Translations under genes and position numbers: made by a program
Source of the DNA: a virus
Taxonomy: Duplodnaviria > Heunggongvirae > Uroviricota > Caudoviricetes
Virus record (IMG/VR): IMGVR_UViG_2923286960_000001
Length of the DNA stretch: 44,339 bases
Reading direction: 5' to 3' (one strand)
Shown here: positions 1 through 44,339 of the stretch, one piece after another
How the letters are laid out: every line of letters starts with the position of its first letter
Position numbering within the stretch: position 1 is the first letter of the stretch
The notes under the pieces: model-generated
What the model saw: the letters and a program-made list of their open reading frames with translations, nothing else
Told to the model about the DNA's origin: nothing
Databases searched by the model: none

Positions 1-1164
1 TTACGCCTTCTTTATATCCTCCATAATTCCACAGTGGGACATATTTGGGACATTATCACCAAAAATGTCGTCTATTTTCCTTGCATGCTCTGTCAAATGA
101 TTAGGCGCAAGGTGAGCATACCTACGAACCATTTCTATGGACTCCCATCCGCCCATTTCCTGAAGCACAGATAATGGGACGCCTGACTGGATCAGCCAGC
201 TTGCCCAGGTGTGTCTGAGGTCATGGAAACGGAAATCTTCAATTCCTGCACGACGACAAGCTGATAGCCATGATGTCTTGCTGTCGATGCGCATCTTCCT
301 GACCGCAGGCGTTGATGTTCCATCTGCTCGCTTAGCCGCCTTGGTATGTACAAACACCCATTTGTGATGCTTGCCTATTTGATCACGCAACACTTTACAG
401 GCGGTATCGTTCAGCGCCACACCAATGGCGCGGTTTGATTTGCTCTCTTCTGGATTCACCCAGGCAACTCGTCGCTGCATGTCGATTTGTTGCCATTCCA
501 GATTTATGATGTTCGACTTTCTCAGACCAGTTGCCAGCGCAAACTTGACGACAGATTTCAGTGGTTCGGGGCACTCATCAATAAGGCGTTTTGCTTCCTC
601 CTTTTCCAGCCATCTGACTCGCTTGTTTCTGACCGCTGGTATCTTGATGACAGGCGCTTTTTCCAGCCACTTCCAGTCGCGTTCTGCAGCACGGAGAATG
701 GCCTTTATCATGGCAAGATGCTTTGCCTTTGTCTGAGTTGATACTGGCTTTGGTTCATAAACAGGCGGTTCTTTACCTTTCCTGATGGCGGCCTGAACTT
801 TCTGTTTCCATATTTCTTTCGTCTTTCTGTTATGCATTCTGCTTACAGCAGAGTAAATCTTTGCCTCCGAGATATCTTTAAGCCTTATACCCTCAAAATG
901 TTCAAGCCAGAACTCAATCCGGCTTTTATCTGAATCGAGAGATTTTTTATCAGCTTTTTCCTCAAGCCATCTTAGGCAGGCCTCTTCAAAAGTGACATCA
1001 GGTAAATCCCCTAGCTTTTCTACTCGCCAGAGTTCTGCTTTTCGCTTGTCGTGCAACTCCTGAGCTTGCCGCTTGTCCTTTGTGCCAAGAGATTCCTTAA
1101 TTCGTTTCCCGCCCGGGAGCGAATACGAGGCATACCATATTTCATTTCTGCGGAAGAGTGACAT
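1..1164 (-). CDS. int: tyrosine-type site-specific integrase
   Basis: 387-aa ORF; C-terminal catalytic signature HDLRHT ... RYAHL (HxxR / Y); sits next to an excisionase ORF at the prophage end. Stop codon is at window position 1-3. Confidence 0.9.
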
Positions 1165-1391
1165 TTTCTTTCCTCTGTTATGCCATCACCCGCGCTCACT
1201 TGGACAGTATGCAGCGGAGACTGAAGCGCCGCAATGCAAGCTTGCCGTGTTGTGAGGTAAGGAGATTTTGGCTTGGTTGGATCTTTACGTGTTGCCTGTA
1301 GGCGGCCTGTTCGTATCCAGTTGGTGGCGGTTGGTCTGGATATCTTAAGAAACTGACAGGCCTCATCGAGTGTGAGGCTGTATGGCTCCAT
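1020..1391 (-). CDS. xis: excisionase-family DNA-binding protein (recombination directionality factor)
   Basis: Start taken at internal Met ([34 protein letters not shown] excisionase-like) with GAGGTGA about 6 nt upstream; ATG overlaps the upstream stop (TAATG). The 3' 145 nt overlap the int start in another frame. Confidence 0.65.
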
Positions 1392-1696
1392 TATTTCACC
1401 TCTTGCTGTGTCATTGTTGAAAAATGGATACCAGCTCGTTGCTGCCAGACGATCCAACCGAGAGTCATATCCCATGCCATGTATTCGTTATCGCCGTTTT
1501 TTACTCTCCGACGATCTACTAAGTCACCGAAACGCTTTTCCATGAATAATTCATAGGCTTCGCGTTCATCTGGCTCTACTTCCAGAGATACGAGTGCGAT
1601 TTCATAAGCACGGCGCTCAATATCGTCTCGAACCTCTAGGCTGCTGATTCGTTCTTTGATTTCTTTAATCAGTTCTTTATTGGTAAATGTGGTCAT
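1391..1696 (-). CDS. hypothetical early prophage protein (101 aa; size and position match KplE1 YfdT)
   Basis: ORF translationally coupled to neighbours on both sides (1-nt overlaps); acidic, helical-looking sequence. Confidence 0.55.
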   Translation of the reverse strand: MTTFTNKELIKEIKERISSLEVRDDIERRAYEIALVSLEVEPDEREAYELFMEKRFGDLVDRRRVKNGDNEYMAWDMTLGWIVWQQRAGIHFSTMTQQEVK

Positions 1697-2058
1697 TATG
1701 CTCCAGCCTCCGGTGCTTTTGGCATTACTGCCCAGTGAGTGATATTGACGTTTTCAAGGTCCCCGACCTGAAATGTCCACTGCCATTCTCCGGTTTCTTT
1801 TTGTCCCCAGGTGTACCAGAGAGAACGCCAGCCAATCAGCCAGCCTTCTCCATTAGCATCAAATAACAGAACACTTTCATTTGCTGGTGGCAGTTCAGCT
1901 GACACTGGTATTATTTTGTTTTCCAGTGCCGCACATTTAGCTTCAAGCGCGTCGAATTTACGTAACAGGTACTCAGCATTTGTTTCATTCACTTTCAGAT
2001 CTCGCGGTACACATTTCCCGCGAAGAAACCCTTCCATTTCGAAAACATTCATGCGCAT
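1696..2058 (-). CDS. hypothetical early prophage protein (120 aa, Trp-rich; YfdS-like)
   Basis: ORF in operon arrangement; start overlaps the upstream gene stop. Confidence 0.55.
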   Translation of the reverse strand: MRMNVFEMEGFLRGKCVPRDLKVNETNAEYLLRKFDALEAKCAALENKIIPVSAELPPANESVLLFDANGEGWLIGWRSLWYTWGQKETGEWQWTFQVGDLENVNITHWAVMPKAPEAGA

Positions 2059-2585
2059 TTGCGTAACTCCGATAAATCGTTAAAACGTTCCATAAACATC
2101 CCGTAGGCATGACCCGGTGCCAGTGGAATCACGTTGAACATCTCTGTTGCCGGGATGCCTTCCAGTACAGGCCAGAAAGAGCCATCATCAAGCCCGAGAT
2201 CGCGGCGTTCGGTTGCCAGCATGATGAGATCGGCATATTTCACGGGTGTACTCATAACTGGGGGTAACCCGTATTCCTCACGGATTACGGCGTCTATTTT
2301 TTCTTCCATCCGTTTATAGTCAGGAAGAAGGCGTTTCAGTGGTGCGGGAATGTCCTGGCAATACGCTTCTGTTGCATCATGCATTAACGCTTCAAAAGCA
2401 AATTCCTGCGGCACCAGCTGGCTGCAAAGAACCGCATGTTGGGCGACGCTGTAGAAGTGCGAAAGATGACCGGCAAAGCGACAGATATTTGAAAGGGAAA
2501 CCGCGATATCGTTAATATCGATGTCGTCTTTATTTATCTTGTCATAATAAAAATGCTTCCCGGAAAAAGTTTTAATAAATGACAT
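2049..2585 (-). CDS. yfdR: HD-domain phosphohydrolase (5'-deoxynucleotidase, YfdR-like)
   Basis: 178 aa from MSFIKTF with GGAGA 7 nt upstream; His ... HD ... D metal-binding pattern (SVAQHAV ... LMHDATEAY). Confidence 0.7.
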   Translation of the reverse strand: MSFIKTFSGKHFYYDKINKDDIDINDIAVSLSNICRFAGHLSHFYSVAQHAVLCSQLVPQEFAFEALMHDATEAYCQDIPAPLKRLLPDYKRMEEKIDAVIREEYGLPPVMSTPVKYADLIMLATERRDLGLDDGSFWPVLEGIPATEMFNVIPLAPGHAYGMFMERFNDLSELRKCA

Positions 2586-2712
2586 TTTGTTCTCCACGTA
2601 TATGCACTGCACCGCGCTGAATTCTGGTAAAAGGAAGCCCTCACCATCCGGTGATTATTGAGTTAATTACGTTTCCATAAATGCCCCCGCAGGGGCATTT
2701 GCAGTAATGAAA

Positions 2713-3537
2713 TCAGGCGGTGAAAGTACCAATAAAGGTTTCTACTTTGCTGTCTTTGAATTTCTCAACAAGCAGATCACGAAATTCGTTAGCCATTTCT
2801 TCCTGCACCGCTTCCAGCTGAATAATGCGCAGAACCAGTACAGGACGATCGCCAGTGATAATGCTGAGGCGTAATTTAAACGGACGTTCTTTCAGACCTT
2901 CAAACGGAACGCATTTAAATTCAAATGCCACTGGCATAATGTCTTTGGTCTTCGCTTCGACAGACTCCATCAGGGAGCGTTTGCCGCTGAAGTCATTATC
3001 TTCAAAATCAGCGGTCTGGTTTGCTTCAATCGTGATTTTACGGACTGCCGCAGCCGCTTTTGTTGCTTGAATGGCGTCACCATTAGCATCAAAGCCCACA
3101 AGGTAGTCGGCCCAGTCTTCGATCCATTCTGCCAGTGACCTCTGGGAGTTACGCTCGCCGTTAACAGACAACAGAGCAGAGAACGGTGCTGTCTTTTTCA
3201 GTTTGAGAGTGGCAGTGTTATCTGCGTGACCTGGCTCATCAATAGTACCCAGGTTAAGCACACTGACGGCACGCATATTATCGGCATCGATAAAGCAGCG
3301 GGTGCCTTCATCTGCAAGATCTTTAGAATAACGGGTAAAATCATCGATGCTGGCAGTGGAAAGTGCACCACGGAAACGGAAGCGATTTAAATTAAATTTT
3401 TCCAGATCATGAATGCGGAAATTCTCAGGCAATGCCACAGCATCGGCACCAATCTTACTGATAATTTCATTAACACCCTGAGCAGAAATAAGGGCATGGA
3501 TTTGATTAATTGCGGTTGCGTCTAAGTTCTGAGACAT
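2713..3537 (-). CDS. yfdQ: uncharacterised prophage protein (274 aa, YfdQ/DUF2303-like)
   Basis: ORF with GAGGAC SD-like sequence; length and sequence recalled as YfdQ-like. Confidence 0.65.
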
Positions 3538-3602
3538 AATAAGTCCTCACTATATAAAGATATTCAGTGATGAGATAAATAATCAGTTTATTACGAACGA
3601 TA

Positions 3603-3965
3603 TTAACGACCTGCTGCGCGGAGTTTTCCGTCAGGTTCACCGGCAAGAGTCAGTAATTGTCCCTGGTCTTCCTGCAGAATAGTCAGGCGACCACCGCGAT
3701 TGACATACATCGGCGTTTCGGTGGTGTCTTCTTCGGAAATTTTCCCGCGGTTAGTTGGGCGAACATATGAGAGTTTGTGTTTGATTTTCACACGGTTCTC
3801 ATCAAACGGTTCGATTTCCAGATTGAGTGAGACCTTCCCTTTGGTTTTCGTGTTCATCACACCGGAAGCGACCTCACTGAGAACTGCGCCGATTTTGGTT
3901 TCAAATACGCCGCCGTCCAGCTCCCCGATAAATGCCTGCACATCAGTACTGCGTTCGCTAGCCAT
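3603..3965 (-). CDS. hypothetical early prophage protein (120 aa, YfdP-like)
   Basis: Start at MASERSTDVQ with AGGAG 8 nt upstream; the longer ORF to 4151 lacks an SD and is Arg/Cys-rich. Confidence 0.6.
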   Translation of the reverse strand: MASERSTDVQAFIGELDGGVFETKIGAVLSEVASGVMNTKTKGKVSLNLEIEPFDENRVKIKHKLSYVRPTNRGKISEEDTTETPMYVNRGGRLTILQEDQGQLLTLAGEPDGKLRAAGR

Positions 3966-4426
3966 TTTGCTGCTCCTCATCATATCGACCCTGCAAGGTC
4001 GGTTGGTTTCTCCACAAAACAGAGAAGAACACCTGCGGTGGCAGCCGCCCGGATGGATTGGGTTATGAGCCCGTCGTCCGGTGATGCTCTTCTCTGTTTT
4101 GTAAAAAGAGCGGTGCCAGCCGGAAGCAAGTGTACAAACTGGTACCGCCAAAGCAGTGGCTGTTGTGGTGCCGGGTGCCTCCCGGTGCCTGGCGAAGGTT
4201 GCACACCAGGCGGGTGGGTATCCACAGAAGGTCGACTGTCAGCCTCAACCTTAACCCGCGTGCGCTGAGCCGCATTCACCACAACGCTAAGGATTCTCTC
4301 TGGTTGAAAATACTTAGCTGTTATGTGCCTGCTTTTAGCCACATCAGGCGAGGTGGACCTGGTTATTCCCCAACAACAAGGATTCGGTTAATCTTGATAC
4401 CCCCAATAACATGGTGATTATTTAAG

Positions 4427-4930
4427 ATGGACAAATTTGATAGAAGTGCACAAAGGCAGTTGTTACAAATACTGTATGATGCTCATCCTTATGAAATTTC
4501 TGATGATGCGTTGCAGTCTGTTCGTGACGCATTTGGAGATGATAATGTCCTAATTTCGAACTTAATTTATCTCGAAGAACATGGCTTGATTAAGAATGCT
4601 CTTGATTATTACTTGGATGGCATAAATATAAATATTCCTGAATTAAGAATTACTAAAGATGGAATTGATTTCATTCGTGATGATGGAGGTCTTAAAGCTA
4701 TTCTTGGGATTATGACAATAAGATTGCATGATGAGACTCTCTGTGAACTTGAACGTATCATCAATAGTTCTACTTCTGCCACGACTGAAGATAAGAAGAA
4801 ATTACTCTCTCAGCTTCGAACGCTTCCTGCCGACGCCATAAAACAGCTGACGATTCGATTACTTGGTCAGGGGCTTGACCATCTGCCGGACGTATTTCAC
4901 GTAATTCAAAAAGCCCTCCATTCTCTGTAA
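4427..4930 (+). CDS. hypothetical protein (167 aa), AT-rich moron of unknown function
   Basis: 504-nt ORF in low-GC DNA where stop codons should be frequent; globular-looking sequence; followed by an intrinsic terminator at 5108-5134. Confidence 0.5.
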   Translation: MDKFDRSAQRQLLQILYDAHPYEISDDALQSVRDAFGDDNVLISNLIYLEEHGLIKNALDYYLDGININIPELRITKDGIDFIRDDGGLKAILGIMTIRLHDETLCELERIINSSTSATTEDKKKLLSQLRTLPADAIKQLTIRLLGQGLDHLPDVFHVIQKALHSL

Positions 4931-5107
4931 ATTCTGATTCTGGTCGGATTAGACAGAATCGTCCCCATCCGACCTGCTTACTAAGTAGAATCCAGAATTC
5001 GTCTTGTTGGTTGGTGCTGATAAAAAATCCATTAGGATGAACGTAAGCACAGAATATGACCATAGAACCCTCTTTTGTTACGGGGATACTAAGATTGTTA
5101 AAGAGCT

Positions 5108-5134
5108 AAGCGTCCTGTAGGGCGCTTTTTTGTT
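5108..5134 (+). terminator. rho-independent terminator downstream of the 167-aa ORF
   Basis: Hairpin AAGCGTCC-tgta-GGGCGCTT followed by TTTTTTGTTG. Confidence 0.55.
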
Positions 5135-5219
5135 GCTAACGAATCATCCGGTCATTCATACGCCACCGGCGGCTACTTCGTGGGCGTCCTGCCTGTCCGT
5201 GATAGCTTACATTATGTTG

Positions 5220-5232
5220 CTACTTAAAGTAG
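5220..5232. promoter_or_regulatory. candidate OL operator (perfect 13-bp palindrome CTACTTAAAGTAG)
   Basis: Same half-site (CTAYTT/AAGTAG) as the two repeats between cI and cro; a second inverted repeat lies at 5240-5268 (CAACAACAAA-n9-TTTGTTGTTG). Confidence 0.45.
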
Positions 5233-5410
5233 CAAAAATCAACAACAAAAAGTAGATATTTGTTGTTGTCTATGATTTTTCTATAATTAATTGAAAGTTA
5301 AATGTTTTTGCTGATTTACTATGCTGTAAACTGAAAATATCGCACGAAGTTGGAGTAGGTATTGAGCATAGTGAATTATGAGGAGGGAGTTTTTTATGAG
5401 ATTAATCAGG

Positions 5411-5446
5411 GAGAAAGAAGAGGAAAGCCCGGTTATGCGGCCGGGC
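5411..5446 (-). terminator. candidate terminator after the ParA-like gene
   Basis: GCCCGG-n8-CCGGGC hairpin right after the stop, followed on the minus strand by a U/C-rich tract. Confidence 0.35.
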
Positions 5447-5453
5447 ACATGCA

Positions 5454-6530
5454 TTACTTTGTAAGTTCTAGAACTCGTTGAGCCAGCCCTTTAAATTGTT
5501 CGTTAAAGGCGTCTCTGCTTGATTTCATTGTATTTAAGGCATGCCCAAATTGCCCTGAATCGCGAATTTGCTGATCACTGATGGAGAAAACAGGTGTCGC
5601 TAGTTGTTGGCTTATTGCGATTAATGAGTTGAAATCGGAAATATGCGCAAGATCATAGGCTGATAAATCTCCACTGACTGTTGTTTTGTTAATTGCATGT
5701 TGCACTTTATCTCGTGGAATTATGCAGGTAATTTTTTCTAGATTTGGCACTAAGATCGAATCAACAGCATCACGGATAGCTGCCATCCATTTTTCGAAAG
5801 ATTTTACAGGTGCTCCTTTACGCGGCCTGTATCTCTGCTGAATCATACCTAGAAACTGCGGTGCATTTTTAATTGATTGTGAAGAGTTACCATCATTATT
5901 TTCTTTAAATAATGCTAATTCTTTGTGCCAGCGAGGTATATTTTTTGAGAGAGAGCGAATTGCTTGCCAGCAAAAAAAGTCTGGAGCTACAGGTACGATA
6001 AAATAGTCACTTGACATGAGAACTACTTCATTTAAACCTCCAACATTAGGGCTGAGATCATAAAGAATGTAATCAATATTATTCTTCATGGCGATTAGCT
6101 GTAATATTTTTGGCAGGTTCCCTGGTATATTTCTTGTAGCAGGAATACCAGCAGCAATTTTTAGAGAAACACTTATCTGTGAATCTAAGTCCGAAACATC
6201 TAAATGTCCGGGAAGAAGCAGAAGGTTTTCATGCAGTGTAGGGTGTAATTTTCCCGTTTCTTTTTCAAGGTATGCTTCAGGTTGTCCGCCATTAATCAAA
6301 TATTCTACAATAGGTCCAAGAGTTAAGTTATCTCTGCTAGAATAAAAAGAATCTAAACCCTCATCAATCTTTTCATAGCCAAGAACCATTCCTGTTAGAT
6401 TACATTGCGAATCAAGGTCAACCATCAATACTTTCTTGCCTTCATCCGCAAGTGCCCATCCAAGATTGAAGGTTGTTGTGGTTTTACTTACCCCACCTTT
6501 ATGATTAAAAAAACAAATTGATTTTGTCAT
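5454..6530 (-). CDS. ParA/MinD-family P-loop ATPase with about 100-aa C-terminal extension (orphan, no ParB)
   Basis: Deviant Walker A KGGVSKTT at residues 11-18, A' motif MVDLDSQ, Walker B-like DYILYDLSPN; AAGGA SD; low GC; lies downstream of cI on the same strand. Confidence 0.85.
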   Translation of the reverse strand: MTKSICFFNHKGGVSKTTTTFNLGWALADEGKKVLMVDLDSQCNLTGMVLGYEKIDEGLDSFYSSRDNLTLGPIVEYLINGGQPEAYLEKETGKLHPTLHENLLLLPGHLDVSDLDSQISVSLKIAAGIPATRNIPGNLPKILQLIAMKNNIDYILYDLSPNVGGLNEVVLMSSDYFIVPVAPDFFCWQAIRSLSKNIPRWHKELALFKENNDGNSSQSIKNAPQFLGMIQQRYRPRKGAPVKSFEKWMAAIRDAVDSILVPNLEKITCIIPRDKVQHAINKTTVSGDLSAYDLAHISDFNSLIAISQQLATPVFSISDQQIRDSGQFGHALNTMKSSRDAFNEQFKGLAQRVLELTK

Positions 6531-6700
6531 ATTTCTCTATCCTTTCGACCCCCAGCATATTGTAATTTACGCTGGGTGATTATTTTATATTGTTAATGAT
6601 AATGTTTAATAAAAATAAGAGAGTAAAACAACTATTAGTAATAGCACTTGCTTGATAAATATTATTTTTTCACCTTTAGTTCTATAGTCTAAACGAAGAA

Positions 6701-7441
6701 CTAAAGCCGGTTGTATTTAATTGATTCGTGTATCAATGCTTTGCCCATAACATAAAGTTGATCTTGGGACTTCTCATCAATGTACCATTTCTCATAGGCT
6801 GGATTATCCGAAAGAACGGCGAGTTTGTTGCCTTGCATTTGTAGACGTTTAACGTGGAACGTCTTACCATAAACGAAAGAGTAAACACCATCAGTTTGGA
6901 AGTTGCGAACAGAAATGTCGACAAACAGTCGATCTCCGGAAACTAGAGTAGGGGACATGCTGTCGCCATTTACAGTCATAACTTTAATATCATCTTGAGA
7001 ACGATTACCGAAAAGAGAACGGGCATGCTCTGTTGTGAACTCAATGGCGTAGAGCACATCAACATAGTCTGAAAGCATATAGGTTCCAGGTCCTGCGCTA
7101 ACGCTAAGATCCAAAACTTCTATCCTGTATACATCGGGTTTTGTTGGATTGGGGATGCTTGCCATTTCCTTACATCCTTCTCTCTCGCCAACACCATATT
7201 CTAAATATGAAGCTGATACCCCCAGAGCCAATGCAAGTTTATTCATGACAGAGGCACGAGGCTTCGCAGCGCCGATTGTGTATCGCCGCGCCATTTCATA
7301 TGTAACGCCCACAAGACTTTTGAGTTGGGTGACAGAAATTCCCTTGTTTGTCATTAGCTCGTTTAGTCTCTTGGCGAAATCTGGATACTTCTGTTCTTCT
7401 ACCATAGGTAGAAGGTTACTCGCATCACATACGCTAGTCAT
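6701..7441 (-). CDS. cI: CI-like prophage repressor (HTH plus S24 LexA-like autopeptidase domain)
   Basis: N-terminal HTH (ISVTQLKSLVGVTYEMARRY), C-terminal Ser/Lys dyad (VNGDSMSPTL ... VKRL). Start uncertain: ATGs at 7462, 7441 and 7405; 7441 chosen because it abuts the operator repeats (leaderless PRM-like). Confidence 0.8.
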   Translation of the reverse strand: MTSVCDASNLLPMVEEQKYPDFAKRLNELMTNKGISVTQLKSLVGVTYEMARRYTIGAAKPRASVMNKLALALGVSASYLEYGVGEREGCKEMASIPNPTKPDVYRIEVLDLSVSAGPGTYMLSDYVDVLYAIEFTTEHARSLFGNRSQDDIKVMTVNGDSMSPTLVSGDRLFVDISVRNFQTDGVYSFVYGKTFHVKRLQMQGNKLAVLSDNPAYEKWYIDEKSQDQLYVMGKALIHESIKYNRL

Positions 7442-7443
7442 TT

Positions 7444-7479
7444 CTATTTTAAGTAGTTGCATTCTGCTATTTTAAGTAG
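7444..7479. promoter_or_regulatory. OR-like operator repeats between cI and cro
   Basis: Two copies of CTATTTTAAGTAG (7444-7456, 7467-7479); a further palindrome CCTCTGAATTTCAGAGG at 7487-7503 just upstream of the cro SD. Confidence 0.5.
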
Positions 7480-7511
7480 CATCATCCCTCTGAATTTCAG
7501 AGGAGAAAGGT

Positions 7512-7775
7512 ATGTCATCTCAAAACTACACAGAGAAAGCAGTAAAAGCTGCGGGAAAATCTTTATCTGAAGTAGCCCGTCACTTTGGTTTTAAGTCCAC
7601 TCAATCCGTCGCTAATTGGGTAATTAACAATCAAGTCCCGTCAGAACGGGTTTTACAACTTTGTGAGTTGGGAAACTGGTCCGTGACCCCTCATGAACTG
7701 CGTCCTGATATTTACCCCAATCCAAATGATGGATTACCTGAGTGCTATTCAAAAGTTAGCGGTTCAGCTGCGTAA
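7512..7775 (+). CDS. cro: Cro-like HTH regulator (YdaS-like)
   Basis: 87-aa ORF divergent from cI, GAGGAG SD; HTH segment LSEVARHFGFKSTQSVANW. Confidence 0.75.
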   Translation: MSSQNYTEKAVKAAGKSLSEVARHFGFKSTQSVANWVINNQVPSERVLQLCELGNWSVTPHELRPDIYPNPNDGLPECYSKVSGSAA

Positions 7776-7803
7776 ACGTAACCACAGAAACGAGGAGTTA
7801 ACC

Positions 7804-8355
7804 GTGGGTAAGCATCACTGGAAAATAGAAAAACAGCCTGAGTGGTACGTGAAAGCTGTCAGAAAAACTATCGCAGCGTTGCCGGGGGGTTACGCTGAAG
7901 CTGCTGACTGGCTGGACGTAACAGAGAACGCATTATTTAACCGCCTTCGTGCCGATGGCGATCAGATTTTCCCGCTGGGATGGGCAATGGTTTTACAGCG
8001 TGCTGGTGGCACTCACTTCATTGCTGATGCTGTGGCGCAGTCTGCAAATGGCGTATTTGTGTCTCTTCCTGACGTCGAGGATGTGGACAACGCCGATATT
8101 AACCAGCGTCTGCTGGAAGTCATTGAACAGATCGGCAGTTATTCAAAACAGATTCGTTCAGCAATCGAAGACGGTGTAGTGGAACCGCATGAGAAGACAG
8201 CAATTAACGACGAGCTGTATCTCTCAATTTCGAAGCTGCAGGAGCATGCAGCACTGGTCTACAAAATCTTTTGCATTTCAGAAAGTAATGACGCCCGCGA
8301 GTGTGCAGCTCCGGGCGCCGTGGCGTGTCGTGACTGTGGAGAAACTAACGCATGA
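7804..8355 (+). CDS. CII-like early regulatory protein (YdaT-like)
   Basis: GTG start with GAGGAG 6 nt upstream, just after the cro stop; the ORF track start at 7693 overlaps cro and lacks an SD. Confidence 0.6.
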
Positions 8356-8690
8356 ACAGTTTAACAACACACTACCGTCGCTCGCAACTGATTGCGCTTC
8401 CTGTACCGGGTGGAAAAGCGAAGGTGGAATATTGCTATGCAGTGAATGTACCAGGTGACAGGGAAATTGTAACCCACAGCTTTGCTGAGTGGGCTGTGGG
8501 TGATTTCAACCGGCAGAAGGAGACAGTCCTTTGCGACAAGTTAACCGCTGGTTCAAAGATCACTACGGAGTGCCCGTCAGAGTCATTCGTTGGGAACCGG
8601 AAACACAACGTGTTATCTACCTCCGCGAAGGCTATGAGCATGAGTGCTTCAGCCCGCTCGAACAGTTTCGTCGTAAATTCAGGGAAATAG
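8352..8690 (+). CDS. hypothetical protein; probably frameshifted or two overlapping small genes (see findings)
   Basis: ATG overlaps the upstream stop (ATGA); translation becomes low-complexity after about residue 60, while the +2 frame from TTG 8531 (AAGGAG SD) to 8710 reads protein-like. Confidence 0.35.
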
Positions 8691-8699
8691 AGGTCGGTC

Positions 8700-9641
8700 A
8701 TGAGCACTAAATTAACCGGCTATGTATGGGATGGTTGCGCTGCATCAGGCATGAAATTATCCAGCGTGGCAATTATGGCCCGCCTGGCTGATTTCAGTAA
8801 TGACGAAGGTGTGTGCTGGCCATCAATTGAAACCATTGCCCGCCAGATTGGCGCGGGGATGAGTACCGTCAGAACGGCTATCGCATGGCTGGAAGCAGAA
8901 GGCTGGTTAACGCGTAGGGCGCGTCGCCAGGGTAACCGCAATGCGTCGAATGTTTATCAGCTTAACGTTGCGAAGCTTCAGGCAGCGGCATTTTCTCAAC
9001 TGTCAGATTCTGACCCGTCAAAATCTGACGCATCAAAATCTGACCCGTCAAAATTTGATGCGTCGAAATCTGGCAAAAAAGCGGGTTTTCACCCGTCAGA
9101 ATCTGGTGGGGATCCGTCAGTAAAATCAAAACATGATCCGTCAGATAAAAAAACTTCTCGTCCGGACGCTTCGCAACCGGACACGCAGACGGCTGAACAG
9201 GATTTTTTAACTCGCCATCCTGATGCGGTTGTATTCAGCCCTAAAAAGCGCCAGTGGGGGACGCAGGATGATTTGACCTGCGCACAGTGGCTCTGGAAAA
9301 AAATCATCGCCCTGTACGAGCATGCCGCCGAATGTGACGGCGAGGTGGTTCGTCCCAAAGAACCGAACTGGATAGCCTGGGCAAACGAAATTCGCCTGAT
9401 GTGTGTGCAGGATGGTCGTACTCATAAACAAATCTGCGAGATGTACAGCCGCGTCAGTCGCGATCCGTTCTGGTGCCGTAACGTGCTCAGCCCGTCGAAG
9501 CTGCGGGAAAAATGGGATGAGCTTTCCCTGCGCTTATCGCCGTCCGTCAGCACGTACACCGAAAAACGCGAAGACCCGTACTTCAAAGCCAGTTACGACA
9601 ACGTGGACTACAGCCAGATCCCGGCAGGATTCAGGGGGTGA
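8700..9641 (+). CDS. replication initiator (lambda O-like, N-terminal HTH; contains the origin iterons)
   Basis: 313-aa ORF; N-terminal HTH region (CWPSIETIARQIGAGMSTVRTAIAWLEAEGW); internal tandem repeats encode SKSD-type peptide repeats. Confidence 0.75.
   Translation: MSTKLTGYVWDGCAASGMKLSSVAIMARLADFSNDEGVCWPSIETIARQIGAGMSTVRTAIAWLEAEGWLTRRARRQGNRNASNVYQLNVAKLQAAAFSQLSDSDPSKSDASKSDPSKFDASKSGKKAGFHPSESGGDPSVKSKHDPSDKKTSRPDASQPDTQTAEQDFLTRHPDAVVFSPKKRQWGTQDDLTCAQWLWKKIIALYEHAAECDGEVVRPKEPNWIAWANEIRLMCVQDGRTHKQICEMYSRVSRDPFWCRNVLSPSKLREKWDELSLRLSPSVSTYTEKREDPYFKASYDNVDYSQIPAGFRG
9011..9070. repeat. four tandem 15-bp iterons (candidate ori) inside the O-like gene
   Basis: TGACCCGTCAAAATC / TGACGCATCAAAATC / TGACCCGTCAAAATT / TGATGCGTCGAAATC, followed by an A-rich stretch and degenerate copies to about 9140. 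Confidence 0.55.
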
Positions 9642-10132
9642 TCATGAGTCTTTTGAATGACGTTCAGAAATTCATTGAAGCCCATCCGGGGTGTACTTCC
9701 GGAGACATTGCGGATGCTTTTGCAGGTTACTCACGACAGCGCGTTCTGCAGTCAGCAAGCAAGTTACGTCAGAGTGGGCGTGTGGCTCACCGTTGTGAAG
9801 GGGATACACGCAGACATTTCCCGCGGCTGACTGAGATACCGCAGGAGCCGGAACCGCAACCAGTTCGTGAATCCAGACCTGTGCGCAATTTCTATGTCGG
9901 CACTAACGATCCCCGGGTGATTTTGTGCCTGACCCGCCAGGCGGAAGAACTGGAGTCCAGGGGCTTATACCGTCGTGCTGCAACGGTGTGGATGGCGGCA
10001 TTCCGTGAAAGCCACTCCCAGCAAGAGCGAAACAATTTTCTTGCGCGTCGTGAGCGGTGTTTACGGAAAAGCAGCAAGCGCGCTGTATCGGGTGAAGAGT
10101 GGTATCTGTCAGGGAATTACGTGGGGGCTTAA
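9638..10132 (+). CDS. PerC-family transcriptional activator-like protein (YfdN-like)
   Basis: 164 aa; motif LESRGLYRRAATVWMAAFRES recalled as PerC/Pch-like; coupled to neighbours. Confidence 0.6.
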   Translation: MIMSLLNDVQKFIEAHPGCTSGDIADAFAGYSRQRVLQSASKLRQSGRVAHRCEGDTRRHFPRLTEIPQEPEPQPVRESRPVRNFYVGTNDPRVILCLTRQAEELESRGLYRRAATVWMAAFRESHSQQERNNFLARRERCLRKSSKRAVSGEEWYLSGNYVGA

Positions 10133-10458
10133 TGACGACGTTAACTCAATGCCAGCAGCAGGTGCTGGATATGCTGATTTCTTACCAGAAAGAACGTGGC
10201 TTCCCGCCAACCAATCAGGAGGTGGCTACCATGCTGGGATACCGTTCAGTGAATGCAGCGGTGGAGCATCTTCGCGCACTGGAGAAAAAAGGCGTCATCA
10301 CGATAAAGCGTGGCGTGGCCCGGGGCATCACGCTTCATACCGCGGTGAAGGACGACGACAGCGAGGTGGCCGGGATTATCCGCGCACTGCTTGCTGGTGA
10401 GGAAAACGCCAGGCTGCGTGCAGCCCACTGGTTACATGAGAGGGGGCTGAAAGTATGA
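10132..10458 (+). CDS. LexA N-terminal DNA-binding-domain homologue lacking the S24 peptidase domain
   Basis: ATG overlaps the upstream stop (TAATG); sequence follows the LexA winged-helix pattern (LTxxQQxVLDxIxxxxxxxGxPPTxxEVAxxLGxRSxNAAxEHLxALxKKGVIxI ... RGI) with no Ser/Lys peptidase domain. Confidence 0.7.
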   Translation: MTTLTQCQQQVLDMLISYQKERGFPPTNQEVATMLGYRSVNAAVEHLRALEKKGVITIKRGVARGITLHTAVKDDDSEVAGIIRALLAGEENARLRAAHWLHERGLKV

Positions 10459-10844
10459 AGCTGATTCTGCCTTTTCCACCCAGCGTGAACACCTACTGGC
10501 GACACCCCAACAAAGTGGCATTTGCTGGTAAGAGCCTGATAAGCGCGGCGGGGCGAAAATTCCAGAGTGCGGCGTGCACAGCAATAGTTGAGCAGTTACG
10601 TCGTCTGCCGAAACCAACGTCGGCACCTGCTTCAGTGGAGATCGTGTTGTTTCCTCCGGATAACCGGATCCGCGATCTGGACAACTATAACAAGGCGCTG
10701 TTTGACGCCCTGACCCACGCGGGTGTGTGGGAAGACGACAGCCAGGTGAAAAGAATGCTGGTGGAGTGGGGACCGGTTATCCCGGAAGGGAAGGTCGAGA
10801 TCACTATCAGTAAGTACGAGAAAACGGCGGGTGCAGCCGCCTGA
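10455..10844 (+). CDS. rusA: RusA-family Holliday junction resolvase
   Basis: 129 aa, N-terminus MKLILPFPPSVNTYW, conserved acidic residues (DLDNYNKALFDAL). Confidence 0.85.
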   Translation: MKLILPFPPSVNTYWRHPNKVAFAGKSLISAAGRKFQSAACTAIVEQLRRLPKPTSAPASVEIVLFPPDNRIRDLDNYNKALFDALTHAGVWEDDSQVKRMLVEWGPVIPEGKVEITISKYEKTAGAAA

Positions 10845-10863
10845 TCAAGAGGAGAAACGAAGT

Positions 10864-11661
10864 ATGAATAATCTGATGGTCATTGATGGTATTGAAGTTC
10901 GTCGTGATGCTTATGGGCGTTACAGCCTGAACGATCTGCACAGGGCTGCCGGTTCTCTGGATAAGCATAAGCCTGCATTCTGGCTCCGCAATGAGCAAAC
11001 TGAACGTTTAATAAGCGAGTTGCAGATTTGCAACTCGGTCAATATAGAGCCAGTTAACGTTATTCGTGGCGGAAATAACCAGGGGACGTATGTCTGCAAA
11101 GAACTGGTGTATGCCTATGCAATGTGGATCAGCCCGTCATTCCATCTGAAGGTGATCCGTACTTTCGATATGGTAACCAGCGCATCGGAAAAATTATCCG
11201 GGCAGGCTGCTGACAAGATGCAGGCTGGCGTGATTCTGCTGGACTTTATGCGCCGGGAGTTAAACCTGTCTAACTCTTCAGTGCTTGGTGCCTGTCAGAA
11301 ACTCCAGGAGGCTGTTGGCTTACCGAATCTGGCACCGCGCTATGCCATTGATGCTCCTGCTGACGCGCCTGATGGCTCAAGCCGTCCCACGCTGTCACTG
11401 AGTGCACTGCTGAAGCAGTATGGTATCCGCCTGACAGCTAATCAGGCATATCACCAGATGGTGAAGCTGGGGATCGTCGAGCAGCGCGAACGATACAGCC
11501 GTACCGCGATTAACAACATCAAAAAATTCTGGTCGCTGACAGCGAAAGGCTGCATGTTCGGCAAGAACATCACCAGTCCCGCAAATCCGCGCGAGACGCA
11601 GCCGCATTTCTTCGAATCCCGATTCCCTGAGCTGTTAAAGCTGCTCGATACCGTTCATTGA
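10864..11661 (+). CDS. KilA-N domain protein (antirepressor-like)
   Basis: Start at MNNLMVIDG with GAGGAG 9 nt upstream; KilA-N-like N-terminal domain. Confidence 0.7.
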   Translation: MNNLMVIDGIEVRRDAYGRYSLNDLHRAAGSLDKHKPAFWLRNEQTERLISELQICNSVNIEPVNVIRGGNNQGTYVCKELVYAYAMWISPSFHLKVIRTFDMVTSASEKLSGQAADKMQAGVILLDFMRRELNLSNSSVLGACQKLQEAVGLPNLAPRYAIDAPADAPDGSSRPTLSLSALLKQYGIRLTANQAYHQMVKLGIVEQRERYSRTAINNIKKFWSLTAKGCMFGKNITSPANPRETQPHFFESRFPELLKLLDTVH

Positions 11662-11662
11662 G

Positions 11663-12658
11663 GTGACCGTGAGAGCGCTATTGACCCCTGAAATTGCCCC
11701 GCGTATGGGGATCGTATTGTTCAGGCCCGGTTCAGAGCTGATGCCCCTGTTTATGCAGGGGCGTGTACTGCTGGAGCCTGAGCCGGAGCATTATTCATCT
11801 TTCGCCAGTGGTGCCGTTCCCGCGGCATCACAACCGCTGGCGGATGATCCTGCCGTTCGGGCCGTGTTCCGTAATGAGGCAGTGATTCGTCGTGCTGGTG
11901 GGGTGGAATGTCTTGAAAGCTGGTTACTTCGTGAAAAAGGCTGCCAGTGGCCTCATTCCGACTGGCACAGCGAGAACATGACCACAATGCGACACGCGCC
12001 GGGCGCAATCCGTCTGTGTTGGCACTGCGATAATCAGTTACGTGATCAGTTCACGGAGCGGCTGGAATCAATGGCAACGGATAACTGTGCCCGTTGGGTG
12101 TTGTCTGTAGTCCGTCGGGATCTCGATTTTAATGATAACCATGCCGTGACAATGCCGGAACTGTGCTGGTGGCTGGTTCGTAATGACCTGGCGGATGCCT
12201 TACCGGAAAGCGCAGCCCGTAAGGCACTGAGATTACCGAAGTCTGTTTTGCCGTCTGTCACCCGGGAAAGTGACCTTGTGCCTTCGGTTCCTGCCACCAG
12301 CATTATCCAGGATAAAGCGAAAAAGGTGCTGGCGCTGAAAGTGGATCCGGAGTCGCCGGAGTCTTTTATGTTACGCCCCAAACGTCGTCGCTGGGTTAAT
12401 GAACAGTACACGCGCTGGGTTAAGACGCAGCCGTGTGCATGTTGTGGAAAGCCAGCTGATGATCCGCATCATCTGATAGGCCATGGTCAGGGTGGAATGG
12501 GTACAAAAGCGCATGACCTTTTTGTGCTGCCTTTGTGCAGAAAACACCACGACGAACTGCATGCGGATACCGTGGCATTTGAAGAGAAGTATGGCTCCCA
12601 GCTGGAGCTGATATTTCGTTTTATCGATCGCGCACTGGCGATTGGTGTGCTGGCCTGA
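11663..12658 (+). CDS. DUF968-like protein with C-terminal Cys/His (HNH-like) motif
   Basis: 331 aa, GTG start; C-terminus [18 protein letters not shown] ... CRKHHDELH. Confidence 0.65.
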
Positions 12659-12675
12659 TTTTGTGGAGAAAGTTA

Positions 12676-13059
12676 ATGCGTGATATTCAGATGGTTCTTG
12701 AACGTTGGGGAGCGTGGGCGGCTAATAATCATGAAGATGTGGCCTGGTCGTCCATTGCCGCCGGTTTTAAGGGATTAATTCCTTCAAAAGTAAAATCTCG
12801 CCCGCAATGTTGTGACGATGACGCGATGATCATTTGCGGGTGCATGGCCCGTCTGAAAAAGAACAACAGCGATTTACACGATTTATTAGTAGATTATTAT
12901 GTATGTGGTATGACATTCATGTCACTGGCAAGTAAGCATTGCTGCTCGGATGGTTATATCGGGAAAAGGTTACAGAAGGCTGAGGGCATAATTGAAGGGA
13001 TGTTAATGGCATTAGATATCCGGTTAGATATGGATATCGTTGCTAATAATTCTAATTGA
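12676..13059 (+). CDS. Q: late antiterminator Q (DLP12 QuuD-like)
   Basis: Start at [14 protein letters not shown] with GGAG upstream; Cys-rich core ([13 protein letters not shown]). Confidence 0.8.
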
Positions 13060-13080
13060 TATGCAATTGTTTACTAAAAG

Positions 13081-13110
13081 TTATTAAAAATGGGGCGTGG
13101 AAACGCCCCC
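13081..13110 (-). terminator. intrinsic terminator about 140 nt downstream of the porin gene
   Basis: GGGGCGT-ggaa-ACGCCCC hairpin with a U-run on the minus strand. Confidence 0.4.
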
Positions 13111-13196
13111 AAAATAAAGGGTAATATATAACAGAAGGTTTATATAGTAAGAAGCAAGGTAGTGCTTCTAAAGGAAGTGGCTTGAGGGCTCCACTT

Positions 13197-13237
13197 ATAT
13201 GTTGCGGAGGCAAAGCCTCCCGCAACATATCTTTTTC
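13197..13237 (+). terminator. intrinsic terminator downstream of Q
   Basis: About 15-bp stem ATATGTTGCGGAGGC / GCCTCCCGCAACATAT then CTTTTTCG. Confidence 0.45.
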
Positions 13238-13247
13238 GTAAGTCAGA

Positions 13248-14330
13248 TTAGAACTGATAAACCAGACCTACAGCGACGATGTCGTCGGTATCAATACCAG
13301 CTGTTTTGGTAAACTTACTATCGTCAATTAAGTTGATTTTGTAATCAACAAAAGTAGACATGTTTTTATTAAAGTAGTAAGTAGCACCGACATCGACATA
13401 CTTGACTAAGTCTCGGTCACCATGAACACCAAGGTCTTTACCTTTTGACTGAAGGTAAGCAACAGATGGGCGCAGACCGAAGTCAAACTGATATTGTGCT
13501 ACTGCTTCAAAGTTTTGTGCTTTGTTTGCAATATGGTTATTACCAAAAACGGTCATATTCTGAGTTTCAGAATATGTGGTAGCCAGATAGATATTGTTCG
13601 CATCATATTTCAGGCCTGCAGCCCATACTTCCGCATTTTTGCCGGAGGCATTGAATTTGCTCTTACCATAGGCGACCTGACCGTCAGTGCGATCTGATTT
13701 AGCATAGGTTGCACCCACGCCGAATCCTTCATACTCATAAGTAGTGGAGAAACCGAAACCATCACCATTGGCTTCAGTTACGTCAGTGCGGTCATTTTTA
13801 CCCTGATACTGAGCAGCAAAGTTCAGGCCATCGACCAGACCAAAGAAGTCGTTGTTACGATAAGTTGCAACACCAGTAGTGCGACCAGTCATGAACACAT
13901 CTGTTTGGGTCCAGGTATCACCACCGAATTCTGGCAGAACGTCAGTCCACGCACCGATGTCGTATGCTACACCGTAGTTACGGCCGTAATCGATGGAGCC
14001 GTAATCACCAAATTTCAGGCCTGCAAATGCAAGACGGGTTTTGTCTTTGGAAGAACCTTGAGATTCAGCACGGTTGCCTTTGAATTCATATTCCCACTGA
14101 CCGAAACCAGTCAGTTGATCGTTGATTTGGGTTTCACCTTTGAAGCCAAGACGGGCATAAGTAGTATCACCATCATCTGCATCATTAGAGGAGAAGTAGT
14201 GCTTGGCATTAACTTTCCCGTATAGATCCAGCTTGTTACTGTCTTTATTATAAATTTCAGCTGCCTGAGCAGACATCGCCATCAGTACTGATGCAGCTAC
14301 AGCAGAAATTGCCACTGTTAATTTTTTCAT
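13248..14330 (-). CDS. nmpC: general porin (OmpC/OmpF/NmpC family) moron
   Basis: Start at [23 protein letters not shown] signal peptide; beta-barrel composition; C-terminal Phe (VYQF); AT-rich upstream region. Confidence 0.85.
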
Positions 14331-14756
14331 TGTACGCCCTTTTTTTGAACTATTATTAAAAAATGATGTCACTGCGCGATAAATATTCATCTAATCAATG
14401 TGATTATTTCAAGATGTAAGTTTTAGTTTCTCATTTAATTTGTGAAGTAGATCTCTATTTTTATCTGAACCTTTTCTATCTAATCCTATTCATGGCTCTT
14501 GTCTGAACAAAAATAAATCTATTAGCTAATTTATATTAATGGCACTTATTTATAAGTGCTCTATAATTCTTTAGCTTAATTTAAACAAACTAAAAATAAC
14601 ATCGGAAATTATTAACTGATTATTTGTTGAAGTTTTCTTATGTATTTGTGGTGGTGTTTTGAACACTCGGTGGCATTCTCACAAATATCATTTAGTAGTT
14701 TACGTACGTAAAAAATTGGTTATGCTGTTAAGAGTGGTTACTTCGTCACACAGCTT

Positions 14757-14789
14757 AAACCCGCCGTCGAGCGGGTTTTTCCATTTTTT
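14757..14789 (+). terminator. intrinsic terminator about 130 bp upstream of the holin (candidate tR')
   Basis: AAACCCGC-cgtcga-GCGGGTTT hairpin followed by TTCCATTTTTT. Confidence 0.45.
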
Positions 14790-14918
14790 GAGTCTCGATA
14801 TTAGCTGATAACCCAATACCTGAGTTATTCACTGACTCCGAATCTGTTACGTTTCTGCCTTTATTGCGATACGTAATATCCCCTTAATTTACACCCGCTT
14901 TGTCTGCGAGGTGGGGTT

Positions 14919-15134
14919 ATGAAATCCATGGATAAGTTAACAACGGGTGTCGCCTATGGCACCTCAGCAGGTAGTGCCGGTTACTGGTTTTTACAGCTGC
15001 TCGATAAAGTCACGCCCTCACAGTGGGCAGCAATAGGTGTGCTGGGTAGCCTGGTATTTGGCCTGCTGACGTACCTGACAAACCTTTATTTCAAGATTAA
15101 AGAAGATAAGCGCAAGGCTGCGAGAGGTGAATAA
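14919..15134 (+). CDS. S: class II holin (S21-type) with dual-start MKSM motif
   Basis: 71 aa, two TM segments, charged C-terminus; immediately precedes the endolysin. Confidence 0.85.
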
Positions 15135-15631
15135 TGCCTCCATCATTACGAAAAGCCGTTGCTGCTGCTATTGGTGGCGGAGCAATTGCTATAGCATCAG
15201 TGTTAATCACTGGCCCAAGTGGTAACGATGGTCTGGAAGGTGTCAGCTACATACCATACAAAGATATTGTTGGTGTATGGACTGTATGTCACGGGCATAC
15301 AGGAAAAGACATCATGCTCGGTAAAACGTATACCAAAGCAGAATGCAAAGCCCTCCTGAATAAAGACCTTGCCACGGTCGCCAGACAAATTAACCCGTAC
15401 ATCAAAGTCGATATACCGGAAACAATGCGCGGCGCTCTTTACTCATTCGTTTACAACGTGGGTGCTGGCAATTTCAGAACATCGACGCTTCTTCGCAAAA
15501 TAAACCAGGGCGATATCAAAGGCGCATGTGATCAGCTACGTCGCTGGACATATGCTGGCGGTAAGCAATGGAAAGGTCTCATGACTCGTCGTGAGATTGA
15601 GCGTGAAATCTGTTTGTGGGGTCAGCAATGA
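15134..15631 (+). CDS. R: SAR endolysin (phage lysozyme)
   Basis: 165 aa; N-terminal Gly/Ala-rich signal-anchor-release domain; start overlaps the holin stop. Confidence 0.9.
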
Positions 15632-16089
15632 ACAGAGTAACCGCGATTATCTCCGCTCTGGTTATCTGCATCATCGTCTGCCTGTCATGGGCTGTTAATC
15701 ATTACCGTGATAACGCCATTACCTACAAAGCCCAGCGCGACAAAAATGCCAGAGAACTGAAGCTGGCGAACGCGGCAATTACTGACATGCAGATGCGTCA
15801 GCGTGATGTTGCTGCGCTCGATGCAAAATACACGAAGGAGTTAGCTGATGCGAAAGCTGAAAATGATGCTCTGCGTGATGATGTTGCCGCTGGTCGTCGT
15901 CGGTTGCACATCAAAGCAGTCTGTCAGTCAGTGCGTGAAGCCACCACCGCCTCCGGCGTGGATAATGCAGCCTCCCCCCGACTGGCAGACACCGCTGAAC
16001 GGGATTATTTCACCCTCAGAGAGAGGCTGATCACTATGCAAAAACAACTGGAAGGAACCCAGAAGTATATTAATGAGCAGTGCAGATAG
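15628..16089 (+). CDS. Rz: i-spanin Rz
   Basis: ATG overlaps the endolysin stop (ATGA); N-terminal TM segment then coiled-coil periplasmic domain. Confidence 0.8.
15848..16030 (+). CDS. Rz1: o-spanin Rz1, embedded in Rz in the +1 frame
   Basis: 60-aa ORF with lipobox LVVVGC and a proline run (PPPPPAW). Confidence 0.8.
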
Positions 16090-16120
16090 AGCTGCCCATA
16101 TCGATGGGCAACTCATGCAA

Positions 16121-16414
16121 TTATTGTGAGCAATACACACGCGCTTCCAGCGGAGTATAAATGCCTAAAGTAATAAAACCGAGAAATCCATTTACGAATG
16201 TTTGCTGGGTTTCTGTTTTAACAACATTTTCTGCGCCGCCACAAATTTTGGCTGCATCAACAGTTTTCTCCTGTCCAATTCCCGAAACGAAGAAATGATG
16301 GGTGATGGTTTCCTTTGGTGTTACTGCTGTCGGTTTGTTTCCAACAGTAAACGTCTGTTGAGCACATCCTGTAATAAGCATTGCCAGAGCGGCAGAAAAC
16401 AACATTTTTTTCAT
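16121..16414 (-). CDS. bor: Bor-family outer-membrane lipoprotein
   Basis: Start at MKKMLFSAALAMLITGC (lipobox); 97 aa. Confidence 0.85.
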   Translation of the reverse strand: MKKMLFSAALAMLITGCAQQTFTVGNKPTAVTPKETITHHFFVSGIGQEKTVDAAKICGGAENVVKTETQQTFVNGFLGFITLGIYTPLEARVYCSQ

Positions 16415-16774
16415 CTTATTATCCTGCATTGTTAAAAACGGCAGAATCCTATGTGACAACAATTAAACGATAGTTAAATGGATTGATGAAAATTAAAACT
16501 ATATAGGTGGATGCTCAGCCTATTGGAGGAGGGGGGGCACTCAGAATCCTGTGGAATGAAATAAACCGCTCTATCTGTCCATTACCCTTTTAGCTGCGCT
16601 GTATCGTCGCCGTATTCCCGCATTAACCATGACCGTAGCCCGACGGGGAATTCCTTCTGCGTGAGTGTACGGGAATAATCAAAAACGATGCACACCGGGT
16701 TTTACTGTGCTGACAGACGCAGGGTTACCCTCATAGTCGCTTTTCCGGTGCGATGGTGGAAGAAACCGGGATGT

Positions 16775-16969
16775 TCATCCATCATCACTTTGGATTGATG
16801 TATATGCTCTCTTTTCTGACGTTAGTCTCCGACGGCAGGCTTCAATGACCCAGGCTGAGAAATTCCCAGACCCTTTTTGCTCAAGAGCGATGTTAATTTG
16901 TTCAATCATTTGGTTAGGAAAGCGGATGTTGCGGGTTGTTGTTCTGCGGGTTCTGTTCTTCGTTGACAT
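16775..16969 (-). CDS. small basic protein (64 aa), possibly ribbon-helix-helix DNA-binding
   Basis: ORF only; basic N-terminus then IRFPNQMIEQINIALEQK pattern. Confidence 0.35.
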   Translation of the reverse strand: MSTKNRTRRTTTRNIRFPNQMIEQINIALEQKGSGNFSAWVIEACRRRLTSEKRAYTSIQSDDG

Positions 16970-17167
16970 GAGGTTGCCCCGTATTCAGTGTCGCTGATTT
17001 GTATTGTCTGAAGTTGTTTTTACGTTAAGTTGATGCAGATCAATTAATACGATACCTGCGTCATAATTGATTATTTGACGTGGTTTGATGGCGTAGATGC
17101 ACGTTGTGACATGTAGATGATAATTATTATCATTTTGCGGGTCCTTTCCGGCGATCCGACAGGTTAC

Positions 17168-17179
17168 GGGGCGGCGACC
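17168..17179. other. cosN cohesive-end sequence (GGGCGGCGACCT); cosQ/cosB flank it from about 17100 to 17350
   Basis: Exact lambda cohesive-end 12-mer, followed by lambda-like cosB up to the Nu1 start. Confidence 0.8.
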
Positions 17180-17357
17180 TCGCGGGTTTTCGCTATTTAT
17201 GAAAAATTTCCGGTTTAAGGCGTATCCGTTCTTCTTCGTCATAACTTAATGTTTTTATTTAAAATACCCTCTGAAAAGAAAGGAAACGACAGGTGCTGAA
17301 AGCGAGCTTTTTGGCCTCTGTCGTTTCCTTTCTCTGTTTTTGTCCGTGGAATGAACA

Positions 17358-17877
17358 ATGGAAGTCAACAAAAAGCAGCTGGCTGACATTTTCGGTGCGA
17401 GTATCCGTACCATCCAGAACTGGCAGGAACAGGGAATGCCCGTTCTGCGAGGCGGTGGCAAGGGTAATGAGGTGCTTTATGACTCTGCCGCCGTCATAAA
17501 ATGGTATGCCGAAAGGGATGCTGAAATTGAGAACGAAAAGCTGCGCCGGGAGGTTGAAGAACTGCGGCAGGCCAGCGAGGCAGATCTCCAGCCAGGAACT
17601 ATTGAGTACGAACGCCATCGACTTACGCGTGCGCAGGCCGACGCACAGGAACTGAAGAATGCCAGAGACTCCGCTGAAGTGGTGGAAACCGCATTCTGTA
17701 CTTTCGTGCTGTCGCGGATCGCAGGTGAAATTGCCAGTATTCTCGACGGGATCCCCCTGTCGGTGCAGCGGCGTTTTCCGGAACTGGAAAACCGACATGT
17801 TGATTTCCTGAAACGGGATATCATCAAAGCCATGAACAAAGCAGCCGCGCTGGATGAACTGATACCGGGGTTGCTGA

Positions 17878-17903
<26 letters not shown>
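17358..17903 (+). CDS. nu1: terminase small subunit Nu1
   Basis: 181-aa translation matches lambda Nu1 essentially throughout, from memory. Confidence 0.95.
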
Positions 17904-21585
<3,682 letters not shown>

Positions 21586-21605
<20 letters not shown>

Positions 21606-22905
21606 TCTCCCGCATATTGCCAGCATGGCCTTTAATGAGCCGCTGATGCTTGAACCCGCCTATGCGCGGGTTTTCTTTTGTGCGCTTGCAGGCCAGCTTG
21701 GGATCAGCCGCCTGACGGATGCGGTGTCCGGCGACAGCCTGACTGCCGGAGAGGCACCCGCGACGCTGGCGTTAGTCGGTGATGGTGACGGACCACGACA
21801 GGCCCGCAGTTATCAGGTCATGAACGGCATCGCCGTGCTGCCGGTGTCCGGTACGCTGGTCAGCCGGACGCGGGCGCTGCAGCCTTATTCGGGGATGACC
21901 GGTTACAACGGCATTATCGCCCGTCTGCAACAGGCTGCCAGTGACCCGATGGTGGACGGCATTCTGCTCGATATGGACACGCCCGGCGGAATGGTGGCAG
22001 GGACATTTGACTGCGCTGACATCATCGCCCGTGTGCGTGACATAAAACCGGTATGGGCGCTGGCCAACGACATGAACTGCAGTGCAGGTCAGCTGCTTGC
22101 CAGCGCCGCCTCCCGGCGTCTGGTCACGCAGACCGCCCGGACAGGCTCCATCGGCGTCATGATGGCTCACAGTAATTACGGTGCTGCGCTGGAGAAACAG
22201 GGCGTGGAAATCACGCTGATTTACAGCGGCAGCCATAAGGTGGATGGCAACCCCTACAGCCATCTTCCGGATGACGTCCGGGAGACACTGCAGTCCCGGA
22301 TGGATGCAACCCGCCAGATGTTTGCGCAGAAGGTGTCGGCATATACCGGCCTGTCCGTGCAGGCTGTGCTGGATACCGAGGCTGCAGTGTACAGCGGTCA
22401 GGAGGCCATTGATGCCGGACTGGCTGATGAACTTGTTAACAGCACCGATGCGATCACCGTCATGCGTGATGCACTGGATGCACGTAAATCCCGTCTCTCA
22501 GGAGGGCGAATGACCAAAGAGACTCAATCAACAACTGTTTCAGCCACCGCTTCGCAGGCTGACGTTACTGACGTGGTGCAAGCGACGGAGGGCGAAAACG
22601 CCAGCGCGGCGCAGCCGGACGTGAACGCGCAGATCACCGCAGCGGTTGCGGCAGAAAACAGCCGCATTATGGGGATCCTCAACTGTGAGGAGGCTCACGG
22701 ACGCGAAGAACAGGCGCGCGTGCTGGCCGAAACCCCCGGAATGACCGTGGAAACGGCCCGCCACATTCTGGCCGCAGCACCACAGAGTGCACAGGCGCGC
22801 AGTGACACTGCGCTGGATCGTCTGATGCAGGGTGCACCGGCACCACTGGCTGCAGGTAACCCGGCATCTGATGCCGTTAACGATTTGCTGAACACACCAG
22901 TGTAA
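21586..22905 (+). CDS. C: capsid assembly protease C
   Basis: GTG start after GAGGAGGAG; 439 aa matching lambda gpC. Confidence 0.9.
22510..22905 (+). CDS. nu3: scaffolding protein Nu3 (in-frame internal start within C)
   Basis: ATG at 22510 after GGAGGG; 131 aa, same frame and stop as C. Confidence 0.8.
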   Translation: MTKETQSTTVSATASQADVTDVVQATEGENASAAQPDVNAQITAAVAAENSRIMGILNCEEAHGREEQARVLAETPGMTVETARHILAAAPQSAQARSDTALDRLMQGAPAPLAAGNPASDAVNDLLNTPV

Positions 22906-22914
22906 GGGATGTTT

Positions 22915-23247
22915 ATGACGAGCAAAGAAACCTTTACCCATTACCAGCCGCTGGGCAACAGTGACCCGGCTCATACCGCAACCGCGCCCGGCGGATTGAG
23001 TGCGAAAGCGCCTGCAATGACTCCGCTGATGCTTGACACCGCCACCCGTAAGCTGGTTGCGTGGGATGGCACCACCGACGGTGCTGCCGTTGGCATTCTG
23101 GCTGTTGCAGCTGACCAGACCAGCACCACGCTGACGTTCTACAAGTCCGGCACGTTCCGTTATGAGGATGTGCTCTGGCCGGAGGCTGCCAGCGACGAGA
23201 CGAAAAAACGGACCGCGTTTGCCGGAACGGCAATCAGCATCGTTTAA
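22915..23247 (+). CDS. D: head decoration protein D
   Basis: 110 aa from [12 protein letters not shown], lambda gpD-like. Confidence 0.95.
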
Positions 23248-23267
23248 CTTTACCCTTCATCACTAAA

Positions 23268-23289
23268 GGCCGCCTGTGCGGCTTTTTTT
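23268..23289 (+). terminator. terminator-like hairpin between D and E
   Basis: GCCGC-ctgt-GCGGC followed by TTTTTTT. Confidence 0.4.
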
Positions 23290-23302
23290 ACGGGATTTTT
23301 TT

Positions 23303-24328
23303 ATGTCGATGTACACAACCGCCCAGCTGCTGGCGGCAAATGAGCAGAAATTTAAGTTTGATCCGCTGTTTCTGCGTCTCTTTTTCCGTGAGAGCTATCC
23401 CTTCACCACGGAGAAAGTCTATCTCTCACAAATTCCGGGACTGGTAAACATGGCGCTGTACGTTTCGCCGATTGTTTCCGGTGAGGTTATCCGTTCCCGT
23501 GGCGGCTCCACCTCTGAATTTACGCCGGGATATGTCAAGCCGAAGCATGAGGTGAATCCGCAGATGACCCTGCGTCGCCTGCCGGATGAAGATCCGCAGA
23601 ATCTGGCGGACCCGGCTTACCGCCGCCGTCGCATCATCATGCAGAACATGCGTGACGAAGAGCTGGCCATTGCTCAGGTCGAAGAGATGCAGGCCGTTTC
23701 TGCCGTGCTTAAGGGCAAATACACCATGACCGGTGAAGCCTTCGATCCGGTTGAGGTGGATATGGGCCGCAGTGCGGCGAATAACATCACGCAGTCCGGC
23801 GGCACGGAGTGGAGCAAGCGTGACAAGTCCACGTATGACCCGACCGACGATATCGAAGCCTACGCGCTGAACGCCAGCGGTGTGGTGAATATCATCGTGT
23901 TTGATCCGAAAGGCTGGGCGCTGTTCCGTTCCTTCAAAGCCGTCAGGGAGAAGCTGGATACCCGTCGTGGCTCTCATTCCGAGCTGGAGACAGCGGTAAA
24001 AGACCTGGGTAAAGCGGTGTCCTATAAGGGTATGTATGGCGATGTTGCCATCGTCGTGTATTCCGGACAGTACGTGGAAAACGGCGTCAAAAAGAACTTC
24101 CTGCCGGACAACACGATGGTGCTGGGGAACACTCAGGCACGCGGTCTGCGCACCTATGGTTGTATTCAGGATGCGGACGCACAGCGCGAAGGCATTAACG
24201 CCTCTGCCCGTTACCCGAAAAACTGGGTGACCACCGGCGATCCGGCACGTGAGTTCACCATGATTCAGTCAGCACCGCTGATGCTGCTGGCTGACCCTGA
24301 TGAGTTCGTGTCCGTACAACTGGCGTAA
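23303..24328 (+). CDS. E: major capsid protein E
   Basis: 341 aa from MSMYTTAQLLAANEQ, lambda gpE-like. Confidence 0.95.
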   Translation: MSMYTTAQLLAANEQKFKFDPLFLRLFFRESYPFTTEKVYLSQIPGLVNMALYVSPIVSGEVIRSRGGSTSEFTPGYVKPKHEVNPQMTLRRLPDEDPQNLADPAYRRRRIIMQNMRDEELAIAQVEEMQAVSAVLKGKYTMTGEAFDPVEVDMGRSAANNITQSGGTEWSKRDKSTYDPTDDIEAYALNASGVVNIIVFDPKGWALFRSFKAVREKLDTRRGSHSELETAVKDLGKAVSYKGMYGDVAIVVYSGQYVENGVKKNFLPDNTMVLGNTQARGLRTYGCIQDADAQREGINASARYPKNWVTTGDPAREFTMIQSAPLMLLADPDEFVSVQLA

Positions 24329-24369
24329 TCATGGCCCTTCGGGGCCATTGTCTCTCTGTGGAGAAGTCC

Positions 24370-24768
24370 ATGACGAAAGATGAACTGATTGCCCGTCTCC
24401 GCTCGCTGGGTGAACAACTGAACCGTGATGTCAGCCTGACGGGGACGAAAGAAGAACTGGCGCTCCGTGTGGCAGAGCTGGAAGAGGAGCTTGATGACAC
24501 GGATGACACTGCCGGTCAGGACACCCCTCTCAGCCCGGAAAATGTGCTGACCGGGCATGAAAATGAGGTGGTATCAGCGCAGCCGGACACCGTGATTCAG
24601 GATACGGCTGAACTGGTCACGGTCGTGGCACTGGTGACGCTGCATACTGATGCACTTCACGCCACGCGGGATGAACCTGTGGCATTTGTGCTGCCGGGAA
24701 CGGCGTTTCGTGTCTCTGCCGGTGTGGCAGCCGAAATGACAGAGCGCGGCCTGGCCAGAATGCAATAA
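24370..24768 (+). CDS. FI: DNA packaging protein FI
   Basis: 132 aa from MTKDELIARLRSLGEQL. Confidence 0.9.
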   Translation: MTKDELIARLRSLGEQLNRDVSLTGTKEELALRVAELEEELDDTDDTAGQDTPLSPENVLTGHENEVVSAQPDTVIQDTAELVTVVALVTLHTDALHATRDEPVAFVLPGTAFRVSAGVAAEMTERGLARMQ

Positions 24769-24779
24769 CGGGAGGCGCT

Positions 24780-25133
24780 GTGGCTGATTTCGATAACCTG
24801 TTCGATGCTGCCATTGCCCGCGCCGATGAAACGATACGCGGGTACATGGGAACGTCAGCCACCATGACATCCGGTGAGCAGTCCGGTGCAGTGATACGTG
24901 GTGTTTTTGATGACCCTGAAAATATCAGCTATGCCGGACAGGGCGTGCGCGTTGAAGGCTCCAGCCCGTCCCTGTTTGTCCGGACTGATGAGGTGCGGCA
25001 ACTGCGGCGTGGAGACACGCTGACCATCGGTGAGGAAAACTTCTGGATAGATCGTGTTTCGCCGGATGATGGCGGAAGCTGTCATCTCTGGCTTGGGCGG
25101 GGCGTACCGCCTGCCGTTAACCGTCGCCGCTGA
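24780..25133 (+). CDS. FII: head-tail connector protein FII
   Basis: 117 aa, GTG start, MADFDNLFDAAIARADE. Confidence 0.9.
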   Translation: MADFDNLFDAAIARADETIRGYMGTSATMTSGEQSGAVIRGVFDDPENISYAGQGVRVEGSSPSLFVRTDEVRQLRRGDTLTIGEENFWIDRVSPDDGGSCHLWLGRGVPPAVNRRR

Positions 25134-25144
25134 AAGGGGGATGT

Positions 25145-25723
25145 ATGGCCATAAAAGGTCTTGAGCAGGCCGTTGAAAACCTCAGCCGTATCAGCAAAAC
25201 GGCGGTGCCTGGTGCCGCCGCAATGGCCATTAACCGCGTTGCTTCATCCGCGATATCGCAGTCTGCGTCACAGGTTGCCCGTGAGACAAAGGTACGCCGG
25301 AAACTGGTAAAGGAAAGGGCCAGGCTGAAAAGGGCCACGGTTAAAAATCCGCAGGCCAGAATCAAGGTTAACCGGGGGGATTTGCCCGTAATCAAGCTGG
25401 GTAATGCGCGGGTTGTCCTGTCCCGACGCAGGCGTCGTAAAAAGGGGCAGCGTTCATCCCTGAAAGGTGGCGGCAGCGTGCTTGTGGTGGGAAACCGTCG
25501 TATTCCCGGCGCGTTTATTCAGCAACTGAAAAATGGCCGGTGGCATGTCATGCAGCGTGTGGCCGGGAAAAACCGTTACCCCATTGATGTGGTGAAAATC
25601 CCGATGGCGGTGCCACTGACCACGGCGTTTAAACAGAATATTGAACGGATACGGCGTGAGCGTCTTCCGAAAGAGCTGGGCTATGCGCTGCAGCATCAAC
25701 TGAGAATGGTAATAAAGCGATGA
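25145..25723 (+). CDS. Z: tail completion protein Z
   Basis: 192 aa, lambda gpZ-like. Confidence 0.9.
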   Translation: MAIKGLEQAVENLSRISKTAVPGAAAMAINRVASSAISQSASQVARETKVRRKLVKERARLKRATVKNPQARIKVNRGDLPVIKLGNARVVLSRRRRRKKGQRSSLKGGGSVLVVGNRRIPGAFIQQLKNGRWHVMQRVAGKNRYPIDVVKIPMAVPLTTAFKQNIERIRRERLPKELGYALQHQLRMVIKR

Positions 25724-26115
25724 AACATACTGAACTCCGTGCAGCCGTACTGGATGCACTGGAGAAGCATGACACCGGGGCGACGCTTTTTGATGGTCGC
25801 CCCGCTGTTTTTGATGAGGCGGATTTTCCGGCAATTGCCGTTTATCTCACCGGCGCTGAATACACGGGCGAAGAGCTGGACAGCGATACCTGGCAGGCGG
25901 AGCTGCATATTGAAGTTTTCCTGCCTGCTCAGGTGCCGGATTCAGAGCTGGATTCGTGGATGGAGTCCCGGATTTATCCGGTGATGAGCGATATCCCGGC
26001 ACTGTCAGATTTGATCACCAGTATGGTGGCCAGTGGCTATGACTACCGGCGCGACGATGATGCGGGCCTGTGGAGTTCAGCCGATCTGACTTATGTCATT
26101 ACCTATGAAATGTGA
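25720..26115 (+). CDS. U: tail terminator protein U
   Basis: 131 aa, lambda gpU-like; ATGA overlap with Z. Confidence 0.9.
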
Positions 26116-26196
26116 GGACGATATGCCTGTACCAAATCCAGCAATACCGGTGAAAGGTGCCGGGACCACACTGTGGGTTTATAAGGGGAACGGTGA

Positions 26197-26204
26197 CCCT
26201 TATG
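26197..26204. repeat. target-site duplication CCCTTATG, left copy
   Basis: Identical 8-mer immediately outside both IS ends. Confidence 0.85.
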
Positions 26205-26257
26205 GTAACCGGCTCATTTAGACCGTCTGGTCTGTTTCCTCCGGCTCTACAAAAATA

Positions 26258-26935
26258 ATGTCCATCATTTTTAATGGACACTATCGTATGAAACACCGGA
26301 CCTGGATCACTGAAGCTTTACGTCTTCACTTTGAAGAACATTTACCCCGGGTTGTGGCCGGGCGTCGCCTGGGTGTACCAAAATCAACAGTTTGTAGTAT
26401 GTTCGTGCGCTTTCGGAGAGCTGGCCTTTCGTGGCCTTTGCCCGCAGGCATGTCGGAGCAGGAACTTGATGCCTGCCTTTACGGACAATTTTCCACGGTA
26501 CCAGTCGTACGTCCTGAAAGCACCGTTATATCCGAAGCCCCCGTGGTAAAAAAACGTCCCCGGCGGCCCAACTTCCCTTATGAGTTTAAAATCGCCTTAG
26601 TGGAGCAGTCACTGCAGCCCGGAGCCTGTGTGGCGCAGATCGCCCGGGAAAACGGAATCAACGATAACCTGCTCTTCAACTGGCGCCATCAATACCGGAA
26701 AGGTGGCCTGCTGCCTTCCGGAAAAAATATGCCGGCACTGCTTCCCGTGACGTTAACGCCGGAGCCGGATAATAAAATCCCGGCCCCCGCACAGGAACCA
26801 GAGCAGATAAATACACCGTCCGACAGTCTGTGTTGTGAGCTGGTTCTGCCGGCCGGAACTCTCAGGCTTAAAGGTAAACTGACGCCGGCGTTATTACAGA
26901 CACTTATCCGCGAAATAAAAGGGAGCAGCCACTGA
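26258..26935 (+). CDS. IS66-family accessory protein (orf1/TnpA-like); start uncertain
   Basis: First ORF inside the IS; stop overlaps the orf2 start (TGATG); alternative start at 26288. Confidence 0.6.
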   Translation: MSIIFNGHYRMKHRTWITEALRLHFEEHLPRVVAGRRLGVPKSTVCSMFVRFRRAGLSWPLPAGMSEQELDACLYGQFSTVPVVRPESTVISEAPVVKKRPRRPNFPYEFKIALVEQSLQPGACVAQIARENGINDNLLFNWRHQYRKGGLLPSGKNMPALLPVTLTPEPDNKIPAPAQEPEQINTPSDSLCCELVLPAGTLRLKGKLTPALLQTLIREIKGSSH

Positions 26936-27282
26936 TGATATCTCTCCCTGCAGGTTCGCGTATCTGGCTGGTTGCAGGTATCACCGATATGCGAAATGGC
27001 TTTAACGGCCTGGCATCAAAAGTTCAGAACGTCCTGAAGGATGACCCGTTCTCCGGACACCTGTTCATCTTCCGCGGACGCCGGGGTGACCAGATAAAAG
27101 TGTTGTGGGCTGACAGTGACGGACTGTGCCTCTTCACCAAACGCCTGGAGCGGGGCCGCTTCGTCTGGCCAGTCACCCGTGACGGCAAGGTGCACCTTAC
27201 TCCGGCTCAGTTATCCATGCTTCTTGAAGGTATCAACTGGAAGCACCCGAAACGAACGGAACGCGCTGGAATCCGCATATAA
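26935..27282 (+). CDS. IS66-family Orf2 (TnpB-like) protein
   Basis: 115 aa, MISLPAGSRIWLVAGITDMRNGFNGLA, recalled IS66 Orf2 signature. Confidence 0.85.
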   Translation: MISLPAGSRIWLVAGITDMRNGFNGLASKVQNVLKDDPFSGHLFIFRGRRGDQIKVLWADSDGLCLFTKRLERGRFVWPVTRDGKVHLTPAQLSMLLEGINWKHPKRTERAGIRI

Positions 27283-27301
27283 CCCGTTGTAAAGTGAGGA
27301 T

Positions 27302-28873
27302 ATGGACACCTCACTTGCTCATGAGAACGCCCGCCTGCGGGCACTGTTGCAGACGCAACAGGACACCATCCGCCAGATGGCTGAATACAACCGTCTGCTC
27401 TCACAGCGGGTGGCGGCTTATGCTTCCGAAATCAACCGGCTGAAGGCGCTGGTTGCGAAACTGCAACGTATGCAGTTCGGTAAAAGCTCAGAAAAACTTC
27501 GTGCAAAAACCGAACGGCAGATACAGGAAGCACAGGAGCGAATCAGCGCACTTCAGGAAGAAATGGCGGAAACGCTGGGTGAGCAATATGACCCGGTACT
27601 GCCATCCGCCCTGCGCCAGTCTTCAGCCCGTAAACCGTTACCGGCCTCACTTCCCCGTGAAACCCGGGTTATCCGGCCGGAAGAGGAATGCTGTCCTGCC
27701 TGTGGTGGTGAACTCAGTTCTCTGGGATGTGATGTGTCAGAGCAACTGGAGCTTATCAGCAGCGCCTTTAAGGTTATCGAAACACAACGTCCGAAACAGG
27801 CCTGTTGCCGGTGCGACCATATCGTGCAGGCACCAGTACCTTCAAAACCCATTGCACGCAGTTATGCCGGAGCGGGGCTTCTGGCCCATGTTGTCACCGG
27901 GAAATATGCAGACCATCTGCCGTTATACCGCCAGTCAGAAATATACCGTCGTCAGGGAGTGGAGCTGAGCCGTGCCACACTGGGGCGCTGGACAGGTGCT
28001 GTTGCTGAACTGCTGGAGCCGCTGTATGACGTCCTGCGCCAGTATGTGCTGATGCCCGGTAAAGTCCATGCTGATGATATCCCCGTCCCGGTCCAGGAGC
28101 CGGGCAGCGGTAAAACCCGGACAGCCCGGCTGTGGGTCTACGTCCGTGATGACCGTAACGCCGGTTCACAGATGCCCCCGGCGGTCTGGTTCGCGTACAG
28201 TCCGGACCGGAAAGGTATCCATCCACAAAATCACCTGGCCGGTTACAGCGGTGTGCTTCAGGCCGATGCTTACGGTGGTTACCGGGCGTTATACGAATCC
28301 GGCAGAATAACGGAAGCCGCGTGTATGGCTCATGCCCGGAGAAAAATCCACGATGTGCATGCAAGAGCGCCCACCTACATCACCACGGAAGCCCTGCAGC
28401 GTATCGGTGAACTGTATGCCATCGAGGCAGAGGTCCGGGGCTGTTCAGCAGAACAGCGTCTGGCGGCAAGAAAAGCCAGAGCCGCGCCACTGATGCAGTC
28501 ACTGTATGACTGGATACAGCAACAGATGAAAACACTGTCGCGTCACTCAGATACGGCAAAAGCGTTCGCATACCTGCTGAAACAGTGGGATGCACTGAAC
28601 GTGTACTGCAGTAATGGCTGGGTGGAAATCGACAACAACATCGCAGAGAACGCCTTACGGGGAGTGGCCGTAGGCCGGAAAAACTGGATGTTCGCGGGTT
28701 CCGACAGCGGTGGTGAACATGCGGCGGTGTTGTACTCGCTGATCGGCACATGCCGTCTGAACAATGTGGAGCCAGAAAAGTGGCTGCGTTACGTCATTGA
28801 ACATATCCAGGACTGGCCGGCAAACCGGGTACGCGATCTGTTGCCCTGGAAAGTTGATCTGAGCTCTCAGTAA
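27302..28873 (+). CDS. IS66-family transposase (TnpC)
   Basis: 523 aa; N-terminal coiled coil, CxxC ... CxxC zinc-finger-like pairs, large catalytic core. Confidence 0.85.
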
Positions 28874-28903
28874 ATATCAATACGGTTCTGACGAGTCGCT
28901 TAC

Positions 28904-28911
28904 CCCTTATG
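28904..28911. repeat. target-site duplication CCCTTATG, right copy
   Basis: Identical 8-mer immediately outside both IS ends. Confidence 0.85.
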
Positions 28912-29585
28912 CGAACCCGCTTTCAGACGTTGACTGGTCGCGTCTGGCAAAAGTTAAAGACCTGACGCCCGGCGAACTGACCGCTGAGTCCTATGACGAC
29001 AGTTATCTCGATGATGAGGATGCGGACTGGACTGCGACCGGGCAGGGGCAGAAATCAGCCGGAGATACCAGCTTCACGCTGGCGTGGATGCCCGGAGAGC
29101 AGGGGCAGCAGGCGCTGCTGGCGTGGTTTAATGAAGGTGATACCCGTGCCTATAAAATCCGCTTCCCGAACGGCACGGTCGATGTGTTCCGTGGCTGGGT
29201 CAGCAGTATCGGTAAAGCGGTGACGGCGAAGGAAGTGATCACCCGCACGGTGAAGGTCACCAATGTGGGACGCCCGTCGATGGCAGAAGATCGCAGCACG
29301 GTAACAGCGGCCACCGGCATGACCGTGACGCCTGCCAGCACTTCGGTGGTGAAAGGGCAGAGCACCACGCTGACCGTGGCCTTCCAGCCGGAAGGCGCAA
29401 CCGACAAGAGCTTCCGTGCGGTGTCAGCGGATAAAACAAAAGCCACCGTGTCGGTCAGTGGTATGACCATCACCGTGAACGGCGTTGCTGCAGGCAAGGT
29501 CAACATTCCGGTTGTATCCGGTAATGGTGAGTTTGCTGCGGTTGCAGAAATCACCGTCACCGCCAGTTAATCCGGAGAGTCAGCG

Positions 29586-30008
29586 ATGTTCCTGAAAACA
29601 GAATCATTTGAACATAACGGCGTGACCGTCACGCTTTCTGAACTGTCAGCCCTGCAGCGTATTGAGCATCTTGCCTGGTTGAAAGAGCAGGAAAAAAAGG
29701 CTGAATCCAGCGGCAACCTGCAGGTGTCTGTAGAGGATCTTATCAGAGGCGGGGCGTTTCTGGTGGCGATGTCTCTGTGGCATAACCATCCGCAGAAGAC
29801 AAAGCTGCCGTCCATGAATGAAGCCATTACGCAGATTGAGCAGGAAGTGCTTACCACCTGGCCCACGGAGGCAATTGCTCAGGCTGAAAACGTGGTGTTA
29901 CGTCTGTCCGGAATGTCTGAGTTTGTGGTGAATAATGCCCCTGAACAGGCAGATGACGCCGGGCCTGCAGAGCCTGTTTCTGCGGGAAAGTGTTCGACGG
30001 TGAGCTGA
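29586..30008 (+). CDS. G: tail assembly chaperone G
   Basis: 140 aa from MFLKTESFEHNGVTVTLSEL. Confidence 0.9.
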   Translation: MFLKTESFEHNGVTVTLSELSALQRIEHLAWLKEQEKKAESSGNLQVSVEDLIRGGAFLVAMSLWHNHPQKTKLPSMNEAITQIEQEVLTTWPTEAIAQAENVVLRLSGMSEFVVNNAPEQADDAGPAEPVSAGKCSTVS

Positions 30009-30424
30009 GTTTTGCCCTGAAACTGGCGCGTGAGATGGGGCGACCCGACTGGCGCGCCATGCTTGCCGGGATGTCATCCACGGAGTATGCCGACTGGCAC
30101 CGCTTTTACAGTACCCATTATTTTCATGATGTTCTGCTGGATATGCACTTTTCCGGGCTGACGTACACCGTACTCAGCCTGTTTTTCAGCGATCCGGATA
30201 TGCATCCGCTGGATTTCAGTCTGCTGAACCGGTGTGAGGCTGACGAAGAGCCTGAAGATGATGTGCTGATGCAGAAAGCGGCAGGGCTTGCCGGAGGCGT
30301 CCGCTTTGACCCGGACGGGAATGAAGTTATCCCCGCTTCCCCGGATGTGACGGGCATGACGGAGGATGACGTAATGCTGATGACAGTATCAGAAGGGATC
30401 GCAGGAGGAGTCCGGTATGGCTGA
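29586..30424 (+). CDS. T: tail assembly chaperone GT fusion made by -1 programmed frameshift
   Basis: T-frame ORF 29990-30424 has no independent start and overlaps the G 3' end in the -1 frame; slippery heptamer GGGAAAG at 29984-29990. Confidence 0.8.
29984..29990 (+). promoter_or_regulatory. -1 programmed ribosomal frameshift slippery site (G GGA AAG)
   Basis: Heptamer sits in the G/T overlap, as in lambda. Confidence 0.75.
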
Positions 30425-32979
30425 ACCGGTAGGCGATCTGGTCGTTGATTTAAGTCTGGATGCGGCCAGATTTGACGAGCAGATGGCCAGAGTCAGGCGT
30501 CATTTTTCCGGTACGGAAAGTGATGCGAAAAAAACAGCGGCAGTCGTTGAACAGTCAATGAACCGGCAGGCGCTGGCTGCACAGAAAGCGGGGATTTCCG
30601 TCGGGCAGTATAAAGCTGCCATGCGTATGCTGCCTGCGCAGTTCACTGACGTGGCCACGCAGCTTGCAGGGGGGGCAGAATCCGTGGCTCATCCTGCTGC
30701 AACAGGGTGGTCAGGTGAAGGACTCCTTCGGCGGAATGATCCCCATGTTCAGGGGGCTTGCCGGTGCGATCACCCTGCCGATGGTCGGGGCCACCTCGCT
30801 GGCGGTGGCGACCGGTGCGCTGGCGTATGCCTGGTATCAGGGCAACTCAACCCTGTCCGATTTCAACAAAACGCTGGTCCTTTCCGGCAATCAGTCGGGT
30901 CTGACGGCAGATCGCATGCTGGTCCTGTCCAGAGCCGGGCAGGCGGCAGGGCTGACGTTTAACCAGACCAGCGAGTCACTCAGCGCACTGGTTAAGGCGG
31001 GAGTAAGCGGTGAGGCTCAGATTGCGTCCATCAGCCAGAGTGTGGCGCGTTTCTCCTCTGCATCCGGTGTGGAGGTGGACAGGGTCGCTGAAGCCTTCGG
31101 GAAGCTGACCACAGACCCGACGTCGGGGTTGACGGCGATGGCACGCCAGTTCCATAACGTGACGGCGGAGCAGATTGCGTATGTTGCTCAGTTGCAGCGT
31201 TCCGGCGATGAAGCCGGGGCATTGCAGGCGGCGAACGAGGCCGCGACGAAAGGGTTTGATGACCAGACCCGCCGCCTGAAAGAGAACATGGGTACGCTGG
31301 AGACCTGGGCAGACAGGACCGCGCGGGCATTCAAATCCATGTGGGATGCGGTGCTGGATATTGGTCGTCCTGATACCGCGCAGGAGATGCTGATTAAGGC
31401 AGAGGCTGCGTTTAAGAAAGCGGACGACATCTGGAGTCTGCGCAAGGATGATTATTTTGTTAACGATGAAGCGCGGGCGCGTTACTGGGATGATCGTGAA
31501 AAGGCCCGTCTTGCGCTTGAAGCCGCGAGAAAGAAGGCTGAACAGCAGAGTCAACAGGACACAAATGCGCAGCAGCAGAGCGATACTGAAGCGTCACGGC
31601 TGAAATATACCGAAGAGGCGCAGAAGGCTTACGAACGGCTGCAGACGCCGCTGGAGAAATATACCGCCCGTCAGGAAGAACTGAACAAGGCACTGAAGGA
31701 CGGGAAAATTCTGCAGGCAGATTACAACACGCTGATGGCGGCGGCGAAAAAGGACTATGAAGCGACGCTGAAAAAGCCGAAACAGTCCGGCGTGAAGGTG
31801 TCTGCGGGCGATCGTCAGGAAGACAGTGCTCATGCTGCCCTGCTGACGCTTCAGGCTGAACTCCGGACGCTGGAGAAGTATGCCGGAGCAAATGAGAAAA
31901 TCAGCCAGCAGCGCCGGGATTTGTGGAAGGCGGAGAGTCAGTTCGCGGTACTGGAGGAGGCGGCGCAACGTCGCCAGCTGTCTGCACAGGAGAAATCCCT
32001 GCTGGCGCATAAAGATGAGACGCTGGAGTACAAACGCCAGCTGGCTGCACTTGGCGACAAGGTTACGTATCAGGAGCGCCTGAACGCGCTGGCGCAGCAG
32101 GCGGATAAATTCGCACAGCAGCAACGGGCAAAACGGACCGCCATTGATGCGAAAAGCCGGGGGCTGACTGACCGGCAGGCAGCGCGGGAAGCCACAGAAC
32201 AGCGCCTGAAGGAACAGTATGGCGATAATCCTCTGGCGCTGAATAACGTCATGTCAGAGCAGAAAAAGACCTGGGCGGCTGAAGACCAGCTTCGCGGGAG
32301 CTGGATGGCAGGCCTGAAGTCCGGCTGGAGTGAGTGGGAAGAGAGCGCCACGGACAGTATGTCGCAGGTTAAAAGTGCAGCCGCGCAGACCTTTGATGGT
32401 ATTGCGCAGAATATGGCGGCGATGCTGACCGGCAGTGAGCAGAACTGGCGCAGCTTCACCCGTTCCGTGCTGTCCATGATGACAGAAATTCTGCTTAAGC
32501 AGGCAATGGTGGGGATTGTCGGGAGTATCGGCAGCGCCATTGGCGGGGCTGTTGGTGGCGGCGCATCCGCGTCAGGCGGTACAGCCATTCAGGCCGCTGC
32601 GGCGAAATTCCATTTTGCAACCGGAGGATTTACGGGAACCGGCGGCAAATATGAGCCAGCGGGGATTGTTCACCGTGGTGAATTTGTCTTCACAAAGGAG
32701 GCAACCAGCCGGATTGGCGTGGGGAATCTTTACCGGCTGATGCGCGGCTATGCCACCGGCGGTTATGTCGGTACACCGGGCAGCATGGCAGACAGCCGGT
32801 CGCAGGCGTCCGGGACGTTTGAGCAGAATAACCATGTGGTGATTAACAACGACGGCACGAACGGGCAGATAGGTCCGGCTGCTCTGAAGGCAGTGTATGA
32901 CATGGCCCGCAAGGGTGCCCGTGATGAAATCCAGGCACAGATGCGCGATGGTGGTCTGTTCTCCGGAGGTGGACGATGA
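30417..32979 (+). pseudogene. H: tape measure protein H, split by a +1 frameshift in a G7 run (30669-30675)
   Basis: First ORF (30417-30962) matches H for about 82 aa then diverges; second ORF (30664-32979) continues H (QNPWLILLQQGGQVKD...) in the +1 frame; removing one G joins them. Confidence 0.85.
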
Positions 32980-33305
32980 AAACCTTCCGCTGGAAAGTGA
33001 AACCCGGGATGGATGTGACATCGGCTCCTTCCGTCAGGGAGGTGCGCTTTGGTGATGGCTATTCCCAGCGTGCGCCTGCCGGGCTGAACGCTGACCTGAA
33101 AACGTACAGCGTGACGCTGTCTGTCTCCCGTGAGGAGGCCACGGCGCTGGAGTCGTTTCTGGCTGAGCACGGGGGCTGGAAGGCCTTTCTGTGGACGCCG
33201 CCTTATGGCTACAGGCAGATAAAGGTGACCTGCGCAAAATGGTCGTCGCAGGTCAGTATGTTGCGTGTTGAGTTCAGCGCAGAGTTTAAACAGGTGGTGA
33301 ACTGA
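32976..33305 (+). CDS. M: tail tip protein M
   Basis: 109 aa, lambda gpM-like. Confidence 0.9.
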   Translation: MKTFRWKVKPGMDVTSAPSVREVRFGDGYSQRAPAGLNADLKTYSVTLSVSREEATALESFLAEHGGWKAFLWTPPYGYRQIKVTCAKWSSQVSMLRVEFSAEFKQVVN

Positions 33306-34003
33306 TGCAGGATATCCGGCAGGAAACACTGAATGAATGCACCCGTGCGGAGCAGTCGGCCAGCGTGGTGCTCTGGGAAATCGATCTGACAGAGGTCGGT
33401 GGAGAACGTTATTTTTTCTGTAATGAGCAGAACGAAAAAGGTGAGCCGGTCACCTGGCAGGGGCGACAGTATCAGCCGTATCCCATTCAGGGGAGTGGTT
33501 TTGAACTGAATGGCAAAGGCACCAGTACGCGCCCCACGCTGACGGTTTCTAACCTGTACGGTATGGTCACCGGGATGGCGGAAGATCTGCAGAGTCTGGT
33601 CGGCGGAACGGTGGTCCGGCGTAAGGTTTACGCCCGTTTTCTGGATGCGGTGAACTTCGTCAACGGAAACAGTGACGCCGATCCGGAGCAGGAGGTGATC
33701 AGCCGCTGGCGCATCGAGCAGTGCAGCGAACTGAGCGCGGTCAGTGCCTCTTTTGTACTGTCCACGCCGACGGAAACGGACGGCGCTGTTTTTCCGGGAC
33801 GTATCATGCTGGCCAACACCTGCACCTGGACCTATCGCGGTGATGAGTGCGGTTATCACGGTCCGGCAGTCGCGGATGAATATGATCAGCCGACGTCCGA
33901 TATCACGAAGGATAAATGCAGCAAATGCCTGAGCGGTTGTAAGTTCCGCAATAACGTCGGCAACTTTGGCGGCTTCCTTTCCATTAACAAACTTTCGCAG
34001 TAA
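33305..34003 (+). CDS. L: tail tip protein L
   Basis: 232 aa, lambda gpL-like, Cys cluster near C-terminus. Confidence 0.9.
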   Translation: MQDIRQETLNECTRAEQSASVVLWEIDLTEVGGERYFFCNEQNEKGEPVTWQGRQYQPYPIQGSGFELNGKGTSTRPTLTVSNLYGMVTGMAEDLQSLVGGTVVRRKVYARFLDAVNFVNGNSDADPEQEVISRWRIEQCSELSAVSASFVLSTPTETDGAVFPGRIMLANTCTWTYRGDECGYHGPAVADEYDQPTSDITKDKCSKCLSGCKFRNNVGNFGGFLSINKLSQ

Positions 34004-34008
34004 ATACC

Positions 34009-34752
34009 ATGACACAGACAGAATCAGCGATTCTGGCGCACGCCCGGCGATGTGCGCCAGCGGAGTCGTGCGGCTTCGTGGTAAGCACGCCGGAGGGGGA
34101 AAGATATTTCCCCTGCGTGAATATCTCCGGTGAGCCGGAGGCGTATTTCCGTATGTCGCCGGAAGACTGGCTGCAGGCAGAAATGCAGGGTGAGATTATG
34201 GCGCTGGTCCACAGCCACCCCGGAGGTCTGCCCTGGCTGAGTGAGGCCGACCGGCGGCTGCAGGTGCAGAGTGATTTGCCGTGGTGGCTGGTCTGCCGGG
34301 GGACGATTCATAAGTTCCGCTGTGTGCCGCATCTCACCGGGCGGCGCTTTGAGCACGGGGTGACGGACTGTTACACGCTGTTCCGGGATGCTTATCATCT
34401 GGCGGGGATTGAGATGCCGGATTTTCATCGCGGGGATGACTGGTGGCGTCACGGTCAGAATCTCTATCTGGATAATCTGGAGGCCACAGGGCTGTATCAG
34501 GTGCCGTTGTCATCAGCACAACCGGGCGATGTGCTGCTGTGCTGTTTTGGTTCATCGGTGCCGAATCATGCCGCCATTTACTGTGGTGACAGCGAGCTGC
34601 TGCACCATATTCCTGAACAACTGAGCAAACGAGAGAGGTACACCGACAAATGGCAGCGACGCACACACTCCCTCTGGCGTCACCGGGAATGGCACGCATC
34701 TGCCTTTACGGGGATTTGCAACGATTTGGCCGCCGCATCGACCTTCGTGTGA
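34009..34752 (+). CDS. K: tail tip assembly protein K (MPN/JAMM plus NlpC/P60-like domains)
   Basis: 247-aa ORF with HSHPGG ... SEAD JAMM-like motif and Cys/His papain-like residues; 3' end overlaps I by 102 nt; internal Met at 34153 would give 199 aa. Confidence 0.85.
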   Translation: MTQTESAILAHARRCAPAESCGFVVSTPEGERYFPCVNISGEPEAYFRMSPEDWLQAEMQGEIMALVHSHPGGLPWLSEADRRLQVQSDLPWWLVCRGTIHKFRCVPHLTGRRFEHGVTDCYTLFRDAYHLAGIEMPDFHRGDDWWRHGQNLYLDNLEATGLYQVPLSSAQPGDVLLCCFGSSVPNHAAIYCGDSELLHHIPEQLSKRERYTDKWQRRTHSLWRHREWHASAFTGICNDLAAASTFV

Positions 34753-35321
34753 AAACGGGGGCTGAAGCCATCCGCGCACTTGCCACACAGCTCCCGGCGT
34801 TTCGTCAGAAACTGAGCGACGGCTGGTATCAGGTACGGATTGCCGGGCGGGACGTCAGCACGTCCGGGTTAACGGCGCAGTTACATGAGACTCTGCCTGA
34901 CGGCGCTGTGATTCATATTGTTCCCAGAGTCGCCGGGGCCAAGTCAGGGGGCGTATTCCAGATTGTTCTGGGGGCTGCCGCCATTGCCGGCTCATTCTTT
35001 ACTGCCGGAGCCACCCTTGCAGCATGGGGGGCAGCCATTGGGGCCGGTGGTATGACCGGTATCCTGTTTTCTCTCGGTGCCAGTATGGTGCTCGGTGGTG
35101 TGGCGCAGATGCTGGCACCGAAAGCCAGGACGCCCACGGCAGCAAGTACAGATAACGGCAAACAGAACACCTATTTCTCCTCACTGGATAACATGGTTGC
35201 CCAGGGCAATGTTCTGCCCGTTCTGTACGGTGAAATGCGCGTGGGGTCGCGGGTGGTCTCTCAGGAGATCAGCACGGCAGACGAAGGGGATGGTGGTCAG
35301 GTTGTGGTGATTGGTCGCTGA
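34650..35321 (+). CDS. I: tail tip assembly protein I
   Basis: 223 aa, lambda gpI-like, Gly/Ala-rich hydrophobic centre. Confidence 0.9.
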   Translation: MAATHTLPLASPGMARICLYGDLQRFGRRIDLRVKTGAEAIRALATQLPAFRQKLSDGWYQVRIAGRDVSTSGLTAQLHETLPDGAVIHIVPRVAGAKSGGVFQIVLGAAAIAGSFFTAGATLAAWGAAIGAGGMTGILFSLGASMVLGGVAQMLAPKARTPTAASTDNGKQNTYFSSLDNMVAQGNVLPVLYGEMRVGSRVVSQEISTADEGDGGQVVVIGR

Positions 35322-35380
35322 TGAAAAACGTTTATGTGAAACCGCCTCCGGGCGGTTTTGTCGTTTATGGAGCGTGAGGA

Positions 35381-38300
35381 ATGGGTAAAGGCAGCAGTAA
35401 GGGGCATACTCCGCGCGAAGCGAAGGACAACCTGAAGTCCACGCAGTTGCTGAGTGTGATCGATGCCATCAGCGAAGGGCCGATTGAAGGTCCGGTGGAT
35501 GGATTAAAAAGCGTGCTGCTGAACAGTACGCCAGTGCTGGACAGTGAGGGGAATACCAACATCTCCGGCGTCACGGTGGTGTTCCGGGCCGGTGAGCAGG
35601 AGCAGACACCGCCGGAGGGATTTGAATCCTCCGGCTCCGAGACGGTGCTGGGTACGGAAGTGAAATACGACACGCCGATCACCCGGACCATCACGTCGGC
35701 AAACATCGACCGTCTGCGCTTTACCTTCGGCGTGCAGGCACTGGTGGAAACCACCTCAAAGGGGGACAGGAATCCGTCGGAAGTCCGCCTGCTGGTTCAG
35801 ATACAGCGTAATGGTGGCTGGGTGACGGAAAAAGACATCACCATTAAGGGCAAAACCACCTCGCAGTATCTGGCCTCGGTGGTGGTGGGTAACCTGCCGC
35901 CGCGCCCGTTCAATATACGGATGCGCAGGATGACGCCGGACAGCACCACAGACCAGCTGCAGAACAAAACGCTCTGGTCGTCATACACCGAAATCATCGA
36001 TGTGAAACAGTGCTACCCGAACACGGCACTGGTCGGCGTGCAGGTGGACTCGGAGCAGTTCGGCAGCCAGCAGGTGAGCCGTAATTATCATCTGCGCGGG
36101 CGTATTCTGCAGGTGCCGTCGAACTATAACCCGCAGACGCGGCAATACAGCGGTATCTGGGACGGAACGTTTAAGCCAGCATACAGCAACAACATGGCCT
36201 GGTGTCTGTGGGATATGCTGACCCATCCGCGCTACGGCATGGGGAAACGTCTTGGTGCGGCGGATGTGGACAAATGGGCGCTGTATGTCATCGGCCACTA
36301 CTGCGACCAGTCGGTGCCGGACGGTTTTGGCGGCACGGAGCCGCGCATCACCTGTAATGCGTACCTGACCACACAGCGCAAGGCGTGGGATGTGCTCAGT
36401 GATTTCTGCTCGGCGATGCGCTGTATGCCGGTATGGAACGGGCAGACGCTGACGTTCGTGCAGGACCGACCGTCGGATAAGGTGTGGACCTATAACCGCA
36501 GTAATGTGGTGATGCCGGATGATGGTGCGCCGTTCCGCTACAGCTTCAGCGCCCTGAAGGACCGCCATAATGCCGTTGAGGTGAACTGGATTGACCCGAA
36601 TAACGGCTGGGAGACGGCGACAGAGCTTGTGGAGGACACGCAGGCCATTGCCCGTTACGGTCGTAGCGTCACGAAGATGGATGCTTTTGGCTGTACCAGC
36701 CGGGGGCAGGCACACCGCGCCGGGCTGTGGCTGATTAAAACTGAACTGCTGGAGACGCAGACCGTGGATTTCAGCGTGGGTGCTGAAGGGCTTCGCCATG
36801 TACCGGGCGATGTCATTGAAATCTGCGATGATGACTATGCCGGTATCAGCACCGGTGGTCGCGTGCTGGCGGTGAACAGCCAGACCCGGACGCTGACGCT
36901 CGACCGTGAAATCACGCTGCCATCCTCCGGTACCACGCTGATAAGCCTGGTTGACGGAAGTGGTAATCCGGTCAGCGTGGAGGTTCAGTCCGTCACCGAC
37001 GGACTTAAGGTGAAAGTGAACCGGGTTCCTGACGGCGTTGCAGAATACAGTGTGTGGGGGCTGAAGCTGCCGACGTTGCGTCAGCGCCTGTTCCGCTGTG
37101 TGAGTATCCGTGAGAACGATGACGGCACGTATGCCATCACTGCCGTGCAGCATGTACCGGAAAAAGAAGCCATCGTGGATAACGGGGCGCACTTTGACGG
37201 CGACCAGAGCGGCACGGTGAATGGTGTCACGCCGCCAGCGGTGCAGCACCTGACCGCCGAAGTCACCGCAGACAGCGGGGAATATCAGGTGCTGGCGCGC
37301 TGGGACACGCCGAAGGTGGTGAAGGGCGTGAGCTTCCTGCTCCGTCTGACCGTAACAGCGGATGACGGCAGTGAGCGGCTGGTCAGCACGGCCCGGACGA
37401 CGGAAACCACATACCGCTTCACGCAACTGGCGCTGGGGAACTACAGACTGACAGTCCGGGCGGTAAATGCGTGGGGGCAGCAGGGCGATCCGGCGTCGGT
37501 ATCGTTCCGGATTGCCGCACCGGCAGCACCGTCGAGGATTGAGCTGACGCCGGGCTATTTTCAGATAACCGCCACGCCGCATCTTGCGGTTTATGATCCG
37601 ACTGTACAGTTTGAGTTCTGGTTCTCGGAAAAGCGGATTGCGGATATCAGGCAGGTTGAAACCACAGCCCGCTATCTTGGCACGGCGCTGTACTGGATAG
37701 CCGCCAGTATCAATATCAAACCGGGCCATGATTATTATTTTTACGTTCGCAGTGTGAACACCGTCGGCAAATCGACATTCGTGGAGGCTGTCGGTCGGGC
37801 GAGCGATGATGCGGAAGGTTACCTGGATTTTTTCAAAGGCCAGATAACTGAATCCCATCTCGGCAAGGAGCTGCTGGAAAAAGTCGAGCTGACGGAGGAT
37901 AACGCCAGCAAACTGGAGGAGTTTTCGAAAGAGTGGAAGGACGCCAACGATAAATGGAATGCCATGTGGGGCGTCAAAATTGAGCAGACCAAAGACGGCA
38001 AACATTATGTCGCGGGTATTGGCCTCAGCATGGAGGACACGGAAGAAGGCAAGCTGAGCCAGTTTCTGGTTGCCGCTAACCGTATCGCGTTTATTGACCC
38101 GGCAAACGGGAATGAAACGCCGATGTTTGTGGCGCAGGGCAATCAGATATTTATGAACGACGTGTTCCTGAAGCGCCTGACGGCCCCGACCATTACCAGT
38201 GGTGGAAATCCACCGGCATTTTCCCTGACATCAGACGGAAAGCTGACCGCTAAAAATGCGGATATCAGTGGCAGAGTGAATGCGAACGCCGGGACGCTCA

Positions 38301-38794
38301 ACAATGTCACGGTAAATGAAAACTGTACGATTAAGGGCATGCTGGAGGCGACTCAGGTCAGAGGTGACTTCGTTAAAGCTGTATCCAAATCATTCCCGAA
38401 ACAGGCTGGTACGTGGGGTAACACGGAAACACCAAACGGGACGGTTACAGTCACCATCAGCGATGATCATAACTTTGACCGTCAAATCATTATTCCGCCC
38501 ATTATCTTTAACGGAATAGCGTATAGCGATCCGGGAAGTGGTAATAACCCGGGAGGTACAAGATACACGGGTGATGGTTTTGAAGTTCGCAAAAACGGTG
38601 TATTAATCGCATCCAGAGAAACTAAAGGGGCCATTCCCGGTAGCTACAGTGCGGTTATTGATATGCCGAGTGGCAGGGGAAGCGTCACTCTGGAGTTTAA
38701 GGTTTTCCATAAAGGCAATCAGTGGGCAGGTAATATCACCGACTGTACGGTGATTGTGACCAAAAAAGCCGCTTCCGGCATCAGTATTCGTTGA
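35381..38794 (+). CDS. J: central tail fibre / host specificity protein J
   Basis: 1137 aa, lambda gpJ-like from [20 protein letters not shown]; the C-terminal roughly 100 aa (receptor-binding part) look different from lambda J as recalled. Confidence 0.95.
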
Positions 38795-38815
38795 AATTGT
38801 TATAACCCATATAAG

Positions 38816-38840
38816 GGCACCAGAAATGGTGCCTTTTTTA
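38816..38840 (+). terminator. intrinsic terminator after J
   Basis: GGCACC-agaaat-GGTGCC then TTTTTTA. Confidence 0.55.
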
Positions 38841-38863
38841 TTGCAGAAAAGCGAGAGGTAATT

Positions 38864-39463
38864 ATGCGTAAACTTTATGCCGCCATTTTGTCCGCAGCCA
38901 TTTGTCTGGCCGTATCCGGTGCGCCTGCATGGGCATCTGAACATCAGTTCACGCTGAGCGCGGGGTATCTTCATGCCCGGACCAACGTTCCCGGCAGTGA
39001 TGATCTGAACGGGATTAACGTGAAATACCGTTATGAGTTTACGGATACGCTGGGGCTGGTGACGTCATTCAGCTATGCAGGAGACAAGAATCGCCAGCTG
39101 ACCCGTTACAGCGATACCCGCTGGCATGAAGATTCCGTGCGTAACCGCTGGTTCAGCGTGATGGCGGGGCCGTCTGTGCGCGTGAATGAATGGTTCAGCG
39201 CGTATGCGATGGCGGGTATGGCTTACAGCCGTGTTTCGACTTTTTCCGGGGATTACCTTCGCGTAACTGACAACAAGGGGAAAACGCACGATGTGCTGAC
39301 CGGAAGTGATGACGGTCGCCACAGCAACACGTCTCTGGCGTGGGGGGCTGGCGTGCAGTTTAACCCGACCGAATCCGTGGCCATTGATATTGCTTATGAA
39401 GGCTCCGGCAGTGGTGACTGGCGCACTGACGGTTTCATCGTGGGTGTCGGTTATAAATTCTGA
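38864..39463 (+). CDS. lom: Lom/Ail-family outer-membrane beta-barrel protein
   Basis: 199 aa, signal peptide, C-terminal GVGYKF. Confidence 0.9.
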   Translation: MRKLYAAILSAAICLAVSGAPAWASEHQFTLSAGYLHARTNVPGSDDLNGINVKYRYEFTDTLGLVTSFSYAGDKNRQLTRYSDTRWHEDSVRNRWFSVMAGPSVRVNEWFSAYAMAGMAYSRVSTFSGDYLRVTDNKGKTHDVLTGSDDGRHSNTSLAWGAGVQFNPTESVAIDIAYEGSGSGDWRTDGFIVGVGYKF

Positions 39464-39490
39464 TTAGCCAGGTAACACAGTGTTATGACA

Positions 39491-39517
39491 GCCCGCCGGT
39501 TCAGGTGGGCTTTTTTG
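39491..39517 (+). terminator. intrinsic terminator after lom
   Basis: GC-rich hairpin GCCCGCCGG-ttcag-GTGGGC then TTTTTTG. Confidence 0.5.
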
Positions 39518-39527
39518 TGGGGGGAAT

Positions 39528-41924
39528 ATGGCAGTAAAGATTTCAGGTGTACTGAAAGACGGCACAGGAAAACCGGTACAGAACTGCTCAATCCAGCTGA
39601 AAGCAAAACGTAACAGCACCACGGTTGTGGTAAACACGGTGGCCTCAGAAAATCCGGATGAAGCCGGGCGTTACAGTATGGATGTTGAGTATGGCCAGTA
39701 CAGCGTTATCCTGCTGGTTGAAGGTTTTCCGCCTTCACATGCCGGGACCATCACCGTGTATGAAGATTCTAAGCCGGGGACGCTGAATGATTTTCTCGGT
39801 GCCATGACGGAAGATGATGTCATGCCGGAGGCATTGCGTCGTTTTGAGGAAATGGTGGAAGAAGCGGCACGCAACGCTGAAGCCGCCTCTCAGAGCGCAG
39901 CGGCGGCAAAGAAATCCGAAACTGCAGCGGCATCATCGAAGAACGCGGCGAAAACCTCAGAAACGAATGCAGCTAATAGTGCACAGGCGGCAGCGACCTC
40001 AAAGACTGCATCGGCAAACTCCGCGACAGCAGCCAAAAAATCAGAAACCAACGCGAAAAATAGCGAGACAGCCGCAAAGACGAGCGAAACCAACGCAAAG
40101 TCCAGCCAGACGGCAGCGAAAACCAGCGAAACGAATGCCAAAGCCAGTGAAACTGCGGCAAAAAACAGCCAGGTTGCAGCAGCCCAAAGCGAGAGCGCGG
40201 CAGCCGGTTCTGCGACTTCAGCAGCTGGATCAGCAACTGCTGCGGCTAACAGCCAGAAAGCTGCGAAGACGAGTGAAACTAACGCAAAGTCCAGCCAGAC
40301 GGCAGCGAAGACCAGCGAAACGAATGCCAAAGCCAGCGAAACTGCGGCGAAAAACAGTCAGGATGCAGCAGCCCAAAGCGAGAGTGCTGCAGCTGGTTCT
40401 GCAAGCGCGGCGGCTGCTTCTGCCACTGCATCAGCCAACAGTCAAAAAGCAGCAAAAACCAGTGAAACCAATGCAAAGACAAGCGAGACTGCAGCGGCGA
40501 ACTCGGCGAAAGCATCGGCAGCAAGCCAGACAGCAGCTAAAGCAAGTGAAGACGCAGCCAGAGAGTATGCAAGTCAGGCAGCAGAGCCGTATAAATATGT
40601 CTTACAGCCACTGCCTGATGTGTGGATACCGTTTAACGATTCACTGGATATGATTACGGGCTTTTCGCCGTCATATAAAAAAATTGTTATTGGTGATGAT
40701 GAAATAACGATGCCTGGCGACAAGGTTGTTAAGTTTAAACGCGCATCAACTGCCACATATATCAATAAATCAGGCGTATTTAGTGTTGCTAAAATTGATG
40801 AGCCACGATTTGAAAAAGAAGGTTTATTGATTGAAGGACAGCGCACTAACTATTTTGTTAAATCCAATACTCCCGCTGAATGGACGAGTACCAGCAATAT
40901 CGATAAAACTAATAATGGTGTTGATGAATTTGGTTTTTCATATGCCAAAATGCGAACAAAAGATAATATGACAGGACAATCATCTGCACTTAGTCTGCAT
41001 ACATGCAGTGCATCCCGGGGGATTGATGTTAGTGGCGATAATAAGTATTGCACTGTTTCATGCAGGGTTAAAGCTCCTGATGGTCTTCGTTGTCGTTTGC
41101 GTTTTGAAAAATACGATGGGTCGGTTTATACATTTTTAGGAGATGCTTATTTAACTTTCGGAACTCTGATAATAGAAAAAACTGGCGGGGCAGCCAATAG
41201 AATAGCAGCTACTGCAACTAAAGATCCGGTTACAGGGTGGATTTTCTATGAGGCAACTATAGAAGCTGTTGAAGGTGAAACCTTAATTGGCGCAATGATT
41301 CAGTATGCGCCGAAAAAAGGTGGTATAACTGAAGCGGGAGATTATATTTACCTTGCAACACCACAATTTGAAAACGGCGGATGTGCTTCATCTTTTGTTA
41401 TTACGACAACTGCACCCGCAACCCGCTCCAGTGATATGGTGACGATCCCAACTGAAAATAATATCTATAATAGACCGCTTACGTGTCTTGTCGAGGTTAA
41501 TAGAAATTGGGGCGATATTCCTCCTAATGTAGCACCGCGTATTTTTGATTTTTCTGGTGTGCCACCTATTGAGTCAATTACATACGCTTTTAACACAACT
41601 GAGAAATATTACGGTCAGCTTTATATGCAAACTTATAAAGCGTCGACAAGTACTTACGTTTCTAGTGTGTTTGCTGGTCGAACTGATGTTCGAAAATTCA
41701 TTGGTGGTTTTAATATTTATTCTGATGGTACTAAACGAGTAGTTTCTAACGGTGAGGCTACTAAAACTATGAAAACGGAGTGGACGGGCGTAAAAACACG
41801 GACCTTTATTCGAATTGGAGGTCAAGCCACATCGGGAACTCGTCATCTATTCGGCCATTTGAGAAATCTTCGTCTCTGGCATAAAGAATTAACTGATGCG
41901 CAAATGGGGGAGAGTATTAAATGA
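39528..41924 (+). CDS. stf: side tail fibre protein with internal tandem repeats and a divergent low-GC C-terminal domain
   Basis: N-terminal about 120 aa lambda Stf-like; central Ala/Ser/Thr-rich shaft with KTSETNAK repeats; C-terminal about 440 aa encoded by AT-rich DNA. Confidence 0.85.
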   Translation: MAVKISGVLKDGTGKPVQNCSIQLKAKRNSTTVVVNTVASENPDEAGRYSMDVEYGQYSVILLVEGFPPSHAGTITVYEDSKPGTLNDFLGAMTEDDVMPEALRRFEEMVEEAARNAEAASQSAAAAKKSETAAASSKNAAKTSETNAANSAQAAATSKTASANSATAAKKSETNAKNSETAAKTSETNAKSSQTAAKTSETNAKASETAAKNSQVAAAQSESAAAGSATSAAGSATAAANSQKAAKTSETNAKSSQTAAKTSETNAKASETAAKNSQDAAAQSESAAAGSASAAAASATASANSQKAAKTSETNAKTSETAAANSAKASAASQTAAKASEDAAREYASQAAEPYKYVLQPLPDVWIPFNDSLDMITGFSPSYKKIVIGDDEITMPGDKVVKFKRASTATYINKSGVFSVAKIDEPRFEKEGLLIEGQRTNYFVKSNTPAEWTSTSNIDKTNNGVDEFGFSYAKMRTKDNMTGQSSALSLHTCSASRGIDVSGDNKYCTVSCRVKAPDGLRCRLRFEKYDGSVYTFLGDAYLTFGTLIIEKTGGAANRIAATATKDPVTGWIFYEATIEAVEGETLIGAMIQYAPKKGGITEAGDYIYLATPQFENGGCASSFVITTTAPATRSSDMVTIPTENNIYNRPLTCLVEVNRNWGDIPPNVAPRIFDFSGVPPIESITYAFNTTEKYYGQLYMQTYKASTSTYVSSVFAGRTDVRKFIGGFNIYSDGTKRVVSNGEATKTMKTEWTGVKTRTFIRIGGQATSGTRHLFGHLRNLRLWHKELTDAQMGESIK
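40077..40454 (+). repeat. 2 x 189-bp in-frame tandem repeat within stf
   Basis: Unit at 40077 repeats at 40266 with few substitutions; nested 27-bp sub-repeats. Confidence 0.75.
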
Positions 41925-42202
41925 AAGATTTAACACTCAAATTTGCAGACAGGGCCGACTTTTCGGCCTTTATGGAGAGCATTGGCTATTATGATGACGA
42001 GTCGATGCAGGATGATATTCTTATTGACGTGATAGGTAATGTGTACAAAGAAACCGGAGAACTTACTGAAGATGGCGAGCCGGTATGTGTTAAGGAGGAC
42101 GGATATTTTGTAAATGTGCGCATCATTAATGATTCGCAAATATCGTCATTATTCGATGAACACGCGGTTGCTGTTGAGCATCAACTCCGTAGCTGGATGT
42201 GA
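41921..42202 (+). CDS. hypothetical acidic protein (93 aa) coupled to stf
   Basis: ATG overlaps the stf stop (ATGA); AT-rich. Confidence 0.5.
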   Translation: MKDLTLKFADRADFSAFMESIGYYDDESMQDDILIDVIGNVYKETGELTEDGEPVCVKEDGYFVNVRIINDSQISSLFDEHAVAVEHQLRSWM

Positions 42203-42211
42203 GGAAGAAAA

Positions 42212-42916
42212 ATGGCTACATCGACAGTAATTCCTGATGACATCAAAACGCTAAAGGGAGATGTCAGTAAGGCAAAGGAAGATATTTCCTCAATTAACGT
42301 AAAAGTATCAACGCTTCAGACTGATATGGACAGTGCAAAGCAGGATATCAGTACCAGATACACAAAAACAGAAGTGGATAATAAGCTGAAAAACAAAGTG
42401 GAAGTGAACGATCTGGAAAGTGGTCGTTATGGCGGAGATTTTTACCCGCTGACTGGCCGTGAAGCGTTTTATTTATGGGGATTGGGCACAACTACAGCGG
42501 CGGCAAATCTTTATCTTAATCCTGACCCTGCAATTTCGTCTGTGCTGCGGTCAACATCGTCTATCCGCTATAAACATTCAGTAGAGACGATAGATTCAGA
42601 GCACGCCGATCTCATTTTCAGGATGCGCCCTGTGTGGTACAGGTCGCAATGCGAAAATGACAGGCGTGACTGGGGATTCTATGGATTGATTGCCGAGGAA
42701 GTAGGAGAAATTGCCCCTCAGTTTGTTCACTGGCGACCAGCCAACGAAGATGATGCACCGGAAACCATTTCCAGCAATGGCCTTGTTGCCGAAGGTGTAA
42801 TGTACGAACGTCTGGTTGTTCCACTGATTCACCATATCCAGAAACTGACTGAAAGAGTTGATGAACTTGAGTCAGAATTGAAGTTGTTATCAACTTCCCA
42901 AAGCGATATCGGATAA
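42212..42916 (+). CDS. short protein with C-terminal tail-fibre intramolecular-chaperone (peptidase S74-like) domain
   Basis: GAGGAAG SD; C-terminal pattern SSIRYKHSVETID ... GLIAEEVGEIAPQFV ... YERLVVPLIHHIQKLTERVDELE resembles autocleaving chaperone domains of fibres/tailspikes. Confidence 0.65.
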   Translation: MATSTVIPDDIKTLKGDVSKAKEDISSINVKVSTLQTDMDSAKQDISTRYTKTEVDNKLKNKVEVNDLESGRYGGDFYPLTGREAFYLWGLGTTTAAANLYLNPDPAISSVLRSTSSIRYKHSVETIDSEHADLIFRMRPVWYRSQCENDRRDWGFYGLIAEEVGEIAPQFVHWRPANEDDAPETISSNGLVAEGVMYERLVVPLIHHIQKLTERVDELESELKLLSTSQSDIG

Positions 42917-42926
42917 AGGAGGAGTA

Positions 42927-43220
42927 ATGGATATAACACCTTTTCTTCATGCGCTTTGTGCTGTGGCTGCGCAGGTAATGATTGGTCTTTTTGCCGGAAA
43001 CTGGGTTTACGGGGCGATAGCCGGTTGTACGTTCTTCATTGCGCGTGAACACACCCAGGCAGAATATCGCTGGATTGAAATGTTCGGGCATGGCAAGCGG
43101 ATTAACATGCCGTGGTGGGGCGGTTTTGATCCGCGTGTTTGGGATGTGGCAAGCCTGATAGATTTTGCTGTGCCGGTGGTGGCGTGTCTGCTGGTCTGGC
43201 TGTTGGTTAATCGTGGGTGA
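42927..43220 (+). CDS. small two-TM membrane protein (97 aa)
   Basis: AGGAGG SD 6 nt upstream; two hydrophobic helices flank a Trp-rich loop. Confidence 0.55.
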   Translation: MDITPFLHALCAVAAQVMIGLFAGNWVYGAIAGCTFFIAREHTQAEYRWIEMFGHGKRINMPWWGGFDPRVWDVASLIDFAVPVVACLLVWLLVNRG

Positions 43221-43230
43221 AAAAAGGTGA

Positions 43231-43359
43231 GCTGTATATGCAACGGAGGAAGAAACCCCGTTGCTGGAAGCCTGGAAAAAGTATCGGGTGTTGCTGAACC
43301 GTGTTGATACATCAACTGCACCTGATATTGAGTGGCCTACGAACCCTGTCAGGGAGTAA
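43231..43359 (+). pseudogene. tail fibre assembly gene (tfa) 3' remnant
   Basis: In-frame [39 protein letters not shown] matches the lambda Tfa C-terminus; in-frame stop immediately upstream, no start. Confidence 0.7.
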
Positions 43360-43372
43360 TCATTGGGATTAT

Positions 43373-43422
43373 GCCGCAGCACGTCTTAAGCAAGAACGTG
43401 CTGCGGTTGGATGCTATTTTTT
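43373..43422 (+). terminator. hairpin terminator between the tfa remnant and the convergent methyltransferase
   Basis: GCCGCAGCACG-n13-CGTGCTGCGG followed by a T-run. Confidence 0.4.
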
Positions 43423-44082
43423 CCCTGAAGCGGAAAACATTACTACAGTACCTTGAACCTTGGTTTTAACATTCTCGAAATGCTCTGAGAGTATATGTGT
43501 TAAGCCTTCTTCGGAATCTTTTGTGTTTGAAAAGATGCCTTTCTGATTGTAAATGCGCATCAGTTTTTGACCGAAGCTATTGTGCACAACTCCATCGCCA
43601 AGAATTGTGGCTCCGTATAGAGTTCCATCGTCAGTTAAGGCCTGCGCCGCATTGCGTATTACACAGCTTTTTGTAGATATATTTCCAGGCAGGCAGTGAA
43701 GAAGGTAAAACATGGAAATGGAATCAAATTGACCATGTAACGCCGCGGGATAAGGTTCAAAAACATCATGGCTAATTTTATGTTTAATTTTTGATTCCCC
43801 AGCCCTTGTAGATGCCGCGTTCAGGCTAGCTTCGTTCAAATCCATTAAAGATATCAGACTACTCTCAGGTACGTGAGTAAGGTAAAACCCAGTTCCAACA
43901 CCAATATCCAGATGGTTGTTACCTAAATGTTCCAGAAAGTGTGGAAGAAGGTGTTCCTTTGTAGGACATCCCCATGCAAGCCGATTTGATACTCCCAAAA
44001 CCCACCAGTCATAAAGCTTTAGGGTAAGTGGTGTGTAAATTTTAGCCCCATCATCTGTGTTTTTTTTCATTAATTTCACCAT
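43414..44082 (-). CDS. class I SAM-dependent methyltransferase
   Basis: 222 aa with motif I LDIGVGTGFY and downstream acidic residue; low GC; opposite strand to the tail genes. Confidence 0.75.
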   Translation of the reverse strand: MVKLMKKNTDDGAKIYTPLTLKLYDWWVLGVSNRLAWGCPTKEHLLPHFLEHLGNNHLDIGVGTGFYLTHVPESSLISLMDLNEASLNAASTRAGESKIKHKISHDVFEPYPAALHGQFDSISMFYLLHCLPGNISTKSCVIRNAAQALTDDGTLYGATILGDGVVHNSFGQKLMRIYNQKGIFSNTKDSEEGLTHILSEHFENVKTKVQGTVVMFSASGKK

Positions 44083-44138
44083 GTTATAGTTTTATTTGTG
44101 AATTAAATCAATTATGGCGATGAATTACAAGGGGTTAA

Positions 44139-44339
44139 ATGCTGCCGCAGCATAGCGATATTGAAATAGCCTGGTATGCTTCGATACAGCAGGAGCCGAA
44201 TGGCTGGAAGACCGTCACCACACAGTTCTACATCCAGGAATTCAGTGAGTATATTGCGCCACTGCAGGATGCTGGGAAATCGCAACGGAGGAAGAAAGAT
44301 CGTTGCTGGAGGCATGGAATAAATATCGGGTATTGTTGA
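44139..44339 (+). CDS. tfa-like gene, truncated by the window end and apparently frameshifted
   Basis: ...EYIAPLQDAGKS in one frame and EIATEEERSLLEAWNKYRVLL in the next correspond to lambda Tfa ...[30 protein letters not shown]...; about 8 nt missing around 44270. Confidence 0.45.
   Translation: MLPQHSDIEIAWYASIQQEPNGWKTVTTQFYIQEFSEYIAPLQDAGKSQRRKKDRCWRHGINIGYC

Follow-up and report, generated by a model that had tools for sequence, protein, structure and literature searches.

The 460-bp GC-rich block at positions 3966-4426 of the prophage DNA analyzed here (44,339 nt; hereafter the window) is probably an untranslated, highly structured leader, read from the minus strand, that belongs to the early-left (PL) operon in a lambdoid, N-less prophage of the SfV/ST64B/mEp460 type. 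In this reading, which we favor, its core (4286 to 4104) would be an operon-embedded variant of the small RNA sRNA-17, a terminator with a U5 tract would attenuate the operon, and the long hairpin that follows would be an RNase III-type site. The reading is built on RNA structures that covary across Enterobacterales, on a consistent assignment to one strand, and on homology to sRNA-17, a sister RNA whose existence and ends are documented in the literature.

An unannotated leader in the early-left operon

The window belongs to the lambdoid prophages of SfV/SfIV/ST64B/mEp460 type, and an identical prophage lies beside a tRNA-Arg gene in E. coli WP8-S17-ESBL-12. In that copy, PGAP annotates yfdR, yfdQ and yfdP on the minus strand, followed by 460 bp without annotation; beyond the gap, a rightward gene of 167 aa is followed by a ParA-like gene, then by a cI-type repressor and by cro. 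An earlier note, made from this DNA alone, had placed the block next to the last early-left gene, and it does sit in the leader of that operon. The note's description of the block as GC-rich is also borne out, with a GC content of 0.55-0.60 over 3901-4300 and 0.33-0.51 in the flanks. Some form of the block is present in 2860 of 5426 complete E. coli genomes. The CPS-53 prophage of K-12 was considered as a relative and set aside, as the region upstream of its yfdP is non-homologous. The features that we assign to the block and its borders are as follows.

3965-3963, minus strand: start codon (ATG) of yfdP, placed likewise by PGAP in the identical prophage.
3978-3973, minus strand: Shine-Dalgarno sequence GAGGAG of yfdP, which together with the start codon marks the 3' limit of the leader.
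3984-4003, minus strand: small G+C hairpin ACCGACCUUGCAGGGUCGAU, a few nucleotides upstream of the yfdP ribosome-binding site.
4014-4102, minus strand: inverted-repeat hairpin of 89 nt with 20 contiguous pairs and a branched top.
4109-4149, minus strand: terminator-like, DicF-like hairpin, followed by a C and then by U5 (4107-4103).
4150-4161, minus strand: single-stranded linker of 12 nt, AGCCACUGCUUU, the presumptive seed.
4162-4285, minus strand: pseudoknotted multi-helix domain of 124 nt, defined by the STnc100 score, covariation and a permutation test of the pseudoknot.
4277-4285 with 4162-4170, minus strand: helix P1 of 9 bp, GUUGUGGUG / CACCACAAC, which encloses the domain; an AAU joiner is next to it.
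4258-4273, minus strand: helix P2, followed by the variable center.
4187-4211, minus strand: helix P4, whose loop pairs in the pseudoknot.
4171-4185, minus strand: hairpin P5.
4246-4252 with 4195-4201, minus strand: pseudoknot AAGGUUG / CAACCUU, between the stretch just 3' of P2 and the P4 loop.
4104-4286, minus strand: predicted small RNA of 183 nt (domain, linker and terminator), placed by alignment with the mEp460 sRNA-17.
4316-4352, minus strand: motif M, CCUGAUGUGGCUAAAAGCAGGCACAUAACA (CCTGATGTGGCTAAAAGCAGGCACATAACA), upstream of the domain and common to phiES15, sal3 and IMG/VR relatives.
4394-4421, plus strand: promoter-like TTGATA-16-GATTAT for the rightward 167-aa moron (ATG at 4427).

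The promoter-like sequence at 4394-4421 belongs to the neighboring moron and not to the RNA. It ends 6 nt before the ATG, which suggests that the moron mRNA is leaderless. The moron itself (4394-4930, plus strand) falls in phrog_3983, a family of unknown function. In SfIV, sal3, phiES15 (where it is an unannotated ORF) and one IMG/VR relative, the rightward gene that begins 70-100 bp from motif M is another one. Between the moron and cI, the ParA-like gene (5454-6530, minus strand) has a weak N-terminal match to a candidate defense family.

The structured RNA is encoded on the minus strand

The earlier note named no strand. Folding favors the minus strand (z = -4.66) over the plus strand (z = -2.97), and the G.U pairs in the inverted-repeat stem, P1 and P2 exist on the minus strand only; the U.G pair in P2 is present in 93 of the 95 relatives described below. 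Furthermore, a hairpin followed by a U-run stands at the same position in the window, SfIV, ST64B and phiES15, each time with an unrelated stem. Based on the G.U pairs, these position-conserved terminators and the published RACE data for sRNA-17 (PMC7719688), we conclude that the functional strand is the minus strand.

The inverted repeat illustrates the point. As had been noted from the sequence, ACAAAACAGAGAAGA (4014-4028) is exactly complementary to TCTTCTCTGTTTTGT (4088-4102) over 15 bp, with 59 nt between the arms. The arms reach 25 nt each at 84% complementarity, and since two arm mismatches turn into G.U pairs, the minus-strand RNA forms 20 contiguous pairs. On the plus strand, A and C would face each other at these two positions of the stem (16 and 19). 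In natural variants the G.U pairs are replaced by A-U or G-C, and ST64B carries a compensatory change from G-C to A-U. The 44-kb window has just three inverted repeats that reach this grade (exact seed of 12 nt, arms at most 200 nt apart), and by our own arithmetic a perfect 15-bp repeat within 100 nt is expected by chance about 0.004 times per window. Elsewhere in the prophage we observed a second inverted repeat with 25-nt arms and a 7-nt loop (17277-17333) and a 20-nt palindrome (42114-42141).

A conserved domain with a covarying pseudoknot

Searching Rfam, a check named in the earlier note, produced a mixed outcome. At the gathering thresholds there was no match anywhere in the window; a permissive scan placed STnc100 (RF02076) at 4164-4283 of the minus strand, but its 35.6 bits (E = 1.2e-5) fall short of the 47 bits set for gathering. 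The alignment covers model positions 31-147 only. The window has the closing helix P1 and the P2 and P5 hairpins, together with the GGUGAAU and CACCGGGAGGCACCCGGCACC cores. Sub-gathering STnc100 scores were also obtained for SfIV (38.4 bits), phiES15 (40.6), ST64B (35.1) and the dicF-dicB spacer of K-12 (34.4), and the phiES15 match runs over the full length of the model, terminator hairpin included. Among other RNA families, the right operon of ST64B (L003 6719-6920) contains isrK and C4 antisense RNA matches above the gathering score, and an IMG/VR relative carries a sok antitoxin RNA (L021 11157-11331). A search for tRNAs or tmRNAs found none. The arrangement of the domain is cloverleaf-like, with stacking of P1 and P5, the AAU joiner and a short P2, and we therefore considered a tRNA mimic; this was rejected, as the loops are unlike D and T loops and there is no CCA end.

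To collect relatives, we scanned IMG/VR for the 5' core of the domain, which recovered at least 120 loci of several sequence types, and we scanned one genome per species for the pattern TGGTGAAT-N70-100-CACCNGGAGGCACCNGGCAC, which recovered 106 loci across Kosakonia, Enterobacter, Klebsiella, Citrobacter, Pantoea, Erwinia, Buttiauxella and other genera. That TGGTGAAT and CACCNGGAGGCACCNGGCAC do not vary among these relatives is a consequence of the search pattern itself. The pattern loci and the earlier loci together comprised 144 distinct sequences, which were reduced to 95 representatives at <93% identity.

Across the alignment of these 95 Enterobacterales representatives, P1, P2 and P5 are paired in 91.3%, and their covariation (0.234) exceeds that of shuffled alignments (0.082; 0/500) and is well above that of slid controls. 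For P2, changes on both sides of the helix occur in 22-27 sequences. RNAalifold, applied to the MAFFT alignment, did not detect P3, P4 or the pseudoknot, because the variable center is misaligned. We thus tested the pseudoknot by comparing, for each sequence, its own pairing partner with permuted ones: the best helix averages 6.33 with its own partner versus 4.91 ± 0.11 with permuted partners (0/5000). The helix is realized by many distinct sequences, for example CAGUUAA / UUAACUG in Qin, AAGGCUG / CAGCCUU in phiES15 and ACUGGU / ACCAGU in many STnc100-type copies. Overall, covariation across homologues, which the earlier note had named as a way to check the block, is found for P1, P2, P5 and the pseudoknot. 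The GC-rich palindromes that it had pointed out at 4160-4230 likewise proved to be real hairpins, namely P5 (4171-4185) and P4 (4187-4211).

The window encodes a predicted, chimeric variant of sRNA-17

The small RNA sRNA-17 of E. coli K1 RS218 is encoded in an mEp460-like prophage, was defined as a 193-nt transcript by 5'/3' RACE and Northern blot, is more abundant in stationary phase, and was reported to have no Rfam homologue (PMC7719688). Taking mEp460 as the reference for placing it by the published primers, we found that the primers map to 1897 to 1705 (L236 coordinates), at the position and on the strand predicted for the window. On mEp460, sRNA-17 begins with (C)GUUGUGGUGAAUGCG and ends with ...GGUACCGCUCUUUU, and it therefore corresponds to the unit of domain, linker and terminator. 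Its 3' RACE end falls at the homologous ...CCGCUCUUUU, matching the U5 terminator of the window.

The two copies share their locus directly upstream of the inverted-repeat hairpin and yfdP, their strand and their overall fold. Their 5' 16 nt (CGUUGUGGUGAAUGCG) are identical, and a single base differs in their 3' 75 nt, which comprise part of P5, the 3' strand of P1, the linker AGCCACUGCUUU and the terminator. The linker equals that of sRNA-17 exactly and differs from the linker of SfIV and ST64B; as the presumptive seed, it would define any targets that the RNA may have in trans. In contrast, the interior of about 100 nt is unrelated, so that identity does not extend over the full 193 nt, and sRNA-17 proper has no STnc100 match whereas the window has one, although the two folds share their architecture. 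SfIV carries the interior of the window together with another linker. Since the window combines the ends of sRNA-17 with the interior of SfIV, we conclude that it is a recombinant of two alleles, and it would rank among the "degenerative sRNA-17s" of the original study (PMC7719688). The element is a chimeric variant of known prophage sRNAs and not a new kind.

When sRNA-17 was replaced by a cassette, yfdP reads rose from 0.49 to 47 (about 95-fold) and yfdR reads from 0 to 8.5 (PMC7719688). This rise in yfdP cannot be separated from polar or cassette effects. In the same study, sRNA-17 is regarded as a gene under ArcA control that has a promoter of its own, and terminator, operon context and fold are left undiscussed (PMC7719688). 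The arrangement described here suggests that effects ascribed to sRNA-17 in trans, such as the rise in yfdP, may in part be effects of an attenuator in cis.

Elements flanking the small RNA

The terminator-like hairpin at 4109-4149 has a large loop and five U only, and a simple terminator scan did not call it. The earlier statement that the inverted repeat is not followed by a U-run is right for that hairpin; however, U5 (4103-4107, minus strand) stands immediately 5' of it. The accompanying reading, "not a simple terminator", overlooked the terminator-like hairpin directly upstream of the inverted repeat, to which the U5 belongs.

RNase III needs about two helical turns of duplex (PMC11745405), and the inverted repeat fits in length, with 20 contiguous pairs, two G.U pairs included, and arms of 25 nt, set against the near-continuous duplex of roughly 20-22 bp expected of such a site. 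By analogy, we infer that this hairpin is probably an RNase III-type processing site. Further downstream, the position of the small G+C hairpin is occupied by unrelated hairpins in relatives (CCGCCCCUACGGGGGC, and CUGGCGGUGGCAACCCGCCA in ST64B).

Upstream of the domain, motif M is near-identical in heteroimmune phages of E. coli, Salmonella and Cronobacter, with a looser copy upstream of dicF in the Qin prophage of K-12. It matches neither the sigma-70 nor the sigma-54 consensus, nor the operator of the phage. A sigma-54 promoter within it was considered and rejected, as the GG-N10-GC spacing of the window is lost in relatives by one extra base.

In mEp460, a gene-free interval of about 290 nt separates the operators and PL from sRNA-17 downstream. 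In the window, CTACTTAAAGTAG (5220-5232) resembles an operator, differs at a single position from the two OR copies (at 7444 and 7467) and is the only such copy outside OR; the 70 nt just to its left are common to ST64B, where they adjoin clear OL operators. Judging by this one operator-like site and the analogy to ST64B, 5131-5232 probably holds PL/OL and the proximal leader, with PL near 5210-5260. Any transcript starting there would run antisense through the moron and would need to get past its terminator. In the same area, AGCUCUUUAACAA (5095-5127, minus strand) matches the rrn boxA UGCUCUUUAACAA at 12 of 13 positions. A hairpin immediately precedes it on its 5' side, which gives the boxB-boxA order seen in rrn leaders, and the putative left promoter lies some 100 nt upstream; it is the sole match in the window with at most two mismatches, about one being expected by chance.

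Proposed working of the leader

In the scheme that we propose, the left promoter/operator would fire leftward transcripts, leakily in lysogens and fully after induction. By analogy to dicBF, a large share of these transcripts would stop at the U5 terminator, which would thereby limit yfdP-yfdQ-yfdR and the genes beyond. Termination would yield a stable RNA of about 183 nt with its 5' end set at the foot of P1, although this end could also reflect a weak promoter rather than a processing site. Transcripts reading through would bear the inverted-repeat hairpin of 20-25 bp right after the terminator, and RNase III would probably cut it. Such a cut would separate the sRNA precursor from the yfdP mRNA and set the 5' end of the latter.

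Alternative readings

The conserved domain may be more than a scaffold for a base-pairing sRNA: we see a small chance that it is a sensor, or an RNA bound by the polymerase or another protein, that controls the adjacent terminator or gene. If so, the domain could supply the N-independent control that has been missing for early-left transcription in lambdoid phages of the ST64B/LLS/mEp460 type. An aptamer-like sensor proper, that is, a riboswitch or protein-binding leader acting on the adjacent terminator or gene, appears improbable. The multi-helix junction, the covarying pseudoknot and the near-invariant joining and loop nucleotides are riboswitch-like, and what comes next is either an intrinsic terminator or, 30-60 nt on, a start codon (of dicB, kil, a yfdP-like gene or a gene for a KdgM-like porin). 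Yet inspection of P1/P5 versus the terminator revealed no conserved alternative pairing between domain and terminator, the downstream genes are heterogeneous, and the invariance is partly forced by the search pattern. Moreover, members with their own promoter and terminator resemble ordinary sRNA genes, and STnc100 and PasD are described as sRNAs.

It is likewise improbable that the block is a structured, Rho-resistant spacer and a recombination joint of mosaic modules, with no further function as RNA. Long untranslated leaders need protection from Rho, which the structure might provide in such a reading, and homology with relatives does break at about 4178, 4356 and 4411 and inside the conserved cores. 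However, P1, P2 and the pseudoknot change in a compensatory manner from genus to genus, and this, the position-conserved terminators and the stable RNA detected for the sister copy sRNA-17 all indicate a selected RNA structure.

The earlier note had offered two functional proposals for the block, a small RNA or an N/nutL-type antitermination element. The first is supported, in the form of an sRNA-17 variant with an STnc100-like fold, whereas no likeness to N/nutL emerged: no N homologue is annotated in the identical prophage, and the lambda boxA CGCTCTTA is absent from the whole window. As these phages are without N, it is attractive to view the domain as a cis-acting processive antiterminator like HK022 put, serving the long early-left operon. 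N has been stated to be absent from this phage group, and a put-like mechanism was guessed by the authors (PMC12315714). Also in line with such a role, mEp460-like Stx2a phages have only about 780 bp of non-coding DNA between cI and yfdP, and the block is conserved, structured and located upstream of the operon genes. Nevertheless, we consider it very unlikely. We reconstructed putL and putR from the HK022 genome and the cryo-EM paper and aligned them locally to the block and to PL-proximal leaders; the similarity was not significant (z ≤ 2.8 relative to shuffles). STnc100-type copies are self-contained, with a terminator 30-80 nt after the domain in 50 of 75. The 3' end of sRNA-17 lies at the terminator just past the domain, and hence a polymerase fresh from the domain does terminate. 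Finally, in Qin the domain is downstream of the DicF terminator.

A role of the inverted repeat at the DNA level, whether as operator, as cruciform or recombination site, or within an origin, is highly improbable: its perfect 15-bp arm pair is unusual, but the arms extend only with G.U pairing, variants keep the RNA pairing, and the repeat is unlike the phage operators (CTATTTTAAGTAG), is common to heteroimmune phages and has a 59-nt spacer that is itself folded. The chance that the block is a decayed or unrecognized coding sequence is close to negligible: there are ORFs of 70-120 aa in several frames, ORFs were called here in SfIV, sal3 and mEp460, and one PHROG match was obtained (phrog_33599, itself the family of ORFs that others called over the same conserved DNA), but the ORFs have no Pfam match, the ORF frame varies between relatives, PGAP annotates nothing, and comparison with the ST64B homologue (67% identical) revealed indels of 1, 2 and 10 nt, not multiples of three, and 18/29/24 substitutions by codon position, with no third-position bias. 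The non-coding status claimed in the earlier note is therefore upheld, and the ST64B comparison came out against the decayed coding sequence that the note itself had raised as an objection.

Implications for annotation

Databases leave the block unannotated or fill it with spurious ORFs. Our analysis instead annotates it with an operon-embedded RNA of the sRNA-17 type, a terminator and a putative processing hairpin. The covarying pseudoknot is a feature that the Rfam model does not describe.

Comparison with known systems

Like putL and putR of HK022, the element is an RNA in the early leader of an N-less lambdoid phage that would act in cis. The put elements differ in that they comprise about 70 nt and two stem-loops right after the promoter, whereas the window has the domain and then a terminator that is probably used.

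In the lambda N leader, as in the window, the first early-left gene has a large hairpin shortly before its ribosome-binding site, and in lambda RNase III processing of this leader modulates N translation. Compared with lambda nutL, the window is without the N gene, the boxA CGCTCTTA and a boxB-type hairpin of 15 nt.

STnc100 and PasD, which are described as sRNAs with target sets, the latter found by Hfq RIL-seq, have in common with the window the P1-P2-...-P5 domain, the GGUGAAU and UCACCGGGAGGCACCCGGCACC cores, the linker, the intrinsic terminator and the location in prophages. The window differs in its sub-gathering score, in its P2 of the GCGGCU type and in being without a promoter of its own. 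Furthermore, STnc100 and PasD lie in the late region near Q, stx and lysis genes, whereas the window copy lies in the early-left operon leader. STnc100-type copies have a TTGAC-17-TAnnnT promoter whose end is 5-10 nt upstream of GUGGUGAAU; after the domain come a linker and, in the 50 of 75 copies mentioned above, a Rho-independent terminator. Unlike these copies, the window has no promoter-like site on the minus strand between 4287 and 4430, while the terminator is present. Some STnc100-type copies form tandem arrays of three with a promoter and a terminator each, and one viral contig has the domain flanked by tRNA genes (L154 6359-7010, L217 5459-6555, L128 4344-4485). Twelve chromosomal copies, in Kosakonia, Enterobacter, Klebsiella and Raoultella, precede KdgM-like porin genes.

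The GCGGCU subfamily, which includes the window copy, has no promoter of its own and is found inside early-left operons, where dicB, kil, a homologue of yfdP or some other small gene usually follows after 30-60 nt. A terminator separates domain and gene in the window, ST64B and phiES15. One sequence type from the IMG/VR scan is located after the DicF terminator and before the start codon of dicB, and this is also the arrangement in the Qin prophage of K-12, where DicF scores 76.7 bits (L129 3384-3435) and the next 210 nt score 34.4 bits on STnc100. This dicF-dicB spacer (L129 3446-3591) folds into the same domain with an 18-bp P1 and carries no RNA feature in RefSeq. RNase III is reported to generate the 3' end of the 72-nt DicF (PMC5069750), and by our coordinates this end falls inside the 18-bp P1 of the Qin domain. 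A long duplex directly after a DicF-type terminator is thus a known RNase III site. Two further RNase III papers (PMC6212723, PMC5371410) cite DicF alone, and ManS (PMC11745405), considered as possible kin, is STnc500 and unrelated.

The window and Qin dicBF share a DicF-type terminator hairpin, a GCGGCU-type domain, a long duplex beside the terminator and an early operon repressed by a cI-like protein. DicF is made from the operon transcript by termination and through processing with RNase E and with RNase III, accumulates in stationary phase, and no internal promoter was found for it. The order of the modules is swapped, as in Qin the domain follows the terminator and abuts dicB, and the seeds differ. 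The likeness of the terminator hairpin to DicF is limited to the 5' arm, where only UUUGGCGGUA(U/C)CAGUUU is common; the DicF model (RF00039, at least 48 bits needed) has no match in 3500-5300 even at E ≤ 10, whereas related linker-plus-terminator units in L021 and L057 score 41.1 and 38.1 bits.

Hence sRNA-17, STnc100/PasD, the dicF-dicB spacer of K-12 and DicF-type terminators, which are separate in the literature, appear as shuffled modules of one Enterobacterales prophage RNA system. Relative to the papers considered here, what appears to be new is the fold with its pseudoknot, the connection of sRNA-17 with STnc100/PasD and with the dicB leader, the recognition of the DicF-type terminator as a module, and the reading of the element as an early-left attenuator.

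Follow-up and report, generated by a model that had tools for sequence, protein, structure and literature searches.

The locus and its prophage setting

The window, i.e. the whole 44,339-nt stretch of DNA that was analysed, is an E. coli lambdoid prophage integrated beside a tRNA-Arg gene; strain B-2207 (NZ_CP117959.1) and many other genomes carry an annotated copy of the identical stretch. From left to right, the gene order is integrase, yfdT to yfdP (minus strand, early-left), the region under consideration with its genes A and B, a ParA-like gene and a cI-type gene (both on the minus strand), cro and the early-right genes. The features of this region are the following:

4368-4376 (CCCCAACAA) and 4401-4409 (CCCCAATAA), plus strand: paired direct repeats, candidate operator, 33 nt apart, at -59 and -26 from the ATG of gene A
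4394..4421, plus strand: candidate gene A promoter, TTGATA-16-GATTAT, from a consensus scan (9/12 matches)
4410..5091 (approximate break-points), no strand: exchangeable cassette, from a three-way DNA alignment
4427..4930, plus strand: gene A, ATG start, 167 aa, acidic, RefSeq WP_000357060.1, 'hypothetical protein'
4770..4930, both strands: A/B overlap of 161 nt, covering the last 53 codons and stop of gene A and the last 52 codons and stop of gene B
4770..5063, minus strand (read from 5063 to 4770): gene B, an unannotated 97-aa ORF convergent with gene A, encoding MVIFCAYVHPNGFF...GWGRF...VLWRRQEA...
5064..5072, minus strand: Shine-Dalgarno-like GAGGG at 5072 to 5068, four nt upstream of the gene B ATG, read directly
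5108..5134, plus strand: intrinsic terminator, from scan and folds, with an 8-bp G+C-rich hairpin (5108-5127) followed by U6
5216 to 5211, minus strand: -10-like CATAAT adjoining the OL operator, read from the sequence
5218-5234, minus strand: OL operator palindrome TGCTACTTAAAGTAGCA, matching copies at 7444-7456 and 7465-7481 between cI and cro
5454-6530, minus strand: ParA-like gene for a 358-aa ParA/AAA_31-like ATPase, between OL and cI and co-directional with cI

The 167-aa ORF that an earlier note on this DNA had placed at 4427-4930 on the plus strand was matched exactly on re-reading, ATG start included. The G+C content of about 35% ascribed to it corresponds to that of 300-nt windows over the ORF (35%), the value for the whole gene being 37.9% vs. 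51.4% for the window, and its GC3 30%. The terminator proposed at 5108-5134 was also found by the scan and is a credible intrinsic terminator in the direction of gene A; on the minus strand, the same hairpin folds weakly and has no U-tract. Regarding the candidate OL, the palindrome at 5218-5234 does match the OR copies and the region co-varies with the cI allele. The same match to the OR copies (7444-7481) upholds the view that the ORF runs against leftward early transcription. A leftward PL at 5211-5234, as read from these motifs, would yield a sense transcript of gene B and an antisense one of gene A.

The other signals around the pair are best taken as candidates. Promoter-like 9/12 sites are no more numerous in the region than expected from shuffling, and the -10 of the candidate gene A promoter ends 5 nt before the ATG, so that the mRNA would be leaderless or near-leaderless if this promoter is used; a -35-like TGGATA is conserved in five related loci. 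No promoter of its own was recognisable for gene B. In 6-7 of 34 lineages, the paired direct repeats recur with this spacing at this position, the repeated word changing in both copies together from one lineage to another (CCCCAACAA, ACCCCTACA, AATTCCAA); since they also precede an unrelated alternative cargo (see below), they may not be an operator of gene A. A hairpin terminator just upstream of gene B was considered as a general feature of the family and set aside, a strict scan giving it no support and layouts differing between lineages.

Several observations concern the neighbourhood. Between yfdP and the cassette, about 440 nt (3980-4420) with a G+C content of ~54-56% contain no convincing ORF; on the minus strand, 4164-4283 match the Rfam sRNA family STnc100 with 35.6 bits (below the gathering score of 47; E=2.9e-05). 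This stretch could serve the early-left operon as a structured leader, and it is probably through it that most of the 2,813 E. coli genomes matching part of a 4000-6700 query do so. On the other side, the ParA-like gene has a G+C content of 37.7% and its own terminator-like site at 5446-5427, occupies the position of rexAB in lambda, and gave only a P-loop-level match to PDC-M28B among the PADLOC models. The cI-type repressor ORF (6701-7462, minus strand) encodes 253 aa from its first ATG, the RefSeq version having 705 nt (234 aa); the shorter start is favoured by the two operator copies (7444-7456 and 7465-7481), which coincide with the 5' end of the longer ORF or fall within it.

Two convergent reading frames and their overlap

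Gene A had been described as an orphan, a description that has to be abandoned: it gives a full-length match to phrog_3983 (E=2.6e-59), with residues 1-165 aligned to positions 1-164 of the 165 in the profile, and an exhaustive profile search brings the family to 1,138 representative clusters, nearly all of stand-alone proteins of 155-175 aa. Compared with homologues at 56-77% protein identity, its dN/dS is 0.15-0.36 with dS saturated, which together with the size and conserved length of the family establishes it as a real gene.

Searches with gene A against Pfam, NCBIfam, PADLOC and PDB sequences returned no significant match, the closest among the PADLOC-DB v2 defence models being CARF_m5 at E=0.013, and the Pfam/NCBIfam models of PadR, MarR and YjcQ gave none even at E<=1. 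The AlphaFold2 (AF2) model of the protein shows a winged-helix domain. In this model (pLDDT 86.9, from 112 sequences), the winged helix spans residues ~6-84 and is followed by a C-terminal four-helix domain, the two being linked by a hinge motif, G-I-D-F-x-R-D-D-G-G-L (79-89), which is the most conserved part of the protein. As modelled, the protein has a winged helix-turn-helix fold. The domain is strongly acidic (pI 4.4, net charge -9), which is unusual for a DNA-binding domain and weakens the case for such a role. Unlike PadR-, MarR- and YjcQ-type proteins, gene A lacks any match to their family profiles and has this strongly acidic winged helix; conversely, matches of these types have no counterpart to its C-terminal domain or to the DF-RDDGGL hinge. 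A literature search on the WP_000357060.1 accession, the PHROG number and convergent overlapping prophage genes yielded nothing relevant.

The 180-nt gap between the gene A stop and the terminator holds the 5' half of gene B on the opposite strand. The 160 nt past the gene A stop remain conserved even between loci with proteins so divergent that synonymous saturation is exceeded, and tblastn places gene B next to gene A in nearly all fetched loci with a constant geometry: in most of them the gene B ATG lies 133-139 nt past the gene A stop and is preceded by an SD-like motif at least 4 nt long. The notion that the gap is merely a 3' UTR of gene A was accordingly ruled out, a coding gene starting there. 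The RefSeq and GenBank annotations examined do not include gene B, the pipelines calling gene A only, and among 5.8 billion proteins it is represented by 5 clusters. No match was obtained for it in Pfam, PHROG, PADLOC, NCBIfam or PDB; with the PADLOC models, PDC-M06B came up in 3 of 24 members, at best with E=0.0034. Its predicted product is acidic (pI 4.9) and has no transmembrane segment (maximal 19-residue hydropathy 0.71), and as judged from these properties is soluble.

Because antisense frames of conserved genes can look conserved trivially, the two halves of gene B were tested apart. Outside the overlap, its first 44 codons have a median dN/dS of 0.22 (59 pairs, 97% of them below 0.5, dS saturated). 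Inside, where codon position 1 of gene A faces position 1 of gene B, the gene B frame is open over the last 40 codons of gene A in 34 of 35 clusters against 1.4 expected (P~1e-55), an expectation obtained by synonymous resampling of gene A codons with clusters at <=80% identity; these clusters share ancestry, with synonymous sites saturated between them. Each of the other two antisense frames is open in 2 of the 35 clusters, the frame relation being constant. In addition, the dS of gene A falls from 2.25 outside the overlap to 0.94 inside it (lower in 96 of 99 pairs), and where residues are identical the share of identical codons goes up from 38% to 57%. Across lineages, the coding overlap measures 125-218 nt. 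Selection on the A/B overlap is shown here by these sequence comparisons. With both halves tested, by dN/dS outside and by the open frame and lowered dS inside, the comparative evidence identifies gene B as a real protein-coding gene and the overlap as dual-coding.

It is against this body of evidence that the reading of the earlier note has to be set, namely a single-gene moron with its own terminator; the minus-strand frame would then be a by-product of the gene A sequence or of a structured 3' UTR. Such a reading draws on annotation pipelines calling gene A alone, as well as on the apparent conservation that antisense frames of conserved genes may display. It nonetheless has to face the 44 codons of gene B lying outside gene A, with their dN/dS of 0.22 at saturated dS, an ATG and Shine-Dalgarno at a fixed distance in most lineages, a frame open in nearly all lineages tested and a gene A dS halved in the overlap, so that we consider it very improbable.

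Linkage, distribution and cargo slots

The pattern used to scan viral contigs for gene B was built from its non-overlapping half, with the N-terminal motif, and retrieved 80 loci, 78 of which proved to be true gene B by HMM. Gene A stood beside 74 of these 78, the other four being cut by the end of the sequence; gene B is never found without gene A. The converse does not hold: at 23 chromosomal loci from different species, gene B is present in 12 and a diverged B-like frame in ~3 more, whereas ~6-7 distant lineages have gene A without any B-like frame, which rules out a pair obligate in both directions. Decayed copies are also encountered. In the Kluyvera cryocrescens locus (L216), one of the 23, a truncated remnant is all that is left of gene B, namely its overlapping 3' part; an in-frame stop interrupts gene B in L015 (VG*GHF); gene A has an internal stop in L077; and in L010 the pair is decayed and gene B missing.

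A gene A relative is encoded on 568 IMG/VR contigs, and relatives occur in temperate phages of Edwardsiella, Pseudomonas, Klebsiella, Acinetobacter and Halomonas. In a scan of one genome per species, the gene was found in Gamma-, Beta- and Alphaproteobacteria. On plasmids, the family gave 5 matches in 72,556 records, two of which are mis-filed chromosomes, and none on a typical plasmid; the family is phage-restricted.

The feature is a widespread two-gene cassette, and as such more than the single gene described earlier, the interpretation as a moron being largely right. It is a moron-type accessory cassette of atypical composition, situated between PL/OL and the early-left operon and swapped for an unrelated gene in sister prophages; in other words, it is replaceable between conserved genes, has a terminator downstream and deviates in base composition. 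In sister E. coli prophages, the flanks are near-identical up to ~4410 and from ~5092, with an unrelated gene in between, and the pair is shown here to be mobile cargo. This alternative cargo, WP_000559922.1 (171 aa), lies at 3463-3978 of locus L006 from E. coli O103:H2 12009. Judged from its sequence, it would have a coiled coil at the N-terminus and CxxC...CxxC motifs at the C-terminus; it belongs to no family in Pfam or PADLOC, and is no better characterised than the A/B pair. Among complete E. coli genomes, 646 have the alternative cargo and ~75 the A/B cassette, and the terminator segment is present in 768 E. coli genomes. The terminator at 5108-5134 is part of the shared backbone, not of the cargo, and flanks the alternative cargo as well.

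A 13-nt inverted repeat, with the consensus AATCTGGATATCC ... GGATATCCAGATT, brackets the cargo slot at 4389-4401 and 5082-5094, ~25-35 nt upstream of the start codons of genes A and B. It is degenerate in the window, clearer in the loci L091, L093 and L094, and flanks the alternative cargo too. As a family-wide recombination or RNA-pairing element it was rejected, being present in 4 of 34 lineages only, all of them with the enterobacterial slot.

The earlier note had joined the ORF and the ParA-like gene into one 2-kb island of low G+C content. The two turn out to be independent modules: among the E. coli genomes, the gene A ORF occurs in ~75, the ParA-like gene in 108 and both in 59, and prophages of Mangrovibacter and Kluyvera have gene A at the same site, between the early-left operon and cI, without ParA. 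A two-gene system made of gene A and the ParA-like gene is ruled out by this independent occurrence.

Regarding other sites, the gene A homologue is downstream of cI in Acinetobacter AbIPP1, between Rz and the small terminase in PhiR49_2, and behind a Mnt/Arc-like gene, in an immI-like region, in Edwardsiella phage GF-2. In the last of these (4729-5643 of locus L002), gene A overlaps the stop of the Arc/Mnt-like gene by 4 nt and is divergent from the Arc-Ant pair; its position is that of sieA in P22, so that the pair lies within a secondary-immunity region which is itself surrounded by the tail gene cluster. Many phages have the pair in their late region, for instance between Rz and terminase, between Q and the lysis genes or among tail genes. 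At 26 of 33 non-redundant IMG/VR phage loci, at least 70% of the surrounding genes are on the strand opposite to gene A. Its co-directional neighbours include cI-type repressors, Arc and Bor (Bor in one related locus), and those on the opposite strand Q antiterminators, holin, lysozyme, tape measure and primase. This orientation and the co-direction with repressors are only suggestive of gene A being expressed from the repressed prophage. No annotated partner of gene A recurs among these loci, the largest neighbour cluster covering 4 of 33; only gene B does so.

A proposed lysogen/lytic pair and its alternatives

Our preferred reading, held tentatively and with a confidence just short of even, is that gene A has a role in the lysogenic phase and gene B is its antagonist in the lytic phase, their transcripts being mutually antisense. 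It is from layout, comparison and modelling that we infer when the two genes are expressed, how antisense transcripts control them and what their products do biochemically. Gene A would be transcribed from its own promoter to the terminator at 5108-5134, opposite to the lytic genes, and so be made in the lysogen. Gene B would be read in the lytic direction of PL, most simply from PL through the one-way hairpin, after induction. As the gene A mRNA, extending to 5134, would be complementary to the whole of gene B including its ribosome-binding site, and any B-sense transcript would be antisense through gene A, expression of the two is expected to be mutually exclusive, each gene possibly being suppressed through antisense pairing or polymerase collision. 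At the protein level, gene A could be a winged-helix factor, either a DNA-binding regulator or an exclusion factor, helping the prophage but hindering its own lytic growth, and gene B an off-switch that works on gene A through RNA and probably through protein as well. A lysogenic role for gene A with gene B as its off-switch fits best with gene B never being alone, with the near absence of the family from plasmids and with the cargo slots located by immunity or late genes. A more specific claim, in which we place somewhat less confidence, is that the pair constitutes a previously unrecognised type of mobile phage module, whose opposite-strand genes would silence each other through their transcripts, gene A serving, for instance, exclusion or defence and gene B disarming it when the phage turns lytic. 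Such a module would both signal and enforce the state of the prophage.

Much of the same evidence could be accommodated by a toxin-antitoxin or abortive infection module, in which gene B would encode a small soluble toxin and gene A an antitoxin with a DNA-binding N-terminal and a neutralising C-terminal domain, with additional RNA-level control, as in type I systems, by the long antisense 3' UTR of gene A, such that loss of gene A upon infection or stress would free gene B. The one-sided linkage would suit it, gene A occurring alone as orphan antitoxins do; so would the antitoxin-like layout of the modelled protein, the position as prophage cargo, and a convergent 3' overlap of more than 100 nt that resembles the Bacillus prophage type I pairs txpA/RatA and bsrG/SR4. 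Against it, the gene A family is virtually absent from plasmids, and a free-standing addiction module would have no need of the consistent orientation against the lytic genes. Besides, gene B has no match among toxin families and lacks any hydrophobic segment, the genes are convergent and do not form an operon, and the 'antitoxin RNA' itself encodes a conserved protein. Altogether, this explanation appears unlikely.

That the pair might be a self-contained bistable switch, with gene A as a portable regulator of secondary immunity or of the lysis-lysogeny decision and gene B as its Cro-like counterpart, the two feeding into the decision circuit of the phage that carries them, is suggested by its location beside cI in the window and in the Mangrovibacter, Kluyvera and Acinetobacter phages or behind the Mnt/Arc-like gene in GF-2, by the convergent antisense design and by the candidate operator repeats. 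A core circuit should nevertheless be less dispensable than a pair that an unrelated gene replaces in sister prophages with no evident loss of viability, and the late-region location in many phages also speaks against it; we regard such a switch as improbable. More improbable still would be a reversal of roles, with gene B as the working gene, for lytic host takeover or anti-defence, and gene A merely silencing it in lysogens both as a repressor and through its antisense RNA. Gene B is indeed co-oriented with the lytic genes, the predicted gene A transcript covers its ribosome-binding site, and gene A has a modelled winged-helix fold. Yet gene B never stands alone, for instance in a virulent phage, and gene A, which is the larger gene and conserved at least as much, persists without gene B in several lineages, the opposite of what would be expected of a mere silencer.

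Compared with known systems, the lysogenic-phase gene and its lytic-phase antagonist proposed here come close to several without coinciding with any of them. Morons of lambdoid phages include bor and lom of lambda and gp15 of HK97. As reportedly defined by Hendrix and colleagues, a moron is an additional gene lying between genes of the phage backbone that has a promoter and a terminator to itself, frequently deviates in composition and is expressed from the prophage. The cassette resembles these morons as an exchangeable low-G+C insertion in a conserved backbone, opposite to lytic transcription and followed by a terminator, but consists of two convergent overlapping genes and lies upstream of a terminator that belongs to the slot. 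Prophage-like elements of Bacillus subtilis carry the type I pairs txpA/RatA and bsrG/SR4, whose convergent transcripts overlap at their 3' ends. The A/B pair shares with them convergence, a predicted 3' complementarity of more than 100 nt, one transcript covering the translation start of the other, and the cargo position. It differs in that both of its transcripts encode conserved proteins under purifying selection, gene B specifying a soluble acidic protein of 97 aa instead of a small hydrophobic peptide, and in that the family is one of Proteobacteria. Unlike type II modules, genes A and B are not a co-directional operon, and neither belongs to a toxin-antitoxin family recognised by Pfam, NCBIfam or PADLOC.

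Exclusion or defence genes expressed in lysogens next to immunity regions are exemplified by rexAB of lambda and by sieA and sieB of P22, and BstA is a prophage defence with built-in self-immunity through its aba element. The positions taken by the A/B pair, downstream of cI, behind a Mnt-like gene or by PL and the early-left operon, are reminiscent of these systems, as would be a lysogenic function switched off for lysis. However, neither gene has sequence or profile similarity to them or to PADLOC models, and the proposed off-switch would be a protein-coding antisense gene, not a DNA element as in the case of aba.

To our knowledge, long antisense overlaps of two protein-coding genes are rare in bacteria and phages, and few are strongly supported. 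If the present assignment is correct, gene B would rank with those long antisense overlapping genes that have the strongest evolutionary support in these organisms, the support being comparative and quantitative and coming from dozens of diverged lineages. The experimentally supported antisense overlapping genes of E. coli O157:H7 are reported to rest on RNA-seq and ribosome profiling (PMC9927249, PMC6294744). Both cases involve a long protein-coding ORF antisense to an annotated gene and overlooked by annotation, whereas the evidence for the A/B pair is evolutionary and gene B is only half embedded (PMC9927249, PMC6294744).

As cargo of temperate phages, the pair is common in Enterobacterales, Pseudomonas, Acinetobacter and other Proteobacteria, in slots that are usual for exclusion and defence genes. 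Should its convergent design prove to be a state-dependent on/off pair, it would represent a compact and portable way of restricting a function to lysogeny. It also offers a test case for antisense control and for the origin of genes by overprinting. Gene callers that do not tolerate overlaps systematically hide such genes, and gene B has been overlooked by annotation in hundreds of phage genomes.

Follow-up and report, generated by a model that had tools for sequence, protein, structure and literature searches.

What could a solitary ParA-like ATPase do for a prophage that carries its gene in the immunity region? The question is raised by a gene of a tailed-phage stretch of 44,339 nucleotides (IMG/VR record IMGVR_UViG_2923286960_000001), here called the window, which lies on the minus strand at 5454..6530 and encodes 358 amino acids. 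A preliminary description had read in this protein three P-loop ATPase motifs (KGGVSKTT, DLDSQ and DYILYDLSP), and both the frame and the motifs were recovered from the ORF list and the sequence. Pfam AAA_31 matched residues 3-204 (E 2e-29), with no other Pfam family found in the protein, and PHROG 164, named 'ParA-like partition protein', matched residues 1-356. The deviant Walker A corresponds to K11-G-G-V-S-K16-T-T, the Walker A' to D38-L-D40, and the Walker B to D158. In a family alignment of 25 sequences spanning several classes, K11, K16, T17, D38, D40 and D158 were invariant. A loop at residues 118-140, specific to the family, is invariant too. The protein is a complete ParA/Soj-fold ATPase in which all the catalytic and dimer-forming residues are invariant.

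The same description had set apart about 100 C-terminal residues as an extension of its own and had called for HMM and structure searches of both parts. These searches showed instead a single ParA fold throughout, reaching the C-terminus with no second domain. In the structure model, helix 330-357 is the long helix that ends the ParA core, and it is because of insertions that the protein is about 100 residues longer than a canonical ParA. Fold matches included FleN, FlhG, MinD and McdA, while a search of the BFVD viral folds gave no informative match. PADLOC-DB 2.0.0 returned no full-length defence protein, only PDC-M28B at the level of the P-loop (residues 3-40), and the names given by the PADLOC, NCBIfam and PHROG scans were generic ParA names. 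No match was obtained when the window was scanned with Rfam, and a literature search on the family, including accession WP_000167381, found nothing. DIP2308 from Corynebacterium diphtheriae (PDB 3pg5, a structural-genomics entry), about 25% identical to the window ATPase, matches the family over its full length (E 2e-27) but says nothing on function, because it is itself uncharacterised.

The gene starts 170 bp downstream of a cI-like repressor gene carried by the same strand (HTH_3 and Peptidase_S24 by Pfam, with PHROG and PGAP in support; 6701..7405 according to PGAP, 6701..7462 from the first ATG). Divergent from cI, a cro-like regulator gene with a YdaS-type HTH (7512..7775, plus strand, Pfam) forms the right edge of the immunity region; a cII-like gene is found at 7693-8355 and the integrase gene at 1-1164. 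A 17-bp operator palindrome, TGCTACTTAAAGTAGCA, is present at 5218-5234 and recurs twice between cI and cro, as TGCTATTTTAAGTAGCA at 7465-7481 and as CTATTTTAAGTAG at 7444-7456. The first of these, together with another half-site copy some 23 bp beyond it, makes up OL (5214..5259; repeat family D5), and the two others, 23 bp apart, make up OR (7440..7485; families D5 and D13), the OL and OR regions being related in the repeat search by inverted repeat I1 (46 nt, 78%). Since operators are found on both sides, the ATPase gene is within the immunity region, flanked by cI and OL, which confirms the position directly downstream of cI, on its strand and before a candidate OL, that had been proposed for it.

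Three further features read earlier from the sequence, a Shine-Dalgarno of its own, a hairpin after the stop and a low GC content, were all found again. The Shine-Dalgarno AAGGA (6540..6544, minus strand) stands 9 nt before the ATG at 6530. The hairpin, GCCCGG-N8-CCGGGC (5427..5446, minus strand, terminator scan), begins 7 nt past the stop and has a G+C stem and a T-rich tail, TTTCCTCTTC; a transcript of cI and the ATPase gene would stop there, short of OL. In lambda, tImm is the terminator that ends the repressor transcript before OL. No terminator-like site was detected by the same scan between cI and the ATPase gene, and downstream of the ATPase stop the sole ORF has 55 codons, passes through the hairpin and is conserved in identical loci only. 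The GC content of the gene is 0.377, against 0.514 for the window. Low values were also recorded for cI (0.433) and for the convergent gene at 4427-4930 (0.379).

The upstream region was compared in an alignment of 10 loci. A -10-like motif, TATAAAAT (6582..6589, minus strand), has similar counterparts upstream of orthologues standing behind different repressors, and for this reason the ATPase gene may have its own promoter. A consensus scan also placed a promoter-like site at 6608-6579. Over 4200-7800, however, sigma-70-like sites were no more numerous than in shuffles, so that it is from the conservation of TATAAAAT, and from that alone, that a promoter is proposed. A leader hairpin just upstream of the Shine-Dalgarno (CCCAGC-N14-GCTGGG; 6551..6576, minus strand) is present in the E. 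coli version and absent from the other aligned loci.

The window is 100% identical to a prophage record of E. coli NCTC86, in which the integrase is present and the site is a tRNA-Arg (PGAP annotation); this prophage is decayed, and the ATPase gene is still intact. Of 5426 complete E. coli genomes, 109 (about 2%) have the gene intact and at least 99% identical, and all of the 110 E. coli copies are chromosomal. Beyond E. coli, the search of 185,579 species genomes gave 244 confirmed family matches, 275 clusters at 50% identity scored E 1e-30 or better, and 86 viral contigs carry the family. Identity to the window ATPase is 60-65% across proteobacterial classes and 54-56% to Akkermansia and Veillonella. 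As judged from these matches, the family is widespread and sporadically distributed.

Co-occurrence with repressors, which had been suggested as a check, held for part of the relatives. A same-strand HTH/S24 repressor was encoded at most three genes upstream in 11 of the 38 non-redundant IMG/VR groups, or in 10/22 when groups at 55% identity or more were considered. These upstream repressors were of several different types. In the P22-like phages ST160/SE1, the order is c2, DUF3024, the ParA-like gene and gene 24. Other copies were located downstream of a RecT, endolysin or baseplate gene, and others still near the integrase gene or att site in a Helicobacter prophage and in the inovirus Pf1. 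The family is thus found in accessory ('moron') positions of diverse prophages, in many cases directly behind a repressor gene.

Outside phages, many chromosomal copies sit between housekeeping genes without a defence neighbour. Among the immediate neighbours at 78 genome loci, we found a full-length GajA (E 7e-198), DolB twice, MADS mad3/mad8, MzaA, PDC-S21 and PD-T4-2_A, a tally that is a raw count. On a Pantoea plasmid, the gene is near an Abi family gene. All-against-all clustering of the ORFs around 82, then 80 loci disclosed no conserved partner gene, and in a Pfam census of 106 immediate neighbours no family was recurrent beyond three S24 repressors.

The fold, the deviant Walker A and the 'ParA-like partition protein' label, which is found in PHROGs and in some phage records, could mean that the ATPase segregates an extrachromosomal form of the element. 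With canonical ParABS systems and type Ib ParA proteins (Soj, ParF, delta), the window ATPase does share the fold, the signature lysine of the deviant Walker A, the Walker A' and the Walker B, but it has no ParB and no parS, and it belongs to an integrated prophage having an integrase and sitting at a tRNA-Arg. No ParB or other small DNA-binding partner was adjacent in any context examined: the PGAP annotation of the identical NCTC86 prophage contains none, no neighbour gene is conserved in 80 genome and 80 viral loci, and a ParB or centromere partner looked for in these approximately 160 loci was found in none. Tandem Repeats Finder detected no tandem repeats in 3500-9000, where the sole repeats are the operator palindromes, hence no repeat array is nearby. 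Curated models also speak against it, since NCBIfam ParA_partition reached 55.8 bits for a cut-off of 180, in the P-loop region only, and all the partition models of NCBIfam were far below cut-off, as 21/21 NCBIfam hits were below theirs. The chromosomal location of 110/110 E. coli copies argues in the same direction, as does one chromosomal islet (locus L179) that has a canonical parA-parB pair nearby as separate genes. Plasmid copies were considered as partition genes and rejected, an adjacent ParB being present in 0/3 inspected plasmid loci. A segregation role, which the preliminary description had already regarded as unsupported, is close to refuted and we give it hardly any credence.

The slot itself is that of lambda rexAB, P22 sieB and BTP1 bstA, which like the window gene lie between repressor and OL, on the repressor strand, with a terminator before OL. 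Both sieB and bstA are lysogen-expressed exclusion genes next to the repressor. With rexAB, only the slot is common: no homology to RexA or RexB was found in sequence or fold, because the whole window protein has the ParA fold, and a single gene stands in place of the rexA/rexB pair.

Closer precedents come from Gifsy prophages. GiPD474, the Gifsy-encoded phage defence protein of S. Typhimurium 4/74 described by Bosma, Noireaux & Bowden in 2025, is a 361-aa ParA-like protein encoded by a single gene next to the repressor, cro and cII in Gifsy-1; it protects by about 5 logs against T4, also against FO1 and Alf5, and it works in E. coli K-12 (PMC12724215). Its sequence was recovered via the primers of that paper. 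Like it, the window ATPase is the product of a single gene of about 360 codons, has a ParA/MinD fold with Pfam AAA_31, and is encoded in a lambdoid immunity region beside repressor, cro and cII, with the integrase further on. The GiPD474 family, too, combines high conservation with a sporadic presence in many bacteria, and members of both families are found together in the L179 islet. The two proteins are colinear nearly end to end (BLASTP 8-342 vs 25-350), with 22% identity over 335 residues (E 1e-13, pairwise), and hhalign aligned them over 310 columns (probability 99%, E 3e-18, 21% identity). This is barely above the score of the window ATPase against a canonical chromosomal ParA (E 1e-16), therefore GiPD474 is a precedent of position and fold, not of family. 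Its authors defined homologues by at least 70% identity and at least 70% coverage (PMC12724215), and membership of the GiPD474 family was rejected at 22% identity and with a profile match hardly better than that to canonical ParA. The proteins also differ in their motif (NNKGGVGKTF in GiPD474, NHKGGVSKTT in the window ATPase), in the loop 118-140, which is specific to the window ATPase family, and in their relation to DIP2308, which the GiPD474 family matches weakly. Moreover, protection by GiPD474 was shown by experiment, whereas the window ATPase is known from sequence.

The second precedent is RemAIN, the Gifsy-1 prophage competition element of Sargen & Helaine 2024. It consists of the ATPase RemA, the immunity protein RemI and the HEPN nuclease RemN, with which RemA acts as a unit (PMC13043305). 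Like GiPD474, RemA of RemAIN is a defence gene demonstrated by experiment. The RemAIN locus was matched in IMG/VR with the second primer, the first one giving no match, and as in the window, the ATPase gene is directly downstream of the prophage repressor (locus L094). In contrast, RemA has 279 residues and aligns with only the first 173-213 residues of the window ATPase, and the window gene is followed by the terminator hairpin and OL, without RemI or RemN ORFs. Identity between the two ATPases is 27% over the N-terminal 213 residues, and the hhalign score (E 1e-15 over 173 columns) indicates a superfamily-level similarity. Membership of the RemA family was rejected for this N-terminal match, the profile score being no better than to canonical ParA. 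Since the matches are only superfamily-level (22-27% identity), the window ATPase belongs to neither the GiPD474 nor the RemA family.

HEPN genes are met in the window ATPase family as well. In members about 30-35% identical to the window ATPase, which have the NHKGGVSKTT motif and can be aligned with it from end to end, the ATPase gene and a HEPN_RiboL-PSP gene have 1-4 nt in common. For those of B. glumae plasmids, hhalign gave E 3e-48 over 327 columns, and the P0270 member is on 24 contigs. A remoter relative is fused to Schlafen and HATPase_c_4. For such ParA/Soj-HEPN pairs, predicted to be toxin-antitoxin-like, the ParA/Soj partner was predicted to be the antitoxin (Anantharaman et al. 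2013, PMC3710099). A solitary ATPase without its own effector might then be an orphan regulator or antitoxin-like protein that neutralises HEPN-based competition elements of the RemAIN type from rival prophages or the host, as counter-defence or self-protection, and RemAIN is described as preventing the lytic cycles of prophages resident in the same cell (PMC12724215). We regard this as improbable. Genuine members are translationally coupled to HEPN genes, but in about 160 relatives at 37-100% identity, as in the window, the ATPase gene as a rule stands alone: no HEPN family recurs among the neighbours at these loci (80 genome, 80 viral), and no HEPN gene overlaps or adjoins the ATPase gene in the window according to the ORF list and Pfam. 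Many copies are chromosomal, outside any visible phage and sometimes by defence genes, while counter-defence would be expected on mobile elements. Finally GiPD474, also solitary, protects alone in a heterologous host (PMC12724215).

A regulatory role without direct anti-phage action, whether in the switch of the prophage, in the initiation of replication, in cell division or in positioning some cell component, seems to us unlikely too, if a little less so. Such regulators are numerous in the ParA/MinD superfamily, for example Soj, MipZ, MinD and FleN, which regulate DnaA, FtsZ or transcription factors, and FleN, FlhG, MinD and McdA are among the fold matches. The gene is probably in an operon with cI, a conserved target in the cell would agree with its high conservation across phyla, and RexA is reported to act on the lambda switch (PMC11077077). 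Nevertheless, the gene follows many unrelated repressors, and it also turns up in slots of other phages away from the immunity region, in an inovirus genome, on plasmids and by itself in chromosomes; because of this range of contexts, the ATPase cannot depend on the switch of one phage. No MinC, MinE, FleQ or McdB-type partner is conserved near the relatives in the genome-locus surveys. A MinD-type membrane switch has MinC/MinE partners and a C-terminal amphipathic helix that targets the membrane; the C-terminal helix of the window ATPase, 330-357, belongs to the ParA core in the model. The sporadic spread (2% of E. coli; 244 matches in 185,579 species genomes) further argues against a housekeeping role.

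On balance, we favour a reading in which the immunity region carries the ATPase gene as an accessory ('moron') gene, expressed in the lysogen and coding for a single-gene, ATP-dependent switch of the ParA type that would protect both host and prophage from other phages. The slot, the Gifsy precedents GiPD474 and RemA, the family context and the intact gene with its invariant active-site residues give this view circumstantial support. The lysogen-expressed exclusion or defence gene in a rexAB-type slot, put forward in the preliminary description, thereby stands as a candidate on circumstantial grounds, with operators on both sides and two Gifsy precedents. We counted against it the very high conservation across classes and phyla, which is unusual for defence genes, the lack of an effector domain among the domains found in the protein, the PADLOC hit confined to the P-loop, and the many chromosomal copies among housekeeping genes. 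The window ATPase probably represents a new family of an already known kind.

How such a switch might work can be outlined. The gene would be transcribed with cI from the maintenance promoter, like rexAB, and perhaps from its own promoter too. ATP binding would make the ATPase a sandwich dimer, as in all ParA/MinD proteins, and this dimer would bind a target that is widely conserved; the simplest candidates are DNA or the nucleoid, and phage DNA on entry or during replication. Its binding might block a post-adsorption step of the phage, with a phage-derived cue shifting the ATPase cycle. The invariant loop 118-140 would be the likeliest interaction surface. More tentatively, and with more doubt than conviction, long ParA-like ATPases may form a broad, unrecognised class of phage-sensing ATP switches, either solitary (the window family, GiPD474), HEPN-coupled (RemAIN, RiboL-PSP pairs) or Schlafen-fused. 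Where it is solitary, the ATPase would itself act as effector: as an ATP-bound dimer, it would coat or tether phage DNA or the nucleoid, or trap a universally conserved replication or packaging factor. Such an action on a conserved target would explain 55-65% identity across bacterial phyla.

Genes of this kind affect the phage susceptibility of clinical and food-borne Enterobacteria, as shown for GiPD474 against Felix O1 (PMC12724215). With its unusual conservation and without an effector domain, the window ATPase has a mechanism that could reveal how a phage is blocked via a DNA- or nucleoid-bound ATP switch, and which would also clarify the control of its HEPN-coupled relatives. If protection is true, three separate ParA-like families would share one slot, and ParA-type ATPases in prophage immunity regions would be a recurrent theme of defence rather than a single case.

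The ParA-like gene (5454..6530, minus strand) encodes a 358-aa protein with the motifs KGGVSKTT, DLDSQ, and DYILYDLSP. It is preceded by a Shine-Dalgarno site (AAGGA) 9 nt before the ATG and followed by a terminator-like hairpin of six G+C-rich pairs with a T-rich tail (5446-5427, minus strand). These features were all as given in the preliminary description, and so was the low GC content of the gene (0.377 vs 0.514 for the window). Pfam AAA_31 matched residues 3-204 (E = 2e-29) and PHROG 164, named "ParA-like partition protein", residues 1-356, while the 21 matches of an NCBIfam scan were all far under the curated cut-offs and covered barely more than the P-loop. The protein had also been credited with an unassigned C-terminal extension of about 100 aa. 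No separate extension was found: the family profile aligned with 3pg5 (DIP2308 of Corynebacterium diphtheriae) over residues 3-322 (E = 1.6e-27), and DFNSLIAISQ with the long last helix is the counterpart of the usual ParA C-terminus, meaning that the roughly 100 extra residues are insertions. The loop 118-140 (ISVSLKIAxGIPATRNIPGNLP), carried by insertion, is near-invariant in the family alignment although modeled with low confidence; it is proposed as the most probable interaction surface. Residues K11, K16, T17, D38, D40, and D158, which serve catalysis and dimerization, are invariant in the same alignment, so the protein is very likely, judging from its sequence, an active ATPase forming the ATP-sandwich dimer typical of the superfamily and established for ParA/MinD.

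On the same minus strand, 170 bp separate the ParA-like gene from the end of the upstream gene for a cI-like repressor (HTH_3 and Peptidase_S24), and a cro-like and then a cII-like gene are divergent from the repressor gene; the integrase gene lies at 1-1164. The repeat search detected a 17-bp palindrome, TGCTACTTAAAGTAGCA, at 5218-5234, and two further copies of this type, 23 bp apart, at 7444-7481 between cI and cro. These are OL and OR, so that the immunity region encloses the ParA-like gene, as it does rexAB in lambda, and the proposed position of the gene downstream of cI and before OL was borne out. The terminator scan showed no terminator-like site between cI and the ParA-like gene. The two genes would be co-transcribed, and the upstream alignment suggests a possible additional promoter, marked by a TATAAAAT motif that accompanies the gene. 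Between this motif and the Shine-Dalgarno site, a leader hairpin (CCCAGC-N14-GCTGGG, 6551-6576, minus strand) is inserted relative to orthologous upstream regions. Just left of OL, a convergent gene (4427-4930, plus strand; phrog_3983; GC 0.379) is flanked by a promoter-like site of its own (4394-4421) and by a strong terminator (5108-5127). Its 167-aa product had no Pfam match, and the gene, common to phages SfV, SfII, SfIV, and Kati, seems to be another accessory gene of this prophage, independent of the first.

The window is 100% identical to positions 624238-668576 of the E. coli NCTC86 chromosome, a lambdoid prophage at tRNA-Arg beside intD (the DLP12 site). This prophage is decayed, with frameshifted large terminase and tape-measure genes and an IS66-family element splitting a tail gene (about 26.2-28.9 kb); the immunity region, with the ParA-like gene in it, is intact. 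In E. coli WP8-S17-ESBL-12, an element of about 11 kb is inserted into the major capsid gene of this same prophage (L180:10241-21277). Its cargo comprises an integrase, a TIR-domain protein, an Abi family protein, an Icd-like protein, a primase, and SSB, as well as capsid, decoration, and small-terminase genes of its own, and by gene content it resembles a satellite that forms capsids and is rich in defence genes.

The exact 358-aa protein was found on at least 1000 contigs, always under generic names. Among 5426 complete E. coli genomes, 109 carry the gene, in every case on the chromosome and with at least 99% identity. Homologues of 355-380 aa with 60-65% identity occur in Acinetobacter, Limnohabitans, Desulfovibrio, Chromobacterium, Xanthomonas, and others; identity falls to 54-56% for Akkermansia and Veillonella and to 40-45% for Firmicutes, Bacteroidota, Cyanobacteria, and Planctomycetota. 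When 1.84 billion representative proteins were scanned, 275 clusters scored E ≤ 1e-30 and 4675 reached E ≤ 1e-10. When all ORFs around 82 genome-derived and 80 viral loci were clustered, no conserved neighbor gene emerged, and a Pfam census of 106 immediate neighbors yielded just housekeeping genes, various ATPases, and three S24 repressors, with no recurrent ParB or HEPN. As for the suggested co-occurrence with repressors in other prophages, a same-strand HTH/S24 repressor, of several differing types and lengths, lies within three genes upstream in 11 of 38 non-redundant viral-contig groups (10 of 22 at ≥55% identity), and other slots are used elsewhere. The gene comes after RecT, endolysin, or baseplate genes on other viral contigs, near the integrase in a Helicobacter prophage, and near the att site in an inovirus Pf1 prophage, all of them usual places for phage accessory genes. 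The P22-like Salmonella phages ST160 and SE1 have the gene order c2, DUF3024, ParA-like gene, gene 24. An intervening DUF3024 gene, present in these phages and in one other prophage lineage (L001:3521-3862; also L117 and L132/L135/L162), is absent from the window and most other loci. For chromosomal copies, a raw tally of immediate neighbors included the known defence proteins GajA (E = 7e-198), DolB (twice), MADS mad3/mad8, MzaA, PDC-S21, and PD-T4-2_A; on one Pantoea plasmid, an Abi family gene lies nearby.

Two systems are published from the same slot of Salmonella Gifsy prophages, GiPD474 and RemAIN (PMC12724215). GiPD474, a 361-aa ParA-like single gene adjoining repressor, cro, and cII, blocks Felix O1, as demonstrated by deletion and complementation, and when present in E. 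coli K-12 it protects against T4 (about 5 logs) and Alf5 (about 5.5 logs) but leaves T7 and SP6 unaffected (PMC12724215). RemAIN, as presented in papers citing it, combines the ParA-like ATPase RemA with the immunity protein RemI and the HEPN nuclease RemN (PMC12724215, PMC13043305). We recovered the GiPD474 and RemA sequences via the published primers. GiPD474 is 22% identical to our protein, colinear over 8-342. In profile comparisons with our family, the GiPD474 family scored E = 3e-18 (probability 99%, 310 columns) and RemA E = 1e-15 (173 columns), close to a canonical chromosomal ParA (E = 1e-16, 211 columns). By these sequence comparisons, both are thus relatives at the superfamily level; on the scores and, for GiPD474, the 22% identity, our gene is placed in neither family. 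This kind of gene, a ParA-like defence gene standing alone beside a prophage repressor, was already published in November 2025 (GiPD474), and GiPD474 and RemA are precedents by position and fold. Our family is distinct from the GiPD474 family and larger, with a putative defence role.

Some relatives are coupled to HEPN genes. A B. glumae plasmid protein aligns with our family from end to end (E = 3e-48, 33% identity), shares NHKGGVSKTT, and is encoded by a gene overlapping a HEPN_RiboL-PSP gene by one base. The family member P0270, found on 24 contigs, overlaps by 4 nt a HEPN gene homologous to the B. glumae one, in an islet also carrying an AAA_15/AAA_21 ATPase pair. At L188:1836-5718, between a tRNA synthetase gene and lacZ, an AAA_15/AAA_21 ATPase gene and a 208-aa gene precede such a ParA-like/HEPN_RiboL-PSP overlap, and this islet may be two adjacent defence modules. 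On a metagenomic contig from a chromosome-origin region (L179:5690-7636, 4622-5695), a family member (65% identity), a GiPD474-family gene, and a Polbeta-nucleotidyltransferase/HEPN gene stand side by side between mnmE and murB. One remoter relative is fused to Schlafen and HATPase_c_4, and others (P0304, P0322) join a long ParA-like domain to a C-terminal Ulp1/RickCE-type cysteine peptidase domain and carry acidic low-complexity tails. In bacteria, Schlafen nucleases are well-established effectors against phages (PMC13056530), and ParA/Soj-HEPN pairs were predicted in 2013 as toxin-antitoxin-like conflict systems with the ATPase as controlling partner (PMC3710099). That our protein is an orphan HEPN-controlling ATPase serving as counter-defence is nevertheless improbable, since the solitary form is the rule and chromosomal copies exist.

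A role as regulator of the prophage switch or of host physiology, to which the place beside cI might point, is unlikely, being weakened by the occurrence of the gene behind many unrelated repressors and by copies outside phages. Partition, already regarded as unsupported in the preliminary description, is essentially refuted: besides the neighbor census, ParB was absent anywhere in the PGAP annotation of the NCTC86 prophage and beside the gene in the three plasmid loci inspected, and 3500-9000 contains no tandem repeats; at L179, the canonical parA-parB pair of the cell consists of separate genes a few genes off. With its fold, intact active site, slot, lack of a partner, and the company its family keeps, the ParA-like gene is best read, with moderate confidence, as a candidate anti-phage module that consists of a single gene, is expressed in the lysogen, and is based on an ATP-dependent ParA switch. 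The ATPase would dimerize, and its lack of an effector domain together with conservation across phyla favors a universal target, which may be DNA/nucleoid or some conserved factor of replication or packaging. The location of the gene would not surprise a specialist; it is the extreme conservation of the family and its link to HEPN-coupled relatives that make it a good experimental target.

Follow-up and report, generated by a model that had tools for sequence, protein, structure and literature searches.

A probable ISCro1 copy in the major tail gene V of an argU-site lambdoid prophage from the E. coli NCTC 86 lineage

ISCro1, an element of the IS66 family, is usually described as having no marked target specificity. 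IS679, an IS66 member of E. coli that has been studied by experiment, shares the gene order tnpA-tnpB-tnpC with the element reported here and is approximately 95% identical to it at the nucleotide level over element positions 414-2699 (the match being labelled "IS679 family transposase"). Due to the first ~413 bp, i.e., the left end together with the 5' portion of tnpA, being unmatched at the megablast level, IS679 is regarded as a sister element and thus as a different IS. ISEc8, an IS66-family element that Stx prophages in E. coli O157 frequently carry, is likewise found inside lambdoid prophages, but its similarity is just ~71% identity and is confined to part of tnpC. The element itself is assigned to ISCro1, which received its name in C. 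rodentium (PMC3072379) and is published with a length of 2699 bp and a duplication of the target site (TSD) of 8 bp (PMC12115866). ISCro1, named in C. rodentium ICC168 and widespread on chromosomes and plasmids of E. coli, Shigella, and Salmonella, agrees with our element in its length and termini, in its set of three genes, and in duplicating 8 bp.

The cryptic prophage DLP12 of E. coli K-12 occupies the tRNA-Arg gene argU, followed by intD and, on the far side, by ompT, envY, and nfrA. The window, by which we mean the whole analyzed stretch of 44,339 nt, represents a lambdoid prophage at this same argU/DLP12 site (tRNA-Arg, intD ... ompT) and carries the same PGAP gene names quuD, essD, rrrD, rzpD, and nohD. 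DLP12 has entirely lost the head and tail genes considered here. In contrast, the prophage of the window has kept a complete set of head and tail genes with three point-like lesions. E. coli NCTC 86 and the window share 99.97% identity, with 9 SNPs in 44 kb. For comparison, four public assemblies were used, namely three separately produced assemblies of NCTC 86 and one of strain B-2207. That the window is NCTC 86 itself was rejected, since each of the three NCTC 86 assemblies differs from it at the same 9 positions, whereas B-2207 is closer.

One of the three lesions lies in gene V, and a full-length, apparently functional ISCro1 has, judging from the sequence, very probably transposed into codon 27/28 of this gene in the NCTC 86 lineage. 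Coordinates of all features are compiled in Table 1. The extent of the element as proposed by the sequence-only reading, together with its three ORFs, holds to the base, and its ends are imperfect inverted repeats beginning with GTAA, as had been claimed. Assignment to the IS66 family, proposed there as well, agrees with the Pfam and NCBIfam matches of TnpA, TnpB, and TnpC, which all lie far above the curated cut-offs; the three ORFs are intact, including the transposase ORFs for which this had been asserted. Further Pfam domains of tnpC are the leucine-zipper LZ_Tnp_IS66, the zinc-finger zf-IS66, and the C-terminal DDE_Tnp_IS66_C, and the start of tnpB overlaps the tnpA stop (TGATG). The element thus combines the traits of its family: tnpA-tnpB-tnpC in a row, GTAA-led imperfect terminal repeats of about 20-30 bp, and an 8-bp duplication.

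Table 1. Positions of the inserted element, the gene V fragments, further lesions, and octamers used in both orientations, numbered along the window
Feature	Position	Strand	Remarks
ISCro1 (IS66 family)	26205..28903	+	2699 bp; orientation same as phage late operon
TSD, left copy	26197..26204		8 bp, CCCTTATG
TSD, right copy	28904..28911		8 bp, CCCTTATG
Left terminal inverted repeat	26205..26230	+	starts GTAACCGGCTCATTTAGACCGT; inner limit approximate
Right terminal inverted repeat	28878..28903	-	reverse complement starts GTAAGCGACTCGTCAGAACCGT; inner limit approximate
tnpA	26258..26935	+	225 aa, accessory helix-turn-helix protein; NCBIfam IS66_access_TnpA 1.1e-88; Pfam HTH_Tnp_1
tnpB	26935..27282	+	115 aa, IS66 accessory protein (Orf2); Pfam TnpB_IS66 4.7e-40; NCBIfam IS66_TnpB 5.2e-38
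tnpC	27302..28873	+	523 aa, DDE transposase; Pfam DDE_Tnp_IS66 2.5e-103; NCBIfam transpos_IS66 2.4e-143
Gene V (major tail, tail tube), 5' fragment	26123..26221	+	32-aa ORF = codons 1-27 + 5 IS-encoded codons, then stop
Gene V, 3' fragment	28904..29570	+	codon 26 to stop
Terminase large-subunit gene	17878..19804	+	+1 frameshift (G6 run vs G5) at ~19118; frame analysis and alignment to intact homologue of strain 1504D004
Tail tape-measure gene	30417..32979	+	+1 frameshift in G7 run at ~30671; comparison with intact homologues
Two-orientation octamer GTTTGATC	23363		in E
Two-orientation octamer GCATCAAC	25700		at Z/U
Two-orientation octamer GTACCAAA	26136		in V codons 3-5

Compared with the ISCro1 copies named by PGAP in many E. 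coli genomes, the element shows 1 mismatch, a private synonymous SNP in tnpC at 27394 (T). Since this single nucleotide difference is synonymous, its proteins are identical to WP_001339397.1, WP_000624622.1, and WP_000381395.1. Membership in ISCro1 is a probable assignment that leans on the PGAP naming and on the published length and TSD size. A TnpC search of genome contigs yielded 38 loci, none of them from C. rodentium, and the nearest Citrobacter copy (Citrobacter sp. ANG330) has 94.8% nucleotide identity. Of 5426 E. coli genomes, 1492 contain at least 80% of the element, as do 1399 plasmid records. In the NCTC 86 assemblies, 5-8 places each match ISCro1, i.e., the element is multi-copy in this lineage. 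A second chromosomal copy of NCTC 86 is identical in 2699 of 2699 positions, which may be taken as a sign of recent activity of the element. Together with the intact ORFs and the many independent insertions in different strains, it may indirectly point to transposition activity.

Both copies of CCCTTATG directly adjoin the element ends, so that the perfect duplication described in the sequence-only reading is real; a random match of two flanking octamers has a probability of 4^-8 (~1.5e-5). A further 22 loci with ISCro1 insertions, located in other genomes or at other sites, show the same termini, and 21 of them have a perfect 8-bp duplication. The exception is a tandem-IS locus (L009), which is also the only mapped insertion with a differing left terminus. 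By analogy to other IS66-family elements and DDE transposases, TnpC together with TnpA and TnpB would bind the GTAA-terminated inverted repeats, the transposase would join these ends to target DNA cleaved with a stagger of 8 bp, and repair of the gaps would give rise to the CCCTTATG duplication.

Within V the duplicated octamer runs from the third position of codon 25 to the first position of codon 28, and hence the earlier placement of the split after codon 27 is right. PGAP labels the 5' part as "phage tail protein, incomplete, missing C-terminus" and the 3' part correspondingly as "...missing N-terminus"; the first in-frame start codon of the latter is that of M87 at 29088. Due to the truncation of gpV to a 32-aa peptide and a 3' fragment without a start before Met87, a tail tube presumably cannot form from the interrupted gene. 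In-silico excision of the IS together with one TSD copy results in a perfect V frame of 246 aa, 242 of which are identical in lambda gpV (PDB 6p3e). The restored protein contains an N-terminal tube domain (Phage_TTP_12, PF16461, 2.7e-70) and a C-terminal Big_2 domain (PF02368, 4.2e-20), and the neighbors of the gene are annotated as U and gpG, matching the placement of a lambda gpV-type gene between U and G. The sequence left after this excision aligns without a break to the uninterrupted U-V region of 3523 E. coli genomes (best 99.4%). Matches to it are also present in 99 phage records, among them lambda J02459 at 97.1%. A scan of positions 25900-29700 detected no sigma-70-like sites and no terminator-like sites on the + strand, from which nothing firm can be said about polarity over G-T-H.

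Both insertion junctions are 100% identical over 140 bp each in LR217818, LT601384, OZ489144, and CP117959. The sequence-only reading had raised an assembly chimera as the possibility that would overturn it, in which the IS, as a repeat, was mis-joined into V and the real gene is intact. The multiple ISCro1 copies per NCTC 86 assembly mentioned above are a classic source of such mis-joins. However, the perfect 8-bp duplication coincides precisely with the ends of the IS, thousands of genomes with an empty site have the two flanks joined contiguously, which is the signature of simple transposition, and, since both junctions recur in the three NCTC 86 assemblies and in B-2207, the insertion stands, leaving to an artefact a practically negligible probability. 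As the insertion is common to these four assemblies and the source of the window, it predates the split of the lineage. The claim that it is recent thus stands insofar as nothing in the element has decayed, but the event is older than the separation of NCTC 86, B-2207, and the source of the window.

Two further lesions of the prophage, in the terminase large-subunit gene and in the tape-measure gene, are present in all four assemblies and flagged "frameshifted" by PGAP. Sequencing errors common to all are in principle conceivable in these G runs, but the four assemblies stem from different projects and show the same frameshifts. As both genes are frameshifted besides V, the prophage is, on sequence grounds, multiply defective and may be regarded as a decaying element partway to a remnant such as DLP12 in K-12. 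This also bears on the expectation that no infectious particles are formed unless V is complemented. V is indeed broken, but as the genes for the large terminase subunit and for the tape measure are frameshifted as well, supplying V by itself is not expected to rescue the phage, and the "unless" was too optimistic. For the same reason, a reversible switch of tail production, in which precise excision of the IS restores V, is very improbable. The perfect frame obtained by deleting the IS and one TSD copy is compatible with such a switch, but the two frameshifts would still block particle formation, and the empty site is absent from every assembly of the lineage compared (three of NCTC 86, and B-2207). 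Moreover, precise excision of IS elements is a rare and transposase-independent process.

The insertion into V in the NCTC 86 lineage is already annotated in RefSeq as two V pseudogene fragments flanking ISCro1. In the paper on the NCTC 86 genome, supplements included, 10 prophages are mentioned, but the V insertion is not. As a textbook IS hit in a prophage gene, the insertion itself is of small weight. Its modest value lies in showing, cleanly and at a datable stage, how a prophage decays in the line of descent of Escherich's original strain, with one IS hit and two frameshifts and heading for a DLP12-like remnant. A side observation concerning target preference could outweigh it.

Among 5426 complete E. 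coli genomes, 50 carry ISCro1 within ~2.6 kb of the Z-U-V-G segment.

For the insertion into V, a neutral hit in dispensable DNA is the preferred reading. An alternative, to which we give an even chance, is that it was selected or actively targeted, with ISCro1 favoring certain sites in lambda-like late operons. In that case, the event in NCTC 86 would exemplify a general interaction between IS and prophage. ISCro1 is co-oriented with the late operon in 29 genomes and reversed in 21. Of 17 distinct co-oriented events, 7 fall at the U/V junction within a stretch of 153 bp (simulation p ~1e-5), three octamers (Table 1) were used in both orientations in different strains, and the GC content near insertion sites is under background (p = 2e-4). 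The duplicated octamers follow a weak, roughly palindromic consensus G-S-W-T-N-W-N-C in locally AT-richer DNA. Against targeting at the V site itself, CCCTTATG was used in the NCTC 86 lineage only and fits this consensus poorly, being the sole site with C at position 3. Against selection, a V knock-out gives the host no protection from lysis, so that a benefit is not obvious. Furthermore, a uniform distribution would lead to 8-16 co-oriented cases at the 7-kb scale (a rough figure based on a guessed ~6000 full-length copies) versus the 29 genomes, which are non-independent, and hence there is no strong enrichment at this scale. The sample was moreover drawn with a query centered on the V locus, and the reverse-orientation events are partly mapped.

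Apart from the origin of the V insertion, for which we keep to a neutral hit, the clustering at U/V and the octamers hit in both orientations suggest an undescribed target preference. We lean slightly towards precise ISCro1 insertion hotspots in the lambda-like late operon, consisting of ~150 bp at the U/V junction and at least three octamers hit independently, in both orientations, and in unrelated strains. Literature searches turned up no publication that describes hotspots of IS66 or ISCro1 in phage tail genes. If the hotspots are real, they would imply an unrecognised determinant of target selection, be it the sequence combined with local structure or a bound factor from host or phage, and ISCro1 would recurrently inactivate lambdoid genes for tail and head. 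Preferred octamers would likewise provide access to the question of how IS66-family transposases choose their targets, which is poorly understood, and help to explain the repeated disabling of E. coli prophages.

An apparent bias in orientation proved to be an artefact of the query design, which had selected for co-orientation; a query with the reversed IS found 21 genomes as compared to 29. Low GC alone was rejected as the cause of the hotspots, since several sites lie at median GC and the exact reuse of octamers would not be explained by it.

The octamer CCCTTATG abuts both ends of the element, at 26197-26204 and 28904-28911 (25900-29300 read, pieces extracted by script), and has a single further copy elsewhere in the 44-kb window, at 26575. 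The probability of a chance match of the two end-abutting octamers is about 1.5e-5. The element comprises 2699 bp (26205-28903), starts with GTAACCGGCTCATTTAGACCGT, ends with the reverse complement of GTAAGCGACTCGTCAGAACCGT, carries GTAA-terminated inverted repeats and intact tnpA, tnpB, and tnpC genes (see the table), and is flanked by the 8-bp duplication. The sequence-only reading of a 2699-bp IS66 element with an 8-bp duplication and three ORFs, splitting V after codon 27, matches the sequence exactly. Judging from DDE transposases and IS66-family elements, TnpC together with TnpA and TnpB would cut the target with a stagger of 8 bp and link it to the ends of the IS, in a cut-and-paste or a copy-out-paste-in mode, and gap repair after joining would generate the duplication.

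All three IS products exceed the curated Pfam and NCBIfam thresholds by far. The first is an IS66 TnpA (1.1e-88, Pfam/NCBIfam profiles), the second an IS66 TnpB (4.7e-40 and 5.2e-38 in Pfam and NCBIfam, respectively), and the third an IS66 DDE transposase (DDE_Tnp_IS66, 2.5e-103; transpos_IS66, 2.4e-143) with additional matches to leucine-zipper, zinc-finger, and C-terminal domains. Matches covering at least 80% of the element were found in 1492 out of 5426 complete E. coli genomes, the best matches differing in 1 base and labelled "IS66-like element ISCro1 family" by PGAP, and in 1399 plasmid records, chiefly of Escherichia, Shigella, Salmonella, and Klebsiella. Judged by the PGAP-annotated copies, together with the published length and duplication size, the element is in all likelihood the known IS ISCro1. 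The name ISCro1 originates from Citrobacter rodentium ICC168, where the element is present in 24 copies (PMC3072379), and "a 2699 bp ISCro1" generating an 8-bp duplication was described in 2025 (PMC12115866). Among its relatives, IS679 is approximately 95% identical across element positions 414-2699, and ISEc8 is approximately 71% identical in part of tnpC only.

V starts at 26123, and the duplication comprises codons 26 and 27 plus the last base of codon 25 and the first of codon 28. Translation of the 5' part of V continues into the IS and terminates after 32 aa; in the 3' part the reading frame is open from 28863, with Met87 at 29088 as the earliest in-frame start codon. In silico deletion of the element and one octamer yields a 246-aa ORF with Phage_TTP_12 (2.7e-70) and Big_2 domains (Pfam), of which 242 out of 246 residues are identical to the lambda tail tube protein gpV (PDB 6p3e). 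The resulting 869-bp empty site aligns as a single piece in 3523 E. coli genomes (best 99.4%) and matches 99 phage records as well, including lambda J02459 8832-9700 at 97.1%.

The entire window represents a lambdoid prophage that adjoins tRNA-Arg (argU) and intD, with ompT/envY/nfrA on the opposite side. It occupies the same chromosomal site as DLP12, but retains all of the head and tail genes. The window shares 99.97% identity with E. coli NCTC 86 (LR217818, LT601384, OZ489144) and B-2207 (CP117959). Nine SNP positions, the same for each of the three NCTC 86 assemblies, set it apart from them (5423, 20010, 20325, 27394, 30031, 31082, 31879, 36875, and 38573). B-2207 has seven of the nine window alleles; those at 27394 and 31082 occur in the window alone. 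It thus stems from a close relative of NCTC 86 and not from one of these records. Probes of 140 bp across both junctions gave 100% identity only in these four assemblies, all with the same duplication. Therefore an assembly chimera, the alternative that according to the sequence-only reading would be revealed by reads spanning an uninterrupted V, is excluded for practical purposes and the insertion stands. At 16530, the window and the four assemblies have G homopolymers of unequal length (0 to 3 extra G), a sign of either assembly noise or hypervariability of this tract, which is situated upstream of the late genes. RefSeq already shows V as two pseudogene fragments with tnpA, tnpB, and the ISCro1 transposase gene between them; the insertion in V goes unmentioned in the NCTC 86 genome paper. 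Since the IS, the kind of place, and the annotation were already known, the insertion itself is an ordinary finding.

Compared to the common ISCro1 sequence, the window copy carries one synonymous change (Arg31 of TnpC, at 27394). A second ISCro1 of NCTC 86 (locus L029, LR217818 245112-247810), situated within or abutting a Tn7-like (TnsB-type) transposase gene, is identical to the NCTC 86 V copy in 2699/2699 positions and has its own duplication, AGAAGAAG, which argues for recent activity of the element in this lineage. The presumed recent insertion into V is indeed undecayed, but not demonstrably new, since it is common to NCTC 86, B-2207, and the source of the window.

Given what lambda V is established to do, tail tubes should fail to assemble without gpV. 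Frame analysis revealed that the reading frames of the terminase large-subunit and tape-measure genes are likewise broken by +1 frameshifts. Both lesions occur at the same positions in all four related assemblies, where PGAP flags the genes as "frameshifted". Due to these frameshifts and the V insertion the prophage is multiply defective. Consequently, V complementation alone should not rescue the prophage, contrary to the proviso "unless V is complemented". With these two corrections, concerning newness and the sole lesion, the earlier interpretation is supported and its underlying observation confirmed. A scan of the IS for terminator-like sites on the + strand found none, and transcription of G-T-H-... 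may continue past it.

The PGAP annotation further includes truncated genes for tail-fibre assembly and, at ~1320-1390 (-) beside intact intD, what is left (66 bp) of an excisionase-like helix-turn-helix gene. Cargo genes at ~13250-14330 (-), 16118-16411 (-), and ~38860-39460 (+) encode an OmpC-family porin, an Iss/Bor serum-survival lipoprotein, and a Lom/Ail-family outer-membrane protein, respectively, as named in the PGAP annotation of the matching NCTC 86 record. Within 40059-40496, where the tail-fibre genes are located, two segments of 249 bp overlap at an offset of 189 bp and are 83.5% identical; they form a repeat internal to the side tail fibre gene.

Using a 4.3-kb query (flanks and IS; at least 80% coverage), and hence a sample ascertained by a query centred on this locus, ISCro1 was observed in the lambda-like late operon region of 50 out of 5426 genomes. 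The IS is co-oriented with the late operon in 29 genomes and was found with the IS-reversed query in 21, which indicates no orientation bias. This recurrence concerns window 22750-26240 and loci L005-L028 and L068. In other strains 22 loci were mapped, with events de-replicated by site and orientation only.

Coordinates of element ORFs, frameshifted genes, and ISCro1 insertion events (window coordinates; insertions beyond 26204 counted with the IS and one duplication copy removed)
Feature	Position	Strand or orientation	Remarks
First ORF of element	26258-26935	+	
Second ORF of element	26935-27282	+	
Third ORF of element	27302-28873	+	
Terminase large-subunit gene, +1 frameshift	17878-19804, lesion ~19118		extra G, G6 (GGGGGG) vs G5 (GGGGG); intact homologue in strain 1504D004
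Tail tape-measure gene, +1 frameshift	30417-32979, lesion ~30671		extra base in G7 run; intact homologue in strain 1504D004
Insertion events (17)	22787, 23188, 23363, 23375, 24790, 24798, 25373, 25700, ~25860, 26081, 26103, 26123, 26136, 26183, 26204, 26233, ~27525	co-oriented	NCTC 86 event at 26204 included
Insertion events	23363, 25700, 25996, 26060, 26115, 26136	reversed	partial sample, in part picked by span
Octamer GTTTGATC	23363	both	co-oriented: H10407, DLI.6n; reversed: YZLc1-3
Octamer GCATCAAC	25700	both	co-oriented: RMDEC332; reversed: 21310
Octamer GTACCAAA	26136	both	co-oriented: c1-17; reversed: DP033, LSN03

Except for one tandem-IS locus, all mapped loci show a perfect 8-bp duplication. 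Seven of the 17 co-oriented events are concentrated at the U/V junction, in a stretch of 153 bp (simulation p ~1e-5, for a centred-query sample), and 16 are located at or upstream of 26233 (p = 3e-4). Three octamers were hit in both orientations in unrelated strains, and these hits must therefore be independent; the NCTC 86 octamer is not among the reused sites. The duplicated octamers display a weak palindromic tendency and a weak consensus G-S-W-T-N-W-N-C, with G at position 1 in 12, A/T at position 3 in 20, A/T at position 6 in 18, and C at position 8 in 10 out of 21. GC content within ±20 bp of the insertion sites is below background (p = 2e-4). ISCro1 may favour particular sites within lambda-like late operons, an apparent preference that is the only, and mildly, novel thread of this analysis; a literature search found no paper on such ISCro1 hotspots.

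In E. coli O103:H2 strain 129 (L009, AP038976; ~290-305), gene U contains two ISCro1 copies in head-to-tail arrangement. The second copy, from which the initial 5-6 nt are missing, directly adjoins the right end of the first (...CGCTTAC followed directly by GGCTCATTT...), and no target duplication is recognisable at this tandem, which could represent a tandem dimer or a junction-type intermediate. A contig search detected TnpC at 98-100% identity on L030, L032, L038, L041, and L050, contigs of assemblies that bear the labels Clostridiales MAG, Thauera, Streptococcus sanguinis, and Acinetobacter idrijaensis. L030, with a length of exactly 2699 bp, differs from the window's IS in 3 bases. Most likely the five contigs stem from contamination with E. 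coli or from collapsed repeats, and the labelled taxa are not true hosts.

Follow-up and report, generated by a model that had tools for sequence, protein, structure and literature searches.

The tape measure gene H of the prophage studied here is interrupted by one extra G in a G7 homopolymer. Very probably this is an inherited +1 frameshift that arose by slippage in the G run, in a prophage that is unable to make virions. The window (the whole stretch of 44,339 nucleotides that was analysed) is a full-length lambda-like prophage of about 44 kb, with intD beside a tRNA-Arg gene (argU) on its left and with ompT, envY, ybcH and nfrA past its right end. The genes are arranged in the order nohD (Nu1), A, W, B, C, D, E, FI, FII, Z, U, V, G, T, H, followed by M, L, K, I, J, lom and the tail fibre gene, which is the order of lambda. 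With its tRNA-Arg and intD, its lambdoid gene order and its lesions in A, V and H (Table 1), the element has the features of a defective lambdoid prophage. The lysis and regulatory genes are intact, as are the cargo genes for an ompC-like porin, iss/bor and lom.

Table 1. Coordinates of the features of the window that are discussed in the text
Feature	Position	Strand	Remark
Terminase large-subunit gene A, pseudogene	17878..19804	+	+1 G at 19118-19123
IS66-family element (ISCro1-like) in major tail gene V	26205..28903	+	8-bp target-site duplication
G-T slippery heptamer G GGA AAG, programmed -1 frameshift, intact	29984..29990	+	seen in the sequence
H 5' segment, codons 1-86 in original frame	30417..30674	+	ATG at 30417
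ORF translatable from the H start, 181 aa	30417..30962	+	86 native and 95 out-of-frame residues
G7 homopolymer, +1 G insertion site	30669..30675	+	ancestral G6 in closest intact relatives, GGC GGG in lambda
H 3' segment, 767 codons and native stop	30676..32979	+	+1 frame relative to the ATG

The H locus lies between the tail chaperone genes G/T and the tail-tip genes M/L (gpG, T, H, M, L), and its start codon overlaps the end of gene T. The first ORF opens with MAEPVGDLVVDLSLDAARFDEQ and corresponds to native H up to ...TQLAGG (codon 86). At this point the window reads cagcttgcaGGGGGGGcagaa (30660-30680; cagcttgcaGGGGGGGcagaatcc when extended to 30683), and the lambda H sequence is lost after codon 86, being replaced by out-of-frame codons up to a stop at 30962. 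The rest of H is found in the +1 frame, as GGQNPWLILLQQGG... / GGQNPWLILLQQGGQVKDSFGG..., up to the native stop, and the whole of this 3' segment contains no additional stops or indels. The ancestral G6, as seen in the closest intact relatives, corresponds to the codons GGG GGG for Gly85 and Gly86 of H. The window's H is not a single reading frame of about 853 codons, since it is broken after codon 86. The Pfam domain TMP_2 (PF06791) is split at the shift, with profile positions 2-36 in the first ORF (41.5 bits) and 32-207 in the second (184.3 bits), and Tape_meas_lam_C (PF09718) is present in the 3' segment with 72.8 bits, all above the gathering thresholds. When one G is removed in silico, an uninterrupted H of 853 aa is obtained, without any other defect. 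The claim of an earlier note on this sequence, made from the letters alone, that the extra G breaks the H frame is therefore confirmed by the ORFs, by the split TMP_2 domain and by the one-G deletion, and the gene is best described as a predicted pseudogene of the lambda gpH family and not as a functional member. The run itself is unremarkable, and what counts is that the frame of a conserved gene is broken. Two G7 runs are present in the window against 5.2 +/- 3.0 expected from shuffles, and the idea that a G7 run is a statistical oddity was rejected because about five are expected by chance.

The restored H is closely similar to lambda gpH (J02459, 10542-13103), which also has 853 aa, differs from it at 17 residues and harbors both TMP_2 and Tape_meas_lam_C. 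Lambda and the window also share the gene order V, G, T, H, M, L, K, I, J. However, lambda has GGCGGG at the site, without a long run and with an intact frame, whereas the window's H is a pseudogene. An in-frame G7 (CAG GGG GGG CAG) occurs in lambda about 30 nt further downstream, where the window has GGTGGT (30705-30711). This in-frame G7 indicates that long G runs are tolerated in a functional H, and that their position moves between lineages by synonymous changes.

An intact sister prophage is found in strain WP3-W18-ESBL-08 (AP022003), at the same chromosomal site and flanked by the same ompT, envY, ybcH and nfrA genes, with 97-99% identity over about 33 kb. Its A, V and H genes are all intact, and its H (2562 bp, G6 allele) differs from that of the window by three substitutions and a one-base indel. 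Once restored, the window's H differs from this intact H by two residues (three nucleotides).

We searched the whole H gene in 5,426 complete E. coli genomes (20,395 records), of which 4,110 records matched. An H of 2,563 bp is present in four records only, and the relatives closer than 99% that come next in this search all have 2,562 bp. The four records are those of strain B-2207 (CP117959) and three assemblies of NCTC 86 (LT601384, LR217818 and OZ489144), the latter being independent but from one strain, with two that could come from the same platform. Likewise, a 91-nt query centred on the G7 run is matched exactly by these four alone among the 20,395 records. In all of them the PGAP annotation gives H as "phage tail tape measure protein, frameshifted", lists A as "frameshifted" too and shows V divided by an IS66, so that the H lesion is already known from RefSeq annotation in the same lineage and is nothing new in kind. 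NCTC 86 is Escherich's original E. coli strain, isolated in 1885 (PMC5382810). The window differs from it by six alleles shared with B-2207 and by two private SNPs, which could be errors. The window, B-2207 and NCTC 86 represent at least three genotypes as defined by consistent SNPs, all with the same lesions. The inactivation predates the split of NCTC 86 (1885) from the sub-lineage of B-2207 and the window.

The exact G6 context, identical over its 90 nt, was identified in 78 records. H is in frame with G6 in WP3-W18-ESBL-08, the one G6 genome inspected, and an annotated tape-measure gene covers the G6 context in each of the 10 matches listed. The closest intact prophages have GCA GGG GGG CAG (G6) at the site, and lambda, PhiR42_1 and 2G7b have GCA GGC GGG CAA. 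The sequence at the site, the loss of frame, the ancestral states, and the fact that the break is reproducible and confined to one lineage are all direct observations.

The earlier note had favoured prophage decay over sequencing error, and this preference is supported, as H has G7 and A has G6 in the window and in all four public assemblies. A homopolymer error of sequencing or assembly in a gene that truly has G6 and is intact appears very unlikely. Homopolymer miscalls do occur on long-read platforms, and the assemblies disagree in the region, at the poly-G of 16531 (G7, G8 or G10), in a T8 run (44060) and at several places within the IS. However, these are the only variable runs among the same-lineage assemblies, and G7 is found at the H site in the window and in each of the four. 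The error profiles differ between assemblies elsewhere but not at the H site, where an artefact would be expected to be irreproducible across assemblies or platforms. This holds even for B-2207, which shows a distinct profile of errors at Dcm sites and homopolymers in the IS, yet agrees with the others at H and A. LT601384 was assembled from PacBio data and then treated with Illumina data "to correct remaining indel errors" (PMC5382810), and this indel-polished sequence still has G7. The hypothesis of a sequencing error was therefore rejected by base-by-base comparison with the four assemblies, together with the procedure described in the genome paper on NCTC 86.

As an error-rate control, which the earlier note had asked for, we aligned 152 homopolymer runs of at least five bases to the WP3-W18-ESBL-08 sister prophage. 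Only four differ in length, namely those at 16531 (intergenic G), 19118 (in A), 23283 (intergenic T) and 30669 (in H), and the H and A runs are invariant within the lineage. For G/C runs of at least five bases, 30 of 33 have the same length as in the intact relative, with no systematic +1 G bias. A systematic poly-G error can be considered as excluded as far as a comparison of assemblies permits. The intergenic T run, located between the head genes D and E (23283-23289), is T7 in the window and T6 in the intact sister prophage.

Homopolymeric G tracts are a classic substrate of slipped-strand phase variation, and assemblies and strains indeed differ in the length of the nearby intergenic poly-G at 16531. 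The G tract of H could therefore be imagined as a phase-variable on/off switch (contingency locus) for tail production, but this reading is extremely unlikely. The length of a contingency tract should differ among close isolates or assemblies, whereas G7 is constant in all five same-lineage sequences, which cover three genotypes and include one isolate of 1885. Moreover, seven bases is short for such a tract, 78 genomes have its G6 precursor within the same 90 nt of sequence, H is neither a surface nor a restriction-modification determinant, and the prophage has two more lesions that are irreversible or independent. Phase variation was rejected for the H tract, which shows no length variation, the 16531 tract serving as a positive control.

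The latter tract (16531-16537) is intergenic and lies about 117 nt upstream of the start of iss/bor (16414, minus strand). It is G7 in the window and LT601384, G8 in OZ489144 and B-2207, and G10 in LR217818, while WP3-W18-ESBL-08 has G9. Across a spread sample of E. coli genomes, the 91-nt query of this tract was matched over 90 to 93 nt. A simple promoter scan found no promoter hexamers on this poly-G. The tract is either hard to sequence or truly hypermutable, upstream of a serum-resistance gene.

The G7 run could also act as a recoding site, at which the ribosome slips by +1 (tRNA-Gly on GGG GGG G) or the RNA polymerase loses a G, restoring the frame at a frequency sufficient for a functional tape measure protein. 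A tRNA-Gly could indeed re-pair perfectly in the +1 frame on the G run, the downstream H frame is fully open and undamaged, and the neighbouring G and T genes use a programmed frameshift. Nevertheless, the shift is not conserved among homologs, being present in one clonal lineage (4 records) against G6 in 78 records and GGCGGG in many more, and the flanks are those of the intact relatives except for one synonymous SNP, suggesting that no stimulatory signal has evolved. The features of a prfB-type +1 site, a slow A-site codon and a spaced upstream SD-like stimulator, are both absent at the H site. The run is followed by GCA, an ordinary codon that is neither a stop nor rare, and the sole SD-like sequence, that of the G run, overlaps the slip site instead of lying 3 nt upstream. 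Insertions of one G in G runs are classical non-leaky frameshifts that need suppressor tRNAs of the sufD type, which also counts against recoding. Finally, a restored H would serve nothing because A and V are also inactivated. Recoding was rejected on the grounds that the flanks are as in intact relatives and the shift is unconserved, and we give it hardly any credence.

The programmed frameshift of the neighbouring genes lies in the same operon, 680 bp upstream of the H lesion, and its heptamer GGGAAAG (29984-29990), which we take to be the lambda G/GT programmed -1 site, is present in the window. This shift is a -1 event and is kept in all relatives, whereas that of H is a +1 event found in one lineage and without recoding signals. 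The G-T site is unrelated to the H lesion.

A further scenario, to which we assign very little probability, is that G7 still allows a low level of full-length H, either by spontaneous +1 slippage of tRNA-Gly or via reversible slippage between G7 and G6 in a subpopulation, and has constituted a dormant and revertible reservoir of a tail gene since before 1885. If this were true, the triple-lesion prophage could act as donor of a functional H, or recombination with other lambdoid prophages of the same host could rescue it.

Two other morphogenesis genes of the prophage are disrupted. The run of gene A at 19118-19123 is G6 in the window and G5 in relatives, and the insertion splits the GpA_nuclease domain; a product of 641 aa is restored when one G is deleted. 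The exact 91-nt context of this lesion occurs only in the four records that also have the G7 of H. The earlier note described H and A as having the same, identical pattern. This is correct as to the kind of lesion, one additional G in a G run in both cases, but the two are not identical, as A went from G5 to G6 and H from G6 to G7. The IS that the earlier note mentions in V is a genuine insertion of the IS66 family. Its tnpA, tnpB and transposase ORFs are intact, its terminal repeats begin with GTAA, and its target duplication is the 8-bp direct repeat CCCTTATG, present at 26197-26204 and 28904-28911. The interruption of V can be regarded as a real transposition because this duplication flanks the element. 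In B-2207 (CP117959), about 10 single-base indels are present inside the IS66 copy (15848-18446, equivalent to 26258-28873 of the window), mostly at CCWGG (Dcm) motifs and homopolymers, and PGAP calls the IS genes frameshifted. These indels look like uncorrected long-read errors in a repeated element, not biology.

The inherited slippage frameshift in H, which we prefer, may be explained by a history in two steps. In an ancestor, the GGCGGG of lambda-type phages would have become G6 by a synonymous substitution of GGC by GGG, and a single replication slip in the common ancestor of the NCTC 86, B-2207 and window lineage would then have extended G6 to G7. A silent substitution followed by one slip is the most economical history, because G6 is found in 78 records and G7 in one lineage, and because the indel rate rises with run length, as indicated by the exponential climb of E. 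coli indel rates with homopolymer length (PMC8510543). We infer slippage as the mutational mechanism, as well as loss of function and neutral decay. The product made from the H start, 86 native followed by 95 nonsense residues, would not provide a tape measure, and neither initiation of the tail tube nor tail assembly would be expected. Moreover, M-L-K-I-J would probably be subject to a polar effect, as translation would end 2 kb short of the H/M junction. Together, the lesions in A (one additional G), V (IS66) and H would prevent the production of virions, since the terminase, the major tail protein and the tape measure would all be missing. The inactivation is recent in evolutionary terms because each pseudogene is without a second defect. 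H is a young pseudogene in a decaying prophage, in the course of ordinary prophage decay. We rejected selection for the inactivation of morphogenesis genes, because the module accounts for about half of the element and three hits in it are not significant.

Homopolymer frameshifts and IS insertions in the morphogenesis genes of lambdoid prophages are textbook observations. Decay by frameshifts and IS insertions in such genes is likewise seen in DLP12, the cryptic prophage of E. coli K-12, and in defective lambdoid prophages of O157 Sakai. The integration site of the window is that of DLP12 (argU tRNA-Arg, intD), and the cargo and lysis genes (essD, rrrD, rzpD, nohD, ompC-like porin and iss/bor) are also shared. 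However, compared with DLP12 and the Sakai prophages, the window represents a much earlier stage of decay, with its full length of about 44 kb and only three disabling lesions.

Annotations should retain H as a frameshifted pseudogene rather than "correct" it as an assembly error. The lesions would also imply that the 44-kb prophage of the historic NCTC 86 lineage makes no virions, A, V and H all being dead. The two-step history would provide an example of a synonymous change predisposing a gene to inactivation, as the silent GGC to GGG substitution made a slippage-prone G6. Beyond annotation hygiene, the importance of these observations is little.

Some minor features were observed at the ends of the prophage and elsewhere. 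The stop codon of the intD-type integrase gene (1-1164, minus strand) forms the very start of the window, with the tRNA-Arg gene just outside. Partial tail-fibre assembly and dinI remnants, together with a SAM-dependent methyltransferase gene, lie at the right end (about 43230-44339), and the right-arm remnants suggest older recombination scars. The window has an intact ORF of 358 aa (5454-6530, minus strand), which RefSeq describes as ParA-like; LT601384 has two annotated genes in its place, owing to a T run (window 5941-5946) that is one T shorter in that assembly. Finally, the chromosomal genes nfrA, coding for the phage N4 receptor (outside the window, at about 39177-42148 in the sequences from these assemblies), and sfmD are annotated as frameshifted in all NCTC 86 and B-2207 assemblies, and the nfrA of WP3-W18-ESBL-08 has an internal stop instead of a frameshift.

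Follow-up and report, generated by a model that had tools for sequence, protein, structure and literature searches.

The gene orf234 (42212-42916, + strand, stop codon included) probably encodes, with a probability that we put at roughly 60%, the minimal allele of a second, distal or branch subunit ('fibre B') of a two-part side tail fibre. This arrangement has already been described in other coliphages, and the orf234 allele is most likely an uncharacterised member of it. The window, that is, the whole 44,339-nt stretch of DNA that was analysed, is a lambdoid prophage, an identical copy of which in strain B-2207 adjoins ompT and envY, at the DLP12 site.

Genetic context of orf234

The tail genes of the window include J (35381-38794, +) and lom (38864-39463, +), followed by stf, which encodes the 798-aa fibre A (39528-41924, +). 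The start of orf93 (41921-42202, +; phrog_1361), a small conserved partner gene, overlaps the stop of stf by 4 nt (ATGA), and a 9-nt spacer (42203-42211, +) with a Shine-Dalgarno-like GGAAGA, 4-9 nt 5' of the orf234 start codon, separates orf93 from orf234. The first-pass annotation had described orf234 as a separate short ORF with its own Shine-Dalgarno sequence, and a 234-aa ORF with an ATG start lies exactly there. An upstream in-frame extension, which would make orf234 a fragment of a larger pseudogene, was looked for and is absent, since the in-frame stop 9 nt upstream belongs to the conserved 93-aa gene. A read-through fusion of orf93 and orf234 was also considered, since the two ORFs share a reading frame and lie 9 or 12 nt apart in most lineages, yet it was set aside because a TAA ends the small ORF in most lineages and in two lineages the ORFs are out of frame. 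Downstream are orf97, for a small membrane protein (42927-43220, +; phrog_1443), a truncated tfa relic (43240-43359, +) and a ybcY-like methyltransferase gene (43414-44082, −). No + strand promoter or terminator was predicted from the start of stf (39528) to 43500, which fits the probable co-transcription of stf, orf93 and orf234.

In the Pfam search, Stf has the attachment domain PF08400 at its N-terminus and no S74 match, in line with the earlier observation that the upstream stf appears to lack this domain. After the attachment domain come a helical shaft rich in Ala and Ser and, at about aa 350-798, a distal domain, the ends of which are conserved and the middle hypervariable; NCBIfam NF048003 matches aa 434-634. 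This distal part is 44-45% identical to the LTF of KarlJaspers, the Stf of Lambda_2E9 and Gp22 of IrisVonRoten, and the N-terminal ~100-130 residues of fibre A are not alignable among the window, KarlJaspers and IrisVonRoten.

In 179 phage records, a homologue of orf93 lies directly 3' of a fibre gene; six groups of phages are represented, namely lambdoid phages (including phage 21), Drexlerviridae, Dhillonvirus, Nonagvirus, T5-like and rV5-like phages. The orf93 protein is 54% identical to its KarlJaspers homologue, 39% to IrisVonRoten Gp23 and 33% to that of PhiR55_1, and its structure model has a pLDDT of 59, obtained from a shallow alignment (82-99% identity). It is considered here as a possible chaperone of the distal domain of fibre A, or an adaptor for it. 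No NCBIfam match was found for orf234, orf93 or orf97, and neither orf234 nor orf93 matched the Tfa-type chaperones (lambda Tfa, Mu U, P2 G) in Pfam, PHROG or NCBIfam.

Domain organization and predicted maturation of orf234

The Peptidase_S74 family of Pfam (PF13884) matches orf234 at aa 116-172 (E = 4.6e-6, 27.3 bits against a gathering score of 22). In the library searched, 3465 proteins match this profile at E <= 1e-3, and among the best matches listed the domain is the C-terminus of longer fibre proteins. The AlphaFold2 model of orf234, built from 34 homologues, has a pLDDT of 75-94 over aa 120-230, with a helix at 198-232, and in Foldseek its best PDB match is the MyRF ICA domain (7dc3, E = 1.8e-5, probability 1.00), with matches also to the intramolecular chaperone (IMC) domains of GA-1 (3gud, probability 0.96) and of endosialidase (3gw6, probability 0.75). 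A profile of the orf234 family compared with PDB sequences gave a single match, the C-terminus of DT57C LtfA (8hqz_d). The S74-like C-terminal domain proposed in the first-pass annotation is thus confirmed by the profile match above threshold, by the IMC fold and by the invariant residues of its predicted catalytic site.

The IMC domain extends over 42557-42913 (+; aa 116-234) and ends in a long C-terminal helix. It starts with the motif SSIRYK (42557-42574, +; aa 116-121), which the first-pass annotation had also recognised and which is the predicted autocleavage site; both S116 (42557-42559) and K121 (42572-42574) are invariant in a 34-sequence alignment. The spacing of the two residues (S-x4-K) equals that of the catalytic Ser/Lys dyad of the IMC family, which is S578/K583 in MYRF and is also found in endosialidases (PMC3742443). 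From this correspondence, S116, the first Ser of the motif, is the likely nucleophile, and orf234 is predicted to cleave itself at Ser116/Lys121, into parts with computed masses of 12.6 kDa (aa 1-115) and 13.8 kDa (aa 116-234).

The part preceding the IMC begins with the N-terminal anchor MATSTVIPDDIKTLK (42212-42256, +; aa 1-15), a motif common to the alternative genes found at this position in other phages. It is followed, with some overlap, by a predicted trimeric coiled-coil stalk (42233-42358, +; aa 8-49) of six heptads with hydrophobic a positions (I11, V18, I25, V32, M39 and I46), which corresponds to the helix at aa 9-47 of the AlphaFold2 model. The alignment shows that heptad number differs among homologues, with indels of 7, 14 and about 34 aa, and such variation is typical of a stalk. 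The coiled coil had been estimated at about 120 aa, which is too long, as it is limited to these six heptads and residues about 60-115 are non-helical. The pre-IMC segment GDFYPLTG...TTTAAANLYLNP...VLRSTS (42407-42556, +; aa 66-115), in which N99 is invariant in the 34 sequences, is conserved with the last pre-IMC segment of the long Stf proteins P0066, P0067 and P0072. The monomer AlphaFold2 model has a pLDDT < 50 across this segment and is uninformative at aa 58-111; from its conservation, the segment is probably a short triple-beta structure that is left as the tip of the mature protein. Pfam and NCBIfam recognised no receptor-binding domain between the anchor and the IMC, and between the anchor and the cleavage site there are merely the six heptads and about 50 residues, with a sequence that is conserved and not variable.

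A three-gene cassette with an interchangeable fibre gene

The order fibre A, ~92-aa protein, fibre B is found in lambdoid, T1-like, T5-like, Dhillonvirus and Nonagvirus phages, and an order of the stf-orf93-orf234 type is kept across 12 phage lineages. In the virulent T1-like phage KarlJaspers, three neighbouring genes correspond to the Stf distal part, orf93 and orf234, with 44%, 54% and 59% identity, respectively, and this order is also present in PeterMerian, in a 60.8-kb Nonagvirus-like contig and in a Drexler-like contig. The gene in the third position, here called the slot, starts 9-12 nt after the small ORF (2 nt in KarlJaspers), and its product differs in length among phages: 234 aa in the window, 345 aa in lambdoid 2G7b, 348 aa in Nonagvirus JenP2 and 573-574 aa in T5_ev219 and IrisVonRoten, all with an S-x4-K IMC, and 98 aa in Dhillonvirus KarlBarth, which has none. 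The slot proteins of KarlJaspers (225 aa) and PeterMerian (231 aa) have the same N-terminal motif. All of the slot proteins (98, 221-234, 345, 348 and 573 aa) start with M[AV]TxTxIPxDIxxLK, and nearly all of the alleles have the S-x4-K IMC at the C-terminus. In the 345-, 348- and 573-aa alleles, the same anchor as in orf234 carries real receptor-binding domains; the 573-aa protein of T5_ev219 is 85% identical to IrisVonRoten Gp24.

The DNA of the window aligns with 2G7b at 89.6% identity over 41806-42255, a stretch that takes in the end of stf, orf93 and the first 15 codons of orf234; the rest of orf234 is unalignable, and the identity is 98.7% again from 42926, 10 nt past the stop codon. The alignment indicates that there is a recombination joint directly after codon 15 of orf234. 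With phage 21, Lambda_2E9 and ev243, the right-hand homology begins at 42915-42916, at the orf234 stop. These three phages have stf, orf92 and orf97 in order and an empty slot, and in their Stf the distal domain belongs to the type seen in the window (45% identical), so this type of Stf tip can exist without an S74 gene, and a working fibre A can dispense with fibre B.

The fibre B anchor always accompanies the fibre A distal part and orf93. Since the anchor is conserved while the fibre A N-termini and the tails are unrelated, its partner is expected inside the cassette, and we infer that the anchor docks on the fibre A distal part, on orf93 or on both. A scan of IMG/VR with a degenerate pattern for the anchor motif gave at least 120 loci. 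Among the matches listed, an orf93-family ORF of 89-93 aa ends 9-12 nt upstream of the anchor in 119 of 120 loci, and the 108 complete ORFs comprise a class of 227-234 aa (n = 57), with the predicted cleavage Ser at 116 or 109, and a class of 345-363 aa (n = 43), with this Ser at 227. Also among the matches listed are one 330-aa type that lacks the IMC and, in prophages, a few shortened copies of both allele classes.

Comparison with known fibre systems

The same three-gene order and spacing are present in the Tequintavirus IrisVonRoten (Bas32; bas32_0022, 0023 and 0024), in which Gp23 has 92 aa. In that phage, Humolli et al. 2025 (PMC11990801) modelled Gp22 and Gp24 as one complex with AlphaFold-Multimer, with Gp22 as the proximal fibre, its galectin-like domain protruding at the C-terminus, and Gp24 as a T-shaped distal receptor-binding fibre with an IMC, attached to Gp22. 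Stf and Gp22 align over 749 columns with 45% identity, the whole distal domain included, and orf234 has in common with Gp24 the anchor (MxTxTVIPxDIxxLK, with 11 of 28 residues identical in the aligned N-terminus) and the IMC (27% identity). Unlike orf234, however, the 574-aa Gp24 has tail-collar/Gp12-like and T5-like receptor-binding domains between the anchor and the IMC, and the attachment of fibre A also differs, through a lambdoid PF08400 N-terminus in the window and through a T5 Ltf N-terminus in IrisVonRoten. The second short fibre that was among the options of the first-pass annotation is therefore the one supported here, on account of the IrisVonRoten-homologous cassette and of a slot of interchangeable distal-fibre genes that have the first ~15 residues in common.

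A second fibre protein carried on a first one, as proposed here, is also known from the branched L-shaped fibres of DT57C and DT571/2, this likeness being one of description. In DT57C, LtfB requires LtfA, to which it is attached by a short segment conserved at its N-terminus (Golomidova et al. 2016, PMC4728585; Ayala et al. 2023, PMC10713586). Both LtfA and LtfB carry the autocleavable PF13884 domain, so that LtfA ends in an IMC whereas Stf in the window has none, and LtfB is a proven O-antigen-binding protein, unlike orf234. In the portions of the DT57C reports that are accessible, no gene of ~92 aa is mentioned between ltfA and ltfB, unlike the position of orf93 here.

Regarding the IMC, orf234 has the fold, the dyad spacing and the C-terminal helix of endosialidase K1F, T5 pb1, GA-1 gp12 and the MYRF ICA, and may also resemble them in having a short beta segment before the cleavage site. 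The IMCs of those four are at the end of large catalytic or receptor-binding proteins, whereas the cargo of orf234 has about 115 residues. To our knowledge, this is about the smallest natural cargo of an IMC domain, which would make orf234 a convenient model for IMC-driven trimerisation.

The Drexlerviridae orthologues (KarlJaspers bas06_0035, PeterMerian bas05_0029, Jahat_MG145 and JK16) have the same anchor, heptads, pre-IMC segment and dyad as orf234 and the same position after the LTF and a 92-aa gene. The tail of their C-terminal helix differs, and that of orf234 matches E. coli Stf proteins with a cis IMC. These orthologues are annotated as 'putative lateral tail fiber chaperone' (BASEL) or 'chaperone of endosialidase', which are guesses, and the BASEL papers do not discuss the gene beyond this annotation. 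Literature searches found nothing relevant on virion proteomics of the T1-like 'chaperone of endosialidase' gene or on trans action of IMC domains.

Proposed role of orf234

Here it is proposed that the C-terminal IMC of orf234 would nucleate trimerisation and the folding of the pre-IMC beta segment, and would zip the six-heptad coiled coil. Once the trimer had formed, the Ser116/Lys121 dyad would cleave on the N-terminal side of Ser116 and set free the 13.8-kDa IMC trimer, while the 12.6-kDa mature trimer would stay on the virion, held by its anchor on a conserved part of the Stf distal end, on orf93 or on both. The mature protein is reduced to a stalk and a small tip, so the hypervariable distal domain of Stf is probably the main determinant of the prophage's host range. 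The 115-residue stub itself may be a small tip for a conserved receptor or a structural cap, and is less likely to be an assembly starter. Three observations go against a fibre B role: the 115-aa mature part contains no receptor-binding domain that could be recognised, and it is conserved and not diversifying, which is unusual for a distal fibre subunit; the BASEL label of the homologues refers to a chaperone; and phages with fibre A and orf93 but no fibre B exist.

Co-variation with the Stf tip and chaperone-type alternatives

An alternative is that orf234 is a trans-acting assembly factor and not a virion protein. Its IMC trimer would dock transiently by the anchor on nascent Stf or on Stf-orf93, bring three Stf C-termini into register, and then cleave itself and depart. 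Such a factor would suit an Stf without a cis IMC and without an intact Tfa-type chaperone gene nearby, and also a mature orf234 that lacks a recognisable receptor-binding domain, shows conservation as in a housekeeping factor, is labelled a lateral tail fibre chaperone in the BASEL homologues and, among the matches listed, is always linked to fibre A and orf93. We consider it unlikely, however, as phage 21, ev243 and Lambda_2E9 have the same type of fibre A distal domain and orf92 with no orf234, and orf93, translationally coupled to stf and found in 179 phage records, is the better chaperone candidate. In addition, slot alleles with the same anchor are bona fide fibres with large domains (PMC11990801), and the IMC family has been described as acting on the N-terminal sequence of the same chain (PMC3742443).

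The pairing of orf234 with different fibres also argues against this function. Co-variation was analysed in 93 IMG/VR loci among the matches listed, 80 of them distinct after identical sets were removed. Clustering at 85% identity divides the C-terminal 320 aa of fibre A in the 93 loci into at least 14 tip clusters, seven of which are paired with both short and medium fibre B alleles. For the short-allele loci among the matches listed, the median pairwise identity is 39% for the fibre A tip (last 320 aa), 89% for orf93 and 95% for fibre B, and the rank correlations with the fibre A tip are weak (0.29-0.35); the correlations of orf93 and fibre B with the Stf distal domain among the matches listed are likewise not strong (Spearman 0.27-0.48). 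In all, orf234 is combined with at least 13 different Stf tip clusters, and the orf93 variant next to it can be just 33% identical, as in PhiR55_1, whose fibre B is itself 91% identical. This analysis speaks against tip specificity, and it does not separate the roles of orf93 and fibre B. A trans chaperone for the new Stf tip, which the first-pass annotation had put forward, is therefore disfavoured: the tip type and the 93-aa ORF occur without orf234, and orf234 is conserved at ~95% against tips that are ~39% identical.

Distinctly unlikely, too, is that orf234 acts as an intermolecular, self-cleaving trimeric 'starter' or cap, which would dock by its 15-residue anchor on the Stf/orf93 complex, set the trimer register of an Stf that has neither a cis IMC nor a Tfa, and afterwards leave or perhaps stay as a non-binding plug. 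If it were true, orf234 would represent a third class of fibre assembly factor, beside the Tfa-type chaperones and the cis IMCs.

Selection, spread and origin of orf234

Compared with the alleles of IdasGreatGrand (93% aa identity) and PhiR55_1 (91%), orf234 has a dN/dS of 0.19-0.23. In the mature part, the values are 0.23-0.27 for the pairs with the window and 0.31 for IdasGreatGrand against PhiR55_1, and in the IMC part they are 0.09-0.23. These values indicate purifying selection and point to a live gene, and the remnant is disfavoured. Among 5426 complete E. coli genomes, 719 carry at least 80% of the 1.5-kb region 41900-43400, and PGAP labels the orf234 protein as 'tail fiber domain-containing protein'. 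Phage PhiR49_1, which can be induced from ECOR, has a locus 99.3% identical to this one. Homologues of orf234 were found in 62 phage records. Full-length homologues of 221-231 aa, 55-60% identical, are present in about 45 virulent T1-like phages (Drexlerviridae), which keep the start, the heptads, the pre-IMC segment and the dyad of orf234, with the synonymous sites saturated, and a 268-aa homologue is encoded on the 60.8-kb contig, whose downstream gene sizes resemble those of Nonagvirus JenP2.

These data bear on the fibre remnant, the third option of the first-pass annotation. Under this explanation, orf234 would be a degenerate allele, left from a longer fibre B or from an older stf 3' end with a cis IMC after loss of the receptor-binding part, and the stub would be kept by linkage with no contribution to infection. 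In its favour, long E. coli Stf proteins with PF08400 at the N-terminus and an IMC in cis end in ~185 residues that are homologous to residues 49-234 of orf234 (55-61% identity), and the last ~30 residues of orf234 differ little from those of a 958-aa Stf. The locus also has a mosaic structure, tfa relics lie downstream of it, and shortened copies of both allele classes are present in prophages among the matches listed. Nevertheless, degeneration is quite improbable given a dN/dS of about 0.2 in both halves, the conservation of the start, anchor, dyad and length as the 234-aa form in at least 44 of 120 loci among the matches listed, the frequency of the region in E. coli, and the persistence of the short architecture in virulent phages with compact genomes and in the Nonagvirus-like contig. 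Very improbable is a short fibre or whisker that works on its own, as an adhesin or a sensor of the environment, and is attached elsewhere on the tail, such as at its tip or collar, and not on Stf or orf93, for which speak the overall build of the model, which resembles a trimeric coiled-coil whisker, and the fact that attachment to Stf is itself something that we infer, but against which stand the conservation of the anchor in five phage groups with differing tail proteins and fibre A N-termini and the orf93-family neighbour directly upstream in 119 of 120 loci among the matches listed, both of which place the common anchor partner inside the cassette.

Implications for annotation and fibre engineering

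Genes of the orf234 type are present in dozens of T1-like phages that are therapeutic candidates, with inconsistent labels (hypothetical, tail fibre or chaperone), and placing orf234 as the minimal allele of fibre B would give a testable annotation rule for such loci. In this prophage, the likely determinant of host range to be considered would be the Stf distal domain and not orf234. The 15-residue anchor and the two clean recombination joints, at 42256 and 42916, could serve for grafting receptor-binding domains onto the side fibres of lambdoid, T1-like and T5-like phages.

Right flank of the cassette

The orf97 region is 94-99% identical at the nucleotide level to phage 21, Lambda_2E9, 2G7b and ev243, with homology from the orf234 stop, and the orf97 homologue of phage 21 is annotated with two TMDs. 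We regard orf97 as a conserved gene that borders the cassette on the right and is probably no part of the fibre. The truncated relic at 43240-43359 is the sole tfa sequence near the stf cassette, and its presence downstream of orf234 shows that an older stf-tfa end was overwritten. Because the last ~30 residues of orf234 are shared almost unchanged with a long Stf, the 3' end of the IMC looks like a shared recombination joint beside orf97.

Variable and conserved parts of the fibre cassette

The middle of the distal domain of Stf (aa ~440-760, about 40850-41800 in the window) is hypervariable across otherwise near-identical prophages. Among the IMG/VR loci in the matches listed, this region forms at least 14 clusters with a median identity of 39%; its flanks, the small downstream gene product orf93 and the S74-ended fibre B (orf234) are conserved. 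The NCBIfam profile NF048003, for a GTA head spike fibre domain, matches Stf aa 434-634. The hypervariable distal domain of Stf, rather than orf234, looks like the host-range determinant. The Ala/Ser-rich shaft of Stf contains an internal duplication (40059-40307 and 40248-40496, offset by about 189 nt); when it is aligned with related loci, the match to their shifted copy is 83% identical. Shaft length probably varies through gain and loss of repeats.

The orf93 gene (41921-42202, + strand) is widespread, being present in 179 phage records from six phage groups, and carries no family annotation. Its start is always at or overlapping the stop codon of a fibre gene bearing a Stf-type distal domain, and phage 21, ev243, Lambda_2E9 and rV5-like phages carry it with no fibre B at all. 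Its product is a strong candidate for a fibre chaperone or adaptor that has not been described before; its AF2 model is of too poor quality for classification. The stop of orf93 and the start of orf234 (both within 42200-42214) share one reading frame, with 9 nt between them. Of the 120 IMG/VR loci among the matches listed, 119 have a gap of 9 or 12 nt between the small ORF and fibre B, and so do 10 of the 12 phage lineages checked; the compared loci include L005, L006, L009 and L012-L017. A read-through fusion of orf93 and orf234 seems unlikely, because the stop codon at the junction is TAA in most lineages and two lineages are out of frame.

Right end of the prophage and lom

Next to fibre B is orf97 (42927-43220, + strand; phrog_1443), a small membrane protein with two TMDs according to the phage 21 annotation. 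It has 94-99% nucleotide identity to the copies in phage 21, Lambda_2E9, 2G7b and ev243, and the adjoining upstream fibre cassette has diverged among phages sharing near-identical orf97. The left edge of the right-hand homology, which includes orf97, is exactly the orf234 stop. This conserved gene may serve lysogenic conversion or exclusion, and may also be the fixed right-hand joint for cassette exchange.

Farther right, a truncated tfa missing its N-terminus (43240-43359, + strand), a ybcY-like SAM methyltransferase gene (43414-44082, - strand) and a DinI fragment (about 44157-44237, - strand) are what is left of an older stf-tfa end of the lambda type. The 75 nt at 43240-43314 have a second copy farther downstream in related loci. 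The prophage is located at the DLP12 site, beside ompT and envY. The window has an intact lom of 199 aa (38864-39463), whereas in PhiR49_1, an induced phage with 99.3% identity, the annotation splits lom into two CDS (L002, 2455-3068).

Follow-up and report, generated by a model that had tools for sequence, protein, structure and literature searches.

Cor of phages phi80, N15, HK022 and T1 and Llp of phage T5 inactivate the receptor FhuA. They are exported lipoproteins of the outer membrane, each of which acts on one outer-membrane receptor. Another set of phage proteins brings about O-antigen conversion and is encoded beside tailspike genes; it includes the products of P22 gtrABC, Oac of Sf6 and the Iap polymerase inhibitors of epsilon15 and D3, which are small and hydrophobic. 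P22 gtrABC and Sf6 oac occupy the slot between the tailspike gene and the integrase gene. That so small a protein as DgkA can be a lipid-modifying enzyme is proven by DgkA itself. Imm of T4, gp15 of HK97 and SieA of P22 are small phage proteins of the inner membrane that block DNA entry, gp15 being a moron within the tail gene region, while sieA lies near the tailspike gene (PMC10883804).

We analysed a 97-aa open reading frame, which we call T, as we do its homologues, in a stretch of 44,339 nucleotides (the window). An earlier note on this DNA had likened its product to Cor. T indeed resembles Cor and Llp in being a small phage protein encoded beside receptor-binding genes, but the likeness did not extend further: its N-terminus (MDITPF) has neither a basic n-region nor a signal peptide, it lacks a conserved lipobox cysteine (C11 is found in 44 of 195 members), it has cellular homologues in several phyla, and no homology to Cor or Llp was detected through Pfam and PHROGs. 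Moreover, T is predicted to be an integral protein with three membrane helices and a motif that is probably cytoplasmic, and as such could not plug an outer-membrane receptor.

With Imm, gp15 and SieA, T has in common that it is a small phage-encoded protein of the inner membrane, and by analogy it may share their mode of action. It differs from them in that its predicted periplasmic exposure is limited to a 2-residue turn and a tail of ~4 residues, and in that the conservation of its motif across phyla is much stronger than expected for such proteins. No match to families of the Imm_superinfect, SieA or SieB type was obtained in Pfam (with T or with 60 diverse members of its family) or in PADLOC, in which no family at all was matched, and T matched none of the superinfection-exclusion families in Pfam or PHROGs. 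The resemblance to the O-antigen conversion factors concerns the small size and hydrophobicity, as in Iap, and the tailspike-integrase slot, which is occupied by T in phage Gally. In contrast to these factors, T matched no GtrA, acyltransferase or glycosyltransferase profile (Pfam, NCBIfam), and it has homologues in Sphingomonadales, which are not known to have classical LPS. Phage Kapi1, in which O-antigen conversion has no known cause, was rejected as a functional example: a T homologue is absent from it, and the ORF between its tailspike and integrase genes is an unrelated gene of 34 aa. The small RNA svsR of prophage NC-SV was also considered and found to be irrelevant to T, as it is located in the cI gene. 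By analogy only, T can be compared with DgkA: both are ~100-120 aa long and have three helices in the membrane, and in both a conserved acidic/basic site is placed at the interface with the cytoplasm.

The family itself is already catalogued but uncharacterised, and has no sequence or fold kinship to the known small accessory membrane proteins that phages encode beside receptor-binding genes. T matched phrog_1443 (E = 1.5e-57; residues 1-96 against positions 1-96 of the 97 in the profile), to which PHROGs gives no functional annotation; its remaining PHROG matches (34165 and 9191) are functionally unannotated as well. Its homologue in the jumbo phage ACP1 also matched phrog_1443 (E = 1.6e-16). 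Clustering of the homologues gave 561 groups at 90% identity and 440 at 50%, and every member is a stand-alone protein of 58-146 aa. The name 'hypothetical protein' was found in every source examined, with the exception of a single UniRef label, "Lgt", on an Aeromonas member. This identification was rejected, since alignment of the family with E. coli Lgt by hhalign gave a probability of 0.3% and PF01790 was not matched. Only noise was obtained when T was searched against Pfam, NCBIfam and PADLOC (with otherwise no Pfam match at E <= 1), when the 60 diverse members were searched against Pfam, and when PDB sequences were searched with two profiles of the family; no fold match was found for T. 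The noise included weak matches to the PhoR N-terminal domain (best E = 0.0032, 3 of the 60 members), which we ascribe to transmembrane composition. Taken over Pfam, NCBIfam, PADLOC, PDB and PHROGs, there was no homology link between T and any exclusion or conversion protein, and a literature search for WP_000355612, phrog_1443 and FIG00639861 returned nothing. What is new here for phrog_1443 is its linkage to receptor-binding protein (RBP) genes, its motif, a structural model and its chromosomal relatives.

The T gene and its surroundings in the window

The prophage that carries T is a lambdoid one of E. coli; its tail region, in which T lies, forms the end of the window (Table 1). The reading frame that had been proposed for it, which starts with ATG, was found to be correct. 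Its product is identical to RefSeq WP_000355612.1 (named 'hypothetical protein'), and a 100% identical T was found in several complete E. coli genomes, among them that of NCTC86. A ribosome-binding site is present, as the earlier note had it: the sequence AAGGAGGAG ends 2 nt before the ATG, its AGGAGG core (42917-42922) ending 4 nt before the ATG, and it overlaps by one base the TAA with which the upstream 234-aa ORF stops. Comparison of T with alleles of the E. coli clade gave a dN/dS of 0.16-0.40 and therefore pointed to purifying selection. T is a real protein-coding gene. No promoter was seen upstream of T in the lambdoid contexts in which it was looked for (the window and phage Lambda_ev203), where T follows tightly behind late genes, with a spacer of 10-12 nt. 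This makes expression of T in the lysogen uncertain for these contexts, which counts against a simple role in exclusion.

Table 1. Positions in the window of T, of the segments of its product and of neighbouring features
Feature	Positions	Strand	Basis
J	35381-38794		tail region of prophage
Lom	38864-39463		tail region of prophage
Side tail fibre Stf, 798 aa	39528-41924	+	full-length phrog_1419 match; C-terminal domain matches phrog_5939
93-aa ORF, phrog_1361 (no functional annotation)	41921-42202	+	ORF list, PHROG match
234-aa short tail-fibre protein	42212-42916	+	Pfam PF13884 (E = 4.6e-6); phrog_3299 and phrog_4563 matches
Shine-Dalgarno sequence of T, AAGGAGGAG	42916-42924	+	direct sequence reading
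T, coding sequence, 97 aa	42927-43220	+	ORF list, phrog_1443 match, RefSeq annotation, dN/dS
T helix 1, residues 4-23, with H8 (42948-42950), Q16 and G20	42936-42995	+	AlphaFold2, conservation
T helix 2, hydrophobic part, residues 26-39, after tight G24-N25 turn	43002-43043	+	AlphaFold2, conservation
T helix 2, amphipathic continuation, residues 40-53	43044-43085	+	conservation, hydrophobic moment 1.0
T loop, residues 54-73	43086-43145	+	conservation, K+R counts
T helix 3, residues 74-96, with D79 and P83	43146-43214	+	AlphaFold2 model
Hairpin GCAACGG(N13)CCGTTGC	43240-43266	+	fold energy -22.3 kcal/mol, z = -2.2
3' remnant of tail fibre assembly gene tfa	43240-43359	+	RefSeq pseudogene annotation

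The gene order is J, Lom, Stf, the 93-aa ORF, the 234-aa S74-type fibre and T. The tail-fibre neighbourhood that had been assigned to T was thus confirmed, by the phrog_1419 match over the full length of Stf and by the Peptidase_S74 domain of the 234-aa ORF. A C-terminal domain of the phrog_5939 type, like that of Stf, also precedes T in Comamonas and Chelativorans prophages. In the shaft of Stf (40025-40496 and ~40600), units of 189 bp (2.3 copies) and of 42 bp are repeated in tandem; they encode repeats rich in Ala, Ser, Thr and Lys and have an AT skew of up to 0.66. A subsequent fall in GC content from ~0.55 to ~0.38, the latter in the C-terminal half, suggests that the fibre gene is itself a mosaic with an internal joint.

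The 93-aa ORF overlaps the Stf stop codon by 4 nt. Its family is always found behind phrog_1419-type Stf genes, and the ORF may encode the chaperone that replaces Tfa for this type of fibre. We rejected it as an obligate partner of T because the family was found only in Escherichia. In the 234-aa ORF, the Peptidase_S74 chaperone domain is C-terminal, and a 10-nt spacer separates the ORF from T. At the N-terminus, it aligns with the beginning of phrog_4563, a family of 346-aa 'tail fiber proteins', and in E. ruysiae (L086) and the phage-plasmid pAVS0747-B (L163) its place is taken by alleles of 346 aa. The 234-aa ORF is more than a fragment of a fibre and may be a second, short side fibre.

A terminator had been proposed downstream of T, but what is present there is a hairpin with moderate folding only, located within the 3' remnant of tfa and followed by UGGAAGCC, without a U-run. 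Because the U-tract is absent and a terminator scan of 41500-44339 found none, this hairpin was rejected as a canonical intrinsic terminator. In several lambdoid contexts, T is linked to the start of the tfa remnant: of the sequence 3' of T, ~95 nt recur after T in Lambda_ev203, among them the first ~75 nt of the remnant, and in E. ruysiae the recurring sequence is longer than ~95 nt. The region from 43240 to 44339 consists of gene debris typical of the DLP12 region. Besides the tfa 3' remnant, this right end contains an intact gene for a 222-aa class I SAM methyltransferase (minus strand, phrog_2132), which we take to be ybcY-like, a fragment of dinI and a second, frameshifted fragment of tfa. 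In genomes identical to the window, this debris is followed by ompT, envY and nfrA.

Structural model and conserved motif of T

T had been described as a small membrane protein with two transmembrane segments. The first part of this description held, but the AlphaFold2 model (pLDDT 92, pTM 0.75) contained three hydrophobic helices (residues 4-23, 26-53 and 74-96) rather than two. The N-terminal hydrophobic stretch of ~36 residues is interrupted by G24 (82% conserved), which is followed by N or D at position 25, and this conserved break indicates a helical hairpin, to which a third helix is added.

Conservation was assessed on 195 full-length members from several phyla. Helix 1 carries H8 (99%) and Q16 (85%), G20 being conserved as well. 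The amphipathic continuation of helix 2 begins with the signature R40-E41-x-x-Q44-A45-E46-Y47-R48-W49-I50, in which R40 and E41 are conserved to 99%, Q44 and E46 to 98%, A45 to 97% and R48 to 93%. The loop that follows, G-x-G-K-R58-x-N-M-P62-W-W-G-G-F-D68-x-R-x-W72, is rich in Arg and Trp, with R58 conserved to 93%, P62 to 89% and W72 to 99%, and helix 3 contains D79 (91%) and P83 (99%). Eight positions (H8, R40, E41, Q44, A45, E46, W72 and P83) are therefore conserved to at least 97%, and R48, R58 and D79 to at least 91%.

The side of the protein that comprises the N-terminus, the amphipathic segment and the loop contains on average 5.9 Lys and Arg residues, against 0.7 on the opposite side, and by the positive-inside rule the motif is therefore assigned to the cytoplasm. 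T would thus probably have its conserved polar face towards the cytoplasm, with the loop probably at the cytoplasmic membrane interface. Judging from the helix boundaries, the hairpin and the third helix would bring H8, R40/E41 and D79 to a similar depth in the membrane, on the side of the N-terminus and the central loop. There, they could form a single polar site at the membrane interface together with Q44, E46, R48, R58 and the Trp-rich loop.

In its size (97 aa) and its three hydrophobic helices, T resembles class I holins, and one of the 60 family members gave a weak match to Phage_holin_8 (E = 0.0036). Furthermore, small ORFs or lysis genes are found a few genes away from T in Comamonas and from its remnant in PBM-2. 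It nevertheless seems very improbable to us that T controls the timing of lysis in the manner of a holin or antiholin. The short loop between helices 2 and 3 of class I holins is replaced in T by a conserved polar segment of 34 residues, and of their charged C-terminal tail T has hardly anything (mean of 4 residues, with 0.66 Lys and Arg). T is not located in a lysis cassette either, since in the window it is surrounded by genes for fibres. PBM-2 has an annotated holin of its own, and conserved copies of T are present in chromosomes.

Linkage to receptor-binding protein genes

The argument that had been drawn from the location of T was supported by loci well beyond the window. RBP genes were adjacent to T, or at most 2 genes away, in ~12 lineages of phages and prophages, which differ in tail type and host. 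Among the 80 closest IMG/VR loci, 69 showed the order Stf, 93-aa ORF, S74 fibre, T, and at least 8 showed the order Stf, 93-aa ORF, T, without the S74 fibre. The latter order was also that of phage Lambda_ev203, while the full module (Stf, 93-aa ORF, S74 fibre and T) was present in an SSU5-like phage-plasmid. In the P22-like phage Gally, T stands between the tailspike and the integrase genes. A Comamonas testosteroni prophage has GpJ, a 72-aa ORF and then T, and other Comamonas loci have a phrog_5939 tail protein before T. T was likewise adjacent to an RBP gene or at most 2 genes from it in Chelativorans, Leclercia and Pantoea prophages, in Halomonas and on a contig binned to Dehalococcoidia. 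In Desulfovibrio, T is placed between a tailspike gene and a tail-protein gene, and in the Aeromonas jumbo phage ACP1, a Ferozepurvirus of 236 kb that is probably virulent and has an intact T, a tailspike-like gene is found immediately downstream. We estimate roughly, i.e. not from a computed null, that a random gene would be this close to an RBP gene with a chance of perhaps 15% in a phage of 50-60 genes; compared with this figure, the recurrence of the association is not due to chance. Insertion of accessory genes is favoured at the ends of modules, however, and this alone could explain part of the adjacency.

One clear exception to this adjacency was encountered among the phage contexts. 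The P1-like phage-plasmid p1_000837 (L162 4980-5288) carries a T homologue with 76% identity away from the tail fibre genes, its neighbours being an ead/Ea22-like gene, eaa and a theta-subunit gene, with humD and phd/doc close by.

Since T sits just downstream of fibre genes, in the position usually held by tfa, and is followed in the window by a remnant of tfa, a role like that of Tfa, in the assembly or maturation of the adjacent tail fibre, was considered. We hold this to be highly implausible for a protein with three hydrophobic helices, integral to the membrane, that accompanies unrelated RBP folds and is also found in chromosomes and in a region of a phage-plasmid without a fibre gene nearby. 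Further evidence against it came from two virulent phages, 6947 (a coliphage of 47.7 kb, probably a siphovirus) and PBM-2 (an N4-like podovirus). They have in common a block of 2.6 kb with 99% identity (L004 1652-4289 in 6947; L160 2652-5289 in PBM-2), which contains a decayed T and the greater part of an RBP gene (~860 aa; the PBM-2 annotation is endosialidase). T has suffered a frameshift in this block and has an in-frame stop codon, while the adjacent RBP gene is intact. The decay of T beside an intact RBP gene indicates that it is an accessory gene and not an assembly gene, and the block as a whole indicates that T moves with RBP cassettes and is needed neither by the RBP nor for lytic growth. 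T is, moreover, absent from phages such as Kapi1. On comparative rather than genetic grounds, T thus appears to be dispensable for lytic growth and for virion assembly, as is a moron. The block itself looks as if an RBP cassette had recently passed horizontally between virulent phages that are not related to each other.

T could also be a helper of the lytic cycle, made late together with the RBP, which would stop or alter the synthesis of surface glycans or receptors, or the state of the membrane, so that virions are not trapped on the dying cell or late superinfection is blocked. This would fit with the preceding gene abutting or overlapping T in many loci (gaps of -7 to +18 nt are frequent), with the absence of a promoter or terminator between the late genes and T in lambdoid contexts, with the intact T of the jumbo phage, and with the nature of the neighbouring RBPs, which are often polysaccharide-directed tailspikes or endosialidase-type proteins. 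We nonetheless regard it as improbable, because T has decayed beside an intact RBP gene in the virulent phages 6947 and PBM-2 and because homologues exist in chromosomes. In addition, T is an independent unit in Gally, where an intrinsic terminator and an AT-rich spacer of 190 nt separate it from the tailspike gene, and it is convergent with the tail genes (on the opposite strand) in Silvania prophages. The arrangements in Gally and Silvania also mark T as an accessory gene and not a structural one, as do its place among small accessory genes in the P1-like phage-plasmid and the alignment of different contexts, whose DNA homology starts exactly at the ribosome-binding site of T.

Chromosomal copies and possible functions

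Copies of T were also found in bacterial chromosomes. In Aeromonas species, the gene has a fixed position between those for pirin and RIO1, with the same layout at four loci (L090, L092, L093 and L098). In Leclercia, it is flanked by genes for a peptidase M3 and for Meth_synt_2, and in Sphingomonadales and other alphaproteobacteria it stands beside varying housekeeping genes. No recurrent chromosomal partner was found in alphaproteobacteria, and a conserved chromosomal operon partner was rejected, as the neighbours vary (ligA, methyltransferases, ThiC, COX1, FtsZ and others). From the stand-alone chromosomal copies it follows that T has an activity in the cell for which no phage is needed, and this counts against a simple exclusion role. 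Phage and chromosomal copies were interleaved in a neighbour-joining tree, but T is too short for the tree to settle the direction of transfer.

T was present in 1886 of 5426 complete E. coli genomes, with a median of 2 copies and up to 7 copies in those that carry it. One Escherichia ruysiae contig (L086, L087) contains two lambdoid prophages, each of which has a phrog_1419-type Stf and an allele of T. It follows from these multiple copies and co-resident prophages that T does not stop the acquisition of T-carrying phages, which likewise speaks against simple exclusion.

These observations raise the possibility that T is a moron concerned with the physiology of the host, i.e. a small membrane protein of the envelope or of stress responses (an enzyme, or a protein that binds ions or lipids), which increases the fitness of the lysogen without a role in entry; its adjacency to RBP genes would then reflect the favoured insertion at module ends. 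Besides the stand-alone homologues in conserved non-phage positions, the deep conservation of the motif and the high number of copies per genome, such a role would account for the accessory region of a P1-like phage-plasmid in which T lies away from tail genes, and for the moron-type slots that T holds in P22-like and lambdoid genomes. We think it rather unlikely, since T is found in the middle of structural operons, between tail or virion genes, in Desulfovibrio, Halomonas, the Aeromonas phage 4_4512 and ACP1, positions that are not explained by insertion at the end of an operon. Furthermore, the intact T of the probably virulent jumbo phage cannot serve a lysogen.

The explanation that we favour, although tentatively, is that T is an accessory protein of the inner membrane that changes, from there, the supply of receptors or glycans or the entry of phages. 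What speaks for an accessory role in host recognition or entry, and upholds this part of the idea in the earlier note, is the linkage to RBP genes, together with a moron-like placement and with the fact that T can be dispensed with; and the recurrence of the linkage in siphoviruses, podoviruses, a jumbo phage and phage-plasmids, over several phyla, makes T a strong candidate for such a function. T would be a moron-type protein that travels with RBP cassettes and is not needed to build virions. Its polar motif is near-invariant in sources as distant as phages of Desulfovibrio, prophages of E. coli and chromosomes of Sphingomonas, which suggests a target common to all hosts and makes a phage- or strain-specific partner unlikely. 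Candidates for this target are an ion, the head group of a lipid, a glycan intermediate linked to polyprenyl phosphate and a membrane protein of high conservation. By acting on it, T would alter the supply of surface receptors or the entry of phage DNA, and the benefit would be superinfection exclusion, or a lysogenic conversion that favours the phage with the neighbouring RBP. That T is an exclusion factor specific for certain phages is argued against by its chromosomal homologues, by the near-invariance of the motif across phyla and by the multiple copies per E. coli genome.

A more precise proposal, which we put forward as a doubtful one, is that T represents a widespread family of minimal inner-membrane proteins with three helices, whose near-invariant His/Arg/Glu/Asp site at the cytoplasmic interface binds or modifies a universal membrane lipid or a polyprenyl-phosphate-linked glycan carrier, and that phages with many kinds of tail have it beside their RBP genes so as to reshape the polysaccharide or receptor at the cell surface or to close the cell to entry. 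If true, this would represent a new and very common phage-driven conversion of the envelope, found in about one-third of complete E. coli genomes.

T is ordinary in type. It is distinguished by how common it is, how strongly it is conserved and how broadly it is linked to RBP genes. The number of E. coli genomes in which it is present, often in several copies, contrasts with its naming as a 'hypothetical protein'. If it alters the display of receptors or blocks entry, it bears on the prediction of host range and on phage therapy of E. coli lysogens; if it is a minimal lipid-acting membrane protein, it would be of interest to membrane biochemists. Being small and stand-alone, it is easily tested.

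An arrangement particular to one Leclercia chromosome was also observed. There, a gene for a GNAT acetyltransferase (L104 7491-7934) ends 6 nt before the ORF called for T (7941), the start of which is ~60 nt upstream of the homology with T. The two genes may be co-transcribed, and this arrangement was not present in the other Leclercia loci.

Follow-up and report, generated by a model that had tools for sequence, protein, structure and literature searches.

The viral DNA examined here (Caudoviricetes; 44,339 nucleotides, hereafter the window) carries on its minus strand an intact copy of ybcY, a gene that has already been named and annotated. We favor, with moderate confidence, the reading that this copy is a cargo methyltransferase gene of a DLP12-type lambdoid prophage, captured from a chromosome, equipped with its own promoter, and directed at a small-molecule substrate. 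Existing annotation of K-12, RefSeq, and phage records already names the gene, gives its class of fold, and places it between tfa remnants near ompT. An earlier sequence-only reading of the window (the first-pass annotation) described and interpreted the gene in a way that holds, and it goes beyond existing annotation only in that the copy is intact. It overlooked that the gene already bears the name ybcY, that DNA can be excluded as a substrate from the sequence, and that translation probably starts four codons further in. What we add is a probable correction of the start codon, a connection to promoter and H-NS results already in the literature, the ruling out of DNA as a substrate, and the result that ybcY has no conserved partner gene. 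The finding is an ordinary one with little weight as a discovery, and nothing in it makes the substrate question newly testable.

Identity and fold class of the ORF

Reading the minus strand from 44082 to 43414 gives an uninterrupted ORF of 222 codons, which corresponds to the 222-aa class I SAM-dependent methyltransferase annotated in RefSeq as WP_000239881.1. From position 42900 to 44339, the window DNA matches many E. coli chromosomes at 100% identity, including that of strain NCTC86, where the gene carries this same accession. In a pairwise alignment with K-12, near-identity extends from exactly the tfa 3' end (window position 43240) to the end of the window; K-12 ybcY (b0562) has ~99% DNA identity to the window copy and an identical promoter sequence. 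Because the K-12 locus is nearly identical and differs in ybcY by a 2-bp deletion, which destroys the Met5 ATG, and a few substitutions, we identify the ORF as the intact form of the gene. The K-12 reference has ybcY only as a pseudogene; therefore, work in K-12 is uninformative on function, and it is the window that holds the intact form. At ≥95% identity and ≥80% coverage, we found the ybcY ORF in 3798 of 5426 complete E. coli genomes (about 70%). Short contigs assigned to a "Bacillus sp." MAG and a "Planococcaceae" MAG also contain ybcY at 100% identity to E. coli, almost certainly as a result of contamination or misbinning.

By fold, the ~218-aa protein is a class I (Rossmann-fold) SAM-dependent methyltransferase; it has a single domain and is predicted to be soluble, to bind SAM, and to transfer its methyl group. 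The SAM-binding glycine loop, motif I, is LDIGVGTGFY at residues 58 to 67 (positions 43882 to 43911, minus strand), evident in the sequence and in the homolog alignment; the motif quoted in the first-pass annotation, DIGVGTGFY, comprises residues 59 to 67 of the 222-aa ORF. Within it, LDIGVGTG (residues 58 to 65) provides the E/D-x-G-x-G-x-G pattern that follows beta1, and D59, G61, G63, and G65 are invariant in an alignment of 30 homologs. YbcY also has the seven-stranded alpha/beta fold of the class. The best Pfam match to the ORF is Methyltransf_12 (E 3.8e-9, 37.6 bits, gathering cutoff 30), followed by Methyltransf_23 (28.8 bits, cutoff 27), Methyltransf_25 (27.7, cutoff 27), and Methyltransf_11 (24.6, cutoff 21.2). 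With motif I and four Pfam models above their cutoffs, the class I call is borne out. A profile search had been proposed as the way to classify the family; it returned these generic methyltransferase models and a full-length match to PHROG phrog_2132 ("unknown function"; profile positions 1 to 218 of 218, E 8e-157). The pI and hydrophobicity of YbcY rule out a membrane protein and do not discriminate between RNA and small-molecule substrates.

Genomic location of ybcY

The gene order in NCTC86 is J, lom, stf, two small ORFs, a tail-fiber-domain gene, a tfa fragment, the methyltransferase, a second tfa fragment, an alpha/beta hydrolase, ompT, envY, ybcH, and nfrA; on the chromosome, this is where the cryptic prophage DLP12 lies. 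At the same site, MG1655 has tfaD, ybcY (b0562, a pseudogene on the opposite strand), tfaX, appY, and ompT. K-12 DLP12 and the window are thus alike in their flanks (the tfaD 3' end, ybcY on the opposite strand, and tfaX, near ompT at the right prophage end), whereas K-12 has a whole tfaD and an in-frame tfaX and the window has only the last 120 nt of tfa upstream of ybcY and a tfaX with a 7-bp deletion. Other strains have ompT directly upstream of ybcY (see also PMC6854850). We propose that ybcY is a cargo gene of a DLP12-type lambdoid prophage and sits at its right end, between the tail-fiber genes and the att-side ompT cargo.

The first-pass annotation placed the methyltransferase on the strand opposite to the late genes, in low-GC DNA, between two tfa 3' remnants, and each element of this description proved correct. 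J, lom, and stf lie on the plus strand and the methyltransferase on the minus strand. The GC content of the ORF is 0.408 (GC3 0.359) versus 0.514 for the whole window. Both tfa remnants are real. The first, at 43240 to 43359 (plus strand), consists of the last 39 codons and the stop codon, corresponding by translation and K-12 alignment to the tfaD 3' end; its 39-residue translation differs from the K-12 TfaD C-terminus by one residue. The second, a tfaX-like remnant at 44139 to 44339 (plus strand), runs off the end of the window; by K-12 alignment and translation, its homology to the Tfa C-terminus begins at 44282, and positions 44282 to 44338 translate to ATEEERSLLEAWNKYRVLL. Relative to K-12 tfaX, a match to Pfam Caudo_TAP, this remnant has lost 7 bp (TAGATCT) in the region 44263 to 44270 and is therefore frameshifted in the window. 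Together, the two remnants form a 58-nt direct repeat with 84% identity, 1042 nt apart.

The tail-fiber-domain protein encoded upstream at 42212 to 42916 (plus strand, 234 aa) contains Peptidase_S74, the intramolecular chaperone of endosialidase (E 4.6e-6), and such a self-chaperoning fiber tip may be why only the last 120 nt of tfa are left upstream of ybcY. Between this fiber-tip gene and the tfa remnant is a hydrophobic ORF of 97 aa (42927 to 43220, plus strand) with a higher GC content of about 0.53; it has no Pfam match and is labeled "hypothetical" in NCTC86, ev243, and PhiR49_1. On the other side of ybcY, RefSeq calls a DinI-family fragment at 44157 to 44237 (minus strand), which we could not confirm: it had no Pfam match, and no BLASTP match to the DinI beside the Citrobacter homolog.

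We detected ybcY in 15 phage records, including ev243, 2G7b, several PhiR phages, Kati, and Turner, and found that 88 records share parts of the neighboring region. Phage PhiR49_1 is 99.8% identical to the window over 41000 to 44339, and its gene is labeled "YbcY". From the tail fibers toward attP/int, the ybcY phages carry ybcY, a tfa fragment, a 494-aa alpha/beta hydrolase (Abhydrolase_1 with a TAP-like C-terminus in ev243, PhiR49_1, and Turner), and ompT, all leftward except the tfa fragment. Viable temperate phages thus carry ompT between ybcY and attP/int, which makes OmpT phage-borne in ev243, PhiR49_1, and Turner. In Turner, a DNA invertase lies between tfa and ybcY. Of 173 confirmed relatives in IMG/VR, 80 were compared, and all of these are the 99 to 100% identical E. 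coli version, with no distant relatives among the 80. The window itself starts exactly at the end of a 387-aa ORF (1 to 1164, minus strand), where related phages have the integrase. Given this start and an end inside the tfaX remnant, the window spans int to just short of the ompT-side cargo rather than the whole element.

These features resemble those of lambda-type morons and b-region cargo genes (lom, bor, and, in DLP12-type phages, ompT): an extra, AT-rich gene lies between the tail fibers and att, is encoded on the opposite strand under a putative promoter of its own, and is found in some related phages but missing from others. In ybcY, the moron-like base composition (0.408 versus 0.514) goes together with uneven presence among related phages (15 versus 88 records). 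Known lambda-type morons encode envelope proteins with demonstrated phenotypes in the lysogen, whereas YbcY is a predicted cytoplasmic enzyme.

Start codon and promoter

The coding sequence of ybcY is probably 43414 to 44070 (minus strand, 218 aa), with the annotated start four codons too far upstream. The Met5-equivalent residue is the first residue in all 29 aligned homologs; in Citrobacter freundii, the upstream in-frame ATG is one codon closer, so its position is not conserved; and in E. coli strain A21 the RefSeq product is 218 aa. On this basis, we take Met5 (ATG at 44068 to 44070) as the probable start, and the intact protein would probably be translated from it. A Shine-Dalgarno-like GGTGA at 44076 to 44080 lies 5 nt upstream of the Met5 ATG.

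Immediately upstream is a putative sigma-70 promoter, TTGATT-17-TATAAC (44083 to 44111, minus strand), with its -10 hexamer at 44083 to 44088. This is the one exact match in the window, with 0 expected by chance. TATAAC lies right against the annotated ATG, which would put the transcript start past that ATG and immediately ahead of Met5. The same TTGATT-17-TATAAC appears in a published list of constitutive RpoD promoters, assigned to ybcY in the K-12 ybcY/tfaX spacer, to which RNA polymerase (RNAP-RpoD) bound in vitro in genomic SELEX; the spacer was also marked as H-NS-bound by the same approach (Shimada et al. 2014, PMC3946193). The spacer upstream of ybcY in the window is nearly identical to that of K-12. 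A later study in the same series reports an RpoS-holoenzyme peak at 582672, which its authors assign to appY (PMC5493296); in MG1655 coordinates, this position falls inside ybcY. Transcription would run leftward from the sigma-70 promoter, independent of the late operon, and because the DNA is AT-rich, ybcY is probably partly silenced by H-NS. A second promoter-like site, TTAACC-16-CATAAT (44111 to 44138, minus strand), is a consensus match only; the scan that yielded it gave 2 sites versus 2.4 expected, and the site has no weight on its own.

Our terminator scan detected no canonical terminator after the ybcY ORF. The tfa and ybcY stop codons are separated by a 54-nt spacer, which contains a strong hairpin with a 14-pair stem (43373 to 43407); its centroid energy is -24.4 kcal/mol (z -4.0) on the plus strand and -25.4 kcal/mol (z -4.5) on the minus strand. 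On the minus strand the hairpin is followed by no U-tract, whereas on the plus strand a T-run occurs 9 nt later. Homology between Citrobacter and the window ends 8 nt past the ybcY stop, before the hairpin, and reaches >150 nt upstream of the ORF. These boundaries indicate that the mobile unit is the promoter region plus the ORF, a block conserved in Citrobacter, and that the hairpin probably terminates the tfa/late transcript and lies outside the ybcY unit. The view of ybcY as an independently expressed moron, put forward in the first-pass annotation, thus receives indirect support from its own promoter sequence and the published K-12 binding data.

Homologs and gene neighborhoods

A word-indexed search retrieved 2296 relatives, and an exhaustive profile search gave 1749 clusters at 50% identity, 421 of them with E <1e-30. 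Relatives at 45 to 75% identity are stand-alone chromosomal genes in Salmonella (STM1638; PMC11340327), Enterobacter, Erwinia, and Yersinia, to which a scan of species genomes added Proteus, Pantoea, Pasteurellaceae, Pseudomonas, Dyella, Oxalobacteraceae, and others. STM1638 and the other chromosomal homologs align with YbcY over their full length at 45 to 68% identity and share its N-terminal YDWWV helix, motif I, LLHCLPG, and the YNxKGIFSN loop. Unlike ybcY, STM1638 and the Enterobacterales, Pseudomonas, Dyella, and Oxalobacteraceae genes lie in ordinary chromosomal contexts that differ by genus, outside any prophage. Copies with 79 to 90% identity occur in Citrobacter and Salmonella in island-like or prophage-remnant contexts, beside DinI or PerC genes. 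Distant members come from fungi, Acidobacteria, and marine bacteria, with source names of only "UbiE", "COG0500", or "hypothetical". Longer members of the family are fusions with methyltransferase domains only, save one fungal RCC1 fusion.

This distribution suggests that ybcY was captured from a stand-alone chromosomal gene family widespread in Proteobacteria (STM1638 and others). Capture from such a family would make a benefit to the lysogen, metabolic or in detoxification, more likely than a role in phage replication. The dN/dS ratio is ~0.1 against the Citrobacter, Enterobacter, and Klebsiella genes, with dS near saturation, and the homolog alignment has 58 invariant columns; the YbcY protein family is therefore under purifying selection. 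Among the invariant residues are Y24, D25, W26, W27, N33, W37, C39, H129, C130, N168, Y178, N179, K181, N186, and D189. Variation within E. coli is too low to gauge selection. The YbcY/STM1638 family is widespread and well conserved and makes a fair target for enzyme-function discovery.

No conserved partner gene emerged when we considered both nearest neighbors at 71 loci in other species: the top family accounted for 6 of 138 neighbors, and that maximum reflects synteny within single genera. We rejected an esterase/lipase partner (a methyl-ester cycle), which the first five contexts had suggested by the presence of a hydrolase within a few kb, given that the 71-locus scan found no conserved family. 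In Salmonella, STM1638 has an ABC-transporter/PMT_2 cluster on one side and cybB on the other, and the sRNA gene rydC and cybB lie directly downstream of it (Salmonella locus 8001 to 9464). RydC activates cfa, which encodes another SAM-dependent enzyme that acts on lipids (PMC11340327); the adjacency of STM1638 and rydC is probably a coincidence.

Candidate substrates and alternative readings

The substrate of YbcY is most likely a small molecule or metabolite that is common enough to matter across Proteobacteria. With SAM as the donor, YbcY would most likely methylate a small metabolite, either soluble or lipid-like, at an O, N, C, or S atom. Its best match among solved structures is JHAMT (PDB 7ec0 and 7ebs; profile E 1.3e-5, Foldseek E 8.8e-12), with which it has the Rossmann core in common and whose LHW aligns with the LHC of YbcY. 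Identity is ~21% in the core only (TM 0.55), and the N-terminal substrate helices and the beta5-beta6 insertion of JHAMT are not common to YbcY; YbcY thus resembles JHAMT without belonging to its family. As a first guess, and a weak one, the reaction would be carboxyl O-methylation of the JHAMT type. YbcY did not qualify as PmtA, with 15.6 bits against NF045882 (NCBIfam equivalog cutoff 390) and a structural TM of only 0.61 to 0.65 to 8ys9, nor as RquA (16.9 bits, cutoff 175) or CpaM (17.4 bits, cutoff 180).

In the searchable literature on ybcY, STM1638, and c0651, we found no functional study; what it offers is promoter SELEX, a phenotype-negative mutant, deletions, one microarray fold-change, and mentions in genomic-context and sRNA-catalogue work. 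The one assay of a ybcY mutant that we found, for Hha toxicity, gave no phenotype and was done in K-12, where the gene is a pseudogene.

Methylation of RNA (tRNA or rRNA) or protein, instead of a small molecule, is possible but unlikely. YbcY consists of one catalytic domain of 218 aa and lacks any additional domain for binding RNA, its best matches at the sequence level and in Foldseek are small-molecule enzymes, and no NCBIfam RNA-methyltransferase model matched it. The gene is also dispensable, being a pseudogene in K-12 and without a match in about 30% of complete E. coli genomes.

We consider it improbable that ybcY is a relic in E. coli, intact in sequence and unexpressed or unused in lysogens. 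The decay of the K-12 copy would fit a relic, as would the copies that are 2 bp shorter, as in the K-12 deletion, in 4 of 39 matches (about 10%) in an evenly spaced sample; so would H-NS binding at the promoter region, the phenotype-negative mutant, and variation within E. coli too low for selection to be measured. Against this, the ORF in the window is intact, 3287 of 3836 matching E. coli records are ≥99% identical, the family-wide dN/dS is ~0.1, the gene is carried in viable phages, and RNA polymerase binds its promoter in vitro.

A cargo gene with a small-molecule substrate leaves room for a more specific proposal, to which we give little credence: YbcY would be a lysogenic-conversion enzyme that methylates, and so neutralizes or alters, a specific small molecule, from either the host or the environment, or the head group of a membrane lipid, acting alongside the nearby cargo products OmpT and, in some phages, the 494-aa hydrolase as a cassette that protects the lysogen from host antimicrobials. 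If true, this would give a role to a conserved family that occurs across Proteobacteria and that about 70% of complete E. coli genomes carry.

It is very improbable that YbcY uses the SAM fold for something other than methyl transfer, such as amino transfer (RquA), carboxy-SAM synthesis (CmoA), or cyclization (SpnF). Proteins with this fold catalyze methyl transfer far more often than any other reaction, the SAM-binding motifs of YbcY are canonical, and its matches to such enzymes fall far below the family cutoffs (RquA, 16.9 versus 175).

Orphan DNA methylases are frequent in phages, and the first-pass annotation had left open whether the substrate is a small molecule, protein, RNA, or DNA. 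We regard DNA as effectively excluded, whether the role would be to shield phage or host DNA from restriction or an epigenetic one. A regex search of YbcY found no N6-adenine/N4-cytosine motif IV, (D/N/S)-P-P-(Y/F/W), and no C5-cytosine PC(Q/K) motif, and the single ENV tripeptide (203 to 205), the pattern of C5-cytosine motif VI, lies in a variable stretch of the alignment. A length of 218 aa has no room for a target-recognition domain, the top structural matches include no DNA methyltransferase, and the homologs are stand-alone chromosomal genes with no restriction partner. A role in anti-phage defense was likewise rejected, with PADLOC giving only mad2 (14.3 bits, E 0.003).

Elsewhere among the tail genes, the ORF at 39528 to 41924 (plus strand) encodes a 798-aa side tail-fiber N-terminal protein with long Ala/Ser/Thr/Lys-rich repeats such as KTSETNAKSSQTAAKTSETNAKASETAAKNSQ. 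The stretch that encodes these repeats, especially 39800 to 40550, produces an extreme AT skew of 0.5 to 0.6.
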